A stretch of DNA of 64,000 bases from Spirochaetia bacterium (GTDB lineage: Bacteria > Spirochaetota > Spirochaetia > CADAEX01): positions 155,611 through 219,610 of the forward strand of contig CAXXHA010000011.1 of assembly GCA_963662265.2 (NCBI GenBank), given 5' to 3'. The position numbers were made by a program, and so were the translations under genes. A model generated the notes under the pieces. The model had not been told where the DNA came from. It was given only the letters and a program-made list of their open reading frames with translations, and did no database searches. This document shows positions 1 to 64,000 of the stretch, piece after piece (the stretch's first letter is position 1; every line of letters starts with the position of its first letter).

Positions 1-2
1 AT

Positions 3-1055
3 ATCGGAAAAATAAGGGGAATTAAAAAAACAGTACCTTTTCTTGATATACAGAGCCTTGTTCAGGGAAACAGGAGCCGCCTGGATCCTGTAATGCTGAG
101 AGCTGTTGATGAGGACGCAGTTATGGATGACAGCAGTTTTCTCAATCAGATTGGAATGGTTGAAGGTGATTTTTCTCTTACGGACAGGAGTATTGTTGTC
201 GGTTTCGAACTTGCAAGAATGCTGCGGCTTGAAATCGGAGACAGGGTTAACCTGATGATGCTTTCAGGTAAATCATTTAAAAAGCTTACTCCCGATCTTC
301 ATGAATTCACTGTATCAGCTGTTTTCAAGAGCGGATATTATGAATATGACAGAAACCTTGCATTTATATCACTGAAGTCAGGTTTTCTTATCAATGCAGA
401 TTCAGATAAAACCAGTAAACTGGGTATAAAAATAAACAATATATATAAAGACAGGGAAGTTATTTCCGCATTAAGGGATAAATATGGTGAAGAAACCGGG
501 GCTGTTTCCTGGAGAGACTATAACAGATCATTTTTCAGTGCGCTGAGAATGGAAAAAATATCAATGATGCTTCTTATAGGGCTTATTTTTGTTGTAATCG
601 GCGTTAATATATATAATTCCATTAAGCGTTCTGTCTCTGAAAAAATGGAGGATATTGCTGTAATATATGCTGTCGGGGGATCTGAGAAGTCTGTTAAGAG
701 AATATTTCTTGCTGAAGGTTTTCTGATCGGCTTTACCGGGGGACTTATCGGCACTGCAGCAGGTCTTCTCATAATAGTTAACCTTGATTTTATATTTGCT
801 GCGACAGGAGTTGTTCTGCAGTATGCTGCAGATTTAATAATGCATGTTTTTGCTGTCTCTGATCTTCTCCCATACGTGGAAATATCAATATTTCCGGAAA
901 GTTATTTTTATCTTACTGAAGTTCCCTACAGAATACTTCTTCATGAAGTTGTATTAATATTTCTCTTTGCAGTAATGTCTGCAGTATGTTCAGCATATTT
1001 TGCATCCAGGAAAATATCTGTTGAAACACCGGCTGAATATCTGAGGTATGAATAG
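3..1055 (+). CDS. lolE: Lipoprotein-releasing ABC permease LolC/E family (5'-truncated by window edge)
   Basis: Frame open from base 3; MacB/FtsX permease motifs (SGYYEYD, SWRDYN..FFSALRMEK, FLAEGFLIG); directly upstream of lolD. Confidence 0.85.
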   Translation: MGKIRGIKKTVPFLDIQSLVQGNRSRLDPVMLRAVDEDAVMDDSSFLNQIGMVEGDFSLTDRSIVVGFELARMLRLEIGDRVNLMMLSGKSFKKLTPDLHEFTVSAVFKSGYYEYDRNLAFISLKSGFLINADSDKTSKLGIKINNIYKDREVISALRDKYGEETGAVSWRDYNRSFFSALRMEKISMMLLIGLIFVVIGVNIYNSIKRSVSEKMEDIAVIYAVGGSEKSVKRIFLAEGFLIGFTGGLIGTAAGLLIIVNLDFIFAATGVVLQYAADLIMHVFAVSDLLPYVEISIFPESYFYLTEVPYRILLHEVVLIFLFAVMSAVCSAYFASRKISVETPAEYLRYE

Positions 1056-1730
1056 ATGAGTTTGCTAGAAATAAGAAACCTTGTGAAAATTTATGACAAC
1101 GGGTCAGAAGAACTTAAAATTCTGAATAATATTGATCTTGATCTCGATAGAGGAGACAACCTTGTCATAACCGGAGAGAGCGGCTGCGGTAAAAGCACGC
1201 TTCTTAATATAATCGGTTCGCTTGATAAGGCGCAGAGCGGAACTGTAAGGGTAGGTGATACTTTTGTATCAGAGCTTAAAGAGGAAGATCTTTACAGCTA
1301 CAGGAATAATACGGTTGGATTTATTTTCCAGTTTCATTACCTTTTAAAAGAACTCACAGCTGTTGAAAACGTGATGTTCCCACTCTTTATATCAGGTGTG
1401 CCCAGGAAAGAGGCGATTGATAAGGCTGAGCACCTTCTGGAGCGGGTTAATCTGTACGGCAGGAAGGATCATTATTCAAGACAGCTGTCAGGCGGAGAAA
1501 GGCAGAGAGTTGCTGTTGCAAGGGCAATGATAAATGATCCTGAACTGATACTTGCAGATGAACCGACAGGAAACCTTGATGCAGACAATTCTGATATTGT
1601 GGAAAACCTTCTATTCAGGCTTGTGGAGGAAAACAATACAACACTGGTGCTGGTGACACATGATGCAGCTATTGCAAAAAGGGGCAGCAGGCGAATTACA
1701 ATAGACAAGGGAAATCTGCACATATTATGA
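1056..1730 (+). CDS. lolD: Lipoprotein-releasing ABC ATP-binding protein LolD
   Basis: Walker A GESGCGKS, LolD-type GFIFQFHYLL motif, LSGGERQR, ILADEPTGNLD. Confidence 0.92.
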   Translation: MSLLEIRNLVKIYDNGSEELKILNNIDLDLDRGDNLVITGESGCGKSTLLNIIGSLDKAQSGTVRVGDTFVSELKEEDLYSYRNNTVGFIFQFHYLLKELTAVENVMFPLFISGVPRKEAIDKAEHLLERVNLYGRKDHYSRQLSGGERQRVAVARAMINDPELILADEPTGNLDADNSDIVENLLFRLVEENNTTLVLVTHDAAIAKRGSRRITIDKGNLHIL

Positions 1731-3031
1731 GAATACGGGGGCCTATATACCTTTCCTTTAAAAATATATACAAAAGCCGGAAAAGCGACCTGTTCAGGCA
1801 CATAAGGGGAGCTGTGCTCGGAATTGCACTCAGCCTGATACCTCTCATAGTAGTGCTTCAGATATCAGACGGAATGATTCAGGGAATTACAGGCAGGTAT
1901 ATTGAAATAGGAAGCTATCATTTTCAGGTTAAACAGCTGTCAAGAAGGTCTGAGTATACTTTTTCCGAAATTGCCGAAATTGTTAATAAAAATGATCATG
2001 TTGAAAATGCATTTGTTTTTATTACAGGAACATCTCTCGCATATACTGAACATGGGAGAACAGGTCTTGCCATCCGCGGAATTCCTGAAAATCTGTACAG
2101 AAACGACAGCAGTATGAAAAAATACCTTGAAGTTGTGGCTGGGGAATTTGACCTGTCTGATGACAGAAATATTGTACTTTCGGCAACTATTGCAGAAAAA
2201 CTGGGAGCGGAAGCAGGTGATGAACTTAAAATCCTCACTGCCTATTCTCTTCCCGGGCGGCCTCCGCTTTTAAAACCGTCCCGGTTCAAGGTACAGGGTA
2301 TTGTGACAACCGGTTACAATGATCTGGATGATACTGTTGTATTTATAAAAGATACAAGGGCTGAGAGAATATTCAGGGACAATAACAGCCGGAGAGTAGG
2401 AATAAAGGTTAAAAACCCGTATAAAAACACTGCAGCTGTGGGGAGGTCAATAAAATCTTCAATACCTCCCGAATATTTCCTCATGAGCTGGGAAAGGATA
2501 AATTACACTTTCTACAAGAGTCTTGAAACAACAAAAAAACTTCTTATTTTTATTATGTTCCTGATTCTTGGAGTTGCATCTGTTAACATATCCTCTTCAA
2601 TGATTATGATGGTTCATTCTGCAAGGAAAGAGATTGCAGTTCTGAAAAGTGTAGGTGTTTCATCTTCAGAAATTGTTCTTACATACATGATTACAGGCTT
2701 TTTCATAGGCGCATCAGGGACTTTTGCAGGTACTGTCACAGGTATTATGTGTTCCCTTAAAATCAATGAAATAATAAATTTCATCGAAGTAATGCTTAAT
2801 AAATCAAATTATATAATCTGGAAAATAACCGGGAGCTTCACAGGAGTCTCATATAACCCGTATAAAATACTGAATTCAGGATATTACCTGGAAAAAATAC
2901 CTGTTAATCTTAATTTTACTGAGATATACCTGGTTGCTGTTGTATCTGTATTGCTTGCAGTAGGCGCATCGTGTATTCCGTCATTAAAGGCGGGAAAAAT
3001 CAGGCCTGTTGAAATATTTCAGAAATACTGA
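1727..3031 (+). CDS. Lipoprotein-releasing ABC permease LolC/E family
   Basis: N-terminal TM, periplasmic domain, 3 C-terminal TMs, KEIAVLKSVG motif; ATGA overlap with lolD. Confidence 0.85.
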   Translation: MRIRGPIYLSFKNIYKSRKSDLFRHIRGAVLGIALSLIPLIVVLQISDGMIQGITGRYIEIGSYHFQVKQLSRRSEYTFSEIAEIVNKNDHVENAFVFITGTSLAYTEHGRTGLAIRGIPENLYRNDSSMKKYLEVVAGEFDLSDDRNIVLSATIAEKLGAEAGDELKILTAYSLPGRPPLLKPSRFKVQGIVTTGYNDLDDTVVFIKDTRAERIFRDNNSRRVGIKVKNPYKNTAAVGRSIKSSIPPEYFLMSWERINYTFYKSLETTKKLLIFIMFLILGVASVNISSSMIMMVHSARKEIAVLKSVGVSSSEIVLTYMITGFFIGASGTFAGTVTGIMCSLKINEIINFIEVMLNKSNYIIWKITGSFTGVSYNPYKILNSGYYLEKIPVNLNFTEIYLVAVVSVLLAVGASCIPSLKAGKIRPVEIFQKY

Positions 3032-3299
3032 TTTTCCTGTTATTATCAGTTTTTCTGCATGGATATTTTGTAACAAGGGAATCTCTAAAAAATATTTTTC
3101 TCGACAAACAGTCCAATTTTTACTAATTTATAATTAAGATATAATAAGAGTTTTTTTATTTGCAATATTGGTAAAAGAAGCAGTCTATGAAACAGAAGCT
3201 TTTAAATGCTTAGATATTCATTATCTTATGGATAGCGGAATATTGCCTGAATAAGAATACTCATCTGAAGATCTGCAGGGGAATTACAGGCGGTAGTAA

Positions 3300-3800
3300 A
3301 TGAAATGCGATATTTGCGGCAGCAGCAAAGCTGTAATACATATTCAACAGATATTTGAAAATACAGAAATAAATATAAAAATATGTGAAAAATGCGCCCG
3401 GGATAAGGGGCTGACCCTCGATAACAGGGAAATAGGCAGAAACCTGAAAGTGCTTCTTTCAAATTTCGAGCAGATAAAAAAAGTAATAGATACAAAGAAT
3501 GAAAAAAGAAGGTGCCCGGTCTGCGGTACCGAGTTTAATGTCCTGAAAAAGGACTGCAGGGCAGGCTGTGCTTCATGCTACAGTGAATTTGAAAATTATC
3601 TTGAAAATTTTTACAAAAGCACTGCCGGAAGTTCGGAACACAAAGGTAAATATCCGGGAAAAGTTGCTCTTTTAATAAGAAAAAAACAGAACTATGCAAG
3701 GCTGGAAAAGGAACTTGAAGATGCTGTCAGCAATGAAAATTATGAAAAGGCTGCTGTACTCAGAGACCGGATCAAGTTTATGGGAAATTATATAGATTAG
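3300..3800 (+). CDS. mcsA: McsA, Zn-finger/UVR-domain activator of McsB
   Basis: Four CxxC motifs (CDIC, CEKC, CPVC, CASC), HKGKYP, C-terminal UVR motif ENYEKAAVLRDRI; precedes mcsB-clpC. Confidence 0.9.
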   Translation: MKCDICGSSKAVIHIQQIFENTEINIKICEKCARDKGLTLDNREIGRNLKVLLSNFEQIKKVIDTKNEKRRCPVCGTEFNVLKKDCRAGCASCYSEFENYLENFYKSTAGSSEHKGKYPGKVALLIRKKQNYARLEKELEDAVSNENYEKAAVLRDRIKFMGNYID

Positions 3801-3803
3801 AAG

Positions 3804-4859
3804 ATGAGTAATAAAATAAAACTAAACAACAGGGGCTGGTTCACTGAAGAGGGATCTGAAAATGATGTAATAGTTTACAGCAGGATCAGTTTAAGCCGGA
3901 ACATCAGGGAAACAGTCTTTCCTGCAAACATGGACAGGGAAACTGAAGAAAAATTTTACAGAGAAATAAGGACTGCTGTCGATAATCTTGATAAGGGCAG
4001 TTTTTTTCATTTTTCAAAGCTTGACTACGATGCGAGGAAGCTTCTTTCCGAGAGGCACTATATCAAGGGTGGCGCTTCATTTGAAAGGGACCCTGCAGTT
4101 TATATAACTGATGATGAAAAATATCTGATTGTTTTCAACCAGGATGATCATGTGATGATTAAATCATTCCGGGCAGGACTTGATTTACGTAAAGCATATA
4201 ATAACTGCAATCTTGCGGATAATCTGCTTGAAGAGAAGCTCAGTTATGCCTGGTCTTCCAAATTCGGTTATCTCACATCTGACCTGACAGCTGCAGGCAC
4301 AGGTCTTAAAAGCTCGGTAATGCTTTTTCTACCTGCAATAACAAGGACAGGGAAAATCGACAAGGTTATGAAGGATGTTATGCAGTCAGGTCTTTCTGTA
4401 ACAGGTTTTGTCGGTGATGGAGATAATTCATCCGGCGATCAGTATATTATTGAAAACCAGTTTTCCATAGGGGAAAGTGAAGAGGAAATTATAAACAGGA
4501 TTGAGAGTATTTCTGTGATGATTACTGATTACGAACGTGAGGTCAGGGATTTTCTCTTTAAAAAAGAGGGAGCTGCACTGGAAGATGAGGTGATGAGAGC
4601 CTACGGAATACTTAAATACTGCAGAATATTGACAATTAATGAGGCTATTAAGAATCTTTCCCTGTTAAAATTGGGAAAATATCTTAATATTATTAATGAA
4701 GGGTATATAACTTACTGTAATATCAATTGTTTATTAATTGAGATACAGAAAGCCCACTTGAATATGGCTTTATCGGGAAATGATGAAGCAGACATGAAAA
4801 GGGCTGAGTTAGTTCAAACCAGACTTTTTAAAGGGAAGGGAAAATGTTTAAAGGATTAA
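3804..4859 (+). CDS. mcsB: McsB protein-arginine kinase family (ATP:guanido phosphotransferase), catalytic motifs degenerate
   Basis: SRISLSRN, NQDDH, FGYLT..GTGLK, ENQFSIGESEEEI, RAYGILKYCR; synteny mcsA-mcsB-clpC. Confidence 0.88.
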   Translation: MSNKIKLNNRGWFTEEGSENDVIVYSRISLSRNIRETVFPANMDRETEEKFYREIRTAVDNLDKGSFFHFSKLDYDARKLLSERHYIKGGASFERDPAVYITDDEKYLIVFNQDDHVMIKSFRAGLDLRKAYNNCNLADNLLEEKLSYAWSSKFGYLTSDLTAAGTGLKSSVMLFLPAITRTGKIDKVMKDVMQSGLSVTGFVGDGDNSSGDQYIIENQFSIGESEEEIINRIESISVMITDYEREVRDFLFKKEGAALEDEVMRAYGILKYCRILTINEAIKNLSLLKLGKYLNIINEGYITYCNINCLLIEIQKAHLNMALSGNDEADMKRAELVQTRLFKGKGKCLKD

Positions 4860-7312
4860 CCAAAAGAGCACAGAAAATACTTGCATTGATGGCTCAGGAA
4901 GAGGCTAAACGGTTTCATGCAGATCAGTTGCTTCCTGAACACATTATCCTTGCTGTCCTCAAAGAGGGGGAGGGACAGGCTCTTAAGGTACTGCATAAAA
5001 ACGGAATAGATTCCGCAAAACTTCAGCTTGAAATTGAAAAAAATATTTTCAGGAATAAAGCTGGATTTATTCTCGGCGATGTCCCCCTTTCGAAACGTGG
5101 TAAAAAAATACTCGAAGATTCAGCTGAAGAAGCAAGAAAACTCAACCAGGAATATATTGGAACAGAGCACCTGATTCTTGCAGCTGCCAAAGAGCCGGGA
5201 AGCATTATATCAATGTTTTTCTACAACAACGGTGTAAGCATAGAAATGCTCAGAGAATCTATTGTTGAATTGACAGCTCTTGTAAGAAATGACAGCAAGA
5301 TTACAAAGCAGATTTCCGTAAATAAGAAAAATGTTCTGCCTGTTTCAAAAAACACTCCTCTTCTGAATGAATTTGCAAAAGATCTTACTGATATGGCAAG
5401 AAACAACAAGCTTGATCCGATTATAGGGAGGGAAAAAGAGATCTCCAGGGTTGTTCAGGTACTTGCTAGAAGAACAAAGAATAATCCTATTCTTCTAGGC
5501 GAACCGGGAGTTGGAAAAACAGCAATTGTTGAGGGACTTGCCACAATAATTTCAAACAGGAGCGCTCCTGAAGTGCTTCACGGAAAGAGGCTGATGGTTC
5601 TTGATCTTGCATCTGTCATAGCAGGAACCAAGTACAGGGGCGAATTCGAAGAAAGACTCAAGAGAATAATGAAGGAAATAAAGAATTCCCGTGATGTTAT
5701 TCTCTTCATCGATGAAATACACACAATAGTCGGAGCTGGCGGAGCTGAGGGCGCTATTGATGCATCAAACATGCTCAAACCTGCTCTCTCAAGAGGTGAA
5801 ATACAGTGCATTGGTGCTACAACTTTAGGTGAATACCGAAAAAATATAGAAAAAGATACAGCGCTGGAAAGACGGTTTCAGCCTATACTGATTGAGGAAC
5901 CGACCCAGGACGAGACAATCGATATACTTAAAGGGATAAAAAACTATTATGAGGAATTCCATAATGTTACTTATACAGAAGAAGCCCTTGTATTGAGCGT
6001 AAAGCTTGCATCCCGGTATATCACAGACAGGCTTCTTCCTGACAAGGCAATTGATATAATTGATGAGGCAGGATCCAGGAAGAGGATAATGTCCAGGGAA
6101 AAACCGGAAGAACTTGACAGTGTAATAAAACAGATAGAAGACCTTAACCATGAGAAAAAAGGGCATGTGAATAACCAGGATTATGAAAAAGCTGCTGCTG
6201 TCAGGGATTCCCTCAATAATCTGAAGGAAAAAAAGGATTCCCTTGAAAACAAATGGAAGCAGGAAATCAGGCTTGAACATAACCTGATTGAAGAGGGTGA
6301 TGTATACAGGGTTATTTCTGAAATAACAGGAATACCTCTTTCCAGGATTGCTGAAAATGAAACAGACAAGCTTCTCAAGATTGAAGATTACCTCCACGAA
6401 ACTGTTGTCGGCCAGGAAGAGGCAATATCATCTGTAGCATCCGCAATAAGAAGAGGACGGGCAGGTATATCTGCACCTGAAAGACCTCTCGGTTCTTTCA
6501 TTTTCCTCGGACCTACAGGTGTCGGAAAAACTCTTCTTGCAAAAACACTTGCTGAATTCCTTTTCGGAACCCAGGATGCTCTTATCAGGATTGATATGTC
6601 AGACTACATGGAAAAGCATAATTCATCCCGTCTGGTAGGTTCTCCTCCGGGTTACGTGGGGTATGAAGAGGGTGGTGTTCTCACAGAAAAGGTGAGAAGG
6701 AAACCCTACTGTGTAATTCTCTTTGATGAAATTGAAAAAGCACACCCTGATGTATTCAACCTGATGCTGCAGATCCTCGAAGAGGGTGAACTTCAGGACA
6801 ACCTCGGGCACAGGGTATCATTCAGGAATGCGGTTATTATAATGACTTCAAATGCAGGGGCTAGAGATATCTCAACAGGATTTTCTCTCGGCTTCAAGGC
6901 TCAGGAGCATATTACATATGCGGAAATAAAGTCTTCCGCTCTCAATGAGCTTAAAAGGATATTCAGGCCGGAATTCCTCAACAGGGTTGATGAAACTGTA
7001 GTTTTTGACAGCCTTTCAAGGAAGCAGATAGAAATGATTCTTGAAAAACAGCTTGATGAACTCAGGAGAAGGGTCAGCGATAAGAATCTTGTAATCGAAG
7101 TGACTGAATCTGCAAAAGAATATCTTATTCATGAAGGATGGGACACTAGATACGGCGCAAGACCGCTTCGAAGAGTTCTTCAGAAAGAGGTTGAAGACAG
7201 AATGTCCACTCTGATAATAAAGAGGGAAATAGTTGACAATGCTTCTGTCCTTATAGATTTTAACGGGGATGAACTTGTAATAATGAACAAGGCGGAAAAA
7301 GTAAATACATAA
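4844..7312 (+). CDS. clpC: ATP-dependent Clp protease ATP-binding subunit ClpC
   Basis: Clp N repeats, two AAA+ modules ([16 protein letters not shown]), UVR middle domain ([11 protein letters not shown]), GARPLRR. Confidence 0.96.
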
Positions 7313-7340
7313 AAAAGCCTCATAAAAACCGGATAAACAT

Positions 7341-7374
7341 AAAAGCAGCCTGTTCAAGCAGCAGGCTGCTTTTT
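7341..7374 (+). terminator. Intrinsic terminator after clpC
   Basis: aaaagcagcctg-N9-caggctgctttt inverted repeat with T run. Confidence 0.8.
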
Positions 7375-7422
7375 ATATATAATACTTGATAATTGATTAT
7401 TAACAATTTATAATCAATCAGA

Positions 7423-8352
7423 ATGAATCTTGAATTATTTGTCCTTGGATGCGGTGGTATGATGCCTCTCCCCGGAAGGCATCTTACATCTGTGCTGCTC
7501 AGGCGTGAAGGCGATCTTTTCATGTTTGACTGCGGCGAAGCAACACAGATATCACTGAAACGATTAAATCTCAGATGGAAGAAAATATCTGTAATACTCA
7601 TTTCCCATACACATGCCGACCATATAACAGGTCTGCCCGGTATACTCATGCTCTCCTCCCAGGTTGACCGTGATGAACCTCTTTACATAATTGGTCCTCC
7701 CAAAACAGCGGAATATGTTGAGGAGAGCAGAAGAATACTTGATATGTATATCAATTACGAAATAGTTATAAAAGAGATCACTGAGCCTGGAATTGTCTTT
7801 GAAACAGATGATTATTATATAAACAGCTTCCGGCTGAATCATACAAAAATATGTTACGGCTATAGCTTTAAAGAGAAGGAAAGACCGGGCGAGTTTTTCC
7901 CTGATAAGGCTCTGTCGCTTGGTGTTCCCAAGGGAAGAGACTGGTCAAGGCTGCAGAACGGTGCAAGTGTTGAGCTTGAAAACGGATCAGTTATAACGCC
8001 TGATATGGTAACCGGTGAAAAACGTTCAGGTAGAAAGGTGAGTTTCGTGACTGATACAGCCTATCTTCCCACTATTGCAGAAAATGTTACCGGTTCTGAT
8101 GTGTTTATATGTGAAGGGATGTTTACTGACGATCTTGAAGAAAGCGCTGCCTCAAAAAGGCACCTTACGTCCCGGCAGGCTGCAAAAATAGCAAATGAAG
8201 CAGGCGGAATAGGTAAGATGGGGCTTATCCATTACAGCCCCAGGTATACTGACAGGGACCTTAAAAGGCTGCTTGAAGAAGCATCTGAAGATTTTCCCGA
8301 TACATTTTTAACACGAGACAGGCAGGTCCTTAAAATAAAATACAGGGACTGA
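7423..8352 (+). CDS. rnz: Ribonuclease Z
   Basis: FDCGEATQ, SHTHADH metallo-beta-lactamase motif, exosite with GVPKG, TDT, HYSPRY. Confidence 0.95.
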   Translation: MNLELFVLGCGGMMPLPGRHLTSVLLRREGDLFMFDCGEATQISLKRLNLRWKKISVILISHTHADHITGLPGILMLSSQVDRDEPLYIIGPPKTAEYVEESRRILDMYINYEIVIKEITEPGIVFETDDYYINSFRLNHTKICYGYSFKEKERPGEFFPDKALSLGVPKGRDWSRLQNGASVELENGSVITPDMVTGEKRSGRKVSFVTDTAYLPTIAENVTGSDVFICEGMFTDDLEESAASKRHLTSRQAAKIANEAGGIGKMGLIHYSPRYTDRDLKRLLEEASEDFPDTFLTRDRQVLKIKYRD

Positions 8353-8380
8353 AATGTTTAACAAATGTTATAATTCAAAC

Positions 8381-8407
8381 GCATTTATTTATGATATAAA
8401 TAAATGC
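8381..8407. promoter_or_regulatory. Perfect 12-bp AT-rich inverted repeat between rnz and the ABC operon (operator or terminator-like)
   Basis: gcatttatttat-gat-ataaataaatgc. Confidence 0.35.
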
Positions 8408-8583
8408 ATAAAAATAACTTGATTGCTTGTAATAAATTAGTAATTTTATATGTGTAAAATATTCTTCCCGGAAAGAGAGGAAGTAATGATAAGGCATGTA
8501 TAAAATGAAAGTTGAAAATCAGCCTGAAAATTAAACTGGATGAAAGCTTCTAAAAATTAAAAATGAAGGAGGGAAACTTATAA

Positions 8584-9516
8584 ATGATTAATACTGATAA
8601 TGTTGTCAAAAAATACGGCAAAGTGAAAGCTGTAGACAAAGTTTCTATTAATATCGGTAAAGGCGAAATTGTCGGATTGCTTGGACCCAACGGCGCCGGA
8701 AAAACAACAATAATGAAGATCCTTACCGGTTACCATTTTCCGTCTAACGGCAGTGCATCTATTAATGGTTTTGATGTATATGATAATCCGCTTAAAGTTA
8801 AGGAATCAATCGGGTATCTTCCCGAAATGGCACCTCTGTATAATGACCTCAATGTATATGAATACCTCTCTTTTATAGCAGATGTCAGAAAAATACCTGC
8901 TGACAGAAAAAAGAAAGAGATAGAACGGGTTGTTGAAGAGTGCGGACTTCAGGCAGTTCTCTACAGACAGATTGAAAAACTGTCAAAGGGTTACAGACAG
9001 AGGGTTGGACTTGCCCAGGCAATTATCCATTCACCTGAAATCCTTATTCTTGATGAACCTACAACAGGTCTTGATCCGAACCAGATTATTGAAATCAGAA
9101 AGCTTATTAAGAGACTGGGAGAAAAGAAAACAGTAATTCTTTCAACTCATATTCTTCAGGAAGTGGAAGCTGTATGCAACAGGGTTCTTATACTGAATAA
9201 AGGTGCAATTGTTGCCAAAGGTACAGCAGATGAAATAAGGAAGGAACTGAAAGGGGATACCAGAATTTCACTTGAAATCAAGGCAGACAGCTACAACGGG
9301 GCAGTCCAGTCGCTTGAGGCTCTCTCTTCTGTTAAAGAGATAATAAAATCAGAAGAAACAAACAGTCTTCTGGAAATAAAGGTTGCTGTTGATTCAGATA
9401 CAGAAAACGCTGCAGAGGAAATATTTGACTGGGCTGTATCTAAGGGTTACAAAATTCTTTCAATGGTTCCTGAAAAAGTAAGCCTTGAAGATATTTTTAT
9501 TAAGCTGACAAATTAG
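8584..9516 (+). CDS. ABC-2 transporter ATP-binding protein (GldA-like)
   Basis: GPNGAGKTT, LSKGYRQRVGLAQA, DEPTTGLDPNQI, typical of GldA-type ATPases. Confidence 0.9.
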   Translation: MINTDNVVKKYGKVKAVDKVSINIGKGEIVGLLGPNGAGKTTIMKILTGYHFPSNGSASINGFDVYDNPLKVKESIGYLPEMAPLYNDLNVYEYLSFIADVRKIPADRKKKEIERVVEECGLQAVLYRQIEKLSKGYRQRVGLAQAIIHSPEILILDEPTTGLDPNQIIEIRKLIKRLGEKKTVILSTHILQEVEAVCNRVLILNKGAIVAKGTADEIRKELKGDTRISLEIKADSYNGAVQSLEALSSVKEIIKSEETNSLLEIKVAVDSDTENAAEEIFDWAVSKGYKILSMVPEKVSLEDIFIKLTN

Positions 9517-9526
9517 GAGATTAAAA

Positions 9527-10240
9527 GTGAATATATCCGGATTGATAAAGAAGGAATTAAAATCATATTTTAATTCCCCTATTGCATATATTGTTGTATT
9601 GTTTTTTGTGATGTTTTCAAACATCTACTATTTTTTCTTTAACCAGTTCTTTGCGCAGAATATTGCATCAATGAGATCATATTTTGCTCTCATGCCGGTC
9701 ATTTTTGTAATACTTATACCTTCAATAACAATGAGAAGCTGGGCGGAGGAAAAGAAACTCGGGACAGAAGAGCTTCTTCTCACACTTCCTATGAGAGATG
9801 TTGATTTTGTGCTTGGAAAATTTTTAAGCTCACTTATCCTTCTTGGAATAATGCTTCTTCTTACAGTCCCTGTTCCAATGACTCTGAGCATTATGGGTGA
9901 TTTTGAAAACGGGCAGATAATTGGAGAATATTTCGGTACGCTTCTTCTCGGAGCTGCAGGGCTTGCTGTCGGACAGTTTATTTCATCTGTAACATCCAAC
10001 CAGATAAGCGCTTTTATCTTCAGCGTTATAGGACTTCTTTTTATAACAATGATTGGAGAAGTAAGCTTTCTCTTTAATATGCCGGGATGGCTTGCAGATT
10101 TTTGCAGCTACCTTTCTTTTTCATACCACTTCGAATCACTCAAGAAAGGGCTTCTTGATACACGTGACTTAATATACTTCATGATAATTACGCTGTATTT
10201 TCTGTATCTTAACACTAAAGTGATTGAAATAAGGAAATAA
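9527..10240 (+). CDS. ABC-2 permease (GldF-like)
   Basis: KKELKSYFNSPIAY, ITMRSWAEEKKLGTEELLLT, GLLDTRD; multiple TMs. Confidence 0.88.
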   Translation: MNISGLIKKELKSYFNSPIAYIVVLFFVMFSNIYYFFFNQFFAQNIASMRSYFALMPVIFVILIPSITMRSWAEEKKLGTEELLLTLPMRDVDFVLGKFLSSLILLGIMLLLTVPVPMTLSIMGDFENGQIIGEYFGTLLLGAAGLAVGQFISSVTSNQISAFIFSVIGLLFITMIGEVSFLFNMPGWLADFCSYLSFSYHFESLKKGLLDTRDLIYFMIITLYFLYLNTKVIEIRK

Positions 10241-10257
10241 GGGGAGGAGGAATAAAA

Positions 10258-11769
10258 GTGAACAATAAAATAAAACAGATAATCCTGCTTGTGCTTGTTT
10301 CCGCACTGTTTGTGGTTATAGGACTGAACAGCACACGGTTTTTCAGGAGATTGGACTTAACTGAGAATAAATCATTTACAATTTCCGATGTATCAAAAGA
10401 TATAATCAGTACAATACCGGGTAATGTACAGATTACATATTTTCTTTCTGACAAGATCAGGAATATTACTCCTGTAGCTGCGGAAATTGAAGACCTTCTT
10501 TATGAATATTCGGCAAATTCCAGGGGACATGTAGCTGTAACAGTTCTTGATCCGCTGAAAACAAATACAGGGAAAAAAGCAGAGAATCTGGGGGTCCAGG
10601 CCCAGCAGATAGAAGTTTATGAGAAAAATGAACAGTCTTTTGCAATGGTTTATTCAGGTATAACAGTACAGTACCTGGACCAGGTGGAAACAATCCCGTT
10701 TATAATAAACCTTGAGACACTTGAATATGAAATAACATATAAAATCAGAAAACTTGTCGAAAACCTGAATACAAAAATCGGGATAGTAATCGGGGACAAC
10801 CGGAAAACAATGGAAAACAGTTTTTCATTCCTCGGAGAAAAGCTTTCAGCATCATTTGAAATTGAACAGATACAGCCGGGTATGGAAATTGCAGATGACT
10901 ACTCGGGAATCATAGTTCTCGGTGGAAAAGATCTTACAGAAAGCGATCTTCTTTATATTGATGAATACATAATGCACGGCGGCAAGGTGATGTTCTGTGT
11001 TGACGGTGTAGAAGTTGAAATGACAAGAAACCTTGAAGCAACAGTTCTCGAAGATGCCCCTGTATTTAAAATGATAGAAAAATACGGAGTTAAGATCAAC
11101 AGAGACCTTGTTATTGATAAATATGCAAGAAGAATACCTTTGAGAGGATCTTTCCCCATGCTTTATCCTCAGTGGGTTTCTGTTGCGGCTGAAAATGTTT
11201 CAAAAGAAAATCCTGTTACAAGCAGGTTTGCAGGCCTTGATCTTCTATGGACCAGCTCAATAGAAAAATCAGAAACAGACAGTAAAGTTGAAATAGAAAA
11301 ACTGCTTTCCTCTTCAGACCAGGCATACTCAATAAAGGAAAATATAACTGCCAATCCTTATGAGGTTAACGGACTTGCAGCGAATGAAAACCTTGAAAGA
11401 GGTGTTGTTGATTTCGGGTATGTTGTAAGCGGTAATTTCAAGAGCTACTTTACAGACAAGGAAAGCCCTGATAACAGGATGATTGTAATAGGGGATTCCG
11501 ACTTTGCATCAGATGTAATAAGATATTCAGACAGCCCGTTTAATATTGTTTTTGCTGAAAATGCGCTTGAATGGCTTGCTATTGATGATTCCCTTCTTTC
11601 TATCAAAACAAGGGACAAGAGAGATATGAGGCTTAATAAGATTCAGATTCCCGAACAGAAAGTAAAGGCAATTCTTTTTGTTTATCTTGTCAATATCGTA
11701 TTAATTCCTGCTGCAGTAATTGCATTTGGAGTAATAAGATTCATAAAACGAAAAAGAAAAGAATCTTAA
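10258..11769 (+). CDS. ABC transporter auxiliary component (GldG-like)
   Basis: RLDLTENKSFTIS, LEYEIT..I, IVIGDSDF; N- and C-terminal TMs. Confidence 0.85.
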   Translation: MNNKIKQIILLVLVSALFVVIGLNSTRFFRRLDLTENKSFTISDVSKDIISTIPGNVQITYFLSDKIRNITPVAAEIEDLLYEYSANSRGHVAVTVLDPLKTNTGKKAENLGVQAQQIEVYEKNEQSFAMVYSGITVQYLDQVETIPFIINLETLEYEITYKIRKLVENLNTKIGIVIGDNRKTMENSFSFLGEKLSASFEIEQIQPGMEIADDYSGIIVLGGKDLTESDLLYIDEYIMHGGKVMFCVDGVEVEMTRNLEATVLEDAPVFKMIEKYGVKINRDLVIDKYARRIPLRGSFPMLYPQWVSVAAENVSKENPVTSRFAGLDLLWTSSIEKSETDSKVEIEKLLSSSDQAYSIKENITANPYEVNGLAANENLERGVVDFGYVVSGNFKSYFTDKESPDNRMIVIGDSDFASDVIRYSDSPFNIVFAENALEWLAIDDSLLSIKTRDKRDMRLNKIQIPEQKVKAILFVYLVNIVLIPAAVIAFGVIRFIKRKRKES

Positions 11770-11790
11770 TGTTGAAGCGGGGTAATAATC

Positions 11791-12729
11791 ATGACTTTTA
11801 AAAACAAAATAATATCACTATCATCTGCTATTGCAGTGCTGACAATAATTTATATACTTGGTGCAGTTTTTTCTCCCGAAAGGATGCAGGAAAAAAAATC
11901 ACAGGAAAAGCTTTTTGATATCAAGCAGCTTGAAACTGTCGTCAAAATAAAAGTATCAACAAATGACGGATTTGCTGAAATTGTGAAAGAGGGCGGGGAA
12001 TGGATGGTTTATTCCGGAAGCAGCAAATATCCGGCCTCAGAACATAAAATTGATAATTTTCTTGATTCCATATTCAATCTGAATAAATTCCAGACAGTGG
12101 GAACTGATAAAAAACACTGGGAAAAGTTTGATCTTACAGAAGATAAAGCAAGAAGTGTTACGCTTGATAATGACAGCGGAGAAATGTTTACCCTCTACCT
12201 TGGTAAAAGCGGACCGGCTGAGCGCGGTGAATATATCAGAAGCACAAAATCCGATGAATGCTATCTTACAGACGGATCATTCAAAAGATATTTTTACAAA
12301 GATATCAATTACTGGAGTCATCTGAGAATTCTTGATGAAGAAATTGACAGTGCAAGCATTATTTCAATGGATATAACTGCTGATGTTGATGTAAAGGGTG
12401 AAAACTTTAAAGGCGCTCTCAAACTTGTAAAAGAGGATGCAGAGGGTAATTATGAGTGGTACAATCCTGAAAATAATGAAAAATTCCAGAGAAGCAAGGC
12501 TGACACTATTGCCAACAATATATCAGCACTTGTTGCAGACAGCTATACTGAGGAAAAACTCTCAAGAAAAGATGTTGTAATCAAAATAGAAACTGAAAAA
12601 TTCGGAAAGCAGATTATCGATATACAGAAAAAAAGTGAAGACCGCTTCCTGATAAATATAAGAGGTGATAAATATACTTTTATAATAAATCAGTATAAGA
12701 TACACAGAATAATCAGCCGTATTAACTAA
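11791..12729 (+). CDS. DUF4340-like membrane-anchored protein of the Gld-type ABC operon
   Basis: N-terminal TM, beta-rich periplasmic repeats (LYLGKSGP...EYIR), usual fourth gene of such operons. Confidence 0.7.
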   Translation: MTFKNKIISLSSAIAVLTIIYILGAVFSPERMQEKKSQEKLFDIKQLETVVKIKVSTNDGFAEIVKEGGEWMVYSGSSKYPASEHKIDNFLDSIFNLNKFQTVGTDKKHWEKFDLTEDKARSVTLDNDSGEMFTLYLGKSGPAERGEYIRSTKSDECYLTDGSFKRYFYKDINYWSHLRILDEEIDSASIISMDITADVDVKGENFKGALKLVKEDAEGNYEWYNPENNEKFQRSKADTIANNISALVADSYTEEKLSRKDVVIKIETEKFGKQIIDIQKKSEDRFLINIRGDKYTFIINQYKIHRIISRIN

Positions 12730-12878
12730 ACGCCTGATACAGGCTGCACCTGGAACAGAGTATCGTAATTATTTATATGCTTTGTCTGACAGGTGTCAGC
12801 CGGATTAAACATAATAACTATACCTTAAATGTGGTAAAGCTTATTCTTATAGTCTTAAATATTGGGTGAAAGAATAAT

Positions 12879-12923
12879 AAAAGCTGCAGGATCTGTAAAA
12901 TCTTACATCCTGCAGCTTTTTTT
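12879..12923 (+). terminator. Intrinsic terminator after the ABC operon
   Basis: aaaagctgcaggat...atcctgcagctttt followed by T run. Confidence 0.8.
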
Positions 12924-12936
12924 GATTAATGTAAGA

Positions 12937-12964
12937 TTGACAATAAGTAAAAATATTATATAAT
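12937..12964 (+). promoter_or_regulatory. Sigma70-type promoter for the sugar isomerase gene
   Basis: TTGACA-16 nt-TATAAT with both hexamers at consensus. Confidence 0.7.
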
Positions 12965-13139
12965 TGATTGAAGAAAGCAATTAAAGCTTTTATATTATGG
13001 CTGACACCGGGGATGATTTATCTGTGATATATGCATAAAAATGCATGAAACAATGTCTGCTGATGAATGTAAACAGTTTATCATCATAAATAAATCTAAC
13101 CCAGTATCTGCCATAAATTTATCACAATGGAGAAAAATT

Positions 13140-13964
13140 ATGGGTAAGTTAAATTACGGTCTCAACAGAATCATGGCACCGGGTCATGACCTTGAAACAT
13201 TTTTCAGAATTACATCAGAAATGGGGTTGAAGTACCTGGAAGTACGAAATGATCTCCCGGGTAATAAAATTTATGACGGCTACTCTGCTGAAAAAGTGAA
13301 TGAATTATCTGAAAAATACGGTGTAACAATTATTACTGTAAATGCAGTACAGCAGTTCAACAGAAAAGGTAATCTTGATGAAAAACTCGATGAAGTTGAA
13401 AAGATGGTTGAAGATGCTGCAAAAGTGGGATGCAGGGGAATAATACTGTGCCCTTTGAATGATCCTGAAGATAAAAGGTCAGATGATGAATCACTTGATG
13501 ATACAGTAAAAGCACTTAATAAATATGGAAGAGTTTTCAGAGACAATAATGTTACAGGACTTGTAGAACCTCTCGGATTTTCCATATGTTCAATCAGGAC
13601 AAAGAAAAAAGCTGTAAACGCTATTAATGCATCAGATTTTTCTGAAAGCTATAAAATAGTACACGACACATTCCATCATTATCTTGCAGGGGAAGGTGAA
13701 ATATTTCCTGCGGAGACAGGTCTTGTTCATATTTCAGGAGTTGAAGATAACCTTCCCAAAGAAGATATTACTGATGACAACAGAATCCTTATCAGAGAAA
13801 AAGATATTATGGGTAATCTCAAGCAGATTAAAGATATGTTTGACGGAGGGTATAAAGGTGTATTTTCTTTTGAACCTTTTGGACCGGCAGTACAGAAACT
13901 CAGCATAGCTGAACTTGAAGAAGGACTTAAGGAAAGCATAAGCCTTATAGAAGCAGCTGTATAA
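13140..13964 (+). CDS. Xylose-isomerase-like TIM barrel sugar isomerase/epimerase (2-keto-myo-inositol isomerase IolI-like)
   Basis: EVRND, GLVEPLGF, HDTFHHYL, LVHISG, SFEPF metal-binding motifs; GGAG RBS before ATG 13140 (ORF track start 13041 probably too long). Confidence 0.8.
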   Translation: MGKLNYGLNRIMAPGHDLETFFRITSEMGLKYLEVRNDLPGNKIYDGYSAEKVNELSEKYGVTIITVNAVQQFNRKGNLDEKLDEVEKMVEDAAKVGCRGIILCPLNDPEDKRSDDESLDDTVKALNKYGRVFRDNNVTGLVEPLGFSICSIRTKKKAVNAINASDFSESYKIVHDTFHHYLAGEGEIFPAETGLVHISGVEDNLPKEDITDDNRILIREKDIMGNLKQIKDMFDGGYKGVFSFEPFGPAVQKLSIAELEEGLKESISLIEAAV

Positions 13965-14162
13965 ACAATTATTTGAATAGTTTATGCATGTTATATAAAA
14001 TAATATGATTGCATAACAATGTTTAATTTGAAGATTTTTATTCGCAGGTCGGGAGTAATACCCAGAAGATTGCTGCATAATTTTGAAAAAAAGTAAGATT
14101 TTAATTGTATATTTTTTTTGAATCCTGGATCCGATGTACAATCAATTCCTTACCAGGATGGA

Positions 14163-14283
14163 TGGGCTTCTCGTAACCTTCGGTTACGAGAAGCCCAGAA
14201 CCGCATACTACGCTGCTTATTGATATATACTTCAGGGTTAGGCAATGTCGTTGATTTCTCCCCCGGATTTCATATCCGGGGGA
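14163..14283. repeat. Two GC-rich perfect palindromes (REP-like) in intergenic region
   Basis: tgggcttctcgtaacc-ttc-ggttacgagaagccca (14163-14197) and tcccccggat-ttcat-atccggggga (14259-14283). Confidence 0.6.
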
Positions 14284-14335
14284 TGTTTTAGGTAAATATA
14301 ATCAAACAGTAAATTATCAGTTCAGGGAGAATTTC

Positions 14336-15589
14336 ATGTTTCAGAACAATCAAGCACACAGACTTGTTAAAAATACAAATCAGAATAAATATGAAATTCT
14401 CAAAATAATTATTCAAAACAAAGGTATTTCCAGAAAAGAAATATCAGATATAACAGGACTTACAAGATCAGCAATTACCAGAAATGTTAATTCATTAATA
14501 GAAGATGAAATAGTATGTGAAACTGAATCCAGGGAAACAGGAAATATAGGAAGAAAGGAAATAGGGCTTTCTGTATGTCCCGGGAAAAATGCTGTCATTA
14601 CACTTGACTGCGGACGTTTAAGTCTTGAATGCACTGTTTTTGATCTGACAGGAGAAGAGATATTCAATATCAAGGGACATAAAGGTCTTTTTTCTTTTAA
14701 TAATTCTGATGAGGCAAGTGATGAAATAGAAATGCTTCTGAAAAAAGTTATAAGAAAGACAGAAGAAAGACATGAAAATATAATTGGAATTGGAATATCT
14801 GTACTCAGTTCAGTTTACTATGATGATAAAGAGCACGTAAATAATGATTCAAGGGAAAATCACAGAACATATTCATTCGGATGGGTGCCGTGGGGATGGA
14901 ATAAGCTGAAAGAGCGGCTTGAAGAAAATCTGCAAATGAATGTTTTTATAGAAAATCAGGCAAATATACTGGCACTTGGCGAGCTATGGTTCGGAAAAGG
15001 AAAGGGAACAGATAATTTTACTGTTGTTTCCTATGGAATGGGATTTGGAGGAGGCGCTGTTATAAACGGCACTCTGTTCAGAGGCGATCTCAATACTGTC
15101 GGAGAAATAGGCCATATCCCGATTATCAAGGATGGACCGGAGTGCTACTGCGGTCAGAAAGGGTGCCTTGAATCATATGTAATTCCTGATAATATGATCA
15201 GGCAGTATTATTTAAAAAAAGGTGAACAAAAGGAGCTGCCTGCAGATTATTCTGAAATTGCAGCTGAACTTAAAAAACTATTTGATGATGCATATAACGG
15301 TGATCCTGACGCATCTGGAATTATAAGTGAATTTGCATGGTATATAAGCCTCGGCTGCATCATGCTTATCAACACTTTCGGAAGCAGGAAAATGATTTTT
15401 TCATTCTATGAACTCGATGAACTTGACAATTCACTTTTATATAATGAGATTAAAAAAAATATTGAAGAAAAAAGCTTTTATATTCTGCTTGATAAACTTG
15501 AAATTGCAAAAAGCAGACCTGGAAGAAAAAGTTACCTGCTGGGAGCTTTTTCACTTGTTGTAGATGACTATTTCTCCAACAGGATATAA
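14336..15589 (+). CDS. ROK-family transcriptional repressor (XylR/NagC-like)
   Basis: N-terminal wHTH (ISRKEISDITGLTRSAIT), GEIGH, CYCGQKGCLE Zn motif. Confidence 0.92.
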   Translation: MFQNNQAHRLVKNTNQNKYEILKIIIQNKGISRKEISDITGLTRSAITRNVNSLIEDEIVCETESRETGNIGRKEIGLSVCPGKNAVITLDCGRLSLECTVFDLTGEEIFNIKGHKGLFSFNNSDEASDEIEMLLKKVIRKTEERHENIIGIGISVLSSVYYDDKEHVNNDSRENHRTYSFGWVPWGWNKLKERLEENLQMNVFIENQANILALGELWFGKGKGTDNFTVVSYGMGFGGGAVINGTLFRGDLNTVGEIGHIPIIKDGPECYCGQKGCLESYVIPDNMIRQYYLKKGEQKELPADYSEIAAELKKLFDDAYNGDPDASGIISEFAWYISLGCIMLINTFGSRKMIFSFYELDELDNSLLYNEIKKNIEEKSFYILLDKLEIAKSRPGRKSYLLGAFSLVVDDYFSNRI

Positions 15590-15610
15590 AATTAAGACTT
15601 TTTATGACAT

Positions 15611-15645
15611 AAAAAAAGCATACCTGTTTATCAAGGCATGCTTTT
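15611..15645. terminator. Probable bidirectional terminator between convergent genes
   Basis: aaaagcatacct-N8-aggcatgctttt imperfect hairpin with A and T tails. Confidence 0.5.
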
Positions 15646-15686
15646 CGAAAATATAAATTAAATTGTTTACTTGTTAAATACAGAAA

Positions 15687-16823
15687 TCATGTATTAAAGT
15701 TTTTTGATGAAATATATTCCCTGTATTTTTCAGGATCTGATCTGAATGCAATAATATCCCTTTCCGGTTCAGAAAAAGCCTTGTTTAAAGCTCCTTCAGC
15801 TTCTTTTATGAGAATTGTGGGAGAAAGAATCCTTCCGTTACGGGAGCTTAAACCTGATTTTAAATTATCTGCCCCGAACAGCTGTTCAAGCCTGATGAGA
15901 AAAGCCTTAACTTCAGAAATGCCTGTTTCCAGTTCCTTGTCAGGCATGATAAGGGCCAGACCCTTTTTGCCGTATTCAAATGACAGGTCAAGTGAAAAGT
16001 AACTGTTTACAGTATCTATAAGGTCTTTTTTAATCTGTTTAAGTTTCACACCGCTGTTTTCAAAGCTGATAATTGCAAATGAAACATCAAGATCAAATGA
16101 AGCTGCTTTTTCAAGTTCGTATTTAAGCTTTTTTTCAAGATATTCTTCCCATACCAGGTTGTTGTCTCCTTTATCAGGTTTCGCTTTTTCCTGTTTTTCA
16201 GTTATATCTGATTCTTTTTCTTTCTTATTTGAATCAGTATCCCTGTATGTATTGACTGAAATAACAGTTTTATTTCTCTGAGGCATGTATAGAATAAAAA
16301 TTATTGAAACAATAATAAAAACCAGGAGAAAGATAATTGATATCTTTATTAACCTTATGATTTCAGAATCAGAGACTATTTTGTATAGAATTTCTATGTT
16401 GAATGTGTCATGTCCGGGAATAATAAATGAATCATTGAGAACTGAATATGAAAACCCTGTGCCTGTATATTCCGGATAAGAAATATTTCCCATGCTGTCC
16501 GGTTCAGGTTTTGTTTTTATATGCTTTCTGCTCTTGATATATAAATATTTAACATTATTATTTTTATCGGAAATAATCACAGAATAAATTCTGTTGTTAT
16601 CTGAAATAGCTTTTTTAACTCGGTTTTTAAACAGGTTAGAACTGAAACTTCCTTCTGCAAGATATACAGTTGTGAGGTCTGTTTTTAATTTATTAACTGT
16701 TTTTAAACCGACTTTTGAATTATTCTTATAAACTGAACCAAGATAGATTCCAGCTGTTAAAGTTATTAGAAGCAGTACTGATAAACTTATTATCAGATAT
16801 GTTTTAAATAAATTAGTTTTCAT
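15687..16823 (-). CDS. Two-TM membrane protein with C-terminal degenerate GGDEF-like domain (spirochaete type)
   Basis: Two TMs flanking a periplasmic domain; LKYELEKA..S, FEYGKKGLALI in place of RYGGDEF, SGLS, LIKEAEGAL; ATG at 16823 preferred. Confidence 0.65.
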   Translation of the reverse strand: MKTNLFKTYLIISLSVLLLITLTAGIYLGSVYKNNSKVGLKTVNKLKTDLTTVYLAEGSFSSNLFKNRVKKAISDNNRIYSVIISDKNNNVKYLYIKSRKHIKTKPEPDSMGNISYPEYTGTGFSYSVLNDSFIIPGHDTFNIEILYKIVSDSEIIRLIKISIIFLLVFIIVSIIFILYMPQRNKTVISVNTYRDTDSNKKEKESDITEKQEKAKPDKGDNNLVWEEYLEKKLKYELEKAASFDLDVSFAIISFENSGVKLKQIKKDLIDTVNSYFSLDLSFEYGKKGLALIMPDKELETGISEVKAFLIRLEQLFGADNLKSGLSSRNGRILSPTILIKEAEGALNKAFSEPERDIIAFRSDPEKYREYISSKNFNT

Positions 16824-17057
16824 AAGTTTATTATTACTTATAATTGAAAATTTGTGAACACTTTTTTTTATTCTGCATAAAAATGACAACTTATGAAAAT
16901 ATAAAATATGTAGTATAATATAATATTTTTTGATAGATCATGGTTGAATTATTTTTATTTTATCCCTGCTGCCGGATGCAGTTTAAGGGATTTTTATTAT
17001 GTTATATAATATTCTTCTGTGAGTATTTTAACAGACAGATAAATAGTTGTTGTATAT

Positions 17058-18410
17058 ATGTTTAAATTAGACGGTATATCCGGTATCAAAAAAGTAAAAT
17101 GGAAACACCTTAGGCCTGGAGTAATCTTCCTTTCAGGCGCTTCAGTGAATGGTTCTCCAATACCTGAACTGCTTGATTTCCCGGTAATCACTGAACAGCT
17201 TTTATATGAACTCTTTAACAAATACAGATTTTTATCTGACAGGGAAGTTGTAATTGCAGAACCTGTATATAATTACAGCCCTTTCAGCCTGTCAAAAATC
17301 CTTAAAGAGGGAAATGAAAAAAGGGAACTGCTCAATCAGCTAAGGGCAAACCATGAAAAAGAAAAGAAAATGCTTCTTTTCGAGGCAGGTTTTGATGAAT
17401 CTCCCGGCATCCCCCTGATAAATACAGATGTAGTTGACCGTGATTTCCTGATAAAAGATACTTATAATTCCTTTTCTTATCTTTACGGACTGAACAACAG
17501 CCTTGATCTTATCCCCTCTGTATTTCATGATCTTGATCTTCAGATGTCTGTTGGGGACCTTTTAACAGGAAAGATAAACAGTAAATTCAATATACCGGAT
17601 GACAAAGAGGTACTTATTCATATTGCTGTTGATTTTTCAAAAAGCATGGATTCAATGGGAAAGCTTGATCTGGTGATCTCTTCAGTTGAATACTTTTGTA
17701 ATACAATTCCTCTGGTTTTTAAAAATACAAAAATTAAGCTGTATATTTTTTCTGACAGCTGTATACCTGCTGAACTTCCTTTCCGGTCGGGGGCAATCGA
17801 AAGAGGAGATACATCTTACAGCAGCTTTATGAAAAAAGTGCTGCATTTCCGTGATAAGGAAGTTCACAACAAGGTAATTGTTTTTACTGACGGAATCCCC
17901 ACAGACAGAACAGAAGCACTGAAAATCGGTGAACTTATTAAGAAAAATAGTGTAGATTATACCCAGATCATCTTTGATATTAAAGATGAACAGAGACATG
18001 AAATAGAGTTTCCTTTCGGTAAAGAGAGGATTGATACTGCTGATAATGTTGTAACAGATGTAACTGATAAAATGATACAGGTGGAACTCGATGATGAGGC
18101 GCTTGACAGGAAGATGAAGAGGATATTCAGCGAGTTTACAGAAATCGCCGAAGTCTGCGGAGGAAACCAGATAATCCTTAAAATAAACAAATTTATAAAT
18201 CTGGTTTCAGTCGAATGTTATGACAGGTATATGGGACTCCTTACCCTTGCAAGCAGGGAGGAGGCTGAGGCTCTGGAAAAGGAAAGCTCTGAAGAGGCTA
18301 AAAGAAGAGTAAAGAACTGGAACAACCCGGGGACGAAAAAACAGGTAGAGAGCAGCAGCTTTACCGGGACAGAAAAACAGGTTAAAAAGTGGAACTTTCC
18401 CAGGGTGTAA
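17058..18410 (+). CDS. vWA-domain protein with intact MIDAS
   Basis: VDFSKSM (DxSxS), GDTSY, VIVFTDG; no signal peptide. Confidence 0.75.
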   Translation: MFKLDGISGIKKVKWKHLRPGVIFLSGASVNGSPIPELLDFPVITEQLLYELFNKYRFLSDREVVIAEPVYNYSPFSLSKILKEGNEKRELLNQLRANHEKEKKMLLFEAGFDESPGIPLINTDVVDRDFLIKDTYNSFSYLYGLNNSLDLIPSVFHDLDLQMSVGDLLTGKINSKFNIPDDKEVLIHIAVDFSKSMDSMGKLDLVISSVEYFCNTIPLVFKNTKIKLYIFSDSCIPAELPFRSGAIERGDTSYSSFMKKVLHFRDKEVHNKVIVFTDGIPTDRTEALKIGELIKKNSVDYTQIIFDIKDEQRHEIEFPFGKERIDTADNVVTDVTDKMIQVELDDEALDRKMKRIFSEFTEIAEVCGGNQIILKINKFINLVSVECYDRYMGLLTLASREEAEALEKESSEEAKRRVKNWNNPGTKKQVESSSFTGTEKQVKKWNFPRV

Positions 18411-18558
18411 AGGCAGAATTTAACAAAAAAGCAGCAGGGCTGTGGTATATCAGCTCCGATTTTTGAATAAAACTGCTGAATAAATCATCTATTTGACTAG
18501 TTGCACAATCTCATTTAACATATAAACAATTAAAATACCTTATAAAAAGGAATAAAAA

Positions 18559-19536
18559 ATGAGAATTAAAAATATATTTATGCTTATCCTGATTCTGATA
18601 TCAGTATCCTCCTGGGCACTGTCTTCAGAAGATGCTTCAAAACAGGCAGTATCTGCATTTGAAAAGTCAGTTTCTTCAAGATCTGTTGCAGGTGTCGGAA
18701 ACATAGTATACGGTGAAAAAAAGATAGGAAGCAGCTATTCCCTTTATCTTCAGGAACTTATCTCGGGAGAAATCCAGAAATCTGAAAGCTTTGAGCTTTC
18801 CGACAGGGGAAACCTTGATGATATCATGAAAGAGGTAAAGCTGGCACTGTCAGGTATGACAGATTCCGACACATCAATTGATATCGGGATGCTTAAAGGG
18901 CTAGAATACATAGTTACAGGCAAATTCTTTGATAACGGAACTAATATCAAGCTCTTCCTTGACCTTGTAAAATCAGATACAGGTGTAAGTGTTTCAAAAA
19001 TGCAGTATGTAATCAGCAAATCTACACTTCCGACCGGAGTAGAGCTCCTCCCTGAAAACTACAACGATGCAATGTTTGTGCTTGAAGAACTTTCAGACCT
19101 TACAAAAAGCAGCGGAAAAGGTCTTGATGTAAGGGCCTGGAATGTACGGGGGGACGGAGGAATATACAGGGACGGAGAGGAGCTTCAGGTAAACTTTTTT
19201 GCAAACCGGGACTGTTTTATCAAGGTCTATCACATTGATGTAAATAAAAAGGCAAGCCTGATATTTCCCAATCCGTATTACTCTGACAATCATATAAAAG
19301 GAAAGCAGATCGTTAAAATCCCTGACAGCAGATATCCTTTTAAATTCAAGCTTACATCTCCCTACGGATCTGAGTTTATCAAGGTTATAGCATCCACCAC
19401 ACAGTTCAAGGATATAGAGGATTCTTTTAAAGAACTCGGTACTGCATCAGGCGAGCTTCTTACTAGGGGATTGGTTGTAGAAGCAAAAGAAACACTTACA
19501 GATGAGGCGCTTTTCAGCTACACGATATTAAAGTAA
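18559..19536 (+). CDS. Exported CsgG/FlgO-like plus DUF4384 domain protein
   Basis: Signal peptide (SVSSWA); DRGNLDDIMKEVKLALSG..IGMLKGLEYIVTG (CsgG/TolB_N-like); YRDGE..NRDCFIKVYHID..LIFPN..PYGSEFIKVIAS (DUF4384). Confidence 0.8.
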   Translation: MRIKNIFMLILILISVSSWALSSEDASKQAVSAFEKSVSSRSVAGVGNIVYGEKKIGSSYSLYLQELISGEIQKSESFELSDRGNLDDIMKEVKLALSGMTDSDTSIDIGMLKGLEYIVTGKFFDNGTNIKLFLDLVKSDTGVSVSKMQYVISKSTLPTGVELLPENYNDAMFVLEELSDLTKSSGKGLDVRAWNVRGDGGIYRDGEELQVNFFANRDCFIKVYHIDVNKKASLIFPNPYYSDNHIKGKQIVKIPDSRYPFKFKLTSPYGSEFIKVIASTTQFKDIEDSFKELGTASGELLTRGLVVEAKETLTDEALFSYTILK

Positions 19537-19652
19537 TCAGGGAAGCGGTAAATAATTCTGTTGTTATAATAATTTTGCCTGAATAAGGCTGATAACAATA
19601 TTACTTTTGGAAAATGAAAACTGAATATTAAAAAGTGAATCAGGAGTGGTTT

Positions 19653-21473
19653 ATGAGAAAAACACTTATTCTTGTCTTTATGATTTTTTTATTTCTGACA
19701 AATATTATCTATGCACAGAACAAAACAGCCCTCGTCATAGGAAACGGAAGCTATAAGCATTTCTCCCCGTTAAGCAGTCCTAAAAATGAAGCTTCCGATA
19801 TGAAGAATGCATTAACACGGCTCGGATTCGATGTAATTCTCCTTCTTGACGGGACACAGGACAGCATTCTGGATGCTGTTTCAGACTTTGAATATAAACT
19901 TAAAAACAGGGGCGGGATTGCATTCTTTCATTACGGTGGTCACGGAGTACAGGTTGAAGGAAGCAACTACATAATACCTGTAGATGCAGATATTCCTGAT
20001 GAGAGAAGGGTAAAGTCGCGTGCTGTTGATATTGATGAGATAATAAGCGCAATGGATGCATCTGGAAGTAAAACCAATATCGTAATACTTGATGCATGCC
20101 GTGATAATCCCCTTCCCGGAGCTTCCCGTTCAGGCACAAGAGGGCTTGCTGTAACAGGACACCAGCCTCCCGACTCAATTATTGTTTACTCTGCTGATGC
20201 CGGAACAACTGCGGAAGACGGCCTTTTTACACCGACACTATTAAAATACCTTGAAAATCCCGGAATGGAATTTACAGATATTCTCAGAAAGGTACGGAGA
20301 GATGTAAGAAAGAAATCCGGAGGAAGGCAGAGGACAGGGGACTATAACCAGCTTGAAAGCGAAATCTACCTTGCAGGGAGAACAGGAAGCAGCAGCTCTT
20401 CCAGTAATTCTTATGCCTCAGCCTCTTCAAAAAAGCCCAGTCTCAGCGTGGAGTCTGCAAAATACGGCTCAGTAAAGCTGATGGTAAAAGAGGCGGGAAC
20501 ATTATATCTTGACGGTGTAAATATGGGAAAAATAGCTGCAAACAGGTCTGCAACATTAAATAATATTGAGACGGGAAGTCATGCTATAGAGATAAGATAT
20601 GCAGGAAATACAGAAAGGAAAACAGTGACTGTCTATGAAAACAGGACAGCAAGCCTTTCATTTTCTTATGAAAAGCCACGTTCTGTGACTCCAACATCCA
20701 GCAATAATACCGGCAAAAACATGGTCTTTGTTGAAGGCGGCACCTTCCAGATGGGCAGTAATTCCGGCGCCAGCCATGAAAAGCCTGTGCACAGCGTGAC
20801 AGTATCGAGTTTTTACATAGGAAAGTATGAGGTAACACAAAGTGAGTATAGCACTGTTACGGGAAAAGACCCTTCTTTTTTAAAGGGAGACAGCCTTCCT
20901 GTAGAAATGGTTAGCTTTTATGATGCAGTTGAGTACTGTAATGAGTTAAGCAGAAGGGAAGGTCTTTCTACTGCCTATAATATTAACAAAAGCAGACAGG
21001 ACTCAAATAACAAGGCCGAATATGATAGACTTAAATGGACAATAACAGTAAACTGGAATGCTGACGGATACAGGCTTCCGACAGAGGCTGAATGGGAATA
21101 TGCAGCCCGAGGTGGAAAAATGAGCAGAGGATATAAATACTCAGGATCAAATAATTCAGGAGACGTTGCTTGGAATCGTGATAATTCAGGAGGGAAAAAA
21201 CATCCGGTGGGCCAGAAATCAGCAAACGAACTTGGGATATATGATATGAGCGGGAATATCTGTGAGATGTGCTGGGATTGGTATGGAAAAACATATTACT
21301 CCTCTTCAAGCCAGAGAGATCCACGGGGTCCTGCTTCGGGGGAGAACCGCGTGGTACGGGGAGGCGGAACGGGCTATGATATTTTTTCACGGTCTGCCAG
21401 TCGCGGCTACTGCAGTCCAAGCGGTTTCGGCGACGGTATAGGCTTCCGCCTTGTTCGATCCGCAGTTCAGTAG
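19653..21473 (+). CDS. Exported caspase (peptidase C14)-PEGA-FGE-sulfatase/C-type-lectin protein; probable DGR target
   Basis: Signal peptide (NIIYA); ALVIGN, YGGHG and LDACR intact His/Cys dyad; Ser-rich linker; PEGA-like LYLDG..GSHAIEIR; FGE motifs RLPTEAEWEYAARGG, NELGIYDMSGN, RVVRGG..GFRLVR. Confidence 0.9.
   Translation: MRKTLILVFMIFLFLTNIIYAQNKTALVIGNGSYKHFSPLSSPKNEASDMKNALTRLGFDVILLLDGTQDSILDAVSDFEYKLKNRGGIAFFHYGGHGVQVEGSNYIIPVDADIPDERRVKSRAVDIDEIISAMDASGSKTNIVILDACRDNPLPGASRSGTRGLAVTGHQPPDSIIVYSADAGTTAEDGLFTPTLLKYLENPGMEFTDILRKVRRDVRKKSGGRQRTGDYNQLESEIYLAGRTGSSSSSSNSYASASSKKPSLSVESAKYGSVKLMVKEAGTLYLDGVNMGKIAANRSATLNNIETGSHAIEIRYAGNTERKTVTVYENRTASLSFSYEKPRSVTPTSSNNTGKNMVFVEGGTFQMGSNSGASHEKPVHSVTVSSFYIGKYEVTQSEYSTVTGKDPSFLKGDSLPVEMVSFYDAVEYCNELSRREGLSTAYNINKSRQDSNNKAEYDRLKWTITVNWNADGYRLPTEAEWEYAARGGKMSRGYKYSGSNNSGDVAWNRDNSGGKKHPVGQKSANELGIYDMSGNICEMCWDWYGKTYYSSSSQRDPRGPASGENRVVRGGGTGYDIFSRSASRGYCSPSGFGDGIGFRLVRSAVQ
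21321..21473 (+). other. Putative DGR variable region (VR) at the 3' end of the caspase-CLec gene
   Basis: About 62% GC by hand count versus about 46% for the same stretch of the paralog; all 11 non-scaffold codons between tct-gcc and ata-ggc-ttc-cgc end in C/T. Confidence 0.6.
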
Positions 21474-21544
21474 CAGCCGGGAGGAGGCCGGCTGTTCAGG
21501 GGAAGGAGCCGGAGGCAGCCCCCTGAAGCGGAGCTTAAGGGGGC
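21474..21544 (+). promoter_or_regulatory. GC-rich hairpin/cruciform cluster with GGA triloops right after the stop codon (DGR target-recognition-like)
   Basis: cagccgg-N7-ccggctg (21474-21494); gcc-GGA-ggc (21508-21516); gccccctgaagc-GGA-gcttaagggggc (21518-21544, 11 of 12 bp paired). Confidence 0.55.
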
Positions 21545-21682
21545 ATACTGTAGGCGGAGAAACCGGTAAAAAAATAATTATTATAAGCTGAATAAATTAT
21601 TCAGAATTAACATAAAACTAATAAAAAGTTTCTGCAAATAATTTTAAAAAATATATATAATATCTTTAAAAATATCCGGGGA

Positions 21683-22114
21683 ATGTTTATGAGAAAAGTA
21701 ATTATTTTTATCAGTTTATTATTGATATTAACAGCTGCTATCCTTCCTGCACAGGATAAATTTGCCCTGGTAATAGGAAACAGCAGCTACAAAGGTCTGT
21801 CTCCCCTTAAAAATCCTGTAAATGATGCAACTGATATTGCATCAGCTTTAAGGAACATGGGATATAATGTTGAACTTCTCAAGAACAGCAGTCTGAGCGC
21901 CATGGAAACAGGGGTCCTTAATCTTAAAAACAGGTTATCTGTCAGCAAGCACAGTATCGGATTTGTATACTATGCAGGGCACGGAATTCAGTCAAACGGT
22001 GAGAATTTTCTTATTCCTTCAGATGCTGATATAAGGGATGAAGCTTTTTTAAAAACAAAGAGTCTATCAACACAGGTAATGATGGATCTTCTCGGGGTGC
22101 AAGAAATAAACTGA
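21683..22114 (+). CDS. Second exported caspase-PEGA-FGE protein, N-terminal part (frameshift at G4 22094-22097)
   Basis: Signal peptide (AILPA), FALVIGN, LKNPVNDA, YYAGHG; adding one G gives LLGGARNKLNVVVLDACR, joining the next ORF. Confidence 0.85.
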   Translation: MFMRKVIIFISLLLILTAAILPAQDKFALVIGNSSYKGLSPLKNPVNDATDIASALRNMGYNVELLKNSSLSAMETGVLNLKNRLSVSKHSIGFVYYAGHGIQSNGENFLIPSDADIRDEAFLKTKSLSTQVMMDLLGVQEIN

Positions 22115-22122
22115 ATGTAGTT

Positions 22123-23514
22123 GTGCTTGATGCGTGCCGTGATAATCCTTTTTCCTGGAACAGGAGCGGGAGCAGGGGGCTTTCTGTAGTCGGTTCACAG
22201 CCACCCGGAAGTATTATTGTATATGCTACAAGTGCAGGAAGTGTTGCCAGGGATGGTTCAGGCCGGAACGGCATATTCACAAAAGAGCTTCTTAAAAATA
22301 TGAAAACTCCCGGTATTGATGTAAGCGAGGTATTCCGGCTGACAGGAGCCGGAGTAAGCCGGGTAACAAACGGTAAGCAGGTGCCTGCTGTATATAATCA
22401 GTATTTTGAAAAGATATCACTTTCTGCAGGAACTGTGTCAGGTTCAAATTTAAATAATTCATCTACCGGACCTAAAAATAATCCCGGATTTAAAGTTGAT
22501 TCACTGAAATACGGTTCTGTAAAAATCAGTTCTATGGAAGCCGGAAGCGTATTTCTTGACGGAAGCAAAATCGGAGATCTTACTGCAAACCGGTCTGCAA
22601 CACTCACAGATATCCTGACCGGTTCACATAGCATTGAAATGAGGTATACAGACTATACTGAAAGAAAAAGTATTACTATATATGAAAACCGAACATCAAG
22701 TCTGTCATTCACATGGAGAAAATCAGCTTCAGGCAATACTGCTGCCCTGAATAAATCAGCAGCTGACAAACCACAGCTGGTTTATGTAAGCGGCGGAACA
22801 TTTCAGATGGGAAGTAAATATAAATCATTTACAGGTCCTGTCCACAGTGTTACCCTGGGAAGTTTTTATATCAGCAAGTATGAAATAACTCAGGAACAGT
22901 ATGAATCTGTTATGGGAAAGAATCCCTCAAATTTCAGGGGGAAGAATTTCCCGGTTGATAAGGTGAGCTGGTATGATGCTGTTGAATACTGCAATGCGCT
23001 GAGCAGAAGCGAAGGATTTAATCCTGCATATAACATAAAAAAAAGCAGCTTAATGACAAAAGACGGAAAACCTGATAAATCAAAATGGACAGTAACATGC
23101 GACTGGAATGCAGATGGATACAGGCTGCCGACAGAAGCAGAATGGGAATATGCTGCCATTGGCGGGAATAAAAGCAGGGGATACAGTTATTCAGGTTCAA
23201 ATAACCCTTCTGAAGTTTCCTGGAATAAGACTACAGGCGGGAAAGTAAGTGCTGTAGGCATGAAAAAACCCAATGAACTGGGTATACATGATATGAGCGG
23301 GAACCACTGGGAATGGGTCTGGGACTGGTACGGATCTTATTCAGCAGCAAATCAGACAAACCCCAAAGGACCTGAAACAGGTACAAAGAAAGTGGAGAGA
23401 GGCGGTGCATATTATGCCGATCCTGAACTATGCAATGTGAAGTACAGGCTTATGTGTCTGCCTACAGTGGAATACAGCAGTTTAACAATAAGGGTAGTAA
23501 GGCCTGCAAGATAA
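22123..23514 (+). CDS. Second caspase-PEGA-FGE-sulfatase/CLec protein, C-terminal part
   Basis: LDACRDNP, SRGL, PEGA-like domain, RLPTEAEWEYAA, NELGIHDMSGNHWEW; colinear with 19653-21473. Confidence 0.88.
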   Translation: MLDACRDNPFSWNRSGSRGLSVVGSQPPGSIIVYATSAGSVARDGSGRNGIFTKELLKNMKTPGIDVSEVFRLTGAGVSRVTNGKQVPAVYNQYFEKISLSAGTVSGSNLNNSSTGPKNNPGFKVDSLKYGSVKISSMEAGSVFLDGSKIGDLTANRSATLTDILTGSHSIEMRYTDYTERKSITIYENRTSSLSFTWRKSASGNTAALNKSAADKPQLVYVSGGTFQMGSKYKSFTGPVHSVTLGSFYISKYEITQEQYESVMGKNPSNFRGKNFPVDKVSWYDAVEYCNALSRSEGFNPAYNIKKSSLMTKDGKPDKSKWTVTCDWNADGYRLPTEAEWEYAAIGGNKSRGYSYSGSNNPSEVSWNKTTGGKVSAVGMKKPNELGIHDMSGNHWEWVWDWYGSYSAANQTNPKGPETGTKKVERGGAYYADPELCNVKYRLMCLPTVEYSSLTIRVVRPAR

Positions 23515-23555
23515 AGATCTTCGCAAAATAGCGGAAAATAAAATATAATAGATAT

Positions 23556-24386
23556 ATGAAAGAAAAATTGAGAAAAAGGCGGCTTCCCGAAGGCTGGTAT
23601 CCTGATACAGAAAAAGGGGTAACAGGGAGCATTAAAAGCTGGGAAAAAATAAATACAGAGACAAAGGCAAGATCTGTAGTTGTTCCCCATGCCGGATGGT
23701 ATTTTTCCGGTAAAATAGCATCAAATACTATCAGACTTCTTTCAGATGATTCATCTATCATAGTTGTTGCTGGCGGACATCTAAGCGAATATGATCCTGT
23801 GCTTGTGGCAGAAGAGGAAAGTTTTGAGACACCGCTGGGAAATATCAGGAATTCTCCCGATCTTCTTGATAAATTATTCGATTCCGAAATAGTAACTGCT
23901 GACCGTGTCCCTGATAATACTGTGGAAATACAGCTCCCTTTTGTTAAGAACTTTTTTCCCTCAGCTGAAATAATCTGGCTGAGAATGCCTCCGGAAGCTG
24001 AAAAAGTCAGGAAAATATCATCAATTCTTACATCTTTTGAAAATGAATCAGGAAAGAAAATTTCTGTGATCGGATCTACTGATCTTACACATTATGGTAT
24101 TAATTATGGATTCATGACACACGGCACAGGCGAAAAGGCTCTTTCATGGGTGAAAAATGTCAATGACAGGAATTATATAGACCTGCTTCTTGAATATAAA
24201 ATTGATGAATCACTAACCCACAGTAAGAGTGAAAGATCTGCCTGTTCAGCAGGGGGAGCAGCTCTTGCAGCATCATTTGCCCGTGGATCAGGCTGCAGCG
24301 AAGCAGAGCTTTTATATTATTACACAAGTAATGATATATATCCGTCAGATTCTTTTGTTGGTTATGCCGGGATTATTTACTATTGA
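23556..24386 (+). CDS. amrB: AmmeMemoRadiSam system protein B (MEMO1 family)
   Basis: GWYP, VPHAGWYFSG, ETPLG, DNTVEIQLPF, STDLTHYG, SFVGYAG. Confidence 0.9.
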   Translation: MKEKLRKRRLPEGWYPDTEKGVTGSIKSWEKINTETKARSVVVPHAGWYFSGKIASNTIRLLSDDSSIIVVAGGHLSEYDPVLVAEEESFETPLGNIRNSPDLLDKLFDSEIVTADRVPDNTVEIQLPFVKNFFPSAEIIWLRMPPEAEKVRKISSILTSFENESGKKISVIGSTDLTHYGINYGFMTHGTGEKALSWVKNVNDRNYIDLLLEYKIDESLTHSKSERSACSAGGAALAASFARGSGCSEAELLYYYTSNDIYPSDSFVGYAGIIYY

Positions 24387-24533
24387 AATTTCATGTTGTC
24401 CAGTCTTGAAATATTTTGACTGTAATACTGAGATTTTATGTTGTCCAGTCTTGGATTTTACATAATACCGGGATTTCATATGTTCAGTCCCGTTTGAAGT
24501 TAGTTATAATTAATACTGAGAATATATGATCAG
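24378..24533. repeat. Degenerate ~31-bp direct repeats (3 copies plus 1 partial) between convergent genes
   Basis: Units at 24378, 24423, 24463 and 24511; units 1 and 2 are 27/31 identical (consensus about TAATACTGAGATTTCATGTTGTCCAGTCTTG). Confidence 0.6.
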
Positions 24534-26200
24534 ATATATTTTAATATTTCATTTATACACCATGATCTGCTTTCTTCGAGAAGAACAGGTATTTGTATTT
24601 TTTCTTCCCTGTGTTCTTTTCTTACAGAAGCGCAGACCGGAAAAACAGTTGTCCACAGTTCTTTTTCCTTTCTGCTCAGTGACTGGTAATAACTCTTGAA
24701 GTTACTGTCGGGAGCAGGCAGATGTTTCAGCTTATTTGAATAATCATATAGAAAATCCTTCCATGATACAGATGCGCTTCCTGCACCGAAAAAAACAGGA
24801 TTAGCTGTATGATTTTCACCGGTGAAAACACTGGAACAGTCCTGTATATCTGATCTGAAAGAAAGATCCCGTGCAGAACCTTCTGGTGTTACTGTTGTCA
24901 GGCAGTTTGATCTGATATAGTCGGATATGTGTGAATAGTAGGAATCAAGTTTGCTGTTTGTAACAATATTTCCATCATAGATGTTTTTACTGTTTGAAAA
25001 AACAAAGTTATATACATTGTTTTCACAGGATTGTTTCCTGTTTTCAGTCTTCATGAAATAGTTGTAAATCAGACTGTCTCTTGCATAAGGTTTTCCTTTC
25101 GGATAGGAATAGTCGAGTCCGTAAAGTTCTATTTCTCTGGCGCCGAGGGATTTTGCAAGCGAAACTGCTGAATGTCCTACATTTCCACCTGATGTATCAA
25201 TAACAGGGAAATATTTCCAGTATGTAGCTATGTATCTTGAAAATGGATGACCGGAGGAAAAGTAAGACCTGTTTTTAAACTTCCTGGAAATATACGGCTG
25301 TGATGACAAGTCAAGTACAACAGGAATGTCAGAATAACCGATACCCATGAAATGGTTATAAGTTATATGCTGGCAATCAATGGATATTATTATATCAGGT
25401 GTGATTTGTTTGCCTGAAAGATAGGGAAGAACTGTGTCTGTTGCAATAAGGAGACTCTTATCTCTGTTTGCCTTTAGTGTATCAAGCTGTTTTTCTATTG
25501 ACGGACCGGCACCTGCTATCATTATTCTTGAAGAGGGAGATATTGGTTTTGAGTATTCTTCAGCATAGCTGAGATTCATGAGTGTGTTTCTGAACCATCT
25601 TTTGCCGAACTGTGCCTGTACAGCAAAATCATCATATACAGAATCCAGAATAATTTTTATATCCATGAAAAGATTTTCAAAAAAAACTGTTTCAGTTTTT
25701 ACCCTGTTTTTAAGCTGAACAATACTTAAATTACCGAATATTGAGGGATTATATTTTTCTGCAAGTTTATTCTGAAGATCAATTATATCAGGGTCTACCA
25801 GGAGATCGGTTTTCCTGTCAGAGAAAATATTGGTAAGATCAATATTCTCTATAATTTTTCTTAAGATATTTTTATCTTTTTCAATAATTAAAATATGGTG
25901 AATATCCGGATCGTTGAGATATGGAAGAATATGATATCCTCCGCCAAGGCCGAAAAAAATAACAAAACCGCTGTTGTTTTTCCCTGACAGATATAATTTT
26001 TCCCCTTCACGTTCGGGATTGTAGAGAGAGTGGAGCTGTATGTCTGCAGCTGTATCTTTTATAACAGGAACCGGGGAACTGTTTTTTGCTATATCAATTC
26101 TGCATTTATCTGATGATGAAACCTGGCTTATTTTAAAAGCAAGTTCAGGATCAACCGAGGATAATGATATAATATTCTGCTGAAATACTGAATTATTCAT
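24530..26200 (-). CDS. Maf/DUF115 (MptE-like) flagellin glycosyltransferase family protein
   Basis: LHSLYNPERE, GLGGGYH, FGKRWFRN, AGAGPS, ATDT, PDIIISID, GGNVG, GLDYSY. Confidence 0.85.
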   Translation of the reverse strand: MNNSVFQQNIISLSSVDPELAFKISQVSSSDKCRIDIAKNSSPVPVIKDTAADIQLHSLYNPEREGEKLYLSGKNNSGFVIFFGLGGGYHILPYLNDPDIHHILIIEKDKNILRKIIENIDLTNIFSDRKTDLLVDPDIIDLQNKLAEKYNPSIFGNLSIVQLKNRVKTETVFFENLFMDIKIILDSVYDDFAVQAQFGKRWFRNTLMNLSYAEEYSKPISPSSRIMIAGAGPSIEKQLDTLKANRDKSLLIATDTVLPYLSGKQITPDIIISIDCQHITYNHFMGIGYSDIPVVLDLSSQPYISRKFKNRSYFSSGHPFSRYIATYWKYFPVIDTSGGNVGHSAVSLAKSLGAREIELYGLDYSYPKGKPYARDSLIYNYFMKTENRKQSCENNVYNFVFSNSKNIYDGNIVTNSKLDSYYSHISDYIRSNCLTTVTPEGSARDLSFRSDIQDCSSVFTGENHTANPVFFGAGSASVSWKDFLYDYSNKLKHLPAPDSNFKSYYQSLSRKEKELWTTVFPVCASVRKEHREEKIQIPVLLEESRSWCINEILKYI

Positions 26201-27785
26201 AATTTTCTGTCTTTGTTTTCAGAAATTCGAAAAAACTGATGCATTCATCATTTAAATCCCTGTATTTTTTTAGTGCTGTATCTTTATTGCCCGATTTAAA
26301 ATCACCATAGATATCAAGATAAACTGAAGCTGAATAATTATAAAGTATATCAAAGTAAAAACTTCTGAAATAACTGTCATCGAGATTTTTATTTTTTTTG
26401 CTTATAATATCTTTATTCAGGTTTTCAAGTGAGTCTATGACAGATTTCCTTACAGATTCTTTATCAGCAGATGTTTCTTCAGTAACCGGATCGCTGATTG
26501 CCTGATTATTAATAATACCACCTGCTTCAATAATATTTATATTTTCAAAAGATCTTATATCAATATCTGAGCTGTTAATCCTGTATATTTTCCGGCCCGG
26601 AATTATACTGTCAAACCATGATGAATAAGTCTTCAGCTGTATCGATGTCCTGTTTCCCTTATCTGTGTCATATGTGTAATGTTCTGTATACTTATTATAC
26701 ATCATGCCGAGATGAGGATTTGTCCTTGATGAAAAAGATATTTCACTGCTGCTGAATTCATTTGGCATGCAGTGTGATTTAATATCTGAAGAACAGAAAT
26801 CAAGACCTGCAAAAAAAACAGGATAACTGCTTATTGAAAGTGCAAGATGAAGAGCTGATCCTGAAACAGTCCCGTTCTGCTGAATATCAGAATATTTTAA
26901 CGGGAAATTGCTGAGAAAAAACTTTTCCTGCAAAGTATTCTGATTTAAAAGGAATAATGGCTTGTTGCAGTTCTCAAGGTGGTAAGATGTAAGCGGCGCT
27001 GCTGTTGTAAAATTACCTTGACTTTTTTTCCTCAGGTGGTATGTGGAATAAAATCCAGGATCGGTAGTGAGCAGCAGATCCGGTTCTATATTATTTTCAA
27101 TAAGAAAGGAAAGCGATGATGAAAGCGCAAGAAGAAAGATTTTATCCCTGTTGTTTTTTATGAGATCTGCAGATTTTTCCAGGGTAGGTCCTGAAGATGT
27201 TATAAAAACAGGTTTGCCAGTATCTTTATAAACAATTGTTTTATCAAGAGATAATGCATTCTTTATAATATTTGAAAAATATCTCTTTCCGAAGTAATTG
27301 GTTGTATTTATATTTCCGTTATACTCCCTGATGACTCTGGATACACAGTTGCTTATAAATTCAGAAGAGTCTGGAAAAGATTTGAAAACTGGAGTCCAGT
27401 CAAAGAGCAGAAGACCCTTAAGATCAATTTCATCTATGACTGATTTTAGATAACTATACAGATCCTTTTTGTTTATCTCATTAATTTCTGGGTGCCAGGC
27501 ATAAACATTGTTGTTACTGTATTTTGATATATTATTTTCAAACATCTGTTTTGATGCATGAAGAATAATATATTTTGTTTCCGGATATTTTTTTATAAGA
27601 CAGTCATATATATAATTCAGACCCGGATACAGGATAATAATTACAGAAGGTTCTGTATCAGTTTCCTGCAGCTTGAGTTTTACATATTTTTCAGCTTCTT
27701 TTAACGGATCATAACTGGAATGAAGAAGGTTGTTATTAAAGGAACATGTAATGAGACCTTTTCTGGATTTGAAAAATTCAAGCAT
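26193..27785 (-). CDS. Maf/DUF115 (MptE-like) family protein
   Basis: LHSSYDPLKEA, FGKRY, SSGPTL, PDLLLTTDPGFY, NGTVSGSA, GLDF. Confidence 0.82.
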   Translation of the reverse strand: MLEFFKSRKGLITCSFNNNLLHSSYDPLKEAEKYVKLKLQETDTEPSVIIILYPGLNYIYDCLIKKYPETKYIILHASKQMFENNISKYSNNNVYAWHPEINEINKKDLYSYLKSVIDEIDLKGLLLFDWTPVFKSFPDSSEFISNCVSRVIREYNGNINTTNYFGKRYFSNIIKNALSLDKTIVYKDTGKPVFITSSGPTLEKSADLIKNNRDKIFLLALSSSLSFLIENNIEPDLLLTTDPGFYSTYHLRKKSQGNFTTAAPLTSYHLENCNKPLFLLNQNTLQEKFFLSNFPLKYSDIQQNGTVSGSALHLALSISSYPVFFAGLDFCSSDIKSHCMPNEFSSSEISFSSRTNPHLGMMYNKYTEHYTYDTDKGNRTSIQLKTYSSWFDSIIPGRKIYRINSSDIDIRSFENINIIEAGGIINNQAISDPVTEETSADKESVRKSVIDSLENLNKDIISKKNKNLDDSYFRSFYFDILYNYSASVYLDIYGDFKSGNKDTALKKYRDLNDECISFFEFLKTKTENYE

Positions 27786-28830
27786 TTATATAATCATTGA
27801 TCAGCCGATTTTCCGACGGATATGAAAAAATATTCAAAAAATCATTATCTGAATTATCAAGATCAGGGAGCATATTTTTCAAAAGAATATTAATCTGATG
27901 TTTCAGAAGCTGTTTATCAAGCAGTGTATCTGAATTTATTATCAGAAAAAGTCTGTTGCCAGGCAGTATGAATATTCTCCCTCCGTTTGCAGTAAGTGCA
28001 GAGAAAATCCTGTATATTTCCGTATTAAAGCCGGTTGAAATAATATCGGATGATAGTTTATAAAGTTTATCAACAATAATCTCTGTATTGATGAAAATTG
28101 CGTAAAAACTTTTGTTATCCTTTTCTGAAAAAATACTTATTTCATCAATAACCTTGTTTCCTGAAAGATAGAGTGTACTGTCTTTGACTTTTTTCCTGTT
28201 ATTGCAGAACCTGATTATCGTAGAATATGATTTTTTATGAAAATATTCCGAGTATTTAAACAGCTCTTCATAATTGGTGAAAACAGAATTCAATTCAGAA
28301 ACAAGGAGAAAGGATAAAAGCTTATTGTTGCTGTCTGAATAGGGTATTATCAAAACATCATCAAGAAGACCGTATTCCCGTGTTGAAAAATACTTTTTCA
28401 ATGCAGATTTTCTTGATTTGGGAATAAAAAACGGTTTACTGGAATTTTTATCTGAAAATTTAATCAGGTCATCAGATTTTAATCTTAAACGGGAAGAAGT
28501 TGTCCTGTCATAACCTGTTGAAATCCATGGAAGGAATGTTTCATCATCCTCATCTGCAAAAAAGGCTGCTCCTTTAAGGAGATTGAAAGTGTGTTTGAAA
28601 AAATTGAATGTATTAACTGGTATTTTCAGATTAAAGTCATCTGTGAAAGATGAAGAATAATAAGTATCAATCAGTACTTTTATTTTTTTTTTTTTGGTTT
28701 CAATATCAGTACTGTCCGATTTATTATCGGACAGTATATTTTCAGCTTTTCTTAAAAGACTGTTTTTATATTCAAGAGGATTTTTTTCTTTTTTTACATC
28801 TGTATTTAATACTTTATCAAGAAGACCCAT
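27778..28830 (-). CDS. Hypothetical protein (GAF-like region), reading through an A13 tract
   Basis: 350-aa ORF coupled to neighbours; MGLL start, PWISTGYDRTTSSRLRL motif. Confidence 0.65.
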   Translation of the reverse strand: MGLLDKVLNTDVKKEKNPLEYKNSLLRKAENILSDNKSDSTDIETKKKKIKVLIDTYYSSSFTDDFNLKIPVNTFNFFKHTFNLLKGAAFFADEDDETFLPWISTGYDRTTSSRLRLKSDDLIKFSDKNSSKPFFIPKSRKSALKKYFSTREYGLLDDVLIIPYSDSNNKLLSFLLVSELNSVFTNYEELFKYSEYFHKKSYSTIIRFCNNRKKVKDSTLYLSGNKVIDEISIFSEKDNKSFYAIFINTEIIVDKLYKLSSDIISTGFNTEIYRIFSALTANGGRIFILPGNRLFLIINSDTLLDKQLLKHQINILLKNMLPDLDNSDNDFLNIFSYPSENRLINDYINA

Positions 28831-28831
28831 C

Positions 28832-31453
28832 TTAGATTAAACCCAGTTCCTCAAAAAGTTTTTTGTAAGTTTTAAAATGATCGGATTTCGCAAATTCCTC
28901 TATTTTACTGTCAGGAAGTGATTCAAGAAGCTGATCAAGATAGAGAAGTACAGATTTGATTTCTGTTTTAATGTTGTCAGGCATGTCAGCTGTACTTACT
29001 TCCTCTTTAATTTCCTCTTCAGCCTCTCCAATTTCTATTTCTTCACTCACTGAATCAGTTTCTTCCAGTTCTTCAGCAGTTTCTTCAAGACTGTCAAGTT
29101 CAAGACCTTCTGATTCTGAAAGAATATCATCTACAGAAATTACATCTTCATCAATGTTCTCAATTTCCTCATCAGGGAATTCTTCAACTTCTTCTTCTGG
29201 TAATTCTTCTTCAAGAGAAATATCTTCTATGATTTCTTCTTCCAGTTCAGGAGTTTCTTCTTCGAAAGCAGCTGTATCTTCCTCTAATGTTAAAGAATCT
29301 TCAAAACCGGTTAAATCTTCTTCAACTTCCTCTTCAGTCGCAGCTTCAGCTGTTTCAATTTCTTCATCAAAGGATATTTCTTCCTCTTCAGCATCTTCGG
29401 GTTCAGCCTCTGCTGTTAAATCAACATCCAGAGAAAGATCTTCTTCGAGTGAAATCCCTTCTTCAAGTGCCATTTCTTCTTCTATGATAATATCTTCTTC
29501 AGATCTTTCTTCAGGTATTATTTCCTCTTCAAGTGCAGTACCAGCTTCAGAAAAACTTTCTTCTTCAAAGGTGATATCTTCATCACTTGAGACAATATCA
29601 TCAAGGTCTGTTTCAGATATTTCTTCCGCAATATCCTCATCCAGGATAATATCCTCTTCAGGAATTACGGTTTCTTCAGATATTTTTTCAGCTGTTTCAT
29701 CAAATACTGCAGTTTCTTCTACTTCTGATAAATCAATATCAACAGGTATCTCTTCAGATGCAATTTCTTCATCAATTGCAGATAATTCAGAATCATCAAT
29801 TGAAAAATCATCAAGTGAAAGTTCTTCTTCAGAAGAGAGTGTTTCTTCTGAAACTGATATTTCCTCCTGGATATCTTCAGTAATATCAGCTGTAGGTATT
29901 TCAGTCTCTGTAGTTTCAATAATAGTTGTTACTGTTTCACTTACTGCAGATGAATCAGCAACCGGCGATGTTTCTTCTTCCATGGCTTCTGATTCAATTG
30001 AAGGTTCAAATTCCTGATGATCTATCACCAGTTCTTCTGAAGGAAGTATTGAAGGGGCAGTGAAATCTTCTTCAGGCTGCTCTTCAATAGTGATTATATT
30101 TTCAGTTTCTTCGACAATATCATCTTCCATATCAACGGAAATATCATCAAGAGGGATATCAATGTCCTTATCCAGCTCATCTTCAGAAAAATCAATTGAT
30201 ATTTCTTCATCTGCAGGTATTTCCTCTTCAGTAATTACTGTATCTTCAAGTTCCTGCTCTTCAAAAGACAGATCTTCTTCTGCAGGTGCCTCTTCTTCTA
30301 TATCAATATTTATCTGATCAGTATCCAGATCTTCATCAAGATCAAGAGTTATATCATCAAGTGATATTTCATCATCTTCAAGACCTGTTATTGTATCAGT
30401 TTCAGATACCAGGTTTTCACCTGATAGTGAATCAACATCAAGATCTGCTTCTTCTTCAAAATCTATTTTATTTTCATCAAGATCTGAGCTTTCATCTGTA
30501 AAATCAATATCAGCTTCTTTATCGAAGTCTACATCTATATCGATTTCTTCAGTTTCTTCGAGATCTTCTTCTATAATATCAATTTCGCCGCTTTCAGCTT
30601 CAGTCAGTTTTATGTCTTCTGACAAGTCTTCTTCAGTTATTTCAATGTCTTCTTCATGTGATTCTTCTATGTCGATGTTACCATCAAGAAAACTGAGTTC
30701 ATCCTGATTTTCTTCAAAGACAGGCTCTTCCTCTTCAGGTAACTGGAAATCTTCATCTTCAGATACAACTGTTTCGTCTTCTGTTATTTGAGATTCCAGA
30801 TCTTCAGCAATTTCTTCTTCAGTTATTTCCGCTGTATTGAAAATGTTGTCAAGTTCGTCACCTGTCAGAGCTATTGTTTCATCGCCGTCATCTGAGAAAA
30901 ATCCACCAGGAGGAACTTCTTCTGACCCGGTTTCAGTTTCAGATATTTCCTCATCTGATTTATAATGAGAGAGTTCCTTTTTGAGTTCACTGAGTTCATT
31001 CTTGATTGCAGATAGATCATTTTTAAGATCGTTTGCAATTTCTGTAAGCATTTTAATGGAATTATCAGAATCCCCTGTATCTCTTTTACCTGCCGGAGGA
31101 TTTGAATAGGATTCAGAAGAGTATTTTGCTTCAACTGATTCTGGAATATCTATATCTATAAATTCCTCATCTGCAGCAGTTTTTTCTCCCTGTTCAATAT
31201 CCTGAAGATCCTGAATATCATATAAATCTTCTTCACTTTCAGTGATATCATCTTCAAGAGACCCGAGAAGGTTTTCCTCTTCTTCTGTAAGCAGAAAGTC
31301 TTCATTGCTTTCTGTATTTTCTGTATCTAAATCCATCATTTTATAATCATCCGGAGCAGGATTACTATTGTCATCAACAATATCTTCGGGGCCTGATTTT
31401 ACCCAGACTCCATAATTTTCCAGTTCATTATTGTTATCATTGTTATCTAACAT
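28832..31453 (-). CDS. Very acidic, largely disordered protein with conserved-looking N-terminal (YGVWVK) and C-terminal helical domains
   Basis: 873 aa, D/E-dominated; GGAG RBS; coiled coil near aa 130-165; C-terminal EIKSVLLYLDQLLESLP..IEEFAKSDHFKTYKKLFEELG. Confidence 0.85.
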   Translation of the reverse strand: MLDNNDNNNELENYGVWVKSGPEDIVDDNSNPAPDDYKMMDLDTENTESNEDFLLTEEEENLLGSLEDDITESEEDLYDIQDLQDIEQGEKTAADEEFIDIDIPESVEAKYSSESYSNPPAGKRDTGDSDNSIKMLTEIANDLKNDLSAIKNELSELKKELSHYKSDEEISETETGSEEVPPGGFFSDDGDETIALTGDELDNIFNTAEITEEEIAEDLESQITEDETVVSEDEDFQLPEEEEPVFEENQDELSFLDGNIDIEESHEEDIEITEEDLSEDIKLTEAESGEIDIIEEDLEETEEIDIDVDFDKEADIDFTDESSDLDENKIDFEEEADLDVDSLSGENLVSETDTITGLEDDEISLDDITLDLDEDLDTDQINIDIEEEAPAEEDLSFEEQELEDTVITEEEIPADEEISIDFSEDELDKDIDIPLDDISVDMEDDIVEETENIITIEEQPEEDFTAPSILPSEELVIDHQEFEPSIESEAMEEETSPVADSSAVSETVTTIIETTETEIPTADITEDIQEEISVSEETLSSEEELSLDDFSIDDSELSAIDEEIASEEIPVDIDLSEVEETAVFDETAEKISEETVIPEEDIILDEDIAEEISETDLDDIVSSDEDITFEEESFSEAGTALEEEIIPEERSEEDIIIEEEMALEEGISLEEDLSLDVDLTAEAEPEDAEEEEISFDEEIETAEAATEEEVEEDLTGFEDSLTLEEDTAAFEEETPELEEEIIEDISLEEELPEEEVEEFPDEEIENIDEDVISVDDILSESEGLELDSLEETAEELEETDSVSEEIEIGEAEEEIKEEVSTADMPDNIKTEIKSVLLYLDQLLESLPDSKIEEFAKSDHFKTYKKLFEELGLI

Positions 31454-31900
31454 TTCCTACTCCTGAATAAAAATTCTTTGTATATAATTTTATGGTTCTA
31501 TTATCGACTAATGAATACAAAAAATTGATTATTAAATATTTTATAACAATTATAAACTGAAAAAGGACTGTTTTCAATCTATCTATTTTGTTTTTTATTT
31601 CATGATAATAATATTTAGATGGATTAGATTTTACTGCCGAAACCGACCTTGAATTCCACATAATTGAGCATCATATCTGAACTGTCTAAAAAACTGGTAA
31701 ATAGATGTGTATATCTCAAATCAGTGAAAAATACATTTCTTCTTAATCTGAATTCATAGCCGGTTACAGCTGCTGCTCCAGGATTAAATACTTTATATGC
31801 TTTAATTCATTGACGGTTCATTCTGCAGGCTTGTAAAAAAATATATTGATAATAATTTTATTGATTGTCTAAACCTTTTATAATAAAATTAGCAATGCAA

Positions 31901-32524
31901 ATGTATGGGAAAACACTTTTTTTTATAGTTATATTGTCACTTTTTGTTTTATTTCCTGCAATATCCCAGGATAGCAGTACAGATGAAACAGTTCCGGCAG
32001 CAGAAAGAAGCAAATATGCTACATCACTTTATTTACGTTACAACCTGACAAGGCCTGATTATGCTAAAACTCCCTATTATATAGGGTTTGACGCAGGAGC
32101 TGACATGGATTTCGGCGGAGATGTCCCAGTACTCAATCTCGCAGGGGTTGGATTTTCCGGAAAATACATCTTTTTAAATAATAAAAATGATATTACTGAT
32201 GAAAAATCCGAATCACACTATTTATCAACCGGATTATCTTTCTACCTGAAAACAAGACTTGAAAAACCGCTGAACCTGGGACTCAGGGGCGGTGTAGGCA
32301 GCGGATGGATGGTTGCCGGAGAAATTGATGAACAGACAGACAACAATAAAAGGCTTAACGGTATATATTTTGATGTGGGATTTTTCACCGAAATCAAGCT
32401 GTCGGAAAGGTATTATATAGAAACAGGAGTAGATGCCAGAAAACAGCATTATTATCAGAAGGAAACTGAAATTGATCCTGTTGATATGGGTTTTATATAT
32501 TTTAAAGCAGGTATTAAACTATAA
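31901..32524 (+). CDS. Putative small outer-membrane beta-barrel protein
   Basis: Signal peptide (FPAIS), about 8 amphipathic Gly/aromatic strands, ends YFKAGIKL. Confidence 0.6.
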   Translation: MYGKTLFFIVILSLFVLFPAISQDSSTDETVPAAERSKYATSLYLRYNLTRPDYAKTPYYIGFDAGADMDFGGDVPVLNLAGVGFSGKYIFLNNKNDITDEKSESHYLSTGLSFYLKTRLEKPLNLGLRGGVGSGWMVAGEIDEQTDNNKRLNGIYFDVGFFTEIKLSERYYIETGVDARKQHYYQKETEIDPVDMGFIYFKAGIKL

Positions 32525-32533
32525 ATAATAGAG

Positions 32534-33910
32534 ATGAATAACATGAAAATAACAAAAACAGTAATTATGCTGATTCTTGCAGGTCTGATATTAAGCTTTC
32601 CGGTATTCGGACAGGAAGAAGAGGACAGCAGGGTCTTGAAATGGAAAAAGATAGATGGTGCTTCCAGTTATCTTATTGAAATTAAAAAAGGCGAGAGACA
32701 GGTCTTAAAAACTGAGAGCATTGATAATTTTATTTATCTGGATCTTCCCCCTGGAGAATATCTGTTTAATATTTCTGTTCTCAACAAGTTCAGTAAAAAA
32801 ACCGCCGAAACAGGATGGAAAAAGCTGTCAATTGAAGCTGCAAAACAGCCTGTGATCAGGAATTATTCACCATCCCATATCTATCTCAATAAAGATGAAG
32901 CCCTGCTTGCCATTGATGCATATAATATCAAAGACAGGTCGAAATTCAAGCTTGTTTCTGAAAGCGGCGAAGAAACTGAAGGGGAAGTCAGGGATATAAA
33001 CGATTCAATTTACAAAGTATTTTTCCCTTCTGATAAGCTTGTAAAAGGGGTGTATTCACTGAGTGTTGAAAACCCTTCAGGTCTGAATGATACAGCTGCT
33101 GCCCTGTTTGAAATACGTGAAGAACTCCTTCCCTCGGTTTCGAAAATAAGCAGCAGGGAATTTCTCAACAGGGGAGTCTACAGCGGAATTAAAATTACCG
33201 GTAAAAACTTCGAGGAAAATATCAAGGTGGAATTCCGATCTGATTCAGAAGTGATTAGGCCTGCTTCTGTTGATTTTATTTCTGAAACAGAAATATCTGT
33301 TATTCTTGATTTATCAACTGCCAGGGCTGACAAATACAGGCTGTATGTAGAAAATCCGTCAGGTTTATCAGATTTTTCAAGGGAAAATATCAGGGTTCTT
33401 GAAAGAACAGATGAAACAGAACTCATGATGAAAGGTTTCAGAAAAGATAAACTAACCCTGCATGCAGGGTATGAATACGGATATTTCCTTGAAAATGTTT
33501 CAGATTATCATAACTACAATTATGCTGGAATTATATTAAGGGCGCAGTTCGACCTGAATAATGATTTTTTCAATAAATATATCTGGCTTTACCCGATAGG
33601 GGCGGAAATATCAATTGCCCACTATCCAAAAGATATATATTTCAATGAATTCGGATTCAGTATTTATTACAAGAGCCGTTTTGAAACACCTGTTAATTTC
33701 ATCATAAAGGGCGGGGGCGGTTTCAGTGTATTTGAAAAGGAAGAATATGGTCCGGATTATGGCAGATATATGGCTGCTACAGGAGGACTGTCCATAAAAC
33801 TCATGAAACATCTGTATATTGAAGCGACTACAGGGCTTAAGACATGGAATGTTGATGGTGATTATCTGACATACATGGTAAGTTCAGCATCGGCCGGGTT
33901 TACATACTGA
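32534..33910 (+). CDS. Exported Fn3/IPT-TIG Ig-like domain protein with C-terminal beta-barrel
   Basis: Signal peptide; LKW..GASSYLIEI..LPPGEY (Fn3-like); two Y.L.VENPSG IPT-like repeats; barrel ending SASAGFTY. Confidence 0.65.
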   Translation: MNNMKITKTVIMLILAGLILSFPVFGQEEEDSRVLKWKKIDGASSYLIEIKKGERQVLKTESIDNFIYLDLPPGEYLFNISVLNKFSKKTAETGWKKLSIEAAKQPVIRNYSPSHIYLNKDEALLAIDAYNIKDRSKFKLVSESGEETEGEVRDINDSIYKVFFPSDKLVKGVYSLSVENPSGLNDTAAALFEIREELLPSVSKISSREFLNRGVYSGIKITGKNFEENIKVEFRSDSEVIRPASVDFISETEISVILDLSTARADKYRLYVENPSGLSDFSRENIRVLERTDETELMMKGFRKDKLTLHAGYEYGYFLENVSDYHNYNYAGIILRAQFDLNNDFFNKYIWLYPIGAEISIAHYPKDIYFNEFGFSIYYKSRFETPVNFIIKGGGGFSVFEKEEYGPDYGRYMAATGGLSIKLMKHLYIEATTGLKTWNVDGDYLTYMVSSASAGFTY

Positions 33911-33962
33911 TTAAATAAAAGCGATGAAAGAATAAAATATTCAGATTCATTTCATGAATCAT

Positions 33963-33989
33963 AAAGGCAGCTATAAAGCTGCCTTTTTT
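33963..33989. terminator. Intrinsic terminator (likely bidirectional)
   Basis: aaaggcagct-ataa-agctgccttt plus T run. Confidence 0.75.
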
Positions 33990-34023
33990 CATCTTTATTA
34001 GTTAAAAGATGTTTTAATCTTTC

Positions 34024-35142
34024 TTAATCTGAACTATATCTGACAGCAGAAAGCTCGAAGATCTGGCCCGGCATCCCCCCCCTGATATTGAAAGTACTTT
34101 CAGGAAGATCTCCGTTCATTCTGTGTATGTTTATCTGAAAACCTCCGCCCCCGTCTTCCGATGCTGTAAAGAAAAACTCCCTGTACGGGTCGATAGCCGC
34201 TGCCCCTGGATTTACCCCTGTTGGAATATAGTTTATCGTACTTATTGTTCCGTCGGTGTTTGTCCTCAAGCAGTAAATATTGTTTTCATTGATGCTTACA
34301 AAGTATAGAAAACGTTCTTTCGGGTCTTTCACAAGGGCATTGCTGGTACTTGATCCGGCAGTTGCTCCCACGATCGGGCTCGATATCTGGGCTGCTGTAG
34401 TATTGTGAATATCCAGATTGTAGCTGTACCCGTAGTTTGATCCCCCTGCACCCAGAAGCAGTTTGAAAAGATAGCCGTTTAAGACGGCAGGGCATTCGCC
34501 TGTTCCTGCACCCAGACTGTAGCCGTTTAAATAATTACCTAAAGTCCCGTCTCCTGCAATAGTATAGGAATTCCAGCCAGTCCCGTCATTTTTCAAGAGA
34601 TGGGTGTCAAAGATGAGAAATCCTTCTGCAGGTGGAGTATAAGCAGAGAAAGTCCCCTGGGCTGTCGGGGAGAGGGATCCGTCGCTGTTGTAGTTGAAAC
34701 CTGAAATAACATGCGGAGTCGAGCCGTCTGATGAAATTGCATATAAAAATCTTTTATCATCAGTGAAAACATAATCATCAACCGGATATGTTCCAAAGCT
34801 GGCTGGGTAACCAGGAAGCATATCAAGCGATCCGTCACCTTTTACATCATATCCGCTTATATAATAGGGATTTGTTCCGTATGAAAAAAAGAGATTTTTT
34901 TTTTCATTTTCATACACAAATTTACAGGCATTGATCTGTGTCGGTATACTGCTGTCTGTTCCTTTATCGGATAATGAACCGGATACTGTATCTACCTGAA
35001 AAGTAAGAAGTCCTGATGCAGTTGCAGCATAAAGATACAGGGCACCGTCATTATTGTCTCTTATATCCATGAAGTTCCCGATCTTGCATGAAACGAGAAG
35101 TGATGTAAACAGCAGAGCTGTAAATATTTTATTTAGTCGCAT
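34024..35142 (-). CDS. Lipoprotein, lactonase-like beta-propeller
   Basis: Lipobox LLVS-C; repeated DG(S/T)L and D..RFLY blades. Confidence 0.7.
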   Translation of the reverse strand: MRLNKIFTALLFTSLLVSCKIGNFMDIRDNNDGALYLYAATASGLLTFQVDTVSGSLSDKGTDSSIPTQINACKFVYENEKKNLFFSYGTNPYYISGYDVKGDGSLDMLPGYPASFGTYPVDDYVFTDDKRFLYAISSDGSTPHVISGFNYNSDGSLSPTAQGTFSAYTPPAEGFLIFDTHLLKNDGTGWNSYTIAGDGTLGNYLNGYSLGAGTGECPAVLNGYLFKLLLGAGGSNYGYSYNLDIHNTTAAQISSPIVGATAGSSTSNALVKDPKERFLYFVSINENNIYCLRTNTDGTISTINYIPTGVNPGAAAIDPYREFFFTASEDGGGGFQINIHRMNGDLPESTFNIRGGMPGQIFELSAVRYSSD

Positions 35143-35265
35143 TATGATCCAATTATAGATTTTTTACAGGAAGTAATTCAATAAATATACATCCATAACA
35201 AACAGTATTTTGATGGTTTTACTTAATTATATCAAGTTTTAAGGTTGCTTTTGGTTGAGGATGGG

Positions 35266-36345
35266 TCAGTGTTCATATCTTACAGCAGTCATTTCATATA
35301 TAATTGGTGTCGGCATCTGTGTATAATTGCTGTCAGGAATACTTCCGCTCATGGAATGCTGGTTAAGCTGCCCAGATGTTGATGTATAAAAATACTGCTT
35401 ATAGGGATCTATTGCTGCTGCATTTGTAATGGCTGCTGTAGGAACAGTTGTAATATTGTTTATCAAACCGTCATTTATTTCAATACAGTAAATATCACTG
35501 TTTGAATCATGTACAAAATAGAGGTAATTATTTTCCTTGTCCTTTATAAGGTCATTTCTGTTTGCAATTGCTGCCCATGGTGTAGCAGAATAATTATCCC
35601 TTTGAACAGTACCTGCTCCAAAAGGATCAACATTGTAACTGAAAACATCGGCAGATGCTATTTTAAATAGATAGGGGCGGTTATCTGTTATTGCCGGACC
35701 GGGAGTTTCTGTGTTTATTGTTGTTGGATTAACAGGATCAAACCCTGCATTATCAGAAAGTGTTCCGTCACCATTTATGGTAAATGTAATCCATTGAGCA
35801 TTCCCATGTATTATCAGATTATTGTTAAAAATATTTAAAGAAATACATGGAGAAGGATAACTTGTTGGATGAGGAGGGGCAAGGTAGCTTATTACTCCGC
35901 TGCCATCATAGCTGAACCTGTAAATGTTTCCGGCTGACAATACATAGAAATAGTTTCTGCTATTGTTAAATACGAAATTTTCGATAGAAGCAGCTCCTAT
36001 ACTGTAGCTGTAGGCCCCTCCTGTATCAAGTGATCCATCCTCAAATACTTTGAGCCTTGTTATATAATTGTCAGCACCTGACATATGCGATATGAAAAGA
36101 TCTTTTCTTTCATAATCATAATCTACTTTACATGCTCCATCTGTAAAAGTGAATGATGGATTTGAATGTTTCTGAAATAATGAACCTGAGCGGGTATCTG
36201 TCTGGTACACATTCAGGCCGCTGTCAGTAAGTGTAAAAACAAAGAGAGGATTATCATAATTATTATTACCGATATCCATGAAATTACCGATTTTACATGA
36301 TGAGATAAGAATCAGAAGTAATATTATAGTAATGATATTTTTCAA
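35266..36345 (-). CDS. Lipoprotein, lactonase-like beta-propeller (paralog of 34024-35142)
   Basis: Lipobox LISS-C; shares CKIGNFMDI, AAAIDPY and AVRY with its neighbour; TTG start. Confidence 0.7.
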   Translation of the reverse strand: MKNIITIILLLILISSCKIGNFMDIGNNNYDNPLFVFTLTDSGLNVYQTDTRSGSLFQKHSNPSFTFTDGACKVDYDYERKDLFISHMSGADNYITRLKVFEDGSLDTGGAYSYSIGAASIENFVFNNSRNYFYVLSAGNIYRFSYDGSGVISYLAPPHPTSYPSPCISLNIFNNNLIIHGNAQWITFTINGDGTLSDNAGFDPVNPTTINTETPGPAITDNRPYLFKIASADVFSYNVDPFGAGTVQRDNYSATPWAAIANRNDLIKDKENNYLYFVHDSNSDIYCIEINDGLINNITTVPTAAITNAAAIDPYKQYFYTSTSGQLNQHSMSGSIPDSNYTQMPTPIIYEMTAVRYEH

Positions 36346-36449
36346 TTTAATCTTCCTGAATTTAAGTATAGAACTATTAACGGTGTTTTTTCAAATTATC
36401 AACAAACAGAGATTAAGATTACACAGAAATACGCCGTATTATAGAATGT

Positions 36450-36893
36450 ATGAGCCGCACCGGAAGATTTTTATTTACTTTATATTTAGCAGTTACTCTT
36501 TACCTTTTTCTGACTCTGTTTTACGGACCGACCGGTATACAGGCTACAGAAAACCTTGAAGCGTATAAGACTGTTTTAGCTGACAACATCGCAGAATTGA
36601 AGGGAATCAACAAAGACCTGATCAGAAAATGCAAGCCTTATAATGAAATGAATACAATCAGGCTGAGAGCCTACGAAATGGGATATCTTAACAGCAATCA
36701 GAAAAAGATACATCTTAAAGGTATTGTAAAAGCAGATATTTCCCATTCTCTCGGGAAGATAATATACAGAAACAGCAGTCCTGCAGACAGATCTCCCTTT
36801 ATCAGATCGATAAGTCTTATTTTTTCATTGTTATTTTATATTTTTTCCAGTATATTTCTTTCCAGAAATGGTGCTAAAAAAATCAGAAAATAA
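36450..36893 (+). CDS. Septum formation initiator FtsB/DivIC family
   Basis: TM-YGPTG-coiled coil-IRLRAYEMGY pattern plus extra C-terminal TM. Confidence 0.7.
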   Translation: MSRTGRFLFTLYLAVTLYLFLTLFYGPTGIQATENLEAYKTVLADNIAELKGINKDLIRKCKPYNEMNTIRLRAYEMGYLNSNQKKIHLKGIVKADISHSLGKIIYRNSSPADRSPFIRSISLIFSLLFYIFSSIFLSRNGAKKIRK

Positions 36894-37437
36894 AACAATA
36901 AAACAAGCCGCAGAAATTATACTTTCAGGCGGCGTGATTATTATGCCGTGTGACACTATATACGGCATGATCAGCCTTACCGGTAAGCCTGAGGAAAAAA
37001 TAAGGGCTGCCAAGGGGCGTGATGAGGGCAAGCCGTTTATCAGGCTGACAGCTTTTAAAGATGACCTCTCAAAATACACAGATCAGGAAATAAAAAAAGA
37101 ATTACTCGATTTCTGGCCCGGGCCGCTGACCCTCATTGTAAGGAACAGGGAAGGTGAAACAGAGGCTTTCCGTGTACCTGATGATAATTACCTGCTGGGG
37201 TTATTGAAGATAGTAAAACAGCCTGTTGTCTCTACAAGTGTGAATTTTACAGGGAGTCCTGCACTGAATAATATATCTGACATTCTTGATCAGTTTGAAC
37301 ATCTCGTCGATGCAGTTATTGACGGCGGTGATGCATCTGAAGAGGCATCCGCATCAACAATAGTCGATGTAACATCAGTTCCATATAAAATATTACGTCA
37401 GGGTCCGTGCATCATTCCGGAAAATCTACTACAATAA
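36868..37437 (+). CDS. tsaC: L-threonylcarbamoyladenylate synthase (TsaC/YrdC/Sua5)
   Basis: PCDTIYG, KGR..KPF, WPGPLTLI, RVPD, STSVN, STIVD, LRQG. Confidence 0.92.
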   Translation: MVLKKSENKTIKQAAEIILSGGVIIMPCDTIYGMISLTGKPEEKIRAAKGRDEGKPFIRLTAFKDDLSKYTDQEIKKELLDFWPGPLTLIVRNREGETEAFRVPDDNYLLGLLKIVKQPVVSTSVNFTGSPALNNISDILDQFEHLVDAVIDGGDASEEASASTIVDVTSVPYKILRQGPCIIPENLLQ

Positions 37438-37568
37438 TAAAGCAGACAATATAAAAAGATCAGGGATTCAGATTTTACTGAATACAGTAATATTAAGCAT
37501 CTTTTATAATATAATGATTTTTTTATTATCTGAAATTGTTTCAGAATCATAATAAAAGATACCCTGAG

Positions 37569-38639
37569 ATGTTATTGGAAGTCTGTTATTTCATAAAACG
37601 GAGAAAAACAATCAGTAACTACAGATATCTGGATTTTTCAGATATAATTCCAGAAGACGATTTTCTTTATAATGAAATAATAAATAAATCACTTGCTGAT
37701 AATCATTCGCTGATTATTAACTGGGGAAGAAGTTTCCCCTGGGCAATAGATGAAAGGCTGTCTCTTGTAAGCCATTTTGATGAAAAAACTGTAAATTCAA
37801 TTAATAACAGGCTTGAAAGGAATTTCGGAAGAATAATTCCGCTTATACCGTTATTCGGAGGCATGGAATTTCTCCTTTCGTTTCCTTCATATTTGTACAT
37901 GAGAATTGAAAAAGACAACTGTTCTGTATTGAATCCTAAAACTGCAGGATCTGTTTCAATAATTGAATCTATTGTTGAGGATTATAAGTCAATTTTTACA
38001 AATACAGAATATGCTGCAATAGATATGCGATATCTTGATTTATGTCTTGATAAGGTATCTGAAGATGAAATAATCCGATTTTTCAGCAAACTTTCAGCAG
38101 TACTTGAAGATTTAATATCTGGATTTATTATAGTTTACAGCGGTGAAAATCAGGAAAGGGCTGATAAAATATTTAAAAAATCAGGATTTAAAAATTACAT
38201 TATTGCATATATAGAAAGCAGGAAGGATTTCAGCTGCAACTGCAATTATGGAAACGAAAAACTGGAAATCAGGGATACAGGTCCTGAATTCTACCTTTCT
38301 GAAAATGAAGTGGATAAATACAGGTTTTATTTAAGCAGTATTGATAAAATCTGGAAAAATATAATTTACATGAAAGATGAACTTCTGAAATACCAGATTT
38401 TTGAATATTCAGTGAGAGTGAAAAATTTTGAATTGATACTGCTTTTTGCAGAGACAGAAAAATTATTTCAGGATATAGTTATTAAAGGCGGAAAACTTGC
38501 TACCGGGCTTAAAGGGAAAATTAAAAATGATTCAATATGCCGGATGTTCAGAAGCAGGCAGAAAGTTATTGAAACAGAATTGGTTTTTTTAAAAAGCGGG
38601 CTTGATAATTATTTCATTGAGCTTGACAATTGTTTATAA
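37569..38639 (+). CDS. Hypothetical protein with degenerate GH20/hexosaminidase-D-like TIM barrel
   Basis: LIINWGRSFPW, IIPLIPLFGGMEFLL, LNP....SVSIIESIVED resemble HexD-type motifs; start uncertain. Confidence 0.5.
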   Translation: MLLEVCYFIKRRKTISNYRYLDFSDIIPEDDFLYNEIINKSLADNHSLIINWGRSFPWAIDERLSLVSHFDEKTVNSINNRLERNFGRIIPLIPLFGGMEFLLSFPSYLYMRIEKDNCSVLNPKTAGSVSIIESIVEDYKSIFTNTEYAAIDMRYLDLCLDKVSEDEIIRFFSKLSAVLEDLISGFIIVYSGENQERADKIFKKSGFKNYIIAYIESRKDFSCNCNYGNEKLEIRDTGPEFYLSENEVDKYRFYLSSIDKIWKNIIYMKDELLKYQIFEYSVRVKNFELILLFAETEKLFQDIVIKGGKLATGLKGKIKNDSICRMFRSRQKVIETELVFLKSGLDNYFIELDNCL

Positions 38640-38677
38640 ATGAGTTTATGTAATTAAAATGTGAGGGAGGATGAATA

Positions 38678-39649
38678 ATGAATCTATCTACAAAATATAT
38701 GGGACTGGAACTTAAAAATCCCTTAATTGTTTCCAGCTCTACACTAACATCAGATATAGATAAAATTATTGAACTTGAGAAAAACGGCGCAGGTGCTGTT
38801 GTGCTCAGATCACTTTTTGAAGAACAGATTATTGCTGATACAGAAAAAATGATTAAAAGCGTTGATACCGATATGCATGCAGAGGCTTTTGACTGGTTCT
38901 CCAAATCAACTCAGCAGCATATGATGGATGAATACCTGAAGCTTGTAGAAGAGGCTGGTAAAAGAGTATCTATCCCTGTAATAGCAAGTATAAACTGTAC
39001 AACAGATGGTAAATGGATTGAATACGCAAAGATGTTTGAAAAAGTCGGAGCAGATGCTCTTGAACTGAATGTATTTATTCAGCCTCATGACTTGAAAATG
39101 ACATCTGAAGAAATTGAAAAGATATATGTGAATATTATGGAGAAGCTTAAAAAGGAAATGACTATTCCTGTTGCAATGAAAGTAAGTTCACATTTCACAG
39201 GTCTTACAAATGTTTTAAGTAATATTTCTAAAGCAGGTGCTGACGCTCTTGTAATGTTTAACAGGTATTACAGGGTAGATATTGATATTGAAAATCTTAA
39301 AGTTACATCTGCTTCAATGCACAGTCATCCTGATGAATTAAATGTTCCTCTTAAATGGATAGCACTTCTTGCAGGAAAGATTAAATCAGACCTTTCTGCT
39401 ACAACAGGTGTTTATTCATCAGAAGATGTTATTAAACTTATCCTTGCAGGTGCATCTACAGTTCAGATCTGTTCCACAATTTATAAAAACGGTCCTGAGC
39501 AGATCAGAAAAATCCTTGATGAAGTTGAAAAATGGATGGAAAAACATAATTTTGCATCTGTTGAAGATTTCAGGGGAAAACTGAGTGCTGAAAACGAGGA
39601 AACTTCATACAGAAGAGCTCAGTATATCAAGACACTTTCAAGCCTTTAA
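38678..39649 (+). CDS. Dihydroorotate dehydrogenase-like flavoprotein
   Basis: YMGLELKNPLI, GAGAVVLRSLFEEQI, IPVIASIN, ADALELN, IPVAMK, VMFNR, LAGASTVQ; strong GGAGG RBS. Confidence 0.88.
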   Translation: MNLSTKYMGLELKNPLIVSSSTLTSDIDKIIELEKNGAGAVVLRSLFEEQIIADTEKMIKSVDTDMHAEAFDWFSKSTQQHMMDEYLKLVEEAGKRVSIPVIASINCTTDGKWIEYAKMFEKVGADALELNVFIQPHDLKMTSEEIEKIYVNIMEKLKKEMTIPVAMKVSSHFTGLTNVLSNISKAGADALVMFNRYYRVDIDIENLKVTSASMHSHPDELNVPLKWIALLAGKIKSDLSATTGVYSSEDVIKLILAGASTVQICSTIYKNGPEQIRKILDEVEKWMEKHNFASVEDFRGKLSAENEETSYRRAQYIKTLSSL

Positions 39650-39677
39650 TTATTATTATTATTATTGGTTATATTCG

Positions 39678-39717
39678 GCCGGTCAGCTTTTATTTCTAAC
39701 TGCTGACCGGCTTTTTT
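39678..39717 (+). terminator. Intrinsic terminator
   Basis: gccggtcagc-N14-gctgaccggc-tttttt. Confidence 0.8.
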
Positions 39718-39992
39718 AAATTTCATGGAAGAATCCCTTTTCGAGAAACAAGTGTTCACTTACGCCTGTGTTGTTGGGTAAGACGATGGCTTGTGCATTA
39801 TCATTGCCCAGAAGTGGAAGCTATGTTCGGAAACGAGGCGAATTCATGGATGAAATCACCTGTACCCTGAAGGACGTAATAATACCTGCGGTACTGGCAG
39901 GGATTGGCATTTACTGGGCGAGCGATTCCCATATAAAATTATATAGAGCAGTAAAAGATTTGATGAATAAAGGGAAGGGATGGATGGTTTAG

Positions 39993-40727
39993 CTAAATTA
40001 TCCCTTTTCCCGCCTTTATCAGGGTAATCCCTGCTATGCATGCTGTCTCGGTTTTAAGTACCCGCTCTCCCAGGCTGCAGAGAGTAAAACCGCTCTCTCT
40101 TAAAACATCCCTTTCTCTTCTGCTCCAGCCCCTTTCTCCGCCTACAGCAAGGACTGCAGTTTCTTCTGTCCCTTTCTCAAAGCCCATGCTGCTCAGCTTC
40201 TCAGTGTACTCATAGTTATCAAGTGCAGCTTTTTCACTGCAGCAGGTAATTTTACTGCTTCCGACACATTCTTCAAGCGAGTCGAAAAAGCATATATCAG
40301 GTATGTCTGTATCAAAAGCCTGAACAGCGCCGTCTATCAGATAGTTCCTGTATGATGATTTTTTCCAGAGAGAACTTTCCGTATAAGATTTCTCAGACTT
40401 GTCAGTTCTTACAAAACAAAGAGTTTTTACACCGATTGTCGAGATATTTTTGAGTATTTTTTTTGATTCCGGAGGCCTCGCAAAAGAGGTGATCAGTATT
40501 ACAGGATGTTTTTTTGATTCATAAGATTCATCTTTTGTGAAAGTGAAATATATATGATTTTCACTGATATCTGTTATCAGGGCTTTCCCTTTTTCTCCGT
40601 TTATTATTCCAGCATCAAAACTTTCGTTTATCCCGAATTTGAGTATTTTAATTATATGTCTTCCCCTGATATCAGACAGGGGAAGAGGCTTTGTTATTTC
40701 ATCTTTTTCAAAAAGTACTATATTCAT
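39993..40727 (-). CDS. rsmE: 16S rRNA (uracil1498-N3)-methyltransferase RsmE
   Basis: HIIKILK, RPP, SPOUT motifs VGGERGWS..E and LGERVLKTETA. Confidence 0.9.
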   Translation of the reverse strand: MNIVLFEKDEITKPLPLSDIRGRHIIKILKFGINESFDAGIINGEKGKALITDISENHIYFTFTKDESYESKKHPVILITSFARPPESKKILKNISTIGVKTLCFVRTDKSEKSYTESSLWKKSSYRNYLIDGAVQAFDTDIPDICFFDSLEECVGSSKITCCSEKAALDNYEYTEKLSSMGFEKGTEETAVLAVGGERGWSRRERDVLRESGFTLCSLGERVLKTETACIAGITLIKAGKGII

Positions 40728-42119
40728 TTATTTATTAGGTGAAATCATTTTTGAAGGATCAACAGCAGTATCGAATTCCTCTTCTGTGAGCAGTTCAAGT
40801 TCCAATGCTGCCTGTTTCAGGGTTTTATTCTCTTTGTAAGCTTTTTTTGCAATTTCAGCTGCCTTTTCATATCCTATTTTTGAATTGAGCGCTGTTACAA
40901 GCATCAGGGATTTACCGAGGTTTTCCTCTATTTTTGAAAGGTTTGGCCTTATCCCTTCGAAACAGTTTATCCTGAAACTTCTTACACTGTCAGAGAGAAG
41001 GTTGAGAGACTGTATAATGTTATAGATTATCACAGGTTTATAGACATTCAGTTCGAAATTCCCCGATGAACCTGCAAGAGATACTGTTGTGTGGTTTCCC
41101 ATTACCTGGGCGCATACCATTGTCATTGCTTCTGCCTGTGTCGGGTTGACTTTTCCAGGCATGATTGAACTTCCAGGTTCGTTTTCCGGTATTAAAAGTT
41201 CACCTATACCGCACCTGGGGCCTGATGAGAGCCATCTGACATCATTTGCAATTTTCATGAGTGCGGAAGCAAGGGATGTAAGTTCTCCTGAAAGCGAGAC
41301 TAGCTCGTCATGCGAGGTCAGGGCCGTGAATTTATTGTCTGCGCTTTTAAACGGAAGAGATGTCAACGAGGCGATTTCCGATGCCGCCATTTCCGCAAAA
41401 TCGGGATGAGTGTTTAGTCCTGTTCCAACAGCTGTACCCCCGAGGGCAAGTTTATAAACATGGGGAAGAATATTTTCAAGCCTCTTGATTGAATTTTTAA
41501 TCTGCTCCCTGTAGCTGGAAAATTCCTGACCCAGTGTAAGGGGTACAGCATCCTGAAGATGTGTTCTTCCGCACTTGATAATATCCATGAATTCATCTGT
41601 TTTACTGTTTATTTCACCGAGAAAAGTCTTAAGTTCGGGAAGCAGCTTGTTTGATACTGTTTCAGCGGCAGATATATTCATTGCAGCAGGGAATGTATCA
41701 TTTGATGACTGGGCCATATTAACATGATCATTAGGGTGTACCGGGTTTTTACATCCCTTTGTTCCCCCTGCAAGGACATTTGCCCTGTTTGATATAACTT
41801 CATTGAAATTCATGTTTGTCTGGGTGCCGCTACCTGTCTGCCAGATAACCAGGGGGAACTGATCTTTAAATTCACCATCAAGAAGCTCGTCACATACCTT
41901 GACAATGAGACTCATCTTTTCATCATCAAGAAGACCAAGCCTGTTGTTTACTGTCGCGGCAGCTTTTTTTATGATTGCAAAGCTTCTAAGCAGTTCTGGA
42001 GGCATTTTTTCACTGCCTATTCTGAAATTTTCAAGGGAACGCTGTGTCTGTGACCCCCACCATTTATCAGATTCTACCCTGATTTCCCCCATTGAGTCTT
42101 TTTCAGTTCTGAAGTCCAT
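40728..42119 (-). CDS. fumC: Class II fumarate hydratase
   Basis: [49 protein letters not shown]. Confidence 0.97.
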
Positions 42120-42322
42120 ATTTTCTCCCGGTTATGCAGATTTTTCAATTAAAACAGTATATGAGTATGATATATAGATTAATAATTAATTTAATATATT
42201 GCAATTATTTATTTTCATAAAATACTTAAATGCAATAGATATGCTTTGAATATATTAGCATAATCATTTTTTAAAAGGGTGGAATTATTAATGGAATTTG
42301 GATATTATTATGAGTTATAGGA

Positions 42323-43483
42323 GTGATGATGAGTGAGCAGAAAGTAGAATTCCTGGAAGAATTCAAAGAAATTGAACCTTACAGAAATGAAGAATTTTTA
42401 CAAGCCATGGACAGGCTTCGAAATAATAAAGAACTTCTCGGTTATCTGAGGAAAGCAGCTTTTCCTAAAATCCCCGGTTTTTTAAACAGTACATTTGAGT
42501 ATTTTATAAGCCTTTATGTTAAACACAATCTCAGAAATGTTACTACACCGTATGAATTCCAGGCAACAATCATCAAAACTGTCATTGGAAAGATGATTGA
42601 CAAGACAATTGATAATATCACTTTTTCCGGTATTGATAATCTTGATAAAGAAAAGAGATATCTATTTATATCAAACCACAGGGATATAGTCCTTGATCCT
42701 GCGCTGACAAACTATATGATGACCAGGCACAGTATGCCTACCTTTGAAATTGCTTTCGGCGATAATCTTCTGATAAACCAGCTTGTAACAGACCTTATAA
42801 GGATTAACAAGTCTTTTATTGTTAAAAGAAATCATCAGTCTCCGAGGGCACAGCTTGAAGCAACAATGATACTGTCGAAGTATATCTGGTATACTCTTCA
42901 TACCTATGATTCTGTATGGATTGCACAGAGAGAAGGGCGGGCCAAAGATGGAAATGACCTTACAAATCCAGCTGTTTTAAAAATGTTTTTCCTTTCCCAG
43001 AGGAAAGGGGGACTTCCTTTCAATGAATTCATAAATGAACTCAAACTTGTTCCAATAGCACTCTCATATGAATATGATCCCTGCGACAGGCTTAAGGCAA
43101 GGGAGCTTGAAAGAAGGGATAAGCAGGAAGTTTATGTCAAAAGAAAGGGTGAGGATTTTATCAGCATGGTCAAGGGGATTACTGATTTCAAGGGTAATGT
43201 TCATATAGCAGTGGGAAGCCCGATAAGCGGTGATTTCAAAGACAGCAGGGAAGTGGCTGATGAAATTGACCGGTTTATACATACAAACTATAAGCTCTGG
43301 CCGTCTAACTATGTTGCATATGACAGGCTTCACAAGACAGACAAGTATGCGGATAAATATGACAGCGCATACAGTTATAAATTTCTGAAAAGATTTGCAA
43401 GGCTGCCTGAAAATATACTTGAATATGCCTTGAAAGCTTATGCCAAACCAGTGGAAAATGCGGAAAAGTATACTAATAACTAA
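42323..43483 (+). CDS. Glycerol-3-phosphate/1-acylglycerol-3-phosphate acyltransferase family
   Basis: SNHRDIVLD (HxxxxD), WIAQREGRAKDGND, SYEYDPCD. Confidence 0.88.
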   Translation: MMMSEQKVEFLEEFKEIEPYRNEEFLQAMDRLRNNKELLGYLRKAAFPKIPGFLNSTFEYFISLYVKHNLRNVTTPYEFQATIIKTVIGKMIDKTIDNITFSGIDNLDKEKRYLFISNHRDIVLDPALTNYMMTRHSMPTFEIAFGDNLLINQLVTDLIRINKSFIVKRNHQSPRAQLEATMILSKYIWYTLHTYDSVWIAQREGRAKDGNDLTNPAVLKMFFLSQRKGGLPFNEFINELKLVPIALSYEYDPCDRLKARELERRDKQEVYVKRKGEDFISMVKGITDFKGNVHIAVGSPISGDFKDSREVADEIDRFIHTNYKLWPSNYVAYDRLHKTDKYADKYDSAYSYKFLKRFARLPENILEYALKAYAKPVENAEKYTNN

Positions 43484-44108
43484 TATAATAATTCTGATTA
43501 TTTTATCTGTTTCATGCTCTGAAAATCCTCCTGAAATTGAGCAGGTTTTCTGGCAGTCCAACAGATTAAATGATATGGACAATGACACTGTCTATGATAC
43601 TCTTTCTGTTTTTATACAGGTTACCGATCCTGACGGAATCGAAGACCTGGATTCTCTTTATGTAATCAATGATAAAGAAGAACTTTTCTGGAAACTGGAT
43701 GAAAATAACTGGATTATCAAGGAAAACCGGGGTGTTACCTGGCTTGGAAGCAATCTCCTTAAAATGGCTGACAGGTCAATGTTTCTGTCGGGTGAATACA
43801 GAGTTCTGGTTATTGATGATGCAGGAGAAAGAATGGAAACCAGTTTTGTGCTTAAAAACAGTTCATTCATGCCTGACAAGGATAAATTCCCTGATATAAC
43901 ATTGAAGGGCAAGAGTGCTGTAAATCCATTAAATACTCATGTTATATGGACTTACAGTTCAGACAGCAATGTGCTTACAGAAAATTATACAGACGGGGGA
44001 ATGAAATCATTCCCTCTGAATGAAAGTATGGAAAGTTTATATTTATTCAGATATGACAGAATTAACGGAGTAGGTCTAATATCAGGACCATATACAGTAA
44101 AGAAATAA
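43458..44108 (+). CDS. Hypothetical lipoprotein
   Basis: Lipobox LSVS-C after MRK start; DPDGIEDL and GEYRV..D.AGER Ig-like motifs. Confidence 0.7.
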   Translation: MRKSILITNIIILIILSVSCSENPPEIEQVFWQSNRLNDMDNDTVYDTLSVFIQVTDPDGIEDLDSLYVINDKEELFWKLDENNWIIKENRGVTWLGSNLLKMADRSMFLSGEYRVLVIDDAGERMETSFVLKNSSFMPDKDKFPDITLKGKSAVNPLNTHVIWTYSSDSNVLTENYTDGGMKSFPLNESMESLYLFRYDRINGVGLISGPYTVKK

Positions 44109-44122
44109 TATCAATAAAGTTT

Positions 44123-45487
44123 TTATATTGCGTTTATGTTTATCTTCTTGAGAAGGTCCTGAAGAGTTTCCTTATTCACAAAATCTATCGGCCTGTTTTC
44201 CGCAAAAACCATGGCTTTTCTTGTGAAGCTTGATGATGATACCATGATGCCTTTAATTATACTGTTCTTTTTCATCTCTTCCTGGAAAACCCTGATTGTT
44301 GATTCATCTATAGGTTCAGGAACTCTGTAAAAACCGACCATTATAGACTGTACCCTGATGTTTTTCCATTTTCCTGTATTTTTTTCAGTCGCAATAATGC
44401 TGCATCCGTTTTTAATCGGTTTTGAATCCCTCTCCTGCATCCCCATTGCTTCAATTACAGCTTTGCAGATTTCAATAAAACGGTCTGTATTTGCAATGAG
44501 AAAATCCTTCATAGAATCATCTGTTCTTATTTCCTGGTACTGGCTGAGTTTTTTTGCAACATCCTTGAAAGCAGGCTTTTTTTCGAAAATCGCTTCCCAT
44601 TGTTCCACAGCATTGATGATTTTTCTGTTTTTTTCGTAGCATGCCGCAAGAAAGTATCTTGCATATAAAACTTCGTTGTTATCCTTTTCTTTGCTGATTC
44701 TTACTGCCCGTTCAAGTTCTGTAATTGCCGAGTCAAGTTTACTGTTGAACATCTGGCAGATCCCTTTTTCAATGACTGCCTTGACTTTAAGATCAGGATC
44801 TTTCTGCGCCTTGTCGAAAGATGTGACAGCTGCCGGGAAGTTCCTGTTGTCTTTGTTTATTTTTCCCAGGTAATAGTGGGCATTGCCGTTTTCCTGGTCA
44901 TATTTCACAGCTTCTTCAAATGCAGACTTCGCCTGGGTAAGCTGTTTTGCGTTGTAGTATATCTTACCTAACCTGAAATGGGCCTGGCTGTTTCTCCTGT
45001 CGATTTCTATCGCTTTCATGAAATATGTTATAGCATTTTCATTTTTGCCTCTTTCCTCGAAAAGAGAACCGACAGTAAACAGGTAATCCGCGTTATATGG
45101 ATCATGTTTTATCAGTAGAAGATATTCCTTTAGAGCCTCTTCCGGCTGATTAAACTGGATATACAGAGATCCTATTAGCTCTCTGAATGAGAATTCATCA
45201 ATAATACCGTTAAAGTGACCTATCTGGTTTACTTTCCTGAATTCCATGAGTGCAAGTTCAGGTTTACTGTCTTTCATATATGCAGTACCCAGAAGATAAT
45301 GAAGCTCCGGATTTGACTGATCTTTAAGCAGAAGCTGTTTAGCGTTTCTGATTGCAGGCTGAATTTTGCCGTTTTTAATCATTGAATTTATTGAAGAAAT
45401 TTTTCTGGGCTTTATAAGGTTTTTTATTAATATTATAGTTAAAAGTGCAATGACAATACCGAAAATTAAAGTAATGATTAGAAACAT
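44123..45487 (-). CDS. Membrane-anchored TPR protein with C-terminal Mrr-like (restriction endonuclease fold) domain
   Basis: AGGAG RBS before ATG 45487; N-terminal TM; many TPRs; KGIMVSSSSFTRKA..FA..RPIDFVN. Confidence 0.8.
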   Translation of the reverse strand: MFLIITLIFGIVIALLTIILIKNLIKPRKISSINSMIKNGKIQPAIRNAKQLLLKDQSNPELHYLLGTAYMKDSKPELALMEFRKVNQIGHFNGIIDEFSFRELIGSLYIQFNQPEEALKEYLLLIKHDPYNADYLFTVGSLFEERGKNENAITYFMKAIEIDRRNSQAHFRLGKIYYNAKQLTQAKSAFEEAVKYDQENGNAHYYLGKINKDNRNFPAAVTSFDKAQKDPDLKVKAVIEKGICQMFNSKLDSAITELERAVRISKEKDNNEVLYARYFLAACYEKNRKIINAVEQWEAIFEKKPAFKDVAKKLSQYQEIRTDDSMKDFLIANTDRFIEICKAVIEAMGMQERDSKPIKNGCSIIATEKNTGKWKNIRVQSIMVGFYRVPEPIDESTIRVFQEEMKKNSIIKGIMVSSSSFTRKAMVFAENRPIDFVNKETLQDLLKKININAI

Positions 45488-45557
45488 TAATAACTCCTGT
45501 ATGTACAGATTAATTATTTTTCTTAAAGCTGTCAAACGATTAATTCTTCTGAAAAGA

Positions 45558-46256
45558 ATGAAATTGGATTTGTTGTGTCTGTTCCTTTTTTTATTGCCGG
45601 TAGCAGTACATCCTGAAACCCTTTTTGAGAAGGGAGAAGCACTTTTCATGAATAATCAGCTTCAGGAAGCATCTGCCTTGTTTGAAGGAGCTCTTGAAAA
45701 AGATCCCGGCAACAGTAAAATACTGCTTTATCTTGGTTTTTCATATGCAGGATTGAAGAATTATGATAAATCAGTTGAAATGTTTAAAAGAGGGGCAAGA
45801 ACTGTAACTGCGGGAAAAGACCGGTTCTACTATAATGCGGGAAATATTTATTATCTGACAGGTAAATATACACTGGCAGAAGATATGTTCACCCAGGCAA
45901 TACAGTATAACGGATCAAATACTGCAAGTTATCTGAACAGGGCGAATTCAAGGCTGAAGCTTATGCACAAGTCTGAAGCAGTGTCTGATTACAGGCTTTT
46001 TCTGAATCTTGAACCTGGTAATTCCCAGAGAGAATCGATTGAAAAAATAATTGCTCTTCTTGAAGGAGAAATAACAGATGAAAAAACCAGAAAAGAGGAG
46101 GAAGAAGCAAGAAAGATTGCTGAAGAGGAGAGGAGAAAAGCACTTCTTGAAGATATCCTGAACTCACTCGAAGATGTCGGCAGTGAAACAAAGAATATTT
46201 CAGCCGAATCTGAAAAAATCGATGACAGCATAGAAGAACTTGAACTTGAGGAGTAA
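45558..46256 (+). CDS. Exported TPR protein
   Basis: Signal-like N-terminus from ATG 45558, about 4 TPRs, acidic coiled-coil tail. Confidence 0.8.
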   Translation: MKLDLLCLFLFLLPVAVHPETLFEKGEALFMNNQLQEASALFEGALEKDPGNSKILLYLGFSYAGLKNYDKSVEMFKRGARTVTAGKDRFYYNAGNIYYLTGKYTLAEDMFTQAIQYNGSNTASYLNRANSRLKLMHKSEAVSDYRLFLNLEPGNSQRESIEKIIALLEGEITDEKTRKEEEEARKIAEEERRKALLEDILNSLEDVGSETKNISAESEKIDDSIEELELEE

Positions 46257-46264
46257 GTAAAATT

Positions 46265-48106
46265 ATGGACAGAAAAAAAATTATTATAGCGGCAGCTGTT
46301 TTACTGCTGATTGCTGCTTTAGTATTTCTTATTTTTGCACTGAAGCCGGGTGATGGCGGAAGCTCGGAAGATAAAATACGGGAAAATACAATAAAGCTTG
46401 CAGAGGATTACTATAAGCAGAAAGAGTACCAGAGAGCGCTTGATCTGCTTGACAGTGTACTTATAAGCAACCCTGATGATGAAAAAGCAAAAGCTTTAAG
46501 AGATAAGATTATTGCAGCGAAAAACAGCAGTCTTGAAGAAGAAAAGGAAAAGGAAAAGCAGAGGCAGGATGAACTGAAGGAAAGCCTCGATGAGCTCGGC
46601 AGTTCACTTCAGGACCAGCCTAAAATAATAATCCCTCCACAGCCTGAAAAGAAACCGGACCCTGTTGTCAAGCAGGATGAAAAGGAAGATGAGAAACTTT
46701 CAGAGAAAGAACGTGAAAAGAGGGAAAAGGTAAATGAGTATATCCGTCAGGGTATAAAAAAGATGAATGAAGGATCTTTCGATAATGCAAGGGATGACTT
46801 TAATTCAGCTCTTGCCCTTGATGATGATTCTGCCGAAGCATGGGCAAGGAAGGGGCAGTCATATATAAGGGAAGATGATGATAATCCGGACAATCTCAAG
46901 GAAGCTGTCGTAAATTCAAGAAAATCTATAGAAAAAGATCCTAATTTGTGGGTTCCTCACTATGTACTGGGGCAGGTTTACAACAAGACAAAGGATTATG
47001 ACGGTGCAATTGATGAATTCAAGAAAGCTGCACGCCTTAATCCTGAAGATTACATGATACTGTATGAGCTCGGAAAAGTACAGTATGCTGCAAGGCAGTA
47101 TAAGGGGGCAAGGGGATCTTTTGAAAGCTGTGTCCATCTTAAAGGTGACTTTGCAAACGGACATTTCAGGCTTGGAAAAACATATTCCAGGCTTTCTGAA
47201 TATGACAGGGCAGTTAAATCGTTTAATAAGGCAGCATCCCTGAAACAGAATTTTGATCTTGCCTACTATGAGATAGGAAATATCTATAAGACTAAAAAAG
47301 ATTACAGGAAGGCCCAGGAAGCATATTTAAAAGCATATTCTATAAATAAATCTCAGCCGGCATATTCAAAACAGCTTGGAGATATTTATTCATTACAGGC
47401 AAAATATCCCGAGGCAGAGCAGTTTTATGAGAAAGCTCTTTCGCTGAAACCTGATTCTGCTGAAATCAACAGCAACATGGCTCTGGTAAAGCTTAATATG
47501 GGTAAATATGATGAATCCATAGTTTATGCGAAAAATGCTGTTAAAATTGAGCCTGATAATGCAAAATACTACTATACACTTGGCCAGGCAGGCGAGGCTA
47601 TGAAAGAGGATGAAATAGCAGTAAAAGCCTACAGCCAGGCAATAAAGCTAGACCCGTCATATCCTCTTCCTTATGTCAATCTCGGCGCAATATATGATGA
47701 GGCTGGAAAGTACGATGAAGCACTGACCTTGCTTCTGAAAGCATATGAAATTGACAGTTCACTGCTGGCAGTCAACAACAATCTAGGAAATGTCTATCTT
47801 CATAAGGAGCTTTATAATGACAGTATAAAGCATTATATTGCTGCGATTAAAATGAAACCCAATGCGACACAGATGAGGTTCAACCTTGGAATTGCCTATA
47901 TTGAAACTGAGCAGGACAGGCTTGCAATTACAACTCTTTCCGAACTTGTAAAGATAAATCCCAATTATTGTGATGCCTATTACAGGCTCGGCCACCTCTA
48001 TATAAAAACAGGTGAGACTGAAAAGGGTGAAGATGCATTCAGAACTCTTCTTGAAAGATGTCCTGATTATGAAAAGAAAGATGAGATACTGGGAATTATC
48101 AGATAA
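46265..48106 (+). CDS. Membrane-anchored multi-TPR protein
   Basis: N-terminal TM, charged linker, about 12 TPR repeats. Confidence 0.88.
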   Translation: MDRKKIIIAAAVLLLIAALVFLIFALKPGDGGSSEDKIRENTIKLAEDYYKQKEYQRALDLLDSVLISNPDDEKAKALRDKIIAAKNSSLEEEKEKEKQRQDELKESLDELGSSLQDQPKIIIPPQPEKKPDPVVKQDEKEDEKLSEKEREKREKVNEYIRQGIKKMNEGSFDNARDDFNSALALDDDSAEAWARKGQSYIREDDDNPDNLKEAVVNSRKSIEKDPNLWVPHYVLGQVYNKTKDYDGAIDEFKKAARLNPEDYMILYELGKVQYAARQYKGARGSFESCVHLKGDFANGHFRLGKTYSRLSEYDRAVKSFNKAASLKQNFDLAYYEIGNIYKTKKDYRKAQEAYLKAYSINKSQPAYSKQLGDIYSLQAKYPEAEQFYEKALSLKPDSAEINSNMALVKLNMGKYDESIVYAKNAVKIEPDNAKYYYTLGQAGEAMKEDEIAVKAYSQAIKLDPSYPLPYVNLGAIYDEAGKYDEALTLLLKAYEIDSSLLAVNNNLGNVYLHKELYNDSIKHYIAAIKMKPNATQMRFNLGIAYIETEQDRLAITTLSELVKINPNYCDAYYRLGHLYIKTGETEKGEDAFRTLLERCPDYEKKDEILGIIR

Positions 48107-48132
48107 GAAGAATAATAGTTAAAATATAACAG

Positions 48133-48158
48133 GCCGGGAAATATTTCCCGGTTTTTTT
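48133..48158. terminator. Terminator between convergent TPR gene and mutL
   Basis: ccgggaaat-atttcccgg palindrome plus T7. Confidence 0.7.
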
Positions 48159-50178
48159 ATACAATCCTGTTTATCTCTTCAAGCAGCTCCTGCTTTGATA
48201 TTTTCTTCCAGATAGGCCGTCCATGCGGGCAGAATGGTATATCTATACTGAATGCACCCTGAATAATTGCAAGCGCCTGTTCCTCTGTAAGGATATCCCC
48301 TTTCTTGACTGCTTTTTTGCAGGATACTGTGGCATAAAGGTTTTTTCTTATCTCCTCTATATTTCCGGGGGAGTCTTTTATTATTGTCATTACATCGTTT
48401 TTTATTTCAGAGCAGTAGGCAGGCATCGCATCTATGAAATAATCGCCTGTTTCATCCTTTTTAAAGATTATCCCGAGTTTTGCATAATTACTGATCATTT
48501 CTTCTGTAAAATTAAACTGATCTTCCGGGTAGAGGGGTATCAGAAGAGGCTGTATATCAGGCCTGTTTCTGCTGAGTTTTTCATATATGATTCTTTCATC
48601 TGCAGCATGCTGGTCAATAAGGTACATATCATCATCTTTTTCGCATATCAGAAAGAGGTTGAAAAGTGAGCCTATATACCGGAAATATTTTTTATTATTC
48701 TGAGATAAAGTACTGCTTTGTTTCTGAAAATCTTCATTTTCAATACGAGTGAGATCTGAAATGAAGTTTATATCATCTGTTTCTGCCGGGGAATTATTTT
48801 CTGTAATACTCTGATGATCTACACTGTATCCTGAAGTCCTGTTTTCAGATGCTTTTTTGTAAAATGATATGTTTTCCCTGTATTCTGATGAGCTGTCCCT
48901 GTTAAGAGGTCTTCTTCTGATATTGTTTTCCTGCCCTGCTACGGATGATTTTATTTCATCATCCTTAAATCCATTTGAAAAAGAACCGGTGTTTTCATGC
49001 TTATATTCATGTTTCTCATAAGCAGCTTCATTGCTGCTGAATGCAGTATCTGACTTTCCAATGTTTGAAGATATCTCTTCTATCCTTCTGACTGGAGAAA
49101 TATTTTCATGATTTCCAGTTTCTTCAAGCTCAATCTGCCTGGGGGAAGAAAAAGCATTTCTGCCGAGGTCAAACCTTACAGAAAGATCACCTGATTTAAG
49201 CTTCCCTGCAACTGTTTCTGAAAGAGCGTGATGTATTATTCTTATATTTTTTATCCGCGCCTCTTTTTTTGCAGGATGAATATTGAAGTCGACAAGTTCA
49301 GGGTCAACATCAATAAATATAACAGCTGATGGGAATACTCCCCCCGGAATAAAACTTGAATATCCGTATATAACAGCCTGCACAAGAGAATATTCCTGGA
49401 TTCTCCTCCCGTTTATATAAATGTGTATATATTTCCTGTCCTTTCTTGTCAGTTCTGGAGAGTTCAGAATTCCTTTAATTGAAAAGGAAGGTTCGGTATA
49501 TTCAATTTCACTGCACATCTTTTTCTGTTTGAAAACAGTGGGGTAGCTGAGTGCAATTCTCTCTGTCAGGTCAGATGCGGGGAGAAAAAAGGTGAGTTTG
49601 TTTTCTATGAAAAGCCTGAAAGTTATTTCCGGGTTTGAAGCTGCCTTTTCTAGAAAAGTTGTTTTACACATTCCTGTCTCTGCAGAGGGGCTCTTGAGGA
49701 ATTTTTTTCTTGCGGGAAACATATGGAAAAGTTCTTTAACAGAGACTATTGTACCTTTGTTTGCCCTGGTATTTGATATTTCATGCCTGCCGCTGTCAAG
49801 TTTGAGAGTGCAGCCTTCACCTGAGTCATCTGTTGAGGATATAATTTCTGTCCTTGCAGAGGAAGCTATGCTTGAAAGAGCCTCGCCCCTGAAACCGAGT
49901 GTGAATATTTTATAAATATCCTCTATCTGTTCGATTTTAGATGTGGCATGGGGTAGAAAGCATATTTCAAGATCCTCCCTTGTCATTCCAGAGCCGTTGT
50001 CTATTACCCGGATCTCATCCATGCCGCTCGATGTGAGGTATACATTAATTTCAGTGCTTTCTGCATCTATTGAATTATCCAGAAGCTCCCTAAGTACCGA
50101 GGAGGGCCTTTCTATTACTTCACCTGCGGCAATTTTAAGCGCTACAGATTTCTCCAGTATTTTTATTTTTGATGACAT
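48157..50178 (-). CDS. mutL: DNA mismatch repair endonuclease MutL
   Basis: IAAGEVIERP, GFRGEAL, DFNIHPAK, DQHAADER, CPHGRP. Confidence 0.96.
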   Translation of the reverse strand: MSSKIKILEKSVALKIAAGEVIERPSSVLRELLDNSIDAESTEINVYLTSSGMDEIRVIDNGSGMTREDLEICFLPHATSKIEQIEDIYKIFTLGFRGEALSSIASSARTEIISSTDDSGEGCTLKLDSGRHEISNTRANKGTIVSVKELFHMFPARKKFLKSPSAETGMCKTTFLEKAASNPEITFRLFIENKLTFFLPASDLTERIALSYPTVFKQKKMCSEIEYTEPSFSIKGILNSPELTRKDRKYIHIYINGRRIQEYSLVQAVIYGYSSFIPGGVFPSAVIFIDVDPELVDFNIHPAKKEARIKNIRIIHHALSETVAGKLKSGDLSVRFDLGRNAFSSPRQIELEETGNHENISPVRRIEEISSNIGKSDTAFSSNEAAYEKHEYKHENTGSFSNGFKDDEIKSSVAGQENNIRRRPLNRDSSSEYRENISFYKKASENRTSGYSVDHQSITENNSPAETDDINFISDLTRIENEDFQKQSSTLSQNNKKYFRYIGSLFNLFLICEKDDDMYLIDQHAADERIIYEKLSRNRPDIQPLLIPLYPEDQFNFTEEMISNYAKLGIIFKKDETGDYFIDAMPAYCSEIKNDVMTIIKDSPGNIEEIRKNLYATVSCKKAVKKGDILTEEQALAIIQGAFSIDIPFCPHGRPIWKKISKQELLEEINRIV

Positions 50179-50182
50179 AATT

Positions 50183-52387
50183 TTAAAAACTCACTTTTCC
50201 GTAAATACCTGCCTGTATGCCAAGCAGGTAAAGATTGCTGTCACTGCTGTCTGTGTTGTCGATTCTGTGCTTTTCCATGCCTACAGCAAACAATGCTCTA
50301 AGGTTCCCCTTTTCCGGGAATATAAGTGCTGATTCATGCTTTGCAAGAATTGACCAGTAATTCCTGTCATTGAAAGCTGTTTCAGGAGCTGTTGAATAAA
50401 CAGCAGATTCTGTATGCATAAAATATGCATCCGGATCATCCTCTTCGGCAAGGTATTTAAAATAAAATTTATTTTTAGGCCGGATTATCCATGTATATGC
50501 AACTGTTGCATCATCATATATAAAATGTCTGTCTTCTTCTTTCCTGTAATTTATCCTGAGCCTGTTCTCAAGCGCAAGTTCGTTGTTTTTGTAACCAGTA
50601 AAATACAGGTTGTTTGCAAGTGATATCTCCCTGTCTTCCGGTTCCAGAGTATCGACTGACTTTATCTGGAATCCGGCCCTTGTTATGAATTCATCAGTCT
50701 TATAGAAATCAAATATAGGGTTGGAACCATATCCGCCGAACAGGTTGACTGCTCTTGCTGTAAGTTCAGTACCCCATGTATATGTGTTTAAATAGCTGTC
50801 TTTCTCTTTTTTAAACTCTTTTTCAAAGTCAAAAACAATATCTGACGGGATATAAAGATCGCTTATTTCAGATCCGAAACTTCTTGTGAATGAAACAGAG
50901 AACGATGGTGTGTAAGTGCTGTTTTCAAGATAGTTTGAATCATCTGTGAATTTATCCTCAGTGCTGTCAAGGAAAAACTCGGCAAACGGAATTTCTGTAA
51001 AGAAATAGCTCTGCCTGCCGAAATCGCTGAACCACAGCATCTGGTCTTCTGCAAAATTGTCTTTCTGCACAGAAGAATGCTTATATGTGAATTCCCTTTT
51101 ATAGGAAGGTGTTACCTGCCAGTGATTATCGAAAGAGAGGTTGTACCTGGGAAATGAAACTTCAAGGCTTCCCGTGCTTGTCTGGCTCCTGTCTGCTGCC
51201 TCGCCGGAGGAGAGTGTCCCTGTTTCAATTCCAGCTGTAAAACCCCTTTTTTCGCCGCTGTATGAGTATTCAGAAGAATATTTAATTGTCCTGTCAGGGT
51301 ACGAATCATTATCGGAGGGAATGAGTGTTTTATAACTTTCAATCCAGTCTGCTGCATAACCCGAGTCGGGATCTGAATAATTGTCGGAATTCATTGTAAG
51401 GGAAAGCGATGTATCATAGCTGTGATCTGAATCATTGTCAGTTTCAAAATCTGCATTCCAGTTCTGTGTCAGGCTTTTATAGAGCAGGGTAGATGAAGTT
51501 GAAACAGAGGTGTTGAATGAATCCGGGACTTCCGCTTTCAGGTGGTTTGACTTTGAAAAAGATATTTCACCTTCATCATCTGTTTCACTGAAGCTGTCCA
51601 TGAATTCAAGATATTCAGTTCCCATCGGTGTTGTGTAGCGGTGGTCTATTGTCTGGTAGAAGTCAGGTTTGATCCATCTGAAATCAAAATTAGTTTCCAG
51701 TGTTGAATTGAGTATGCCTGTTTTTATTCCTGTTTTAGTCCTAGTATTGTTTGCGTCTGTCTTCTCGCTTAAATCCCCGCTGAAATCTTTCTGCACATAG
51801 CTGAAGTCCTCGTTAAGTGTGAGGTCATGTATCAGTGACGCGTCCCCGACTCTCCATATGTCTCCTTCAAAAGTATGTTCGAAACTTACAGCAGTTCCTG
51901 AGCTTATATTGATATCGGGATCTGAGTAGTGTATTTCATCGATATAGATTGTACCTGTTGTTGCTGTTGAAGTTACTTTAAGCATGGAAAGATCGTTGCT
52001 TGTTGAAGTAACATTAACTGCTGCATTTACATCGTGACCGTCTAGTTTTGCGGTTTCCTTGTCAAGGTCGATTGAAAGTTTACTCCATTCATTAATTACA
52101 GAACCGTCAAAGCTGCATGTAATACCTTTTCCATTGGTATCAGTGATGCTGATTGTTATATTTCCCCCTGTAAACTCAGGGACTCTTATATACATGTTGA
52201 GGTCACGGTACATGTCATAGGGGACAGGTGTGGAGTAGCCTGTAAGCTCATAGCTTCCTCCGTCCCAGCTTGATTCAAGCACTTTCTGCTCGTTTTCAGG
52301 CACCATGTTGCGGAAAAATATATCTTCGACTTCAGGATATGCGTCAATAAGCTTTTCAGGGGGGGGGGAAGTTTGAATTTCTTTCAA
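50183..52387 (-). CDS. Giant envelope/outer-membrane protein, C-terminal part (beta-barrel-like); joined to 52356-55259 across a C10 frameshift
   Basis: Amphipathic beta strands, terminal IYGKVSF; removing one C from the tract gives SNFPPPEKLIDAYPE in frame. Confidence 0.75.
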   Translation of the reverse strand: MKEIQTSPPPEKLIDAYPEVEDIFFRNMVPENEQKVLESSWDGGSYELTGYSTPVPYDMYRDLNMYIRVPEFTGGNITISITDTNGKGITCSFDGSVINEWSKLSIDLDKETAKLDGHDVNAAVNVTSTSNDLSMLKVTSTATTGTIYIDEIHYSDPDINISSGTAVSFEHTFEGDIWRVGDASLIHDLTLNEDFSYVQKDFSGDLSEKTDANNTRTKTGIKTGILNSTLETNFDFRWIKPDFYQTIDHRYTTPMGTEYLEFMDSFSETDDEGEISFSKSNHLKAEVPDSFNTSVSTSSTLLYKSLTQNWNADFETDNDSDHSYDTSLSLTMNSDNYSDPDSGYAADWIESYKTLIPSDNDSYPDRTIKYSSEYSYSGEKRGFTAGIETGTLSSGEAADRSQTSTGSLEVSFPRYNLSFDNHWQVTPSYKREFTYKHSSVQKDNFAEDQMLWFSDFGRQSYFFTEIPFAEFFLDSTEDKFTDDSNYLENSTYTPSFSVSFTRSFGSEISDLYIPSDIVFDFEKEFKKEKDSYLNTYTWGTELTARAVNLFGGYGSNPIFDFYKTDEFITRAGFQIKSVDTLEPEDREISLANNLYFTGYKNNELALENRLRINYRKEEDRHFIYDDATVAYTWIIRPKNKFYFKYLAEEDDPDAYFMHTESAVYSTAPETAFNDRNYWSILAKHESALIFPEKGNLRALFAVGMEKHRIDNTDSSDSNLYLLGIQAGIYGKVSF

Positions 52388-55259
52388 AAATTTCCCTCGC
52401 GAAAGTCACGTCTTCATTTCCTGCAGTTGCCTTGAACGGGGATGATTCAATATAAACTTCCCCGATGATAAGTTTTCCGGTAGATTCCGTTCCAGAATCT
52501 TTTACAACAACAAACCTTACATAGGAGCTGTTTGATAGCTTTTTTTTATCTTCTGAATCAAAAACATGTCTTACAAGTTTCCATGTATTATAATCATCAA
52601 GACCGCCGCCTGGTGTTACATCTTCTGTAACAATATTGTTTTTATCCTCCCTGTCCAGGATATTATTGAGGTCATTATCTTCAGTATCAAGGTAGCTGTT
52701 TCCCTGGTTGTTTTTCCCCCCGCCGCCGATAAGAAGGACTGCATTGTTTGACGAGTCATTGAAAGGGAAACCATCTGAATAAACCGAAGTTTCCCGGTCA
52801 AGTATATTGTCATTATCAATATCTTCAGATATAGAACCTATCTGCATGTAAAGCTTTGTTCCGGCATTATTTGTAATATCCTTACTTCTTATCTTGAAAG
52901 TAATTGTTTCAGCGCCGGTAAGGTCCTGTTTGGATCCGCTTTTTATGACAGGAATCTGGGCGCCGACCCATTTCTTGGATGATGGGATGTTGTATTCCAT
53001 GACCATGACCTCGTCCCTGATCCCGTCATTTTCAGCTTTTGCCGCGTAGGGTCCGGGGGGATTTCCTGTCCTGTATTCATATATCTGGTCATCAGGCGGT
53101 GTCCATGTATAGTTGTTAAGGCTTGAGCTTCCGAAGGATGTGCTTCTGTAATCCTTGTATATTATTGTTCCTCTTTCAGTTTCTGATGGTTTATATACTG
53201 ATTCAGGTTCAAATGTTTCTGGAATACTAGAGGGGAATATGGAGGTCTGTGCAAGGTTAAGCTCTATGCCGTTCTTCTGCATGTCGAAAAGACGCAAAAT
53301 CCCTGTTGTATCGGGTGATGTAAGGGATACTCCCGCGTCAATTTTAAGTTTAGTAAAATCCCTCTGGTAATCAAGCCCCCCTGTCGCAAGGATTGAACCG
53401 GGATACTGGTCAGGCTTTACTGAGTACTGGTTATCAAGTACATTCCACCTGATTCCGAATCCCAGTTCACCTGTAAGGAAGTCGCTCATGAAAAACCTGT
53501 TACCTGATGCAAAAAGGAGGTCTCCTCCCTGAGCATCCGCATACATGGTTCTGTATGTAACCTTGATGACATCGTTGGGATGGATATATGTGTTGAATGT
53601 TATGAGACCGGTGGAAAAATCTATATCATATCTTGTTTCCGTATACCCGTTTCTCATCACACTGACAGATCCCGGAATTACATCAGGATCCAGTGAATAT
53701 GAACTTACCGGGGACTGTATCTCAAGCCTCAGTTCTTTCCTGTAGCCCCCTTCAGTAGCCTCTTTTCCGGGGCCGTAGGGGGAGGATGTAAGGTTTTCTG
53801 AAGCAAGGGGATGTCTGTTATACATGTCCCTGTCGCCGTTGGAATTCACATAGAGCTGTAGCTGGCTTTGCTCAGTGTATGATTTGAATTTCAGTTCTTT
53901 GTCTATGTCTTCAGGGTCACTTGATTTATCCGAAAGTCCTAACCTTGTCTTCCAGAGCTCTGCGGGGAGTGAATATGTACTTTTATAGACTGAATATGAT
54001 TCGAAAGGGGAATATTCGTTCCTGTTGTAGATCAGCAGGGCATTTTTCCCGTCAATTGTTATTTCTTTTTCAGACATATCCTGTCCGAAATATTCACCGG
54101 CTGAAATACCGGGATAACCAGCAGGGTACCCGGCAGGATAATCTGCCATGCTGAAGTCGAAATTTACTGCTGCAGCTTCAGGATCAAGTTCATTTGATGT
54201 TGCCCCGCACAGGGCTCCCGTGCCGAGTGAAGAATGTCCGACGCTGTACCCGTTTTTTGTATAAAAAATGAGTATTCTTCCATCTGCAGGTTCTCTCATC
54301 CTGAGTGTACCTTCAGATTCAGAAAGGATGAAATCCTCGGCATCACCCTTCTTGTAGAGCCTTCCGTCGCTTCCTGTGAGGGAACCGTATTCCGATTCAA
54401 TATATACAGAAACATCTGTAATATTGCTGTCAGGAAGGATGAATAACACACCTCTCTGGTATTCATAGGGGGTAAATGTCTGCCGGATAATTTCATTTTT
54501 ACCCCTGAATTCCTTCACAACAGACTCAGAAGGGTCAAATCTCAGCATGAGTTCATGGTATGATTTTCTTGTCTGGAACGCCGCAGATGCACCGATTGAC
54601 CTGTCCGGTATTTCAGACACGGAAAGAAAGCTGTAGTCATCAATATCTATTCTTGTGTTACCTATAAGGACTGACTGGACAAACTCATCCTCTTTCCCCT
54701 GGTATCCGAGAAGGAATGTATTCTGTTCCGAATCCTCCTTGACTGTTGTTTCGAAAAAATACCTGTCCATAAGCCATAGAGACATTGTAAGGTCGGGTAT
54801 CTGCATGAACTGGAATCCCGGATCCATGTTTTCTATCGGAGTTGAAATAAATTCCCCATCAGTAAGGTTGTATCCCGCAGAACCTGCCATGAAGATGTCC
54901 CAGGTACCCTTCATGTAGAAGTCAACATCACTATCGCCTAGCTGGGTGGAGAAGATTGCTTCAGGCGCCTCCTCCTCTGTGCTGCTGTCCCTGTCTACAG
55001 AGCCGGGGCCTGTTTCCGATACCTGTCTGGAAGGAATATTTTTTGTTTTTAATGTATTGTTCCCGCTGCTGCCTGCTTCTGTGTTATTACCGGCAGAGGA
55101 TTCTGCTGTCTGCGTTTCATCGTATAGCTGGCTGTTTTCTGCACTTTCTTCCGCAGAAAGATAAAATGAGAAAAACAGAAATATAACTGCTGCAGCATAA
55201 AGCTTTCTGATAAAACGACTCCATTCAATGTTTTTCCGGTTTACAGCATTACCGGACAA
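52356..55259 (-). CDS. Giant envelope protein, N-terminal part (SprA-like motifs)
   Basis: Signal peptide (FYLSA); VIPGSVSV..YDIDFSTGLITF; GSISEDIDNDNILD; LDTEDNDLNNILD. Confidence 0.75.
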   Translation of the reverse strand: MSGNAVNRKNIEWSRFIRKLYAAAVIFLFFSFYLSAEESAENSQLYDETQTAESSAGNNTEAGSSGNNTLKTKNIPSRQVSETGPGSVDRDSSTEEEAPEAIFSTQLGDSDVDFYMKGTWDIFMAGSAGYNLTDGEFISTPIENMDPGFQFMQIPDLTMSLWLMDRYFFETTVKEDSEQNTFLLGYQGKEDEFVQSVLIGNTRIDIDDYSFLSVSEIPDRSIGASAAFQTRKSYHELMLRFDPSESVVKEFRGKNEIIRQTFTPYEYQRGVLFILPDSNITDVSVYIESEYGSLTGSDGRLYKKGDAEDFILSESEGTLRMREPADGRILIFYTKNGYSVGHSSLGTGALCGATSNELDPEAAAVNFDFSMADYPAGYPAGYPGISAGEYFGQDMSEKEITIDGKNALLIYNRNEYSPFESYSVYKSTYSLPAELWKTRLGLSDKSSDPEDIDKELKFKSYTEQSQLQLYVNSNGDRDMYNRHPLASENLTSSPYGPGKEATEGGYRKELRLEIQSPVSSYSLDPDVIPGSVSVMRNGYTETRYDIDFSTGLITFNTYIHPNDVIKVTYRTMYADAQGGDLLFASGNRFFMSDFLTGELGFGIRWNVLDNQYSVKPDQYPGSILATGGLDYQRDFTKLKIDAGVSLTSPDTTGILRLFDMQKNGIELNLAQTSIFPSSIPETFEPESVYKPSETERGTIIYKDYRSTSFGSSSLNNYTWTPPDDQIYEYRTGNPPGPYAAKAENDGIRDEVMVMEYNIPSSKKWVGAQIPVIKSGSKQDLTGAETITFKIRSKDITNNAGTKLYMQIGSISEDIDNDNILDRETSVYSDGFPFNDSSNNAVLLIGGGGKNNQGNSYLDTEDNDLNNILDREDKNNIVTEDVTPGGGLDDYNTWKLVRHVFDSEDKKKLSNSSYVRFVVVKDSGTESTGKLIIGEVYIESSPFKATAGNEDVTFAREIFERNSNFPPP

Positions 55260-55554
55260 GCTGATTATATATCAGAATAACACAAATATCATGAAAAAAA
55301 ATATTCCGGATTACAGTTATATGCCTGAAAATTGCCTGAATTTATATTACTGCAAAATAATAGTGGAAATTGAAAATACAGATTTTCTTTATGTCGGAAT
55401 TCTCTGGTTCCAGTAAATAAAACCGGACTGTGAACGAAAACGAAAATGTAAGCAGCGAGTAAGCTTATTTGAACTATTTTTATAATCTATGGTATTTAAA
55501 TTTATTTTATGATTGATGAATCGGTATAAATTTAACTGCCTGAAATTGAGAGAC

Positions 55555-56463
55555 TTATAAAAAAGTAATTTCTTTTGCCTTTATCAGGTTGAAAAGAACC
55601 CTGTTGAAAGGTACTTCGATAGAATGTTTCTCTGCAAGCTGTATTATTTTACCTGCAAACATTTCAACTTCAGTCTTCCGCCCTGCAAGAATATCCTGGC
55701 ACATTGATGTTTTTTTATCAGGTCCCAGGGAATGGAGAATTTTGTACCAGTTTTCAAGATCTTTCTCTGAAAGAGGAATATTCTCGGCATTTGCTATTTT
55801 TATGACCTCTTTCATTGTTTCATCCATCAGCCAGAGTGCATGGCTGTCATTCTGCATTATTCTGTATTCTGCACCCAGTACAGCTGATACCTGGTTTATC
55901 CCAGTGTTTATCATGAATTTGTACCAGATCTGGTACAGCATGTTGTCGGGAGTTTCCCATGCAATACTGCATTCTGTGAAAAAATCCTGAACAGGTTTCA
56001 GGTATTCTCCGCTCCTGCCGCTCCATGGCGCAAAAACAACTTTTCCCTCATTGCTGAATGATATGCTGTTTCCTTCTCTCACAGCATCCATTCCGAGAAC
56101 CATTGTGAGGAAAATATTTTCTGTCTGGAGTCCCGATTTTATTATTTCTTCAGTATCTATGCCGTTCATGACAGAGATCACAGCTGTATCTTCAGTTACA
56201 TGTTTTCTGAGGTTTTCAATAACTTCATCAAGGTGATGGTATTTTACAGCGATTATTACAAGGTCAGCCTTTATAGATGAGTCTCCCCCTGTGCATTTTA
56301 CAGGATAGTGCCTTCTGTTTATTATAAGTCCCTCTTTTTCAAGACGCTTCTGTCTTTCACCTTCGGCAAGGAAGCAGATATTTCTGTTTTTTCCGGACAT
56401 TTTATGGCTGTAAAGAGCTCCAAGTGCTCCGGCGCCTGCAAAAAGGATATTGTTGAGTTTCAT
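55555..56463 (-). CDS. panE: Ketopantoate reductase (PanE/ApbA) family
   Basis: GAGALG, AVK, MNG, WYKFMIN, KTSMCQD..AGRKTE. Confidence 0.85.
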   Translation of the reverse strand: MKLNNILFAGAGALGALYSHKMSGKNRNICFLAEGERQKRLEKEGLIINRRHYPVKCTGGDSSIKADLVIIAVKYHHLDEVIENLRKHVTEDTAVISVMNGIDTEEIIKSGLQTENIFLTMVLGMDAVREGNSISFSNEGKVVFAPWSGRSGEYLKPVQDFFTECSIAWETPDNMLYQIWYKFMINTGINQVSAVLGAEYRIMQNDSHALWLMDETMKEVIKIANAENIPLSEKDLENWYKILHSLGPDKKTSMCQDILAGRKTEVEMFAGKIIQLAEKHSIEVPFNRVLFNLIKAKEITFL

Positions 56464-56475
56464 ATTGTCGGTTTT

Positions 56476-57171
56476 TCAGTCTACCGGGGGAAACAGGTAG
56501 ATATCATCCACATTTATAGTGTTTTCCATCTGGATGGAATCAGTATATGTGTTTTCTGATATGGATTTTACATCTATTATTCTTTTATATTCCTGGTAAC
56601 CTGGTTTCCTTGCAATAATTTCGAAACGGAAATTCCCTGACAGACCGGCCTTTTCAGCCTTGATAGGCGAGGGCTGAAAAACAAAAATACCGTTTGTCGC
56701 ACCTTCTGTGATGTTCGGATTTGGAGTAGTCTTTGATGTCATTGTTGCAATTTTCTCATCAAGGTAGAGAACAACTTCAGCATTAACAATCGGTTCGAAA
56801 GTCTTCCCGTCAAGAACCTTGCCCATGATGTTTGGGAAGTTATAATAAAGACCGCTTTCCGCTTTTTCCAGGGTATCGATGCTGTGGTCAACTCCTGGTC
56901 TCTTATGCTCTGCAATTTTCGCAAAACCCTCTTTCACGAGATGATAGAGGTCGGCTGTTTCCTGCAGCTTGTTTATATAATCCATTTCGTGATGGACAAT
57001 TCCTCTGCTTGATACTGAGTATCTCGGTTTTGTATTGTTCAGTACATAACATGCAACATCAAGTTTGCACTGAATACAACTGCAGTATTTTTCCCTGTCG
57101 AAATTTTCATTACTGCAGTAATCCTCAATAATCTGTTTAACTGTATCTTCGTTTGTATTGTGTATTTCCAT
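56476..57171 (-). CDS. ComFB-family protein with C-terminal carboxypeptidase-regulatory-like domain
   Basis: HNTNED.V, CSCIQCKLDVACYVLNN..PRY, RP..H; FPNIMGKVLDGKTFEP. Confidence 0.85.
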   Translation of the reverse strand: MEIHNTNEDTVKQIIEDYCSNENFDREKYCSCIQCKLDVACYVLNNTKPRYSVSSRGIVHHEMDYINKLQETADLYHLVKEGFAKIAEHKRPGVDHSIDTLEKAESGLYYNFPNIMGKVLDGKTFEPIVNAEVVLYLDEKIATMTSKTTPNPNITEGATNGIFVFQPSPIKAEKAGLSGNFRFEIIARKPGYQEYKRIIDVKSISENTYTDSIQMENTINVDDIYLFPPVD

Positions 57172-57253
57172 ATTCAATTAAAGTTTAACAGTTGTTAATC
57201 ATATCTTCAAGAAATAAAGAAAAATAATTGAAAAATTGAACTCTTAAAACATA

Positions 57254-58015
57254 TTAAAGGTCTGTCGGAAGGTATTCGGTGTTTATATTCCATGGTGCGT
57301 TGAAAATATGTTCCCTTACATTCCTGTCCATTTTCGAAAGATCTCTTATAAAAGGCTTCATTTTCAGCCTCATGTTAGTTTCCTTGTGGGGACATTCCGT
57401 ATGGTAGACCGGCAGTTCAAGCCTTTCAGAAACAAGCGAAACCTTTTTTTCCGTTACAAGAGCCATCGGTCTTATCAGTTTCAGTTTCCCGTTGAAAAAA
57501 TCCTGAACAGGCATCATTGTCGAAAAATTGCCCCTGAAACAGAGGTTTATCAGGGTTGTTTCAATAATATCATCCATGTGATGGCCGGTTGCTATTATTT
57601 TAATATCATGTTTTTCAGCATAATCGAATAGAATACGTTTCCTGTTTCTCGCACATAGATAGCAGCTGAATTCCCCCCTGAAAGAGTCGGGATGCATCGA
57701 ATGTTTTACAGATTCATAGGGGATATCAAGCTGATCGAAAAAATCCTTAATTTCTGATGATAGTTTTTCCGGAATCGGGTATTCTTTCCAGTCAATGTGA
57801 AGCGCTTTAAGGTTATAGCTTACAGGGAGCCACTTGAGCCTGAGTGCAAGACACAGAGCAAGGACAAGAGAGTCTTTTCCTCCTGAAATTGCAAGGAGGA
57901 CATCATCACCCCCCTTTTATTCATGTTGAACCTGTTAATCCCTTTTCCTGTCTCCTTGACTATCCTGTAGAGCCAGGGGGGAGTCTTTTTCAAATGCTGC
58001 TCTGATATCCTGCAT
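57254..58015 (-). pseudogene. ttcA: TtcA-family tRNA 2-thiocytidine biosynthesis protein, two apparent homopolymer frameshifts (probably assembly errors)
   Basis: Reconstructed PP-loop ISGGKDS, CYLCARNRK, GHHMDD, LIRP, CP; shifts near 57986-57990 (A5) and 57909-57920 (G6/A4). Confidence 0.75.
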
Positions 58016-58296
58016 TTTTATATCTGTCTCCTGGTTATATGAAAATATAATATAAAGTATCAAGCTTTAATCTGATATATTCCAGTACTTAATTCAGATT
58101 AAATCTGTATGGTTTATTCAGTTATTTATACACGCAAATTAGAGATTTTGTAAATCGGAATATTAGTATTTCCAAAGAATAAAAATCCTTATTTTGAGTT
58201 TTTAAGAGTTCTTACTGTATTGAATATCATTGAAAAAAAGGTTGCAATTACAGAAATAAAACATGGATTATTTTACAAGTATTAATGCTTCAGATA

Positions 58297-59585
58297 TCAG
58301 CAGCCGCTGTTTATCATTTCGGCAAGAAATGATGAGTCGGGGAGCTTGTGAACAGCTTCCCGTGGAAGAAATACCCTTATTTTTCTTAATACCCCTGTAA
58401 AACCCTTTACAACAGGTTTTTGTAAAAACTGATGATGAGGCTGTGAAGTTTACAGTATTTCTGTCTGTTATAATAGGAAGGTCAACTTCGAAAGATATCT
58501 GTTCAGGTATGTCTATGATTATGAATACAGGGTCAACATCTATTGAGTAATCTTTTTTCAGTTTTATCGATATTTCCTTTTCAATCCTTGAACGTGTATT
58601 GAGGAATGTGAGACAGTGGTGAGCGGAATTTTCTATGTTAAACGGCACTTCTACCGCTGTTTTCAGGAAATCTCGCATCGAAACCATGTTTATCAACTGG
58701 AAAGGCTTGAAGCTGCTTTTCCTGCATTTCATGAAAAGTGTCTCATCATCAAGACCGTAAAGCTCTTCCGCCTTGATAGCATCCTCCTGCATCCCGGTAT
58801 AGAGTGCTTTCTTAACCATTGATGTTGCGACACGCACAGTCTTGTGCCAGTAGACAGCCCTGTACATCAGGTATTTTGAAAAGAGGAGGTTTTCAACAGC
58901 AGGAATACCGCTTTCAAAGAGAGCAATACCTGTTTTTTCATGAGGAGCGATATTGTTGATTATAAAGTCTATATCCTGTATTCCGTAGGGAACACCGCAG
59001 TAATATGCATCCCTGTTAAGGTAATCAAGCTTGTCCGGATCAAGTACTCCCGAGAGAAGGTTTCTGAAGAAAAGGATTTCCCCTGTAATATCTTCTTTTA
59101 CATTCTTGTCTACAATAGGCCCTCACAAAATAGGGGTCTATTTTAAGATTTTCTCTTATTACAGACTTGAGAGGATCTGTTATTATGTAGTTCCCGGTGA
59201 GTTCTTCATGGTCGAGGAGGGGAAGCTCCTTAAGCGAGTGGGCAAATGGAAAATGGCCCATGTCATGGAGAAGCGAAGCGCATAGAAATGAAAGAACACC
59301 CTCCATACTCAAGGAGGGACAACTGTCAAAGCTGAGAAGCTGATGGATTATCCGTTTGGATATATGAAAAACACCTATGCTGTGGGCTAGCCGTGTGTGT
59401 GTCGCCCCGGGATATACATGGTATGAGGGACCGAGCTGCTTTATCCTGTTAAGCTTTTGAAGAGTTTCAGAAGAGAGAAGTTTCTTAAAACCCCGGGACA
59501 GCATGATGTTGCCCCAGAGCGGATCCCTTACAGGTTCTGTATAATCATTATCAAGGTGTCTTAAAATATCTTCTTTCAGAGTCAT
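58297..59585 (-). pseudogene. HD-domain phosphohydrolase (dNTPase/SAMHD1-like), several apparent frameshifts
   Basis: RDPLWG, RIKQLG..VYPGATHTRLAHSIGV, LLHDMGHFPFAH, DPDKLDYL (other frame), MYRAVYWHKTVR. Confidence 0.8.
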
Positions 59586-61545
59586 TTAACGCTTCTTTAA
59601 AGTCCGAGACTTTGTTTTGTGTAGTTAAGCATTCCGCCTGAAACAAGAATTTCAACAGCTTTTCTGTCAAGATCGTGGACAAAGATATATTCCTTTCCAG
59701 TCTCTTTATCTACTGCCTTTACTTCGTTTCCGCTTACAATATCATCCCTGAAATGACGTGAAGGTAAGTTTTTTTACCTTTTGCAAGAGAATTGTAGTCT
59801 GCGGGATCCTTGAAGGTAAGAGGCATGATGCCGAAGTTCACAAGGTTTGCCTTGTGTATTCTTGCAAAGCTTTTTACAATAACAGCTTTTACTCCCAGGT
59901 ACATGGGTGCAAGGGCTGCATGCTCACGGGATGAACCCTGGCCGTAGTTTTCTCCCCCCACGATAATTCCCCTGCCGGCACGCTTTGCATTGTCATAGAA
60001 ATCAGGTTCAAGAGCTTCAAAAACAAATTTTGAAATCTCGGGAATATTTGACCTGAAAGGAAGAACACGTGAACCTGCAGGCATTATATGGTCAGTTGTA
60101 ATATTATCTTCAGTTTTAATTAGAATCTCTGCTTCGAAAGATTCTTCAGCTGCTTCAGCTTTCGGGCAGGGCTTGATATTCGGTCCCCTTGAAATTTCCA
60201 GAGAGTTGAAATCTGATTCAGGAGGCAGGCGGAACAAGCATGTTATCATCTATTGTAGTGAAGTTCATGTAGTCTTTTACTTCGACAGCAACTTTTCTGG
60301 GGTCTGTTATGCATCCCATGAGTGCTGATGCTGCTGCTGTTTCAGGAGATGCAAGGAATACTTCAGCATCTGCTGTGCCGCTTCTTCCCTTGAAGTTTTC
60401 TGTTGAATGTTCTTACAGTAACGCCGCCTGACCTGGGCGCAAATCCCATTCCGATACAAGGCCCGCAGGCAGATTCAAGAATTCTTGCTCCGCTTTTCAC
60501 GAGTTTTTTTATAATACCTGCATCCATAGCTGTTTCAAAAACCTGTTTTGAACCGGGAGAAATACCGAGTGAAACATTTTCTGCTACTGTTTTACCTTCA
60601 AGTATATCAGATGCAATTCCAAGGTCATTTATGGATGAGTTTGTACAGGAACCTATTGCAGCCTGGTCAATTATCTTGCCTTCTATTTCACTCACTTTTA
60701 CAACTCTGTCCGGCATGTGAGGCTGGGCAATCATCGGTTCTATTTCTGTGAGATCAATTTCAATTACCCTGTCATATGTACAGTCATCATCTGCTTTCAA
60801 TTTCGCTCCAGAGGTTTTCCCGTTCTTCTGGAGTTTCAGGAATAGCTTTTGTAACATTATCTGACGGGAAGAGTGAAGTTGTTGCGCCAAGCTCAGCACC
60901 CATATTTGTGACAGTAGCTCTCTGGGGAACAGTAAGAGATGCAACACCGTCTCCTGTGTATTCGTAAATCTTGCCTACTACCACCCTTGACTGTTTCAAG
61001 CTGGAGTATTTTGAGAATTATATCCTTTGAACTGCACATGGGCTGGAGTTTTCCGGTAAGCTTTACACCGATTATTTCAGGCATTACAAGGTTGAAGGGA
61101 GCGACCTGCCATTGCGCATGTCGATATCAAGACCGCCTGCACCAATTGCAATCATTCCAAGGCCTCCACCTGTGGGTGGTATGGGAGTCAGATCCCAAGA
61201 GTGTCTTTCCGGGAATTCCGAATCTTTCAAGATGTACCTGGTGACAAGATCCCGTTTCCGCGGCCGTGAAAAATAAAGACCGTATTTCTTTGCAAAACTC
61301 TGGAGGAATTTATGATCATCCATGTTTTTATAGTCAGACTGCAGTGTATTATGGTCTACATAGGAAACAGAAAGTTCTGTCTGAACTCTTTTAATTCCCA
61401 TTGATTCGAACTGAAGGTAAACCATTGTACCTGTTGCATCCTGAGTAAGTGTCTGGTCAATTTTAATACTTATTGCGTTTCCCGCTTTCATTTCACCGGA
61501 TACAAGGTGTTTTTCAAGAATTTTGTAAGCAAGTGATTTTCCCAT
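59586..61545 (-). pseudogene. acn: Aconitate hydratase (short ~640-aa type), many apparent frameshifts
   Basis: TQDATGT, YVDHN, NMGAELGAT, IGSCTNS, ACGPCIG, DNITTDHI, NYGQGSSREHA, SFARIH spread across several frames. Confidence 0.85.
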
Positions 61546-61808
61546 CTGGAACTCCCGTAGATAATTTGATGAAATTATAATTGTAATTACATTTTATGTC
61601 AAAAGAGTTGCTGTAGCAGAATGTTTTTTTTGATAGATACAGGGTATTAATTCAGCATTATGGTCTATGGTCTAAATTAAAATAAAATGATGCAAAAATA
61701 AATAGTTTTTAGAGATTACCTTATATTAAAATTGCAGGCATATATAAAAATCAGATAACATTATTTAAAACAGTTCCAGAAAAATAATTTGTGATGTAAT
61801 ATAGATAT

Positions 61809-62570
61809 ATGACTTTAAACAAGATATTTCCTTTTTTTATCATTCTTCTAACAGTGTTTTCCGGATGTAATGAGGGAAAAAATACTGAAAAGGAGAAAAA
61901 GACCGGGGGAAAACAGGAAGCAGTTGAACAGCCGTCTGTATCCGGGAATGGAAATGAAAATATATCGCCTTCATCCGGTGTATCTGATGAAAATACTGAA
62001 TCAGGAGGCAATTTCTACGGCAAGGGAGACAGGATAAAACGTGTTGAGATAGGTAAAACTGAAAAAAAGACTGTGAAGCCTGTTCAGAATTTCATCAACA
62101 CAGATGAAAACATGATTAATAATTACTTTCTTCTTTCTGAACTTGCCGGGAAAGAATTAATCGAACCTGAGGATTTTGAAATAGGCAGTCTGTATGCCGG
62201 TGAAAAAGAGCTTGAAGGCCCGGCAGAACTTGCTGAAAGCTTCTTCAGAAAACTGGGAGAGGGTATTGTTGAAAAGGAAGTTATAGTTTCTGATAACAGA
62301 TTTTTCCTTGGTAAGATTTTTGAAGATTATGTTAGGAATAAATGTATTCCTGATTCAGTGAGGATTGGAAAACCTGTAATAAAAGGAAAAACCGCGACAG
62401 TCAGTTTAAGATTCAGAAAAAAGAGTGGAAAAACTGAAGGGGAGGTTATTATAATAAAGGAAAATAATAACTGGTTTATCAGCAGCTTCAGGGGAGATTT
62501 ATCACTTCTTGATTCCGAAACTGATCAGGATAAAGGTAAATTCGAGCCTGAAATATATAAATTCAACTGA
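61809..62570 (+). CDS. Hypothetical lipoprotein
   Basis: Lipobox VFSG-C, low-complexity linker, C-terminal RIG..A.V.LRF..GEV..W domain. Confidence 0.7.
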   Translation: MTLNKIFPFFIILLTVFSGCNEGKNTEKEKKTGGKQEAVEQPSVSGNGNENISPSSGVSDENTESGGNFYGKGDRIKRVEIGKTEKKTVKPVQNFINTDENMINNYFLLSELAGKELIEPEDFEIGSLYAGEKELEGPAELAESFFRKLGEGIVEKEVIVSDNRFFLGKIFEDYVRNKCIPDSVRIGKPVIKGKTATVSLRFRKKSGKTEGEVIIIKENNNWFISSFRGDLSLLDSETDQDKGKFEPEIYKFN

Positions 62571-62582
62571 GAAAGGTCTGTT

Positions 62583-63821
62583 ATGGGGATTGAAACAAAC
62601 AGGATAGAAACAGAATTCATTATCAAGTCAGTCTGTGAGAAAAAGGTTGCGGTTAAAATCCATAAAGGACGTAAAATTGTAAAATGCAGCTTTGAAGATT
62701 ATGATCTTGAAAAAACTGTAAAAGTAAATATTGATGAAAATGATAAAAAACATTTCAGCCTGGATGATCAGGTAAAAATATATTTTTCATATTTCAGCCA
62801 TGTAATGACATTCAACGCAACAGTAAAAAGAAATTCAGCAGAATTCCTGATCAGCTATCCGGAAGTGCTATATAAAAACCTTAGCAGGAAATATGAAAGG
62901 GTTAAGCCTCCTGAAGGATCAAAAATAGAATTCACTGTCAAGGGTGAGAAATTTGAACTGAATTTCCCGAAAACTGATGAATATAATTCTGTCGATGCCC
63001 CTGATTTTGATCCATCCGCTTTTTCTGTAAAAAATATTGCGGAACTTGTAAGTGATTTCCGTGAGAAGATGCTTGAGCATATTAAGATTGTTAATATTGT
63101 GACATTCAGGAAAAAGGGACCGCAGCAGATAGAGGAGATGATTGTTGCGAGGACAGGCAAGGTCCTTTTTATCCCCTCGACTAACGAAAAACTTCCCGAA
63201 GACAACTTTGTTGAAAATGTTCCTGTACTTAATGAAGAAGAAATTGACAGTTATATTGAGAACGGAAGCAAGAACCTTAAAATAAGGAATTTTGAAAAAA
63301 GCAGCGATGGTGTACATTCTGAACTTTACTGTCCGATCCTGTACAACGAGTATGTCATAGGTTATGTGCAGCTTGTTAACAGGGACGAGATGAAGTCAAT
63401 AATCAGCAACGAAATACTTGAATACACGCATCAGTTTTCCAAGATTCTTGCTTTTTCCCTTAAAGTAAATAATTATTTCAAGGAAAAAACAGTTGATTAT
63501 GAGAAATTCGAGAGCAGTATTATAGATATTAGTGCTTCCGGTCTTCTTTTCTGTTCACGTTCAAAAAAACTGGATAAGTCTTTTTTCATATATACAGATC
63601 TGAAAGCAGAAATATTCCTTGGCGGAAGTGTGATAAATGCAAGCTGCAGAATAATGAGGAAATTCAAGAGCAACGGAACTGTTTTTTACGGAATTATTTT
63701 CCTTGATATTGCGGATGAAGATTTCGAACTTCTGTTTCTGATGCTGTACGGCAGAAAAATGACAGATGATGACAGGGAACTCTGGGAAGGGGGAGCAACA
63801 CCGCCGCCTGTTGAGATATAG
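62583..63821 (+). CDS. Spirochaete-type PilZ-domain protein (PilZN, GAF-like, PilZ)
   Basis: RKYERV (RxxxR), ELYCPILYNEYVIGY, IIDISASGL (DxSxxG), YGIIF. Confidence 0.82.
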   Translation: MGIETNRIETEFIIKSVCEKKVAVKIHKGRKIVKCSFEDYDLEKTVKVNIDENDKKHFSLDDQVKIYFSYFSHVMTFNATVKRNSAEFLISYPEVLYKNLSRKYERVKPPEGSKIEFTVKGEKFELNFPKTDEYNSVDAPDFDPSAFSVKNIAELVSDFREKMLEHIKIVNIVTFRKKGPQQIEEMIVARTGKVLFIPSTNEKLPEDNFVENVPVLNEEEIDSYIENGSKNLKIRNFEKSSDGVHSELYCPILYNEYVIGYVQLVNRDEMKSIISNEILEYTHQFSKILAFSLKVNNYFKEKTVDYEKFESSIIDISASGLLFCSRSKKLDKSFFIYTDLKAEIFLGGSVINASCRIMRKFKSNGTVFYGIIFLDIADEDFELLFLMLYGRKMTDDDRELWEGGATPPPVEI

Positions 63822-63842
63822 AAAATATTTTTACAGTAGTTA

Positions 63843-63871
63843 TTGACAAAAATTTTAAATATTTATATATT
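63843..63871 (+). promoter_or_regulatory. Sigma70 promoter of the tRNA gene
   Basis: TTGACA-17 nt-TATATT, about 18 nt upstream of the tRNA. Confidence 0.7.
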
Positions 63872-63889
63872 CACCATACGAATAAACGT

Positions 63890-63962
63890 GGTGGCGTAGC
63901 TCAGTTGGTAGAGCAAACGGCTCATATCCGTTCGGTCAGGGGTTCAAGTCCCTTCGCCACTA
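63890..63962 (+). tRNA. tRNA-Met(CAT), probably elongator; CCA not encoded
   Basis: Acceptor GGTGGCG/CGCCACT plus A73, D arm GCTC/GAGC, anticodon stem AACGG/CCGTT with loop CT-CAT-AT, T loop GTTCAAG; lacks initiator C1:A72 and GGG/CCC; G4-G5 argues against Ile2. Confidence 0.93.
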
Positions 63963-64000
63963 AAAAAACATTTTTAGTAAATCGTTATTATATAACGAAT

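What the first reader, a model, noticed from the sequence alone, without database searches (positions are those of the whole stretch)
21321..21473. Orphan DGR-type variable region at the tip of an exported caspase-lectin protein
Seen: the gene ends tct gcc AGT cgc GGC TAC TGC AGT cca AGC GGT TTC GGC GAC GGT ata ggc ttc cgc ctt gtt. All 11 codons in capitals end in C or T. They occupy the positions where FGE-type DGR templates typically read SANRNNNNPxNxNNNIGFR with AAY codons. Four more NNY codons (ggc tat gat att) follow RGG, although that part is one codon shorter than the usual pattern and lacks the usual Trp. The patch is about 62% GC by hand count, against about 46% for the same stretch of the paralog. 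Established: FGE-subtype C-type-lectin domains are classic DGR targets (Treponema denticola TvpA, Legionella LdtA), and adenine-specific mutagenesis of AAY codons leaves NNY codons. Inference: this is a remote target diversified in trans, since no template repeat, Avd or RT is in the window. That would make it a hypervariable ligand sensor fused to an exported caspase.
Basis: partly seen in the sequence, partly recalled or inferred. Interest (0 to 1): 0.88.

Follow-up and report, generated by a model that had tools for sequence, protein, structure and literature searches.

The report
Orphan DGR-type tail, caspase-lectin gene
The last ~45 codons of an exported caspase-lectin gene look like a variable region once rewritten by a diversity-generating retroelement, as in a related genome that still has the retroelement next to the gene, but no template or reverse transcriptase was found in this assembly.

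Summary
All 11 named codons are NNY. The span 21321-21473 is 60.8% GC, against 38.5% for the genome and 44.4% for the paralog's tail. The densest NNY run of the gene (18 of 20 codons) starts at 21393.

The gene (19653-21473) encodes a signal peptide, a Peptidase_C14 caspase domain and a TvpA-like FGE/C-type-lectin domain. A 53%-identical homolog in genome G193 is a true DGR target, with an HRDC accessory gene, RT and TR directly upstream and only adenine-specific TR/VR mismatches. Against that foreign TR our tail differs at 14 of 18 adenine positions but at 14 of 51 others (p=0.0003). The broken paralog shows no such bias. The three closest homologs (78-85% identical) have almost unrelated tails (4-6 of 26 residues shared).

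The trans-diversification claim is not shown. The 3.77-Mb MAG (90.6% complete) holds no TR and no RT. No DGR-type RT was found in either same-genus genome. Assembled contigs of the one sample holding the stretch show no variants. The NNY bias is also common to this whole tail family (mean 0.68; ours 0.76).

The gene sits in a ~6.6-kb island missing from a same-genus genome. Verdict: a DGR-derived orphan variable region, either frozen or served by an unbinned cassette, and a new member of a known kind.

The parts
19653..21473 (+). Caspase-lectin gene. 606 aa from the ATG at 19653; the ORF lister starts at GTG 19635 and gives 612 aa.
   Evidence: ORF. The database copy P0001 is 606 aa. MRKTL begins at residue 7 of the 612-aa frame.
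19653..19715 (+). Probable Sec signal peptide (MRKTLILVFMIFLFLTNIIYA/Q)
   Evidence: Read by eye from the translation. No signal-peptide predictor was run. Homologs have the same hydrophobic N-terminus.
19722..20351 (+). Peptidase_C14 (caspase/orthocaspase) domain with the motifs HYGGHG and DACRDN
   Evidence: Pfam PF00656, E=2.1e-33, residues 30-239. Motifs at residues 98 and 152. PADLOC 'caspase', E=6.6e-12.
20715..21458 (+). FGE-sulfatase type C-type-lectin domain, TvpA-like
   Evidence: Pfam PF03781, E=8.2e-55, profile positions 3-255 of 255. Best PDB match is 2y3c TvpA, E=1.4e-36.
21339..21473 (+). VR-like tail (GENRVVRGG...GFRLVRSAVQ*). It is the equivalent of the span covered by the TR in the G193 DGR.
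   Evidence: Codon alignment to the G193 TR; NNY, GC and adenine depletion; codon usage; hypervariable among the closest homologs.
21290..21560 (.). GC-rich island (59-64% GC in 100-nt windows) covering the tail and about 90 nt beyond the stop codon
   Evidence: Composition profile. It is the only region of the window at or above 58% GC in 153-nt windows.
21474..21494 (+). Hairpin directly after the stop codon (7-bp stem CAGCCGG/CCGGCTG, 7-nt loop)
   Evidence: Sequence and DNA fold.
21459..21558 (+). Larger structured element that contains the hairpin. It is not followed by a T-run.
   Evidence: DNA fold of 21455-21580: -27.5 kcal/mol, z=-4.19, 0 of 200 shuffles as stable. Unique in the genome. 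No Rfam family.
21683..23514 (+). Tandem paralog (caspase + FGE) split into two ORFs in different frames (21683-22114 and 22123-23514). Its tail lacks the VR signature.
   Evidence: ORFs, Pfam, frames, tail GC 0.444 and GC3 0.362, no adenine-position bias against the G193 TR.
16885..23535 (.). About 6.65-kb island: an unnamed 450-aa ORF, a DUF4384/CsgG-like exported protein, the caspase-lectin gene and its broken paralog. It is absent between the same two flanking genes in same-genus genome G001.
   Evidence: The flanks map 90 nt apart in G001 (C1:1359341-1360510 and 1360601-1361452). Neighbour domains.

Best explanation
The tail (about 21339-21473) is a DGR variable region by descent. It was written by adenine-mutagenic retrohoming from an AAY-rich template in the lineage's past. 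It sits at the ligand-binding C-terminus of a TvpA-like lectin domain fused to an exported caspase. The gene came into this genome in a ~6.6-kb island without a DGR cassette. In this organism the tail is most likely frozen and now evolves like any other sequence.

Shown: the domain architecture, the codon and composition anomaly, the DGR status of a homolog, the lack of TR and RT in the assembly, and the island.

Inferred: that the tail was DGR-written, that it is no longer being rewritten, and that the protein is a ligand-directed extracellular protease.
For: DGR descent:
- Over 69 ungapped nt against the heterologous G193 TR, our tail differs at 14 of 18 TR adenines but at 14 of 51 other positions (Fisher p=2.7e-4). 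Eleven of those 14 other differences are at third codon positions. The paralog shows 13 of 18 against 33 of 51 (p=0.77).
- G193's own VR differs from its TR at 9 of 18 adenines and 0 of 51 other positions. Its RT and an HRDC accessory gene lie directly upstream of the caspase-FGE target.
- Arg codons in the tail are 6 of 6 CGN, against 9 of 31 in the body (p=0.002). GC3 is 0.543 against 0.369.
- The GC island is extreme for this genome, and a stable hairpin follows the stop codon.
- The closest homologs are 81-88% identical before RGG (462-501 of 571-572 residues) but share only 4-6 of 26 tail residues. The tails hold 0-2 residues of K/E/Q/M/W, against 17-18% in the bodies.

Frozen or orphan state:
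- No TR by blastn (only the self match is significant).
- No TR by a gapless scan that tolerates any mismatch where the genome base is A. The best non-self place has 34 non-A mismatches in 153.
- No RVT_1 match at E<=1. tblastn with the G193 RT gives a best E of 2.2.
- The island is flanked by conserved genes, with no room for a cassette.
- The tail lacks the scaffold Trp and one codon relative to its closest homologs, which are changes that adenine mutagenesis cannot make.
- The adjacent paralog is broken.
- Single unbroken contigs with 0 differences cover the tail in 3 runs of one sample.
- The 90%-identity cluster of the protein has 1 member. No near-identical C-terminal fragments with other tails are on record; the best is 70% identical.
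Against: - The assembly is a MAG of 41 contigs at 90.6% completeness. Most of the 120 best homologs of the G193 RT lie on contigs of a few kb (judged by eye, not counted). Such cassettes are easily lost from bins.
- Contigs cannot show rare variants.
- 11 of 11 NNY codons, an intact frame and an intact hairpin show little decay.
- The tails of the closest homologs have diverged far more than the rest of the gene. Diversification therefore went on until recently in this gene lineage, or the tails were exchanged by recombination.
- The NNY bias alone does not discriminate. It is typical of 86 tails of this family, and confirmed VRs score 0.62-0.77.
Confidence: 0.45

Rival explanations
1. Active remote target. 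A DGR cassette (RT, TR, accessory gene) exists in this organism or on a mobile element or phage in it, but was not assembled or binned. It rewrites this tail in trans, using the GC-rich 3' end and the hairpin as the homing signal.
For: - All sequence features expected of a competent target are present: an intact frame, 11 of 11 NNY codons, the GC island and a hairpin right after the stop codon.
- The genome is 90.6% complete in 41 contigs.
- DGR RT homologs mostly sit on very short contigs.
- DGRs occur in the same family and class. G010 and G022 have clean TR/VR pairs (18 of 18 and 15 of 17 mismatches at adenines).
- Remote targets and trans activity are described in passages of PMC7517822 and PMC10907252.
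- In metagenome locus L095 one TR matches VRs about 8-10 kb away.
- The tails of the closest homologs are almost unrelated.
Against: - No TR or RT in 3.77 Mb.
- No related TR or VR DNA in the 400 other genomes sampled from the class, in phage or plasmid records, or as an exact 23-mer in viral or metagenome contigs.
- No variant contigs or contig breaks at the tail in 3 runs.
- A codon deletion and the loss of the scaffold Trp relative to the closest homologs.
Confidence: 0.3
2. Never DGR-written in this lineage. The tail composition is simply what TvpA-like FGE tails look like (rich in Gly, Ser, Tyr, Asp, Arg). The GC island, and the divergence from the closest homologs, come from recombination or cassette exchange of lectin domains between paralogs or strains.
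For: - The NNY excess and K/E/Q/M/W depletion are family-wide (86 tails: 0.68 against 0.52 and 0.10 against 0.20).
- Only 3 of 76 metagenome loci had a TR/VR pair within the DNA held.
- The protein is mosaic. In 25-column windows the caspase half is 96-100% identical to P0002 and P0003, while the lectin domain outside the tail is only 76-78% identical (160-165 of 211). DGR action cannot explain this.
Against: - The adenine-position bias against a heterologous TR (p=2.7e-4) is absent in the paralog.
- Scaffold codons are conserved at the DNA level across hosts of 42-60% GC.
- Synonymous codon choice is foreign to the gene body.
- The island boundary lies close to where the TR begins in G193.
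- Many of the 76 loci are short contigs, so 3 of 76 is a lower bound.
Confidence: 0.2
3. Assembly artefact: a chimeric join of a GC-rich fragment onto the end of the gene.
For: There is an abrupt composition change in a metagenome-assembled genome.
Against: - The reading frame continues through conserved FGE motifs (RGG...GFRLVR) to a family-typical end (AVQ*, as in P0002-P0004).
- Independent Logan contigs of three runs (28 kb, 18 kb, 18 kb) cover 20800-21700 with 0 differences. All three are from one sample, which may be the source of the window.
Confidence: 0.03

Closest known systems
Treponema denticola TvpA (DGR variable protein, PDB 2Y3C)
   Same: It is the best solved relative of the lectin domain (E=1.4e-36, query residues 17-252 aligned to 40-290 of the chain). 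It has an FGE-type C-type-lectin fold with the variable stretch between RGG and GFRL at the C-terminus. Both come from spirochaetes.
   Different: The 294-residue TvpA chain shows no caspase domain; our protein adds an N-terminal Peptidase_C14 domain and a beta-rich linker. From recall, not tested here: TvpA has its TR and RT nearby. Our gene has neither in the assembly.
Caspase-FGE DGR locus of genome G193
   Same: It has the same architecture (signal-peptide-like N-terminus, caspase, FGE) and is 53% identical over residues 12-609. The tail scaffold is the same: RSA-x-R-xxxx-P...GFRLVR.
   Different: G193 has an HRDC accessory gene, an RT (RVT_1, E=2.5e-19) and a TR immediately upstream, and several targets. 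Its TR is not the template of our tail: 14 of 51 non-adenine positions differ.
Cyanobacterial DGR variable proteins with orthocaspase-like N-terminal domains, and their 'remote VPs' and 'VP homologs' (Vallota-Eastman et al. 2020, PMC7517822; passages read)
   Same: A caspase-type peptidase is fused to a C-terminal CLec domain that carries the VR. That paper also describes paralogs without a local cassette, and a class of homologs with no detectable TR match.
   Different: Those are cyanobacterial and are said to be mostly cytosolic. Ours is a spirochaete gene with an apparent export signal. By that paper's criterion (at least 50% TR identity within the same genome) ours would be a 'VP homolog', not a remote VP, because no TR exists in the assembly.
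Trans-diversified and incomplete DGR loci of Thiohalocapsa PB-PSB1 (Dore et al. 2024, PMC10907252; passages read)
   Same: Target genes lacking a local RT or TR are nevertheless diversified. The targets are linked to caspase-like or trypsin-like effectors and to FGE-type CLec sensors.
   Different: There the diversification was measured in reads and TRs exist elsewhere in the genome. Here neither could be shown.
Prokaryotic metacaspase-FGE-sulfatase architecture (Asplund-Samuelsson et al. 2012, PMC3501461; passages read)
   Same: Peptidase_C14 + FGE-sulfatase was found in 33 of 671 prokaryotic metacaspases.
   Different: In the passages I read, that paper interprets the FGE part as a sulfatase-modifying enzyme and does not mention DGRs.

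Membership tests
DGR variable region (target of a diversity-generating retroelement) | A cognate template repeat in the same genome that differs from the VR almost only at TR adenines | tested here: not met
   Only the self match is significant by blastn. In the A-tolerant gapless scan the best non-self place has 34 non-A mismatches in 153. A word-7 blast of the VR core and its 3' flank gave nothing longer than 43 nt. Caveat: the MAG is 90.6% complete.
DGR variable region (target of a diversity-generating retroelement) | A DGR-type reverse transcriptase in the genome | tested here: not met
   RVT_1: 0 matches at E<=1 in the own genome, while the control genomes ring. tblastn with the G193 DGR RT: best E 2.2.
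DGR variable region (target of a diversity-generating retroelement) | VR at the 3' end of a gene, in a CLec/FGE-type ligand-binding domain | tested here: met
   The FGE-sulfatase domain runs to residue 608 of 612. The best PDB relative is TvpA.
DGR variable region (target of a diversity-generating retroelement) | Substitutions concentrated at positions that are adenines (AAY codons) in the template, giving NNY codons | tested here: met
   11 of 11 NNY codons. Against the heterologous G193 TR, 14 of 18 adenine positions differ versus 14 of 51 others, p=2.7e-4. This is indirect, because the TR is not its own.
DGR variable region (target of a diversity-generating retroelement) | GC-rich IMH at the VR 3' end and an inverted repeat or hairpin just downstream | tested here: inconclusive
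   A hairpin lies at 21474-21494 within a structured element (z=-4.19), and the 3' end is GC-rich. An IMH can be defined only against a TR, and the 7-nt loop differs from the 4-nt loops that I recall for characterised DGRs.
DGR variable region (target of a diversity-generating retroelement) | Population-level variation confined to the VR | tested here: inconclusive
   Contigs of 3 runs (one sample) show no variants, but contigs drop rare variants. No near-identical fragments with other tails are on record. The homologs at 78-85% identity have unrelated tails.
TvpA-like FGE-subtype C-type-lectin domain | Full-length match to PF03781, and closer to TvpA than to FGE enzymes | tested here: met
   PF03781, profile positions 3-255 of 255, E=8.2e-55. 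2y3c E=1.4e-36 against 5.7e-18 for the best FGE enzyme.
Catalytic formylglycine-generating enzyme | A pair of Cys residues in the C-terminal loop (their role is recalled, not from a call) | tested here: not met
   In the alignment to FGE 6muj the enzyme reads ...GGSYLCHDSYCNRYR... where ours reads ...GGGT.GYDIF...SR, so both Cys positions are absent.
Peptidase C14 (caspase/orthocaspase) | A domain match above the Pfam cut-off, and the His and Cys motifs of the catalytic dyad | tested here: met
   PF00656, 116.4 bits against a cut-off of 21.4. HYGGHG and DACRDN are present and invariant in the alignment. That these are the catalytic residues is from general knowledge.

The most novel reading that the evidence does not exclude
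The tail is a live remote target. A DGR cassette that escaped the bin rewrites, in trans, the ligand-binding tip of a secreted caspase. This would give a spirochaete an extracellular protease whose substrate or docking specificity is reprogrammed by hypermutation. The ~6.6-kb island (DUF4384 protein plus two caspase-lectins) would then be a portable target module that plugs into whatever DGR the recipient carries.
Probability: 0.3. Interest if true: 0.6.

Novelty: new member of a known kind. Interest (0 to 1): 0.4.

Why it matters
DGR surveys work from the RT outward, so they miss targets that lie far from the cassette or have lost it. One such survey says this of remote targets itself (passage of PMC8144416).

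This case shows that a target-type tail can be recognised from the target side, in two ways. One is composition and codon usage foreign to the gene. The other is an adenine-position bias measured against the TR of a distant homolog.

It also gives a concrete spirochaete family, exported caspase plus TvpA-like lectin, with one complete DGR locus (G193) and one orphan. These could be used to study how targets move between genomes and decay. The biology itself, caspase-type effectors fused to DGR-diversified lectin sensors, is already described in cyanobacteria and in multicellular bacteria.

Tried and rejected
- **TR in the own genome.** blastn, an A-tolerant gapless scan on both strands for three spans, and a word-7 blast of the VR core and 3' flank found nothing.
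- **RT in the own genome.** RVT_1 and tblastn with the G193 RT and its HRDC accessory protein found nothing.
- **The short FGE hit at C5:26046-26324.** It looked like a possible TR. It is a small secreted FGE protein gene.
- **GC-rich islands across the genome (74 found).** I read seven with skewed A/T content and none is TR-like.
- **TRs of the DGRs in relatives G010 and G022.** They are unrelated to our tail.
- **Close homologs in other genomes.** I searched 20 genomes of the family and 401 of the class (own genome included in both counts). The best hit was 67% identical (G215). The 78-85% homologs P0002-P0004 are on ENA contigs whose DNA I could not obtain.
- **RT on the contigs of P0002-P0004.** I matched contig lengths among the 120 best homologs of the G193 RT. 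None had 1,106,676 or 32,200 bases. This is not conclusive, because only 120 of 7047 hits are listed.
- **Exact 23-mer of the VR 3' end.** 0 matches in metagenome contigs and in viral contigs.
- **VR plus flank against other collections.** The 400 other genomes of the class, phage records and plasmid records gave no match.
- **Metagenome relatives via alignment A1.** The peptide patterns used were generic and gave mostly distant FGE proteins. 3 of 76 loci had a TR/VR pair.
- **Reads.** Only Logan contigs of one sample were available, and they showed no variants. A rise in depth of about 1.4-1.6 at 21420-21450 (0.8-0.9 at 21451-21481) in two runs could not be inspected.
- **Short C-terminal fragments with alternative tails.** None was near-identical.
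- **A shared loop motif downstream of the stop codon** (seen in L030 and L033). My pattern missed our own copy. The motif occurred after only 2 of 96 tails, so I dropped it as chance.
- **Rfam.** Three matches at E 0.44-0.98, all far below their gathering scores.
- **PADLOC and NCBIfam for the island genes.** Nothing above the cut-offs except a generic 'caspase' model.
- In one search the script compared against a decayed copy in L048 instead of the TR. The TR comparisons of that call are void and were redone. Its Fisher test on Arg codons and its binomial figures stand.
- **Earlier notes of this scan.** The one note returned for this genome concerns an unrelated exopolysaccharide locus.
Full report
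**What is there**

The finding lies at the 3' end of an ORF at 19635-21473 on the + strand (612 aa). The likely start is the ATG at 19653, which gives the 606-aa protein held in the protein collection as P0001.

Pfam finds Peptidase_C14 at residues 30-239 (E=2.1e-33). It finds FGE-sulfatase at residues 361-608, matching the whole profile (3-255 of 255, E=8.2e-55). The N-terminus reads like a Sec signal peptide; I judged this by eye and ran no predictor. The caspase motifs HYGGHG and DACRDN are present.

The best solved relative of the lectin domain is the Treponema denticola DGR variable protein TvpA (2y3c, E=1.4e-36). The best true FGE enzyme scores 5.7e-18. In that alignment our protein lacks both Cys positions of the enzyme's LCHDSYC loop. 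So this is a TvpA-like lectin domain fused to an exported caspase, not a sulfatase-maturing enzyme.

**The observation**

| Measure | Value |
|---|---|
| GC, 21321-21473 | 0.608 |
| GC, rest of the gene | 0.424 |
| GC, same stretch of the paralog | 0.444 |
| GC, genome | 0.385 |
| 153-nt windows of the genome reaching 0.608 | 0.032% |
| NNY, whole gene | 0.526 |
| Densest NNY run | 18 of 20 codons, starting at 21393 |

Every such GC-rich window within the 64-kb window lies at this locus. The GC island runs from about 21290 to 21560, that is about 90 nt past the stop codon.

Synonymous codon choice in the tail is foreign to the gene. Arg is 6 of 6 CGN in the tail and 9 of 31 in the body (p=0.002). 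GC3 is 0.543 against 0.369.

Directly after the stop codon lies a 7-bp hairpin (21474-21494). It sits inside an element that folds far better than shuffled sequence (z=-4.19, 0 of 200 shuffles as stable). The element is unique in the genome and matches no Rfam family.

One caution applies to the codon count. In 86 FGE-type tails from relatives and metagenomes the NNY fraction averages 0.68, against 0.52 in the gene bodies, and ours is 0.76. VRs with a confirmed TR score 0.62-0.77. The codon bias is real but typical of the family. Taken alone it does not single out this gene.

**Is it a DGR-type variable region?**

I first checked that my repeat scan finds real DGRs. In relatives G010 and G022 it recovers TR/VR pairs with 18 of 18 and 15 of 17 mismatches at template adenines.

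Searching 401 genomes of the class for the protein gave seven with a strong match, counting the own genome. In one of them, G193, an RVT_1 hit lies immediately upstream of the homolog. That locus (L048) contains:

- an HRDC-domain accessory gene;
- a 336-aa RT (RVT_1, E=2.5e-19);
- a TR reading ...RSANRNNNSPGNSNNNLGFRLVR;
- a caspase-FGE gene 53% identical to ours.

Over a 69-nt stretch the G193 VR differs from its TR at 9 of 18 adenines and at 0 of 51 other positions. So the caspase-FGE architecture includes a bona fide DGR target.

I then aligned our tail to this foreign TR, without gaps, over the same 69 nt. It differs at 14 of 18 adenine positions but at only 14 of 51 others (p=2.7e-4). 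Eleven of those 14 are third codon positions. The neighbouring paralog's tail shows no such bias (13 of 18 against 33 of 51, p=0.77).

Other homologs keep the same scaffold codons at the DNA level in hosts of 42-60% GC.

The three closest proteins on record are P0002, P0003 and P0004, at 85, 84 and 78% identity. Before RGG they are 81-88% identical to ours (462-501 of 571-572 residues). Between RGG and GFR they share only 4-6 of 26 residues. K/E/Q/M/W make up 0-2 residues per tail, against 17-18% of the bodies.

Together these results make descent from a DGR-written VR the best reading. I put that at roughly 0.75, summing the frozen and the active variants.

**Is it being diversified in trans?**

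The evidence from this genome:

- The genome (3.77 Mb, 41 contigs, 90.6% complete) has no second copy of the tail by blastn.
- A gapless scan that forgives any mismatch where the genome base is A finds nothing. The best non-self place has 34 other mismatches in 153.
- A word-7 blast of the tail and its flank finds nothing.
- There is no RVT_1 match at E<=1. tblastn with the G193 RT finds nothing better than E=2.2.

The evidence from relatives and other collections:

- Of the two same-genus genomes, G001 has no RT. G002 has a 690-aa RT with a long C-terminal extension and no TR/VR pair nearby, which does not look DGR-type.
- Neither same-genus genome has the caspase-lectin gene.
- The two genes flanking window 16885-23535 lie 90 nt apart in G001. 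So the caspase-lectin pair and two upstream genes form a ~6.65-kb island with no cassette in it.
- No DNA relative of the tail plus flank was found in the 400 other genomes sampled from the class, in phage records or in plasmid records. An exact 23-mer was not found in viral or metagenome contigs.

The evidence from the sample and the protein collection:

- Three sequencing runs of one sample, probably the source of the window, hold the stretch. Their contigs cover it in one piece with no differences and no alternative paths.
- The protein's 90% cluster has a single member.
- No near-identical C-terminal fragments with other tails are on record.

The tail also lacks the scaffold Trp and is one codon shorter than in its closest homologs. 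Adenine mutagenesis cannot produce either change. The tandem paralog is split by a frameshift.

**What keeps the active reading alive**

The genome is a MAG. Most of the best homologs of the G193 RT sit on contigs of only a few kb (judged by eye), which are the kind that bins lose. Contigs cannot reveal minority variants. The target features (frame, NNY codons, hairpin) are undecayed. In metagenome locus L095 one TR matches VRs 8-10 kb away. Remote and trans-acting cases are in print (passages of PMC7517822 and PMC10907252).

I therefore split the DGR-descent reading into frozen orphan (0.45) and live remote target (0.30).

**A complication**

Against P0002 and P0003 the caspase half is 96-100% identical in 25-column windows. 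The lectin domain outside the tail is only 76-78% identical (160-165 of 211). A DGR cannot cause that. Lectin domains seem to be exchanged or to diverge under selection as whole units, so part of the tail divergence may have come with such exchanges. This supports the rival reading that recombination alone explains the locus (0.20). That rival does not explain the adenine-position bias or the foreign synonymous codons.

**Comparison with what is known**

- Caspase-type peptidases fused to DGR-diversified CLec domains, with remote targets and TR-less 'VP homologs', are described for cyanobacteria (PMC7517822, passages).
- Caspase-like effectors linked to FGE-type DGR sensors, and diversification in trans, are described for Thiohalocapsa (PMC10907252, passages).
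- The Peptidase_C14 + FGE-sulfatase architecture was counted in 33 of 671 prokaryotic metacaspases in 2012, without a DGR reading in the passages I saw (PMC3501461).
- TvpA is the structural prototype.

A search for papers holding a DGR term together with metacaspase or Peptidase_C14 terms listed 12 of 45 papers, and none of the 12 held the DGR term. I did not search specifically for spirochaete caspase-FGE targets. I did not open the supplementary tables of these papers, which may list such architectures.

**Verdict**

The DGR-type nature of the tail is supported. Diversification in trans is unproven and somewhat less likely than a frozen orphan. This is a new member of a known kind, of moderate interest. 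Its main value is as a worked example of recognising a DGR target from the target side, and as a pair (the G193 complete locus and this orphan) for studying how targets move and decay.

Noticed in passing
window 21683-23514: The tandem paralog of the caspase-lectin gene is split into two ORFs in different frames (21683-22114 and 22123-23514). The shift lies around 22075-22120. It may be a pseudogene or an assembly error. Its tail has none of the VR-type signature.
   Followed up: partly
window 16885-23535: A ~6.65-kb island lies between two genes that are 90 nt apart in same-genus genome G001. In G002 the same flanks are about 16 kb apart, so this is a variable locus. The island also holds an unnamed 450-aa ORF (17058-18410) and an exported DUF4384/CsgG-like protein (18559-19536).
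   Followed up: partly
L048 (G193:C2:380000-399000): This is a complete DGR: HRDC gene 7641-8123, RT 8120-9130, TR about 9115-9250. It has at least two FGE-type targets (ending at 3185 and 11262). It also has decayed, frameshifted FGE fragments at about 6249-7123, one with a TR-like remnant at 6509-6588. Two repeat pairs of 151 and 169 nt, each 99% identical, flank the elements (7178-7328 = 11229-11379; 7361-7529 = 13076-13244).
   Followed up: partly
window 21420-21481: In runs X2 and X3, but not X1, summed contig depth rises by about 1.4-1.6 at 21420-21450 and 0.8-0.9 at 21451-21481. This means a low-depth contig at least 80% alike over the 3' end of the tail. It was not among the rows shown and could be a relative's gene end.
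   Followed up: no
P0001 versus P0002 and P0003 (alignment A1): Identity is mosaic. In 25-column windows the caspase half is 96-100% identical, while the lectin domain outside the tail is 76-78% identical. The short linker before the lectin domain is also very divergent (28-47% in one 25-column window).
   Followed up: partly
L095 (metagenome contig, 21089 nt held): One TR (2658-2785) matches three VRs, at 1033-1155, 10590-10713 and 12541-12668. The targets therefore lie up to about 10 kb from the template, and one of them is in a protein of caspase-FGE architecture.
   Followed up: no
L035 3115-3192 (G276:C15): A caspase-FGE homolog (58% identical) has the opposite tail composition. It is A-rich (0.37) and rich in Asn and Lys (GWNNLSTDGRINKRKSESIAGKSFNL), with NNY of only 0.50.
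   Followed up: no
G000:C23:22529-22847 (own genome, outside the window): A GC-rich array of about 46-nt direct repeats turned up while I was listing GC islands.
   Followed up: no
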